Source: Granulicella sp.
GTDB taxonomy: Bacteria; Acidobacteriota; Terriglobia; Terriglobales; Acidobacteriaceae
Length of the DNA stretch: 15,871 nucleotides
Direction of reading: 5' to 3'
Assembly: GCA_027339965.1 (NCBI GenBank)
Contig: DAHWNL010000084.1
Coordinates: 1-15,871 of the forward strand
The notes beneath the pieces are model-generated. The model had not been told where the DNA came from. It made no database searches and saw nothing but the letters and a program-made list of their open reading frames with translations. Within the stretch, counting starts at the first letter, position 1. Every line of letters begins with the position of its first letter. Below are positions 1 through 15,871 of this stretch, piece by piece. Made by a program: the position numbers and the translations under genes.

Positions 1-1
1 C

Positions 2-151
2 AACTGGCCGCTTGGCCGCAACTACATCGCGCCCCCTAGCCATGGATCGCTGGCGACGCTTGACTCGGCCCTCATCGTCACCCCTCCCAAAGGACTGGAG
101 ATCGGCTACGTGCCCATCGTTACCAGACAGGAGCTCGCCCCAGTTAAGTAA
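2..151 (+). CDS. 3' end of a hypothetical protein (partial, runs off the left edge)
   Basis: Frame 2 is open from the edge to TAA at 149-151: ...NWPLGRNYIAPPSHGSLATLDSALIVTPPKGLEIGYVPIVTRQELAPVK*. Protein-like composition and GC-rich third positions. It is absent from the ORF track because it has no start in the window. Confidence 0.7.
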   Translation, partial: NWPLGRNYIAPPSHGSLATLDSALIVTPPKGLEIGYVPIVTRQELAPVK

Positions 152-341
152 AAGTTGCGAATGTTGCCCAGAGCGGAACCAACGGACCTGGATCTTGCTG
201 CGTTCAGTGGAGGATACAAAGCGATCGACTCTCGTAACTTGCCCGAGGTGGTTCAAGGAGAGTTGGCACGCCGGTTTCGATCTCTCCCAGACAGAGGCAC
301 GGATGGCCCTGCATTGCAACACGAAATCCATGCATGTGGTC

Positions 342-721
342 GGTAACCCCTGTTCAGCGGCCGCGGAGATCCAGCTTGCTCTCCGAGGCGGAGATTGGTT
401 TCGCGCCCACGCCTTCGAGTTCGCCCGCGCCAAGGCACAGATCGATCATTGCCTCACCAGGCCCAAGCATCCCTGGACCAACGGACAAGTCGCGCGCATG
501 AACCGAATCCTCAAGGAAGCGACCGTGAAAGGCTTATGCTGCCAGACTCACGAACACTTCCGTCAACACCTCGCCGACTTCGTCAACGCCTACAACTTCG
601 TCCGAAGACTCAAGACGCTCCGAGACCTCTCCCCTGCGAATCCATCTGCTCCATCTGGACAAAATAACCGAATCGATTCAAACTCCATCCAATTCATCTA
701 TCCCCGGGATCATACAGCTAG
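342..721 (+). mobile_element. Degenerate IS481-family transposase C-terminal remnant with probable right end (ACA at 714-716)
   Basis: HAFEFA..IDHCLTRPKHPWTNGQVARMNRILKEATVK...HLADFVNAYNFVRRLKTL matches the IS481 integrase-core tail (HPWTNGQVERMNRTIKEATVK). The catalytic E reads as A. A 1-nt frameshift at ~631-634 continues as CESICSIWTK*PNRFKLHPIHLSPGSYS*, with a premature TAA at 665-667. No recognisable N-terminal half. Confidence 0.85.
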
Positions 722-906
722 CTTCCTTGCCTCTGTGAAACACATGCTCTTACCCAAGAGGCTACCCGGTTCCATGCCTGCTTCGGTTTGCGTTCCACGC
801 GACGCACGGCGCATCTGCAGCTTGAAGCATCTCCGTTGTAAATGGGCCACGGAGAGACCGTACGGTGGCGCCTCGATCGTGTTGTGAGACTGGATGACGC
901 CAGCGC

Positions 907-1359
907 TTACTCGCTTGCTCCCGCGGCTTTGGCTTCCACCAACTCAAATAGCTGGCGGGAGGGAGCATAGATCCATGCAATTCTTCTACCTCCGAAGGCG
1001 ACCGCCGGCACAGGCCCGGAGACCAGCACGCAGCGATTGTCCTTGGCATGGGCCAGCGCTGCCTCCATGTTGCTGGTCTCAAGGCATAGGTGATAGGCTC
1101 CTCCTCCGCCTTTGCTCAGCATCGACTGGATGGGAGAATCGCTACTCAAGGGAGCGATTAACTCAATCTCGGCGACGTCTTCAGTAGACTTGGCCAGAAA
1201 GTTCACTGTCACCTTCTGAATGGGATCGTCAAACGGGCCGGAGACCATCCGGTAGCCAAACAGATGCGTCAGCATCTCTGTGGTTGGGCCCAGCGCGGGA
1301 ACAGCGACCCCCACATGAAGCAGCTTGAAACCCAGAGCCGCGGGTATATCCGGCGTCAA
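907..1359 (-). CDS. VOC/glyoxalase superfamily protein, methylmalonyl-CoA epimerase-like
   Basis: 150 aa with the four VOC metal-ligand motifs LLHVGVAV, EIELIAP, GAYHLCLE and LFELVE. TTG start overlaps the ACP stop (TTGA), with GGGAG upstream. Confidence 0.88.
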   Translation of the reverse strand: MTPDIPAALGFKLLHVGVAVPALGPTTEMLTHLFGYRMVSGPFDDPIQKVTVNFLAKSTEDVAEIELIAPLSSDSPIQSMLSKGGGGAYHLCLETSNMEAALAHAKDNRCVLVSGPVPAVAFGGRRIAWIYAPSRQLFELVEAKAAGASE

Positions 1360-1604
1360 AGCGAGACTCCCTTCTTTTCCAGCTCCGCCTGCAAAAGAGC
1401 GACTGTCGTCAGTTCAGGAACCCGCTGCGGATCGAACTGCACCCCGTACTCGCCCTCCAGGGCCAGCACCGCCTGCAAATGCCGGAAGGAGTCCCAGGTT
1501 TCGAGGGTGACGCTGCTCAGCTCCGGCGTTACCTCTTCGGGAGAGATCTCGAAGACGTCGGCGAGGAGTTCACGCAGTGAGGGCGGTACTTGCGGAGAGT
1601 TCAT
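1356..1604 (-). CDS. Acyl carrier protein
   Basis: 82 aa, acidic, with a WDSFRHL phosphopantetheinylation motif followed by LALEGEYGVQF. ATG lies 1 nt after the FkbH stop. Confidence 0.92.
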   Translation of the reverse strand: MNSPQVPPSLRELLADVFEISPEEVTPELSSVTLETWDSFRHLQAVLALEGEYGVQFDPQRVPELTTVALLQAELEKKGVSL

Positions 1605-1605
1605 G

Positions 1606-3534
1606 TTATTCAGTTCCTTCCAGGGTGATCCATTGCGGGCTGCTTAGCGATGCAGCCGTCAAATCAAACTCGTAAAACGTTGCGTCCGCTGCAGGGACCT
1701 CCACGGAAGCACCCTCCGGCGCAGGGCAGCGGACAAATCCGTGATCGGGATAAAACGTGGCGCACGGAGTGTTCTTTTTCGTAGAGATGAACTCGCCCAC
1801 CAGCCGCCTGGCTCCCGCTCGCACCGCTTGTTCCGCCACGTAGGCCAGAAGCGCGGTCTCGACCCCGCGGCCAATCACGCGGCAGGATAGCAGCAGGGAA
1901 TCAATGTAGCAGGCGTCTGCACGCTTGCTGGCCAGGGCCAGCCCAACCACCCCGGCATCTCCAAAGCGGTCGCGGACTCTTACGGCCACGGCCTGTCCTC
2001 CGGGCGCAGAAAGGAACTGTTCCACCTCCGCGGCCGAGCGGCGCCGCGTGGTCAGGTTGAACTGATTGGTCTTGGCGAGCAGTTGTACCGCTCTCGATAG
2101 CGGAGCTTGCAGAGCACTTTGGAATGTGCAGATGATCTCCATAGAGGCGAGAAACTCCTCGCGGCTGTCCGCGGAGCGAGCCAACTCCATCCTCTGCGTC
2201 TGCGCCTTGTACTCCTGCAAGCGGTTCATGTCGTCATCCGTCACCAGGATGGCGTCGAAGTAAGGCTGCTCTGCCAAAAGATCCACGAGCTTCCATGGTT
2301 CGGCGGCAGGCGCTTGCAAAACGGCCACCTCGGGTAGTTGGCTGCGAATGGCTGCGCACTCGGCGGGATGATCGTCCACAAAGACAAAGGAGTCCAGGCC
2401 CAGCGATAGCTCTTGAGCAAGCTCACGCAGAGCATCGGCTTTTTCTCCCCAGCCGATCTTGCGCGCTACAAAATCATCCAGAGAGAGCGCCAGATCAGCG
2501 GCGCGGGTTTGAAAGGCTTCCTGTACGTCGGCTTCGTTGTTCTTGGAGACCACGGCCAGCAGGATGCCACGCTGTGAAAGCTGCCTCAGGTAGCGTTGAT
2601 ACTCCAGATAGCAGTTTCCAGGAAAGGCGCTGCCGGTCGCGATCCCATCGGCTCCATCCTCGCCCAGGATTCCGCCCCATAGCGTGTTGTCCAGATCGGT
2701 GCAGAGAACCTTCCGTGGGGCGCGGAAGAGAGTAGCGAAGCTGCGAACCAGTCCGCGAGCGTAGGCCGGAAAAAACTCTGCCGACAGAGGCAGCCGAGAG
2801 GCCAGAAACATGCGTCTGTCGCGCCATCGGGCTCGGCCATGGCGCGCCGCCAGCCGATCCACATCAAAGAAGACGCAGTCCGGTGTGGCACGGCACGCCT
2901 CCGCCAGTCTCTCGTTCAGCCGCAATACGGCGTTCGCCAGACTGTGCGGAAGGTTGGCATCGCCCACGTCGCCGGAAGAGGTGACGTCCGGAATCACCAG
3001 GCCGTGCAAGAGCATACGAGCGGAGCTTCGCGAGCGAAAGTTCCGCAGCAACTGCGCCATCCGCGCCGCTGCTTCCTGAATCTCGTCCTCCACCCCGGCG
3101 CCAGAGCCATCCGCGCACAGCCCGGGCAGACGGCCTGCGGCATCTTCCAGATCCAGCGCGATCAGCACCAGATCGGGCTGAAAGCGGGCCAGATCGCTAT
3201 CCGGCTGTAGAAGCTCGCTGACATAAGAGCCGTAGCCGCCAGCTTGGAGATTCAGGAAGAAGCCGGAGAAGACCGCCTCCGTGCTCAGATAGGGCAATAT
3301 TGGTTCAAGAGTCACGGAGCGAACCAGATAGGTTCGCAGTTTCTTCAGCCCCAACTGCGTTACCAGCGTTTCGGCTTCGGTGGCGAAGCCATTGGCGCAG
3401 AACAGAACATCTGAGGCTTTGGAGGAGACAGCCAGCAGATCGCGTGCAAGCTGCACAGCGGCGCGGGCCTCCGAATTCGCCAGGGCGTCCTTGATGCGCC
3501 GGCGTAGTTCGTTGCGTTGCGAATCAACCTGCAT
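1606..3534 (-). CDS. FkbH-like HAD-IIIC phosphatase/glyceryl transferase, long multi-domain form
   Basis: 642 aa. HAD motif I TDLDNTLWGGILGEDG, SKNNE, FVFVDD, and FkbH motifs KTNQFNLTTRR, DRFGDAGVVG and LLSCRVIGRGVE. About 270-aa N-terminal extension. Confidence 0.93.
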   Translation of the reverse strand: MQVDSQRNELRRRIKDALANSEARAAVQLARDLLAVSSKASDVLFCANGFATEAETLVTQLGLKKLRTYLVRSVTLEPILPYLSTEAVFSGFFLNLQAGGYGSYVSELLQPDSDLARFQPDLVLIALDLEDAAGRLPGLCADGSGAGVEDEIQEAAARMAQLLRNFRSRSSARMLLHGLVIPDVTSSGDVGDANLPHSLANAVLRLNERLAEACRATPDCVFFDVDRLAARHGRARWRDRRMFLASRLPLSAEFFPAYARGLVRSFATLFRAPRKVLCTDLDNTLWGGILGEDGADGIATGSAFPGNCYLEYQRYLRQLSQRGILLAVVSKNNEADVQEAFQTRAADLALSLDDFVARKIGWGEKADALRELAQELSLGLDSFVFVDDHPAECAAIRSQLPEVAVLQAPAAEPWKLVDLLAEQPYFDAILVTDDDMNRLQEYKAQTQRMELARSADSREEFLASMEIICTFQSALQAPLSRAVQLLAKTNQFNLTTRRRSAAEVEQFLSAPGGQAVAVRVRDRFGDAGVVGLALASKRADACYIDSLLLSCRVIGRGVETALLAYVAEQAVRAGARRLVGEFISTKKNTPCATFYPDHGFVRCPAPEGASVEVPAADATFYEFDLTAASLSSPQWITLEGTE

Positions 3535-4099
3535 CCGCTCTCTCCGTCGCCTTCGGTTCCGAATCTGCGGCTGCTCGGGCGGGCCGCATGATGACTCGTC
3601 CGGGAACGCCCATCACCGTCGCGCCGGCCGGGACATTGCTGATCACAAGGGTGTTGGCGGCGATCTTTGCTCCACTGCCTACCTTGATTTTGCCCACCAG
3701 GGTGGCTCCGGTGCCGATATAGATGTCGTCGCCGAGAGTAGGCGCTCCCTGTCTCCCCATGGCGGACGTTCCAATGGTCACCCGGTGAGCCAGGTCGCAG
3801 TTTTTGCCTAAAACGGCCTGGGGATTGATATGGACTGCTCCGATATGCCCAATATACAAGCCTGGTCCGATGGTTGCTTGGGGATCGATGCACATCTCCA
3901 TGAACACTTCGCACCACTTGTTCGCAACATAGGAGATCAGCTTCAAGGGAATCCGGATCAGGAAGAAAGGTTGTGCCACATGCAGCCAGTTTCCCAACCG
4001 GTAGCAAGCGATGGACCACACCGCCGGGTTCAGCCATAGCTGCCGGCCGCGGTAGCCGCGTGCCCGGTAGCGTGCCATATCTGCGTAAAAGTCGTTCAT
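3524..4099 (-). CDS. Short serine O-acetyltransferase-like (CysE/WcaB/EpsC-type) hexapeptide-repeat acyltransferase
   Basis: 191 aa. IDPQATIGPGLYIGH, VTIG, PTLGDDIYIGTGATLVGKIKVGSGAKIAANTLVISNVPAGATVMGVPGRVI form a left-handed beta-helix. Stop overlaps the FkbH start by 11 nt. Confidence 0.88.
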   Translation of the reverse strand: MNDFYADMARYRARGYRGRQLWLNPAVWSIACYRLGNWLHVAQPFFLIRIPLKLISYVANKWCEVFMEMCIDPQATIGPGLYIGHIGAVHINPQAVLGKNCDLAHRVTIGTSAMGRQGAPTLGDDIYIGTGATLVGKIKVGSGAKIAANTLVISNVPAGATVMGVPGRVIMRPARAAADSEPKATERADAG

Positions 4100-4324
4100 T
4101 CACTTGGCCTTGCCAGGGTGTTGTGACGCCGCGCAGAGGGTGCTGCGCTTCTGGGACCATTCTAAAGGCTCCTGTCGATAGGCTTCTGGATCGATCACCC
4201 GCCGAGCAACCACAGTGGGCGTAGACGTTGCCTCCGCCATGCGTGGGTAAAACTTTCCCTTGAACTCTTTCAGCGCCAGTGTGGTCTCGCAGCCAGCTCC
4301 TGTAAAGAGCGCTGTTGTTCCCAA
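4100..4324 (-). CDS. Possible small hypothetical ORF bridging arsR and the acyltransferase
   Basis: Its TGA directly abuts the acyltransferase ATG (TGAATG). No recognisable domain. It contains a TAGAAT -10-like hexamer (4164-4159), so it may be promoter DNA instead. Confidence 0.2.
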   Translation of the reverse strand: MGTTALFTGAGCETTLALKEFKGKFYPRMAEATSTPTVVARRVIDPEAYRQEPLEWSQKRSTLCAASQHPGKAK

Positions 4325-4344
4325 GTGAAGCGCTACCCGCCAAG

Positions 4345-4803
4345 CTAAACCTCCCCCGGCTCAGAGTGGCGCTTGAATTGTGTTGCCCGTCCAGTCGAAC
4401 AGGCGATGGTCTCAGCGGCTGCAGGCAGCGGGGCGCCCTCCAGGGAAGAGATCTTCTGCGATGCGCAGCACGCCCTGCCCAGGCGCGCCAGATCCGCCTG
4501 CATCCGTTTCTCCAGCCGGAGCGCCGCCAAGGTCTCGCCCAGGATCCTTGCCGCACCGGCATGCGAAGGAGCCGCAATCGTGTAGTGCATCCACTTCCCC
4601 TCACGCCGCGCAGTGACAACGCCGGCGCGGCGGAGATACGCCAGATGCCGGGAGATCTTGGGCTGGTTCTGCCCCAGGATCTCAACAAAGTAGCAGACGC
4701 AGACCTCCCGCCCATCCATCAGGTTCAAAAGGCGCAGCCGCGTGCGGTCGGCTAGCGCCGCAAAGAGAAGCACCAGTTCAGAGTCTTTGCTGAGACGTTC
4801 CAC
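4345..4803 (-). CDS. arsR: ArsR/SmtB family metalloregulatory repressor
   Basis: FAALADRTRLRLLNLM..EVCVCYF..QPKISRHLAYLRRAGVVTARREGKWMHY winged HTH. GTG start at 4803 preferred over the track start 4971, which overlaps arsM. Divergent from arsM. Confidence 0.92.
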   Translation of the reverse strand: MERLSKDSELVLLFAALADRTRLRLLNLMDGREVCVCYFVEILGQNQPKISRHLAYLRRAGVVTARREGKWMHYTIAAPSHAGAARILGETLAALRLEKRMQADLARLGRACCASQKISSLEGAPLPAAAETIACSTGRATQFKRHSEPGEV

Positions 4804-4809
4804 GTTTCT

Positions 4810-4870
4810 ATGATATACGGCTTGACGGATACGAATGCCTCCTTTATATTTGCTTATGCATATATGTAAA
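4810..4870. promoter_or_regulatory. Divergent arsR/arsM promoter-operator region
   Basis: Plus strand: TTGACG (4822-4827), 17 nt, TATATT (4845-4850). Imperfect inverted repeats ATATACGG-CTTG-ACGGATAC (4813-4832) and ATATTTGC-TTAT-GCATATAT (4846-4865) overlap the -35 and -10/TSS. Minus strand: TATCAT (4815-4810) lies 6 nt before the arsR GTG. Confidence 0.75.
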
Positions 4871-4880
4871 GGAAGTTCGC

Positions 4881-5726
4881 ATGGAGTCGAACACAACGGT
4901 TCAGGAGCAGGTGAAGGCAAAGTATGGGAGCGCCGCGCGCGCCGTGGCGCAGTCCGGCAGCGTGCTGGCATGTTGTGATCCGGGGCTCCGCTGTTGTGAT
5001 CCGATCACGACCAACCTGTATAGCGCGGATGAGAAGGGTCGAATCCCTGAGAAGGCGTCGCTGGGATGCGGTAATCCAACGGCCTTGATCGAACTTCATC
5101 CAGGAGAGACGGTGCTCGATCTGGGCTCCGGGGGCGGAATCGATGTTCTGCTTTCGGCGCAGCGGGTTGGACCCACCGGCAAAGCTTTCGGTCTGGATAT
5201 GACCGAGGAGATGCTGGCGTTGGCTCGCGAGAATCAGCGCCAGGCCGGCGTGAACAACGTCGAGTTTCTCAAGGGTGAGATCGAGAACATTCCTTTGCCG
5301 GATGGCTCGGTGGACGTGATCATCTCCAACTGCGTCATCAATTTGTCGGCTGATAAGGATCGAGTTCTCTCTGAAGCCTTCCGGGTGCTCAAACCCGGTG
5401 GCCGATTCGCTGTCTCCGATGTGGTGACGCGGGGAAGCGTGCCGGACCAGGTGAGGCAGAGCATGCAGCTGTGGGTTGGCTGCATTGCTGGGGCTCTTGA
5501 GGAGAACGAGTATGTGGACAAGCTTGTAAAGGCGGGATTTGGCGCAGTTTCTGTTGAGCCGACCCGGATGTACAACGTGGAAGATGCCCGTCAGTTCCTT
5601 ACCAACTCCGGCGTGGATGTGGATGCGATTGCTGCGGAGGTTGACGGGAAGTTCATGAGTGCGTTTTTGCGCGCCACCAAGCCGGCGGAAGCTTGCTGCA
5701 CCGGTGTCGGCTGCTGCGCTGTCTAA
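4881..5726 (+). CDS. arsM: Arsenite S-adenosylmethionine methyltransferase
   Basis: SLGCGNP, SAM motif [27 protein letters not shown] and WVGCIAGAL, with N- and C-terminal CC pairs. AAGGAAG RBS; ars context. Confidence 0.95.
4971..5003 (+). repeat. 12-bp direct repeat TGTTGTGATCCG x2 (21-nt period) encoding [11 protein letters not shown] in ArsM
   Basis: Copies at 4971-4982 and 4992-5003. Confidence 0.7.
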
Positions 5727-5794
5727 GAGATCCCACGGGAGATCCCAAACGACTCCAGCGGCCACTCCGGCCAATGCCAGAAAGGGACAAGGGC

Positions 5795-6286
5795 ATGACC
5801 ATCCGCTTGAACGTTCTGTTTCTCTGTACGGGAAACTCAGCGCGCTCCATCATGGCGGAGGCGATTCTAAGCCACCGGGGCGAGGGCCGGTTCAACGCCT
5901 ACAGCGCGGGCAGCCATCCAAGCGGCAAGGTACGTCCGGAGGCACTGCGCCAGATTGAGTCGGCGGGCATGCGGACAGCCGGGCTGCGCAGCAAGTCCTG
6001 GGATGAGTTTGCCGCTGAGGGCGCGCCGAGCATGGATTTTGTCATTACCGTGTGCGATCAGGCGGCCAACGAGGCTTGTCCTTACTGGCCCGGCCAGCCG
6101 ATGAGCGCACACTGGGGCATCGCCGATCCCGCAGCCGTGCGCGGTACGCGGGCGGAGATTGCACTGGCCTTCCGGGAGGCGTTTGAGATTCTGGATCGAA
6201 GGATCGGTCTGTTCCTCTCCTTGCCGTTCGGCGTGCTCCATCCGCCTGCCATGAAGCGGGAGATTGAGAAGATCGGTCGTTCGTAA
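5795..6286 (+). CDS. arsC: Arsenate reductase, LMW-PTPase (thioredoxin-type) fold
   Basis: [13 protein letters not shown]-loop, [19 protein letters not shown] (resolving Cys pair) and [10 protein letters not shown] 5795 chosen after a purine-rich RBS. Confidence 0.93.
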
Positions 6287-6306
6287 TCCTGTTCCGGAGA
6301 GATGCT

Positions 6307-7380
6307 TTGAAGAAGAGTCGCCTGTCGTTTCTCGATCGCTATCTTACCGGCTGGATCTTTGCGGCCATGCTGGCCGGCATTGCGCTGGGCTGGTTTGTTC
6401 CGGGGTTTGCACAGACGGTGAACCGCTTCCGTGTCGGGACGACGTCGATCCCGACCGCCGTCGGATTGATCCTGATGATGTATCCGCCGTTCACGCGGGT
6501 TCGCTATGAAGAGCTGCATGAGGTGCTTCGCAACAAGCGCGTGCTGGGACTGTCCCTTGTGCAGAACTGGATTGTCGGACCAATTCTGATGTTTGTCCTG
6601 GCGATCGTCTTCCTGCGAGGTTATCCCGAATACATGGCGGGGCTGATCATGATCGGGCTGGCCCGGTGCATCGCCATGGTGATTGTGTGGAACGAGCTCG
6701 CCAGGGGCGATACGCAGTTCGCTGCCGGCCTGGTGGCGTTCAATTCGATCTTCCAGGTGCTTTTCTTTTCTATTTATTCGTGGGTGTTTCTGACGGTCTT
6801 GCCGGGCTGGTTCGGTTTGCACGGAGCGGTAGTGCGCGTCTCGATGGCCGAGATTGCGCAGAGCGTCTTCATCTATCTCGGGATTCCGTTCCTGGCGGGC
6901 TTTGTGACGCGCGCGGCGCTGGTTCGCACCAAGGGGCTGGAGTGGTATGACCGAAGCTTTGTGCCGCGCGTGAGCCCACTGACGCTGGTAGCGCTGCTGT
7001 TCACGATCGTGCTGATGTTCAGCTTGAAAGGCGGCTACATTGTGCGCCTTCCGCTGGATGTGGTCAGGATTGCGATTCCCCTGCTGATCTACTTTGTAGT
7101 GATGTTTCTGGTTTCGTTTGCCATGGGACGGAGGATGGGAGCGGACTACTCGAAGACGACCACGCTGGCCTTCACGGCGGCCTCAAATAACTTTGAACTG
7201 GCGATTGCGGTGGCGGTTTCGGTGTTTGGAATCAACTCCGGCGCGGCCTTTGCGGCTGTGATCGGGCCGCTGGTGGAGGTGCCGGTGATGATCGGTCTGG
7301 TGAATGTGGCGTTCTTCTTTCAGCGGCGATACTTTGCGAGCGCTGAGGGCGGTGGAGTAGGGGTTCGCGCGCGTTGTTGA
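6307..7380 (+). CDS. acr3: ACR3 family arsenite efflux permease
   Basis: 357 aa with about 10 TM segments. [39 protein letters not shown] and GPLVEVP motifs. TTG start with GGAGAG upstream. Confidence 0.95.
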
Positions 7381-7391
7381 ATTCCGGCGGT

Positions 7392-7416
7392 GCTAGGGCC
7401 TGAAGCGCCTAGCTTT
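7392..7416 (+). terminator. Possible weak intrinsic terminator of the ars operon
   Basis: GCTAGG...CCTAGC hairpin followed by TTT, 11 nt after the acr3 stop. Confidence 0.3.
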
Positions 7417-7580
7417 CCTGCATCTGTTTTGATGACGTTCGCTTCGCTCCCCGGGGGTTGGCTCCGGACCAGAGAATAACCCTCGGCCGGATGGCAGTGC
7501 GGGGTAGCTTTGCGGGGCGACGGAGGGTCTGCATCCGATAGTTCTGGAAACGTGACTGCGGCTGCGTCGAACCCTGGTCC

Positions 7581-8419
7581 TCAGTGTGGCATGAAATCGG
7601 CTGCGGTTTTGTCGTTGGCTCCTTTGTCCTTCCCCCAGGTCTTGTACAGGCCGAGGTAGGTGTAGTTTTCAGTCTGGCCGGCGACGGAGTGGCGTAGGCG
7701 AGAAGAAGCTGCAGCCCCGGAATTGTGAAGTGGTAGGCGAAGCCGGCGTCGATGAGCGTGGACGCCTCAGTCTGTGCTGTGGCAAAGCCCTCGCCCGCGT
7801 GGGAGAAGACCTCGATGGAGGCGTCGAGACGGGCATTTACGTTCTTCTGAACGAGAAAGCCGCCGTAGGGAAAGCTTCGGTAGCCGATCGGATGGACGAT
7901 GGTGTACCCCGCGCCGCCATCCACGCCCCAGGTTCCAATTTGCTTGTAGGCCCATACCGGGAGTTTGTACCAGACGCGCCCCACGCCCAGCCCTTCGGAG
8001 TAGTTTCCCGTCGGCATCTCGAACATGGTGAAGGTGCCGATCTGCGGCCTGTCTTTGCGCTCTTTGATCCATGCGATCTTGGCTCCCAGCTCGGTGTCGG
8101 TGAGGCCGACGGCTGAGGGACCGACGCCTCCCGGAGCGTAGACCGGATTGTTGGTCGGGTTCACGGTTCCCCAAGGGAGGATGGCATGGAGCTGAAGCCG
8201 GGGAAGCGCTCCCCAGTTGAACTCAAAGGCGGGACCCGAGGAGTCGAGTTCGGCGGGAGTTCCGTCGACGCCCCCAAAGACGTAGAACTCGTAGTGGCCG
8301 TAATCCACGGGTACCGGATCATCGGTCTGGAACGGCGGACCCGCCTGCGCCAGAGCCTTTGTGGCGCAGAGGAGAACAGGCAGCAGCATGCAGATTGGCG
8401 TAGAGCTTCTTAGAAGCAA
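7581..8419 (-). pseudogene. Secreted/outer-membrane beta-barrel-like protein with a 1-nt frameshift near the C-terminus (pseudogene or sequencing error)
   Basis: Signal peptide (MLLPVLLCATKALA-QAGPPFQTDDP) and alternating aromatic beta-strands. Adding one G after TAC at ~7693 restores YGHSVAGQTENYTYLGLYKTWGKDKGANDKTAADFMPH* (TGA 7583-7581). The unshifted tail to 7409 is S/T/P/R-rich and not protein-like. Start is 8419 (TTG) or 8389 (ATG). Confidence 0.75.
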
Positions 8420-8444
8420 CTCCGGTTCGATTCGATCATCGGAA

Positions 8445-8468
8445 GATCACACACTCTTGAATGTGATC
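8445..8468. promoter_or_regulatory. Inverted repeat GATCACA-N10-TGTGATC, candidate operator
   Basis: Perfect 7-bp arms, 25 nt upstream of the beta-barrel gene's TTG start, in the divergent intergenic region with purA. Confidence 0.4.
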
Positions 8469-8840
8469 GAACAGTTTCGATAACAAGCAATGGTTCTCGG
8501 CGAAGGCATGCGGTTTCTTTTCTGAGGCTCGGCCGAAGAGGTTTTGCAGGACGGGCACAGAGGGCCGCCTCTGATGCATCCGTAGCGGATGTTTCGACCG
8601 GCCGGGCCTACGGAAGCCGGCGCGCTCGATCTCTCGGCGATGCGTGCTGAACGCGGGCCGAGGGATGCCGGCCGCGATTTGTTCCGCGCTATCGGCCGAA
8701 GGGATCTCCCACAGATGAAAGGTATAAAATAAAACAAAGACAGGGTGTAGGTGCTTCACCTGGGGATCGTTGGATATGCGATGCCTGTTCAGGGATCATA
8801 CTGCGCGTCTCCCCTGATTCTTTTTGGAGCCGCTTTCCTC

Positions 8841-10202
8841 GTGAGCCAAACGAAAAGTTCCATCTTGCCGCAACGCCCTTCGGCCGTCATTCTGGGAGCC
8901 CAATGGGGCGATGAGGGCAAGGGCAAGATCGTCGACGTACTGAGCGAAAAATTCGATATTGTGGCCCGCTACGCGGGCGGCCATAATGCGGGCCATACGG
9001 TCATCATTGACGGTCAGAAGTTTGTTCTGCAGCTTATCCCCTGCGGGGTTCTGCGTCCAGGTTGCACGGGGGTCATTGGCAATGGGGTGGTGTTGGACCC
9101 CATGGCGTTCCTGAGCGAGGTGCAAAAGCTGCGCGCCGCCGGCGTGCATGTCGACGGAAACCTTTTCATCTCGAACCGCGCCCAGGTCATCCTGCCCTAC
9201 CACCGGATGATTGAGTTGGCTGCCGAAACCGCTCCTGGCCGTCAAACCATCGGGACCACCCGCCGCGGAATTGGCCCCGCCTACGAGGACAAGATCCACC
9301 GTAATGGTCTGCGAGTCGTTGATCTGCTCAATCCCTCGCTGCTACGCACCCACATTCATAACGCCTGCCACGAGAAGAACACTATCGCCCACGCGCTGTT
9401 TGGCACCGAGCCTCTGGACCCCAGGCAGATGTACGAGGAGTACGCCCGGGCCGCCGAGCAGATTGCACCGTTTGTGACAGACACTTCTTACTTGCTGAAT
9501 CATGCCCTTACCGTTGGCCAGAACATCATGTTTGAGGGCGCTCAGGGGGCCTTGCTCGACATCGACCACGGCACCTACCCGTTTGTCACCAGTTCTTCAG
9601 CCACCGCGGGCGGCGCCGTTACCGGCACTGGGGTAGGCCCCCGCCATGTCGGGACGGTGATCGGAGTTACCAAGGCGTATGTGACGCGCGTGGGGGAAGG
9701 TCCGTTTCCCACCGAGATCGAGGGGGAAGCCGCCGAACTGCTTCGCGCCCGGGGCATGGAGTACGGAGCCGTTACGGGACGCCCGCGCCGCTGTGGCTGG
9801 CTCGATATCCCTTTGCTGCGCTACTCCAACATGATCAACTCCACACAATGGTTGGTGGTCACCAAAATGGATGTTCTGGATGCGTGCGACGAGATACCGG
9901 TATGCACCGCCTATGAGATCGATGGCAAGGAGACGAATATCATCCCCGCCGATGTTCGCGGCTTCGAATCGATTCATCCCGTGTATACCAAGTTGAAGGG
10001 ATGGCGGTGCTCCACGGAGGGAATCACGGAGTACGGCCAACTCCCCAAGCCGGCGCAGCAATATCTTGAGTTCCTCGAACGCGAGAGCGGCGCCAAAATC
10101 GGCATCATCTCCACGGGGCCGGATCGCGGCCAAACCATCACCATGCCGGAGTTCGAAGATCTGTTTGCACGAAAAGGTCAACCCTCTTCTGATAAGATTT
10201 GA
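8841..10202 (+). CDS. purA: Adenylosuccinate synthetase
   Basis: GAQWGDEGKGKIVD, GGHNAGHT, IGTTRRGIGPAYEDK, FEGAQG, DIDHGTYPFVTSS and EYGAVTGRPRRCGWLD. GTG 8841 chosen (GGAG at 8826-8829); the start is approximate. Confidence 0.97.
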   Translation: MSQTKSSILPQRPSAVILGAQWGDEGKGKIVDVLSEKFDIVARYAGGHNAGHTVIIDGQKFVLQLIPCGVLRPGCTGVIGNGVVLDPMAFLSEVQKLRAAGVHVDGNLFISNRAQVILPYHRMIELAAETAPGRQTIGTTRRGIGPAYEDKIHRNGLRVVDLLNPSLLRTHIHNACHEKNTIAHALFGTEPLDPRQMYEEYARAAEQIAPFVTDTSYLLNHALTVGQNIMFEGAQGALLDIDHGTYPFVTSSSATAGGAVTGTGVGPRHVGTVIGVTKAYVTRVGEGPFPTEIEGEAAELLRARGMEYGAVTGRPRRCGWLDIPLLRYSNMINSTQWLVVTKMDVLDACDEIPVCTAYEIDGKETNIIPADVRGFESIHPVYTKLKGWRCSTEGITEYGQLPKPAQQYLEFLERESGAKIGIISTGPDRGQTITMPEFEDLFARKGQPSSDKI

Positions 10203-10275
10203 TTTCTCCGGCATCTTCCCAGCTCGGTCTTCGCTGGATCTTCCTTCTACCTGCTTCTTCTCCTGGATGTTCAAG

Positions 10276-10563
10276 ATGATCAGCTTTACTGTACGCATGA
10301 CCTTTCGTTCCGAGGACCGCGATGAAATCCACCGGATTCTGCGCGAGCTCACTCGCCTTACCCGGCAGGAGGAAGGTTGCCTCACCTATATCCCTCACTT
10401 TGTCGAGAGCGATCCGGAGACGGTCGTCATCTACGAGCAATACCGCGACGAGGCCGCGGCGGAGTTTCACCGCTCCACGCCACACTTTGCAAGGTATGCC
10501 GTTGGTGGTCTTTACCAGCGCATGCTGGACCGTCAGGTTGAGGATCTCACCGCCCTGGCATGA
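10276..10563 (+). CDS. Antibiotic biosynthesis monooxygenase (ABM) / putative quinol monooxygenase family protein
   Basis: 95 aa with the TRQEEGCLTY...VIYEQYRDEAAAEFHRSTPHF ABM signature. Start is 10276 or 10267. Confidence 0.85.
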   Translation: MISFTVRMTFRSEDRDEIHRILRELTRLTRQEEGCLTYIPHFVESDPETVVIYEQYRDEAAAEFHRSTPHFARYAVGGLYQRMLDRQVEDLTALA

Positions 10564-10843
10564 ACCGGCACGGCCGGGCCCCGACGGTATCGGCGGATCG
10601 GTTGCAGCCGCAGAGCCAAGGAGTCCCTCTGCTGAAGTCGCAAGGAAGCCATCTGTGCTCCAGGGTTCGCAAGCCGGCAGGCTGTGGTTTGAAAAGCAAA
10701 GGCTCATCGAATCCCGAGAACGCTGAGTTTGGCAGTGCGCCAGGTTCGTTGGGGCTTTGACGCGATGTGGGCGGCTCGGCTAACATGCGGGTACGCTGGC
10801 CGTTGGGGCGTCCATGCGGAGAGCCATGCGAAGATGGTTGCGA

Positions 10844-11332
10844 ATGCGTATTCGATCGCTCGTGTTGACCGCCCTCGTGGCGGCGACGCCGGTCTTCACT
10901 CTTGCCCAGACCAACGGGCGCCGGGAGCACAAGCGGCTTGAACACGCCCAGGTCGTTGCGCTGGAGCATCACTGGCGGCAGGCGGTGCTCTCCAACGATG
11001 TCTCCGGCATGGATAGACTGCTGTCTGACGACTACCTGGGAATTACCTCGGATGGCGAAGTCCTGACCAAAGCACAGCAGCTGGATCGGATGCGGGAGCG
11101 CACTTTGGTCATCACCCAGTTAGACACTTCGGAGACCAAAATCAAGCTTATCGGCAGGATTGCCATTGTTACCTGTCTCGCTCACGTCAAAGGCTCCTCA
11201 AACGGCAGTTCCATCGACGGCGCTTACCGCTATACCCGGGTCTATCAAAGGCTGCCCGGAGGGGAGTGGCAGGTAACCAACTTTGAGGCTACGCCGGCTT
11301 TGAGACTTCGTGCCGCGGCGAAGCTGCAATAG
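10844..11332 (+). CDS. Secreted NTF2-like / DUF4440 family protein
   Basis: Signal peptide MRIRSLVLTALVAATPVFTLA, then LEHHWRQAVLSNDVSGMDRLLSDDYLGITSDGEVLTKAQQL...YRYTRVYQR..GEWQV. Alternative starts at 10814 and 10826. Confidence 0.82.
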   Translation: MRIRSLVLTALVAATPVFTLAQTNGRREHKRLEHAQVVALEHHWRQAVLSNDVSGMDRLLSDDYLGITSDGEVLTKAQQLDRMRERTLVITQLDTSETKIKLIGRIAIVTCLAHVKGSSNGSSIDGAYRYTRVYQRLPGGEWQVTNFEATPALRLRAAAKLQ

Positions 11333-11543
11333 AGGTCCTCCAAAGCCGATTGGCGCTGTCGCAGGTCGAGAGAGAACCTTCGATTTCTGCGCAAGCGATT
11401 CAGGAGCGGCCGTAGCCTCAAGCGACTGCGCCCATTCCGCCGCAACGGGCAGGCGGAAGGCGTTGCGCAGAGCTTCCAACGGGCTTCACGTCTTTTATGC
11501 CCGGGAGCAACTTCCCACCAGGAGTTCGCGGAGTATCCTCCTT

Positions 11544-11583
11544 CAGCAAGCCGCTATTCTCCAGCAAGCTGCTATTCTCCAGC
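11544..11583. repeat. 18-bp tandem repeat, about 2.2 copies (CAGCAAGCYGCTATTCTC)
   Basis: 11544-11561 and 11562-11579 differ by one base; a partial third copy CAGC follows. Confidence 0.8.
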
Positions 11584-11593
11584 CGCACAACTG

Positions 11594-11626
11594 TTACGGA
11601 ATACCCAGCTCTGCTGACGATTTCAT
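11594..11626 (-). CDS. Candidate 10-aa micropeptide MKSSAELGIP
   Basis: Strong SD CAGGAGGT then TTT-ATG; TAA at 11596-11594. Support is the SD only. Confidence 0.25.
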   Translation of the reverse strand: MKSSAELGIP

Positions 11627-11943
11627 AAAACCTCCTGAGTTGCCGCCGAGAGACAAACGGTAGCTTGCGAGCGGGAGTTCGAGGGCTACAGGCTCGACGA
11701 TGGGCATGCGCTGGAGCCTCGCCCGGAGAGATTCGTACGAACTTCGGGAGATCACGCGTCAAGGCTGAGAGGATCCCTTTTTCGTGTTGCGTATCGGCTT
11801 CCGTATCTGCTTGCGGATCGAGAGCATTTTCAGCGTAAGTGTAAACAAACGCTTCGACGTCCGTGGGCGTTTTCCCCAATGAAAACGGCACCGCACGCCC
11901 TCTCCGGTGTACCCATCAACGCTGAAAACGCTCTAATGGCGCT

Positions 11944-12327
11944 TTACGCAACCTCGGCGTGGATCCTCGCTGTAGGGGTTGTTATTCGAGCGTTCTCTCT
12001 TTTCAGATAGTCCTGAACGATGTTCAATCCCTGAAGACGACGATCCAAAGATCGAGTTTCGCCGGTGAGTTGCGCATCCTCTGACTCATTTCCAGTGCCG
12101 TCGCGTTGCAACAAACCGGATCGCGGATCGGCCGCGCCATCCTGAGGCTGAATCAGGGTGTTTGCAGCAAATGGTTTTGTCCAGGCCGCGTGACCATAGT
12201 CCGCAATCGACGGCGGCATTCGCGTCACTTCCATCCTGGGAATCGGTCGATTTTTTTCCTGGAACGTTCGTTGCACCTCGCCGGGCGCCGTTATCTCTCG
12301 GGGTGAATCTACCCGCTGCGTCATCAT
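11944..12327 (-). CDS. Hypothetical protein (~127 aa)
   Basis: GGGAGGT SD before tandem ATGATG (12327/12324). Hydrophilic, with a C-terminal amphipathic-looking segment RRLQGLNIVQDYLKRENARI. Co-oriented downstream of the HIT gene. Confidence 0.5.
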   Translation of the reverse strand: MMTQRVDSPREITAPGEVQRTFQEKNRPIPRMEVTRMPPSIADYGHAAWTKPFAANTLIQPQDGAADPRSGLLQRDGTGNESEDAQLTGETRSLDRRLQGLNIVQDYLKRENARITTPTARIHAEVA

Positions 12328-12458
12328 GCACCTCCCTGGAACTTTGGTTGGCGAACGCATTCGTTAATCGTGTCAGACGGCTGGCCGCCGCCTGGAGTTG
12401 TACGGATGCGGTGAGAGGTTGCGCAGAGCCAGACAGAATGAACCCGATCGACCCTCCC

Positions 12459-13043
12459 TCAGCGAGGTTCCAGGGTATCGGCGGCCATGGCCTCGCGTAT
12501 TCTCTGCCAGCTCTGTTCGAGGCTCTCTGGCAGGATCCTCGTCCCTGCCAGTACCGTCATGGAGTTGGTGTCCCCCAGCCAGCGGGGAACCGCGTGGAGA
12601 TGAAGGTGCTCGGCTACGCCGGCGCCGGCAGCCTTGCCCAGATTCAAGCCGAAGTTCTGGCCGTGAGGCTGGTAAGCCGCGCGAAGAACCCGTTCGACTT
12701 TGCGCGCCATGCGCAGCATCTCCTCGGCCTCCTCCAGGGGCAGCCCGGCCAGGCTCGGCTCGTGCCGGTAGGGGACCACCATCAGGTGTCCGCTGTTGTA
12801 GGGGAAGGCATTCAGAACCACAAAACAGCTCGTCCCGCGCTCCAGGAGGTAGACGGAGGCCTCTGCCTTCGTACGCGCCATCCCATTCTCCACGGCATAG
12901 TCCACAGCCGCAATCATGTTGCAGAAGACACAATGGGTCTCTCCCGGCCATGCCGAAAGGGCCTCAGGCACGCCAAGCTTCGGCCGGGCAGGGTCGGAGC
13001 CGGTCACGTATTGATAGCGCCAAGGGGTATAGAGATACTCCAT
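12459..13043 (-). CDS. HIT family protein (FHIT/Ap4A phosphorylase-like)
   Basis: MEYLYTPWRYQYV, CVFC, LNAFPYNSGHLMVVP, NFGLNLGKAAGAG and histidine triad HLHLHAVPRW-GDTN. Start 13043 preferred over the track start 13499. Confidence 0.93.
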   Translation of the reverse strand: MEYLYTPWRYQYVTGSDPARPKLGVPEALSAWPGETHCVFCNMIAAVDYAVENGMARTKAEASVYLLERGTSCFVVLNAFPYNSGHLMVVPYRHEPSLAGLPLEEAEEMLRMARKVERVLRAAYQPHGQNFGLNLGKAAGAGVAEHLHLHAVPRWLGDTNSMTVLAGTRILPESLEQSWQRIREAMAADTLEPR

Positions 13044-13049
13044 GGAAGC

Positions 13050-13055
13050 AGTATA
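13050..13055 (-). promoter_or_regulatory. -10 element TATACT, leaderless promoter candidate for the HIT gene
   Basis: TATACT-GCTTCC-ATG with no SD. Confidence 0.55.
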
Positions 13056-13296
13056 GGTGGCTGCCGGGCAGACTCTGCCGGCCATGCGGTCGCGGGGCGT
13101 CCAAGCCGGGCCGGCCGAGCGAGAGATCCGGAGCCCCTTCCCGACGGTATCGCGTGAAATCTCTCGATGCTTTGGGGGCTTCGCGGAGACCTTCGCTGCG
13201 CACCTTGCTTCAGGGCGCTGCTCCTGCGCAAGCGGCCTTTGGTGTGCCCAACCCGGGACTTGAGTGGAGCGTAAGGGGCTGGAGGGAGGACCGGCG

Positions 13297-13315
13297 ACGC
13301 ATGGTGACCATGCGT
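13297..13315. promoter_or_regulatory. 19-bp palindrome ACGCATGGT-G-ACCATGCGT
   Basis: Perfect 9-bp arms with a 1-nt centre, in the HIT/rpsA divergent intergenic region. Confidence 0.4.
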
Positions 13316-13412
13316 GAAGGCGGAGGACTGCGGAGCGAGTGAAGAGCGCAGAACCCAGCCGCGCGGAAGGAAGCGTCGAGAGGATCGAATGGCCGATGTT
13401 CGACCGGTTGCG

Positions 13413-13442
13413 TTGACCCGTGGACCAAGGCGCTGCTAAACT
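13413..13442 (+). promoter_or_regulatory. sigma70-type promoter of rpsA
   Basis: TTGACC (13413-13418), 18 nt, TAAACT (13437-13442), with extended -10 TG at 13434-13435. Confidence 0.65.
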
Positions 13443-13635
13443 CTTCATTGAGAGACTGCGAGCGGGATCCAGTCGTAGGCTCTCATCTGGACGCTTCACC
13501 TCACTCCCGCTGACATCCTCAGGAACAGGTCGAACCCGAAAGGGAGCGGACGACTGCCGCTTTCATGCGGTTTGCCAGCCAGCCGATGCGAGCGCCAGGG
13601 GAGCGGGAACTGGACCCCGGAGCAGTCTTATTTCC

Positions 13636-15612
13636 ATGGCCGACCACGACCACAACTTCTTTCATTCCGAGAGTAACGTCCTGAACACTACACTGGAATC
13701 GCCCGCCCCCGAACTCCCCAATGAGACCGCAACGCAGGAAGTTGCGGTGACCAACGACTATCCCTCTAACCCCGGTATTCCCGTCGCCAAGGATGCCGTC
13801 CAGCCGACAATGACTGAGCAGGCAAGTTCCGTCGAGATCCCTACCGAGCCGGAACCCGAGTACGACGCCGAGGACTTTGCCAAGGCGCTGGAGAGCTTTG
13901 ACCGCGAGCAGGCCGCAGAAAAAGATGCGGCGCAGGCGCTCACCGCGGAGGAGGCGATTGTCACCGGCACGCTTGTCAAGATCACCGACAAACACGCGGT
14001 GGTTGACATCGGTCTCAAGTCGGAGGGTTTGATTCCGCTGGAGCAGATTCTGGACCACACTGGCGCGCCGAAGTTCAACATCGGCGATGTGGTCGAAGTC
14101 ATCGTGGAGCGCGAGGAGAAGGAAGGGGGCTACCTTGTCAGCTACGAGAAGGCCTTGCGTCACAAGGTTTGGGACAAGCTCGAGGACGCGGCGAACACCA
14201 AGACGCCGGTCAAAGGGCTGGTTGTGAGCCGGGTTAAAGGCGGCCTCACAGTCGATATTGGGATCAAGGCGTTCCTCCCCGGCTCCCAGGTTGAAGTTCG
14301 TCCGGTTCGCAATCTGGACGGCTACATTGGCACGGAGATTGAAGTCCGCGTCATCAAGTTGAACAAGAAGCGGGGCAACGTGGTGATCTCCCGCAAGGAG
14401 ATCCTCGAAGAGGAGCAGAGCGCCAAGAAGTCAATCACGCTGGCAACGCTGGAAGAGGGTTCCGTCTTTACCGGTGTGGTAAAGAACCTGACTGATTACG
14501 GTGCCTTTGTGGATATGGGTGGGCTGGACGGCCTGCTGCACATCACCGACATGAGCTGGGGACGGCTGACCCATCCTCGCGACCTGGTGAATGTAGGGGA
14601 TGAGATTCAGGTCAAGGTTCTGAAGTTTGATAGGGAAAAGCAGCGGGTTTCGCTTGGCTTCAAGCAGCTTTCTCCCGATCCATGGCTGGATGCTGTAGAG
14701 CGTTATCCGGTAGGAGCTCACGTCCGCGGCAGGGTCCTTTCCGTCACGGATTATGGCTCGTTTGTCGAGCTTGAGCAGGGCATTGAAGGCTTGGTTCACG
14801 TCTCTGAGATGACCTGGTCCAAGCGGATGAAGCATCCCTCCAAGTTGGTCAAGCCTGGTGACGAGGTGGAGACCATTATCTTGTCGGTTAACCCGACGGA
14901 TCGGCGCATCTCGCTAGGCATGAAGCAGTTGCAGGAGAATCCCTGGGAGCAACTGGAGGAGAAGTATCCGATCGGCGCGGTCATCGAGGGCCGGGTCCGC
15001 AATCTTACCGACTTCGGAGCCTTCATCGAGATTGAAGACGGCATTGACGGTCTGGTGCATGTCTCCAATTTGAGCTGGACCAAGCGGATCAAGCATCCCT
15101 CTGAGGTGTTGAAAAAGGGGGAGAAGGTCAAGGCTGTGGTTCTGGGCGTTGAGCCGGAGAACCGTCGCCTTTCGCTGGGCTGCAAACAACTGCAGCCCGA
15201 TGTCTGGGAGACGTTCTTTGTCCAGCATCGGGTCGGCGATGTCATTAACGGCAAGGTTCTGCGCACCGCGCAGTTCGGCGCCTTCGTCGAGATTGCCGAA
15301 GGAATTGAGGGCCTCTGTCACATCTCCGAGGCGGTCGATCAGAACGGCAAGCAGGTATCCCTTCAGATTGGCGATGAGCACGAGTTCAAGATCGTCAAGA
15401 TGAATCAGGAAGAGAAAAAGGTCGGCCTCTCCATCAAAGCCATCGGCGAAGAGGCGACGCGGGCTGAGGTAGAAAGCTACAAGGAGTCCAGCAAGGGCAA
15501 AGTTGGCAAGACGCAGGGAGGCGCATCTTCCAGCGCCAATGCCGGCAGCACCACGCTGGGTGACCTGCTCAAGTGGAAGCAGTCCGAGATCGAGGGCGAG
15601 GATCACGACTAA
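13636..15612 (+). CDS. rpsA: 30S ribosomal protein S1
   Basis: Six S1 OB-fold repeats (VDIGLKSEG, AFLPGSQV, YGAFVDMGGLDGLLHITDMSW, EGLVHVSEM, DGLVHVSNL, EGLCHISE). ATG 13636 gives 658 aa with an acidic N-terminal extension. Confidence 0.97.
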   Translation: MADHDHNFFHSESNVLNTTLESPAPELPNETATQEVAVTNDYPSNPGIPVAKDAVQPTMTEQASSVEIPTEPEPEYDAEDFAKALESFDREQAAEKDAAQALTAEEAIVTGTLVKITDKHAVVDIGLKSEGLIPLEQILDHTGAPKFNIGDVVEVIVEREEKEGGYLVSYEKALRHKVWDKLEDAANTKTPVKGLVVSRVKGGLTVDIGIKAFLPGSQVEVRPVRNLDGYIGTEIEVRVIKLNKKRGNVVISRKEILEEEQSAKKSITLATLEEGSVFTGVVKNLTDYGAFVDMGGLDGLLHITDMSWGRLTHPRDLVNVGDEIQVKVLKFDREKQRVSLGFKQLSPDPWLDAVERYPVGAHVRGRVLSVTDYGSFVELEQGIEGLVHVSEMTWSKRMKHPSKLVKPGDEVETIILSVNPTDRRISLGMKQLQENPWEQLEEKYPIGAVIEGRVRNLTDFGAFIEIEDGIDGLVHVSNLSWTKRIKHPSEVLKKGEKVKAVVLGVEPENRRLSLGCKQLQPDVWETFFVQHRVGDVINGKVLRTAQFGAFVEIAEGIEGLCHISEAVDQNGKQVSLQIGDEHEFKIVKMNQEEKKVGLSIKAIGEEATRAEVESYKESSKGKVGKTQGGASSSANAGSTTLGDLLKWKQSEIEGEDHD

Positions 15613-15640
15613 GAGCCTTTGAACCCACCGTTCCTCTCAA

Positions 15641-15672
15641 TTCAATGGCCGCCCATCCGGGCGGCCATTGAA
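15641..15672 (+). terminator. 14-bp perfect hairpin downstream of rpsA
   Basis: TTCAATGGCCGCCC-ATCC-GGGCGGCCATTGAA, 28 nt after the stop, without a long U tract. Confidence 0.7.
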
Positions 15673-15871
15673 CGTATTGAGATCAGCCTTTCCGAGAGGG
15701 TGTATCTCCCAAAAGGCAGTAAAGCTCTCCGACGGAAGTTCCCTCGCAATTTGGGGACACTTTCAGGTAGAAGTGGATGAATGAGCGAAGGTTGGCCAAG
15801 TTGGAGGTCTGCTGGGGGCCTGCCTACAGTTTGGGCAGGGTAAGTTTGAGGGCCTGCAGAATCAGCTTTTG

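What the first reader, a model, noticed from the sequence alone, without database searches (positions are those of the whole stretch)
907..4099. Stand-alone acyltransferase-FkbH-ACP-VOC cassette: candidate carrier-bound glyceryl transfer system
Seen: four co-oriented genes with overlapping or abutting junctions (11-nt overlap, TAA-C-ATG, TTGA) and no PKS, NRPS, MBOAT or glycosyltransferase in the window. The cassette is bounded by an IS481 remnant and arsR. Known: FkbH/OzmB enzymes convert 1,3-bisphosphoglycerate to D-glyceryl-S-ACP, normally for polyketide extender units or tetronates. Short CysE/WcaB-like LbH enzymes O-acylate sugars or Ser, and some LbH enzymes (LpxA/LpxD) use acyl-ACP donors. 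Inference: this is a minimal load-modify-transfer pathway putting a C3 acyl group (glyceryl or a derivative) on a glycan, LPS or small molecule, with the 'serine acetyltransferase' acting as an ACP-dependent glyceryltransferase. I do not know of a characterised example of this four-gene set.
Basis: partly seen in the sequence, partly recalled or inferred. Interest (0 to 1): 0.75.

Follow-up and report, generated by a model that had tools for sequence, protein, structure and literature searches.

The report
Carrier-protein glyceryl cassette for surface polysaccharide
Four overlapping genes in an acidobacterium, which in many relatives sit inside a surface-polysaccharide gene cluster but here lie apart from it, likely load a three-carbon glycerate unit from glycolysis on a small carrier protein, probably invert its handedness and likely attach it to that polysaccharide, an untested route that could explain known glyceryl decorations such as gellan's.

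Summary
The four genes and their junctions are real and recur in independent assemblies. FkbH passes its family cut-off with intact HAD motifs and Cys551; the LbH is not CysE (true cysE is elsewhere). The set is conserved: all four in order in 52 of 59 FkbH-anchored loci; ACP follows the LbH in 36 of 36 LbH-anchored loci. 'Stand-alone' holds only locally: 42 of 50 long loci carry glycan genes, 21 of 22 cassette genomes hold the same Wzy-type gene, and this genome has that cluster split over four other contigs. No MBOAT, NRPS or modular PKS was found. VOC and a MaoC-SDR enzyme exclude each other (76/5/0 both, of 85 loci), so the fourth gene is a tailoring slot. Best reading (0.55): glyceryl-ACP, epimerised by VOC, transferred by LbH to the glycan in trans; 0.75 if a lactyl or pyruvoyl product is allowed. 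No step is shown biochemically; no paper found. The scan noted this kind of cassette before on other DNA. New variant of known chemistry; interest 0.58.

The parts
3524..4099 (-). Short left-handed beta-helix acyltransferase (CysE/EpsC/WcaB-like, 191 aa); predicted ACP-dependent transferase
   Evidence: Hexapep 39.4 bits; below cut-offs of cysE, EpsC, WcaB; His85 invariant in 90 sequences; ACP downstream in 36 of 36 loci
1606..3534 (-). Long FkbH-like protein, 642 aa: helical N-end, SGNH-like FkbH_N, HAD-IIIC phosphatase, GNAT-like domain with Cys551; predicted glyceryl-ACP synthase
   Evidence: TIGR01686 282 bits, cut-off 146.65; D280, D282, S330, K365, D387, D388, C551 invariant in 58 sequences; model pLDDT 91.7, best match 3slr, then GNAT and MDP-1 folds
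1356..1604 (-). Dedicated acyl carrier protein, 82 aa, WDSF motif with Ser39
   Evidence: PP-binding 20.0 bits, cut-off 20.8; D38 and S39 invariant in 79 sequences; net charge -9
907..1359 (-). VOC metalloenzyme, 150 aa, methylmalonyl-CoA epimerase / glyoxalase I type; predicted tailoring of the ACP-bound unit
   Evidence: Glyoxalase_4 67.6 bits; TIGR03081 60.1, cut-off 114.95; H15, E66, H90, E139 invariant in 74 sequences; profile hits 2qh0/3hdp E 2.5e-31, then epimerases
12..887 (+). IS481-like transposase remnant, flank only
   Evidence: rve_3 and NF033577 partial, below cut-off; a similar remnant also follows the cassette in L001
4345..4860 (-). ArsR regulator of the neighbouring arsM-arsC-acr3 genes, flank only, not part of the system
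   Evidence: NF033788 82.2 bits; no ArsR match in any of the other 99 loci

Best explanation
The four genes form one conserved unit that likely builds a glyceryl group on its own carrier protein and likely esterifies it onto the cell's Wzx/Wzy-type surface glycan, whose genes lie elsewhere in this genome. Steps: (1) AcpS, the only phosphopantetheinyl transferase found, would prime ACP Ser39 (inferred). (2) FkbH takes 3-phospho-D-glyceryl from 1,3-bisphosphoglycerate via Cys551, removes the phosphate in its HAD domain and yields D-glyceryl-S-ACP (inferred from family chemistry; motifs shown). (3) VOC removes and returns the C2 proton with its two metal-bound glutamates, giving L-glyceryl-S-ACP (inferred; least certain step). 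(4) The LbH trimer uses His85 to activate a sugar hydroxyl, probably on the lipid-linked repeat unit in the cytoplasm, and takes the acyl group from ACP instead of CoA (inferred). The decoration is optional, and the cassette works in trans after the cluster broke up.
For: Shown: gene order and coupling; catalytic motifs invariant; purifying selection while detached. Glycan link: GT, flippase, Wzy or deacetylase genes in 42 of 50 long loci, Wzx or Wzy in 34 of 50; the Wzy orthologue is in 21 of 22 cassette genomes and 13 of 45 others (kin are not independent); the same cluster occurs with and without the cassette at one site; orthologues at 58-84% identity lie on C28, C47, C31 and C2 of this genome, with Wza/Wzz-type export and exosortase genes. 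Detachment is real: 4 genomes have cassette and wzy at least 180 kb apart on one contig. No competing consumer found: MBOAT 0, condensation domain 0, one full-length ketosynthase. LbH as ACP-linked transferase: it keeps ACP and VOC where FkbH is missing (4 loci, 3 distinct); its nearest FkbH-free paralogues (56-58%, 3 of 3) face another ACP with AMP-ligases; one homologue is fused to an ACP-like domain (P0040); in other phyla FkbH-ACP-VOC comes with MBOAT or Acyl_transf_3 in place of LbH. Precedent for the product: L-glyceryl ester in gellan (PMC9737242, passages); glyceryl-ACP from 1,3-BPG by FkbH (PMC7489565, PMC8949500, passages); two C. jejuni strains lacking either the fkbH-domain gene or the adjacent epimerase both lack dimethylglyceric-acid sugars (PMC7099621, sections 26 and 28).
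Against: No biochemistry. No glycan structure is known for any cassette carrier examined; hydrolysed EPS of two Granulicella strains was reported with pyruvate and without acetate, and 'glycer' does not occur in that text (PMC5259719, passages; whether those strains carry the cassette was not tested). The VOC profile is closer to a protein deposited as glyoxalase I (E 2.5e-31) than to epimerases (2.8e-19). VOC is swapped for a dehydratase-reductase in 5 loci, which points to products other than glyceryl in those variants. LbH homologues at 31-46% sit in glycan loci with no ACP seen, two of them fall inside the cassette clade in the tree on long branches, and no convincing ACP-binding signature separates the groups. 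The ACP-like domain of P0040 scores below the Pfam cut-off and hhalign probability is 3%. G005 has the cassette and no wzy match (93% complete, 350 contigs). The C. jejuni correlation is two strains with other shared losses (maf6). 8 of 50 long loci have no glycosyltransferase nearby.
Confidence: 0.55

Rival explanations
1. Same route and same acceptor, but VOC does not epimerise: it eliminates the C3 oxygen to give pyruvoyl-ACP, or works like glyoxalase I on methylglyoxal plus the ACP thiol to give lactyl-ACP; LbH then transfers pyruvoyl or lactyl.
For: VOC and MaoC-SDR never co-occur in 85 loci (76 VOC, 5 MaoC-SDR, 4 neither), and dehydratase plus ketoreductase on glyceryl-ACP gives lactyl-ACP in some polyketide starters (recalled; one search found no paper). 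Best profile hits are deposited as glyoxalase I. LbH-ACP-VOC occurs without FkbH in 3 distinct loci. Pyruvate reported in Granulicella EPS and no pyruvyl-ketal transferase found in this genome.
Against: Swapping need not conserve the product. The next hits are all thioester C2 epimerases. VOC is missing without replacement in 4 loci, and not found in 3 of those 4 genomes, which fits an optional stereo-step. The FkbH-less loci are metagenome contigs whose genomes could hold FkbH elsewhere, as G250 holds a second free-standing copy (14, 96).
Confidence: 0.2
2. LbH is an ordinary acetyl-CoA O-acetyltransferase, acting on the sugar or on ACP-bound glycerate (as Mad17/Agg4 acetylate before elimination), and another enzyme or FkbH's own SGNH-like or GNAT domain hands the C3 unit on.
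For: All nearest characterised relatives use acetyl-CoA. Related LbH genes without ACP sit in the same glycan locus in other genomes. FkbH carries an extra SGNH-like domain of unknown role with a near-invariant Ser73. Acetylate-then-eliminate is described for tetronates (PMC7489565, passages).
Against: LbH stays when VOC is replaced or lost and stays with ACP when FkbH is lost. In other phyla unrelated transferase families fill the same slot. This genome had a separate WcaB-like LbH after wzx, now frameshifted.
Confidence: 0.17
3. In this lineage the detached cassette acylates something else (a lipid, a protein O-glycan unrelated to this locus, or an exported small molecule), or is a relic.
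For: Detached in roughly half of the genus sample (10 near wzy, 4 far, 7 on other contigs); efflux genes flank it in several detached loci; an IS remnant is adjacent.
Against: dN/dS 0.05-0.15; the glycan genes are also scattered but mostly intact here; flanks differ between detached loci; no scaffold-building PKS or NRPS found.
Confidence: 0.06
4. The LbH is a housekeeping serine acetyltransferase and the neighbours are unrelated.
For: Best sequence hits are CysE.
Against: 98 bits against a cut-off of 210.65; a full cysE (258.5 bits) lies on C52 next to a cysteine-synthase-like ORF (59, 61); CysE's D-H and R-H positions read G84-H85 and G118-A119 here; strict linkage to the ACP.
Confidence: 0.02

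Closest known systems
FkbH/OzmB/Mad7/Mad14 glyceryl-ACP synthases with stand-alone ACP (methoxymalonyl-ACP and tetronate pathways)
   Same: FkbH domain over cut-off, HAD motifs, Cys, dedicated ACP; predicted first step identical (PMC7489565, PMC8949500, passages).
   Different: Long form with SGNH-like N-domain; no dehydrogenases, methyltransferase or FabH in the cassette; no PKS or NRPS found in the genome; partners are glycan genes.
C. jejuni flagellin glycosylation locus (cj1301 epimerase, cj1302 fkbH-domain gene; dimethylglyceroyl-pseudaminic acid)
   Same: FkbH-domain gene and epimerase side by side in a glycan locus whose product carries a glycerate derivative (PMC7099621, PMC3068675).
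   Different: N-acyl on a nonulosonate; only Cj1295 has been tied to the modification; the papers do not assign cj1301 or cj1302; their sequences were not compared here.
Gellan L-glyceryl O-ester
   Same: Wzx/Wzy exopolysaccharide with a glyceryl ester of L configuration, which an epimerase would explain.
   Different: The review passages name a glyceryltransferase activity but no gene; whether the producer has this cassette could not be tested.
CysE / EpsC / WcaB left-handed beta-helix O-acetyltransferases; LpxA/LpxD for ACP use
   Same: Fold family, catalytic His, glycan-locus context; LpxA/LpxD show that the fold can use acyl-ACP (recalled).
   Different: Below all family cut-offs; lacks SATase N-domain and serine-binding residues; far from LpxD (36-41 bits against 207-242).
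BF1531 of Bacteroides fragilis (PDB 3slr)
   Same: Only solved relative of the long FkbH (E 4.8e-38; TM 0.82 on the target).
   Different: Uncharacterised, N-terminal part only.

Membership tests
FkbH-like glyceryl-ACP synthase | TIGR01686 above curated cut-off | tested here: met
   282 bits, cut-off 146.65
FkbH-like glyceryl-ACP synthase | HAD motifs (DxDxT, S, K, DD) and conserved C-terminal Cys | tested here: met
   D280, D282, S330, K365, D387, D388, C551 invariant in 58 sequences; roles recalled
FkbH-like glyceryl-ACP synthase | Loads glycerate from 1,3-BPG on its ACP | not testable with these tools
   needs in vitro assay
Methoxymalonyl-ACP / tetronate glycerate-utilisation operon | Linked dehydrogenases, methyltransferase or FabH, and a PKS/NRPS | tested here: not met
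   none in the cassette or its recurring neighbours; condensation domain 0, one full-length ketosynthase in the genome
Acyl carrier protein | DSx motif with phosphopantetheine Ser, acidic | tested here: met
   D38-S39 invariant in 79 sequences, net charge -9
Acyl carrier protein | PF00550 gathering score | tested here: inconclusive
   20.0 against 20.8
Serine acetyltransferase CysE | TIGR01172 cut-off, SATase N-domain, serine-binding residues | tested here: not met
   98.5 against 210.65; no SATase_N hit; residues replaced (roles recalled); true cysE on C52
EpsC / WcaB polysaccharide O-acetyltransferase | NCBIfam cut-off | tested here: not met
   93.7 against 150; 49 against 195
EpsC / WcaB polysaccharide O-acetyltransferase | Catalytic His and polysaccharide-locus context | tested here: met
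   His85 invariant; glycan genes in 42 of 50 long loci
EpsC / WcaB polysaccharide O-acetyltransferase | Acetyl-CoA as donor | not testable with these tools
   needs assay
Methylmalonyl-CoA epimerase | TIGR03081 cut-off | tested here: not met
   60.1 against 114.95
Methylmalonyl-CoA epimerase / glyoxalase I (VOC) | His-Glu-His-Glu metal site | tested here: met
   H15, E66, H90, E139 invariant, aligned to solved members; ligand roles recalled
Dlt-like ACP/MBOAT relay | MBOAT transferase | tested here: not met
   PF03062 not found in this 98.9% complete genome

The most novel reading that the evidence does not exclude
This is the missing general pathway for glyceryl (and lactyl) esters and amides on bacterial glycans: FkbH plus a dedicated ACP as donor, a swappable tailoring enzyme (VOC epimerase for L-glyceryl, MaoC-SDR for lactyl) and a swappable transferase, here a CysE-like beta-helix enzyme that has switched from acetyl-CoA to acyl-ACP and serves several ACP loaders. 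It would supply the genes behind gellan's L-glycerate and the glycerate on Campylobacter flagellin sugars.
Probability: 0.4. Interest if true: 0.8.

Novelty: new variant of a known kind. Interest (0 to 1): 0.58.

Why it matters
Glyceryl groups on bacterial glycans are known (gellan; Campylobacter flagellin), but the papers seen here name no donor pathway for them. A four-gene, soluble, 3.2-kb unit that moves in and out of a glycan locus is an easy system in which to test a carrier-protein route, an epimerase acting on an ACP-bound hydroxy-acid and a CysE-like enzyme using acyl-ACP. It also predicts a specific, unreported substituent on acidobacterial surface polysaccharide, and warns that such genes are easily mis-read as 'serine acetyltransferase', 'phosphatase' and 'glyoxalase'.

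Tried and rejected
LbH monomer model was poor (pTM 0.47) and its fold search gave nothing at E <= 0.001; not used. Search for ACP-binding signature residues or charge in LbH: only 7 positions differ, net charge does not separate groups. LbH tree: cassette sequences do not form one side of a branch (3 changes; long branches). Family-wide LbH search was too broad (1 clear relative in 150 genomes); the phylum search found 8 of 300, of which 4 are cassette orthologues. Promoter scan: nothing upstream of the cassette, one site upstream of arsM; repeats unremarkable. No RNA holder listed. Atlas search only returned FkbH_N clusters. Link to arsenic resistance rejected: ArsR absent from the other 99 loci. 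Recent transfer rejected as unsupported: GC and GC3 match the host. CE4 deacetylase as a dedicated partner (N-acylation) not supported: it stays in loci without the cassette. The paper on the Clostridium glyoxalase I structure was not held, so its activity is recalled only. Literature searches for a described FkbH-glycan pathway: (44 papers, 40 listed); none found beyond the passing mention in PMC7099621; most subscription papers and patents are not searched, and no supplements were read.
Full report
Observation. The window is all of contig C74 of a 3.8-Mb, 98.9% complete genome; its nearest named relatives are Acidobacteriaceae. Four minus-strand ORFs run LbH 4099-3524, FkbH 3534-1606, ACP 1604-1356, VOC 1359-907, joined by an 11-nt overlap, TAA-C-ATG and TTGA. 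FkbH, ACP and VOC are single-copy by tblastn. Contigs of runs from other studies carry the same IS481-cassette-ars order (X4 spans 112-6500 with 10 differences); of four shared differences inside the cassette three are silent and one gives Gly88 in LbH, the residue of the family. dN/dS against the four closest loci is 0.05-0.15 in all 15 pairs.

The proteins. FkbH passes TIGR01686 (282 against 146.65) and has FkbH_N, HAD and GNAT parts; D280, D282, S330, K365, D387, D388 and C551 are invariant in 58 sequences. The ACP has an invariant D38-S39. The VOC has an invariant His15-Glu66-His90-Glu139 set, falls short of the methylmalonyl-CoA epimerase cut-off, and as a profile matches 2qh0/3hdp (deposited as glyoxalase I, E 2.5e-31) before the epimerases (2.8e-19). 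The LbH keeps His85 but is below the cysE, EpsC and WcaB cut-offs; a true cysE lies on C52 and its serine-site residues are not kept in the cassette protein (residue roles recalled). The genome has one phosphopantetheinyl transferase match, AcpS-sized, and no match to MBOAT, condensation domain or pyruvyl transferase; ketoacyl-synt gives one full-length and two partial matches.

Conservation. One search gave 75 FkbH loci; I counted the 63 at 50% identity or more and left out 12 distant ones. With enough flank, LbH precedes FkbH in 61 of 62, ACP follows in 60 of 61, VOC in 53 of 60, all four in 52 of 59. Starting from LbH (62 metagenome loci), FkbH follows in 49 of 53, ACP in 36 of 36 and VOC in 31 of 34. 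In 67 genomes of the genus, LbH orthologues (66% or more) and FkbH orthologues occur in the same 22 and are adjacent in all 22. One genome of another family has a distant FkbH, an ACP-like ORF, an LbH piece at 66% and a VOC in a different order. These samples are related and partly redundant, so the counts are not independent trials.

What it belongs to. Recurring neighbours are a Wzx-type flippase, a Wzy_C protein, GT2 and GT4 enzymes, a CE4 deacetylase, exosortase, EpsI and a TPR protein: 42 of 50 long loci have such genes, 34 of 50 Wzx or Wzy. The Wzy orthologue is in 21 of 22 cassette genomes and 13 of 45 others, and gene maps show the same cluster with and without the cassette between the GT2 block and the deacetylase: an optional decoration. 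In this genome the cluster is broken into pieces: GT4-Wzy-GT2-Wzx on C28, CE4-GT4-GT4 on C47, two accessory genes on C31, export and exosortase genes on C2. Among 21 genomes with both, cassette and wzy are within 25 kb in 10, at least 180 kb apart on one contig in 4, and on different contigs in 7. So 'stand-alone' is a displaced state, with action in trans inferred. The Wzy_C protein scores best, below cut-off, with an exosortase-associated O-glycosylation ligase, so the glycan could be exopolysaccharide or a protein-linked surface glycan.

Slots. Fourth gene: of 85 loci with an ACP orthologue and 1.6 kb downstream, 76 have VOC, 5 a MaoC-SDR fusion, 4 neither and none both (domains). A homologous MaoC-SDR (34%) follows FkbH-ACP on a Niveispirillum plasmid. 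Two caveats: one MaoC-SDR genome and one VOC-less genome have a VOC elsewhere. Transferase: FkbH, ACP and VOC come with MBOAT on two of three plasmid loci opened (3 of 207 records looked at) and with Acyl_transf_3 in Bacteroidales loci. Loader: LbH-ACP-VOC without FkbH in 4 loci, two identical; the three nearest FkbH-free LbH paralogues face a different ACP with AMP-ligases and an SDR, probably one inherited event. Among the 49 longer of the 150 best profile hits, one has an ACP-like N-domain (P0040, weak score), four are fused to glycosyltransferases and one to a deacetylase. Against: LbH relatives at 31-46% lie in glycan loci with no ACP seen, and neither residues nor tree cleanly split ACP-linked from ACP-free forms.

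Mechanism. Shown: anatomy, motifs, linkage, selection, absence of other consumers in searches. From established knowledge: FkbH enzymes make glyceryl-ACP from 1,3-BPG (PMC7489565, PMC8949500, passages). Inferred: VOC inverts C2 to L-glyceryl, by analogy with two-base thioester epimerases; LbH transfers the acyl group to a sugar hydroxyl. I put this at 0.55, the same route with a lactyl or pyruvoyl product at 0.2, LbH as acetyl-CoA enzyme at 0.17, another acceptor or relic at 0.06, CysE at 0.02.

Literature. Gellan carries L-glyceryl at O-2 and the review names an activity but no gene (PMC9737242, passages; Kuo 1986 seen as a reference title only; PMC4432689, passages). In C. jejuni, strain 12664 has the fkbH-domain gene cj1302 as a pseudogene, strain 12661 lacks the epimerase cj1301, and neither shows dimethylglyceric-acid sugars (PMC7099621, sections 26 and 28 and passages); the authors do not draw this link and the strains share other losses. 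Cj1295 is required for that sugar, and the main text has no mention of ACP, cj1301 or cj1302 (PMC3068675, passages). Granulicella EPS was reported with pyruvate and no acetate, partly after strong acid hydrolysis (PMC5259719, passages). PMC4552970 (passages) added only a DH-MT-FkbH-ACP module. Ten searches found no description of an FkbH-ACP route to glycans. The lactyl-ACP route by dehydratase plus ketoreductase, LpxA/LpxD use of acyl-ACP and the activity of the Clostridium glyoxalase are recalled, not from calls.

Verdict. Real, conserved, and best read as a carrier-protein glyceryl decoration module of a surface glycan. It works like the FkbH/ACP step of polyketide pathways but is not a member of those operons; its LbH is not CysE. 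New variant of a known kind, untested. The scan has noted the same kind of cassette in other genomes; my reading was written down before I saw those notes. What this locus adds is the in-trans state, the VOC/MaoC-SDR exclusion, the FkbH-less trio and the C. jejuni strain correlation. Interest 0.58.

Noticed in passing
L101:12028-12614 (G000 C28, directly after wzx): A second, WcaB-like LbH gene that is frameshifted; intact relatives lie in the glycan locus of other genomes (L120, L124, L127).
   Followed up: partly
L108:8231-16888, L109, L110: LbH paralogue divergent from a cluster of haem-oxygenase-like protein, ACP, two AMP-ligases, SDR, PLP decarboxylase and a Cys/Met PLP enzyme: a second, unexplained ACP pathway in three genomes.
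   Followed up: partly
L225:2-2070: Pyruvate-dehydrogenase E2-like ORF, then a protein with an ACP-like N-end and a phosphopantetheinyl transferase domain, then a WcaB-like LbH and a GT-like ORF: possibly another ACP-fed glycan acylation unit.
   Followed up: partly
L175, L176, L181, L204: LbH-ACP-VOC trio with FkbH cleanly absent inside an intact glycan locus.
   Followed up: partly
L044, L093-L095: Free-standing FkbH orthologues (58-60%) with no LbH, ACP or VOC beside them; the genome of L044 also has a full quartet about 17 kb away.
   Followed up: partly
window 4345-7380: arsR divergent from an arsM-like methyltransferase, arsC and acr3 arsenic-resistance set; one sigma-70-like site at 4822-4850.
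   Followed up: no
L103:4062-10333 (G000 C31): Two large secreted-looking proteins and a 248-278 aa protein that recur beside the glycan locus; the two that were scanned gave no Pfam match.
   Followed up: no
L105 and L106 (G000 C25, C44): Two similar copies of a block GT2, nucleotide pyrophosphatase-like ORF, succinate-dehydrogenase-like genes and dipeptidase-like ORF: duplication or strain mixing in the assembly.
   Followed up: no
window 3837: Four sequencing runs read a base giving Gly88 in LbH, the conserved residue, where the window has Ala.
   Followed up: yes
L218 (Sinorhizobium meliloti pSymB): VOC-MBOAT-unknown-ACP-FkbH cassette near IS and recombinase genes; 40 Sinorhizobium plasmid records match FkbH.
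   Followed up: partly
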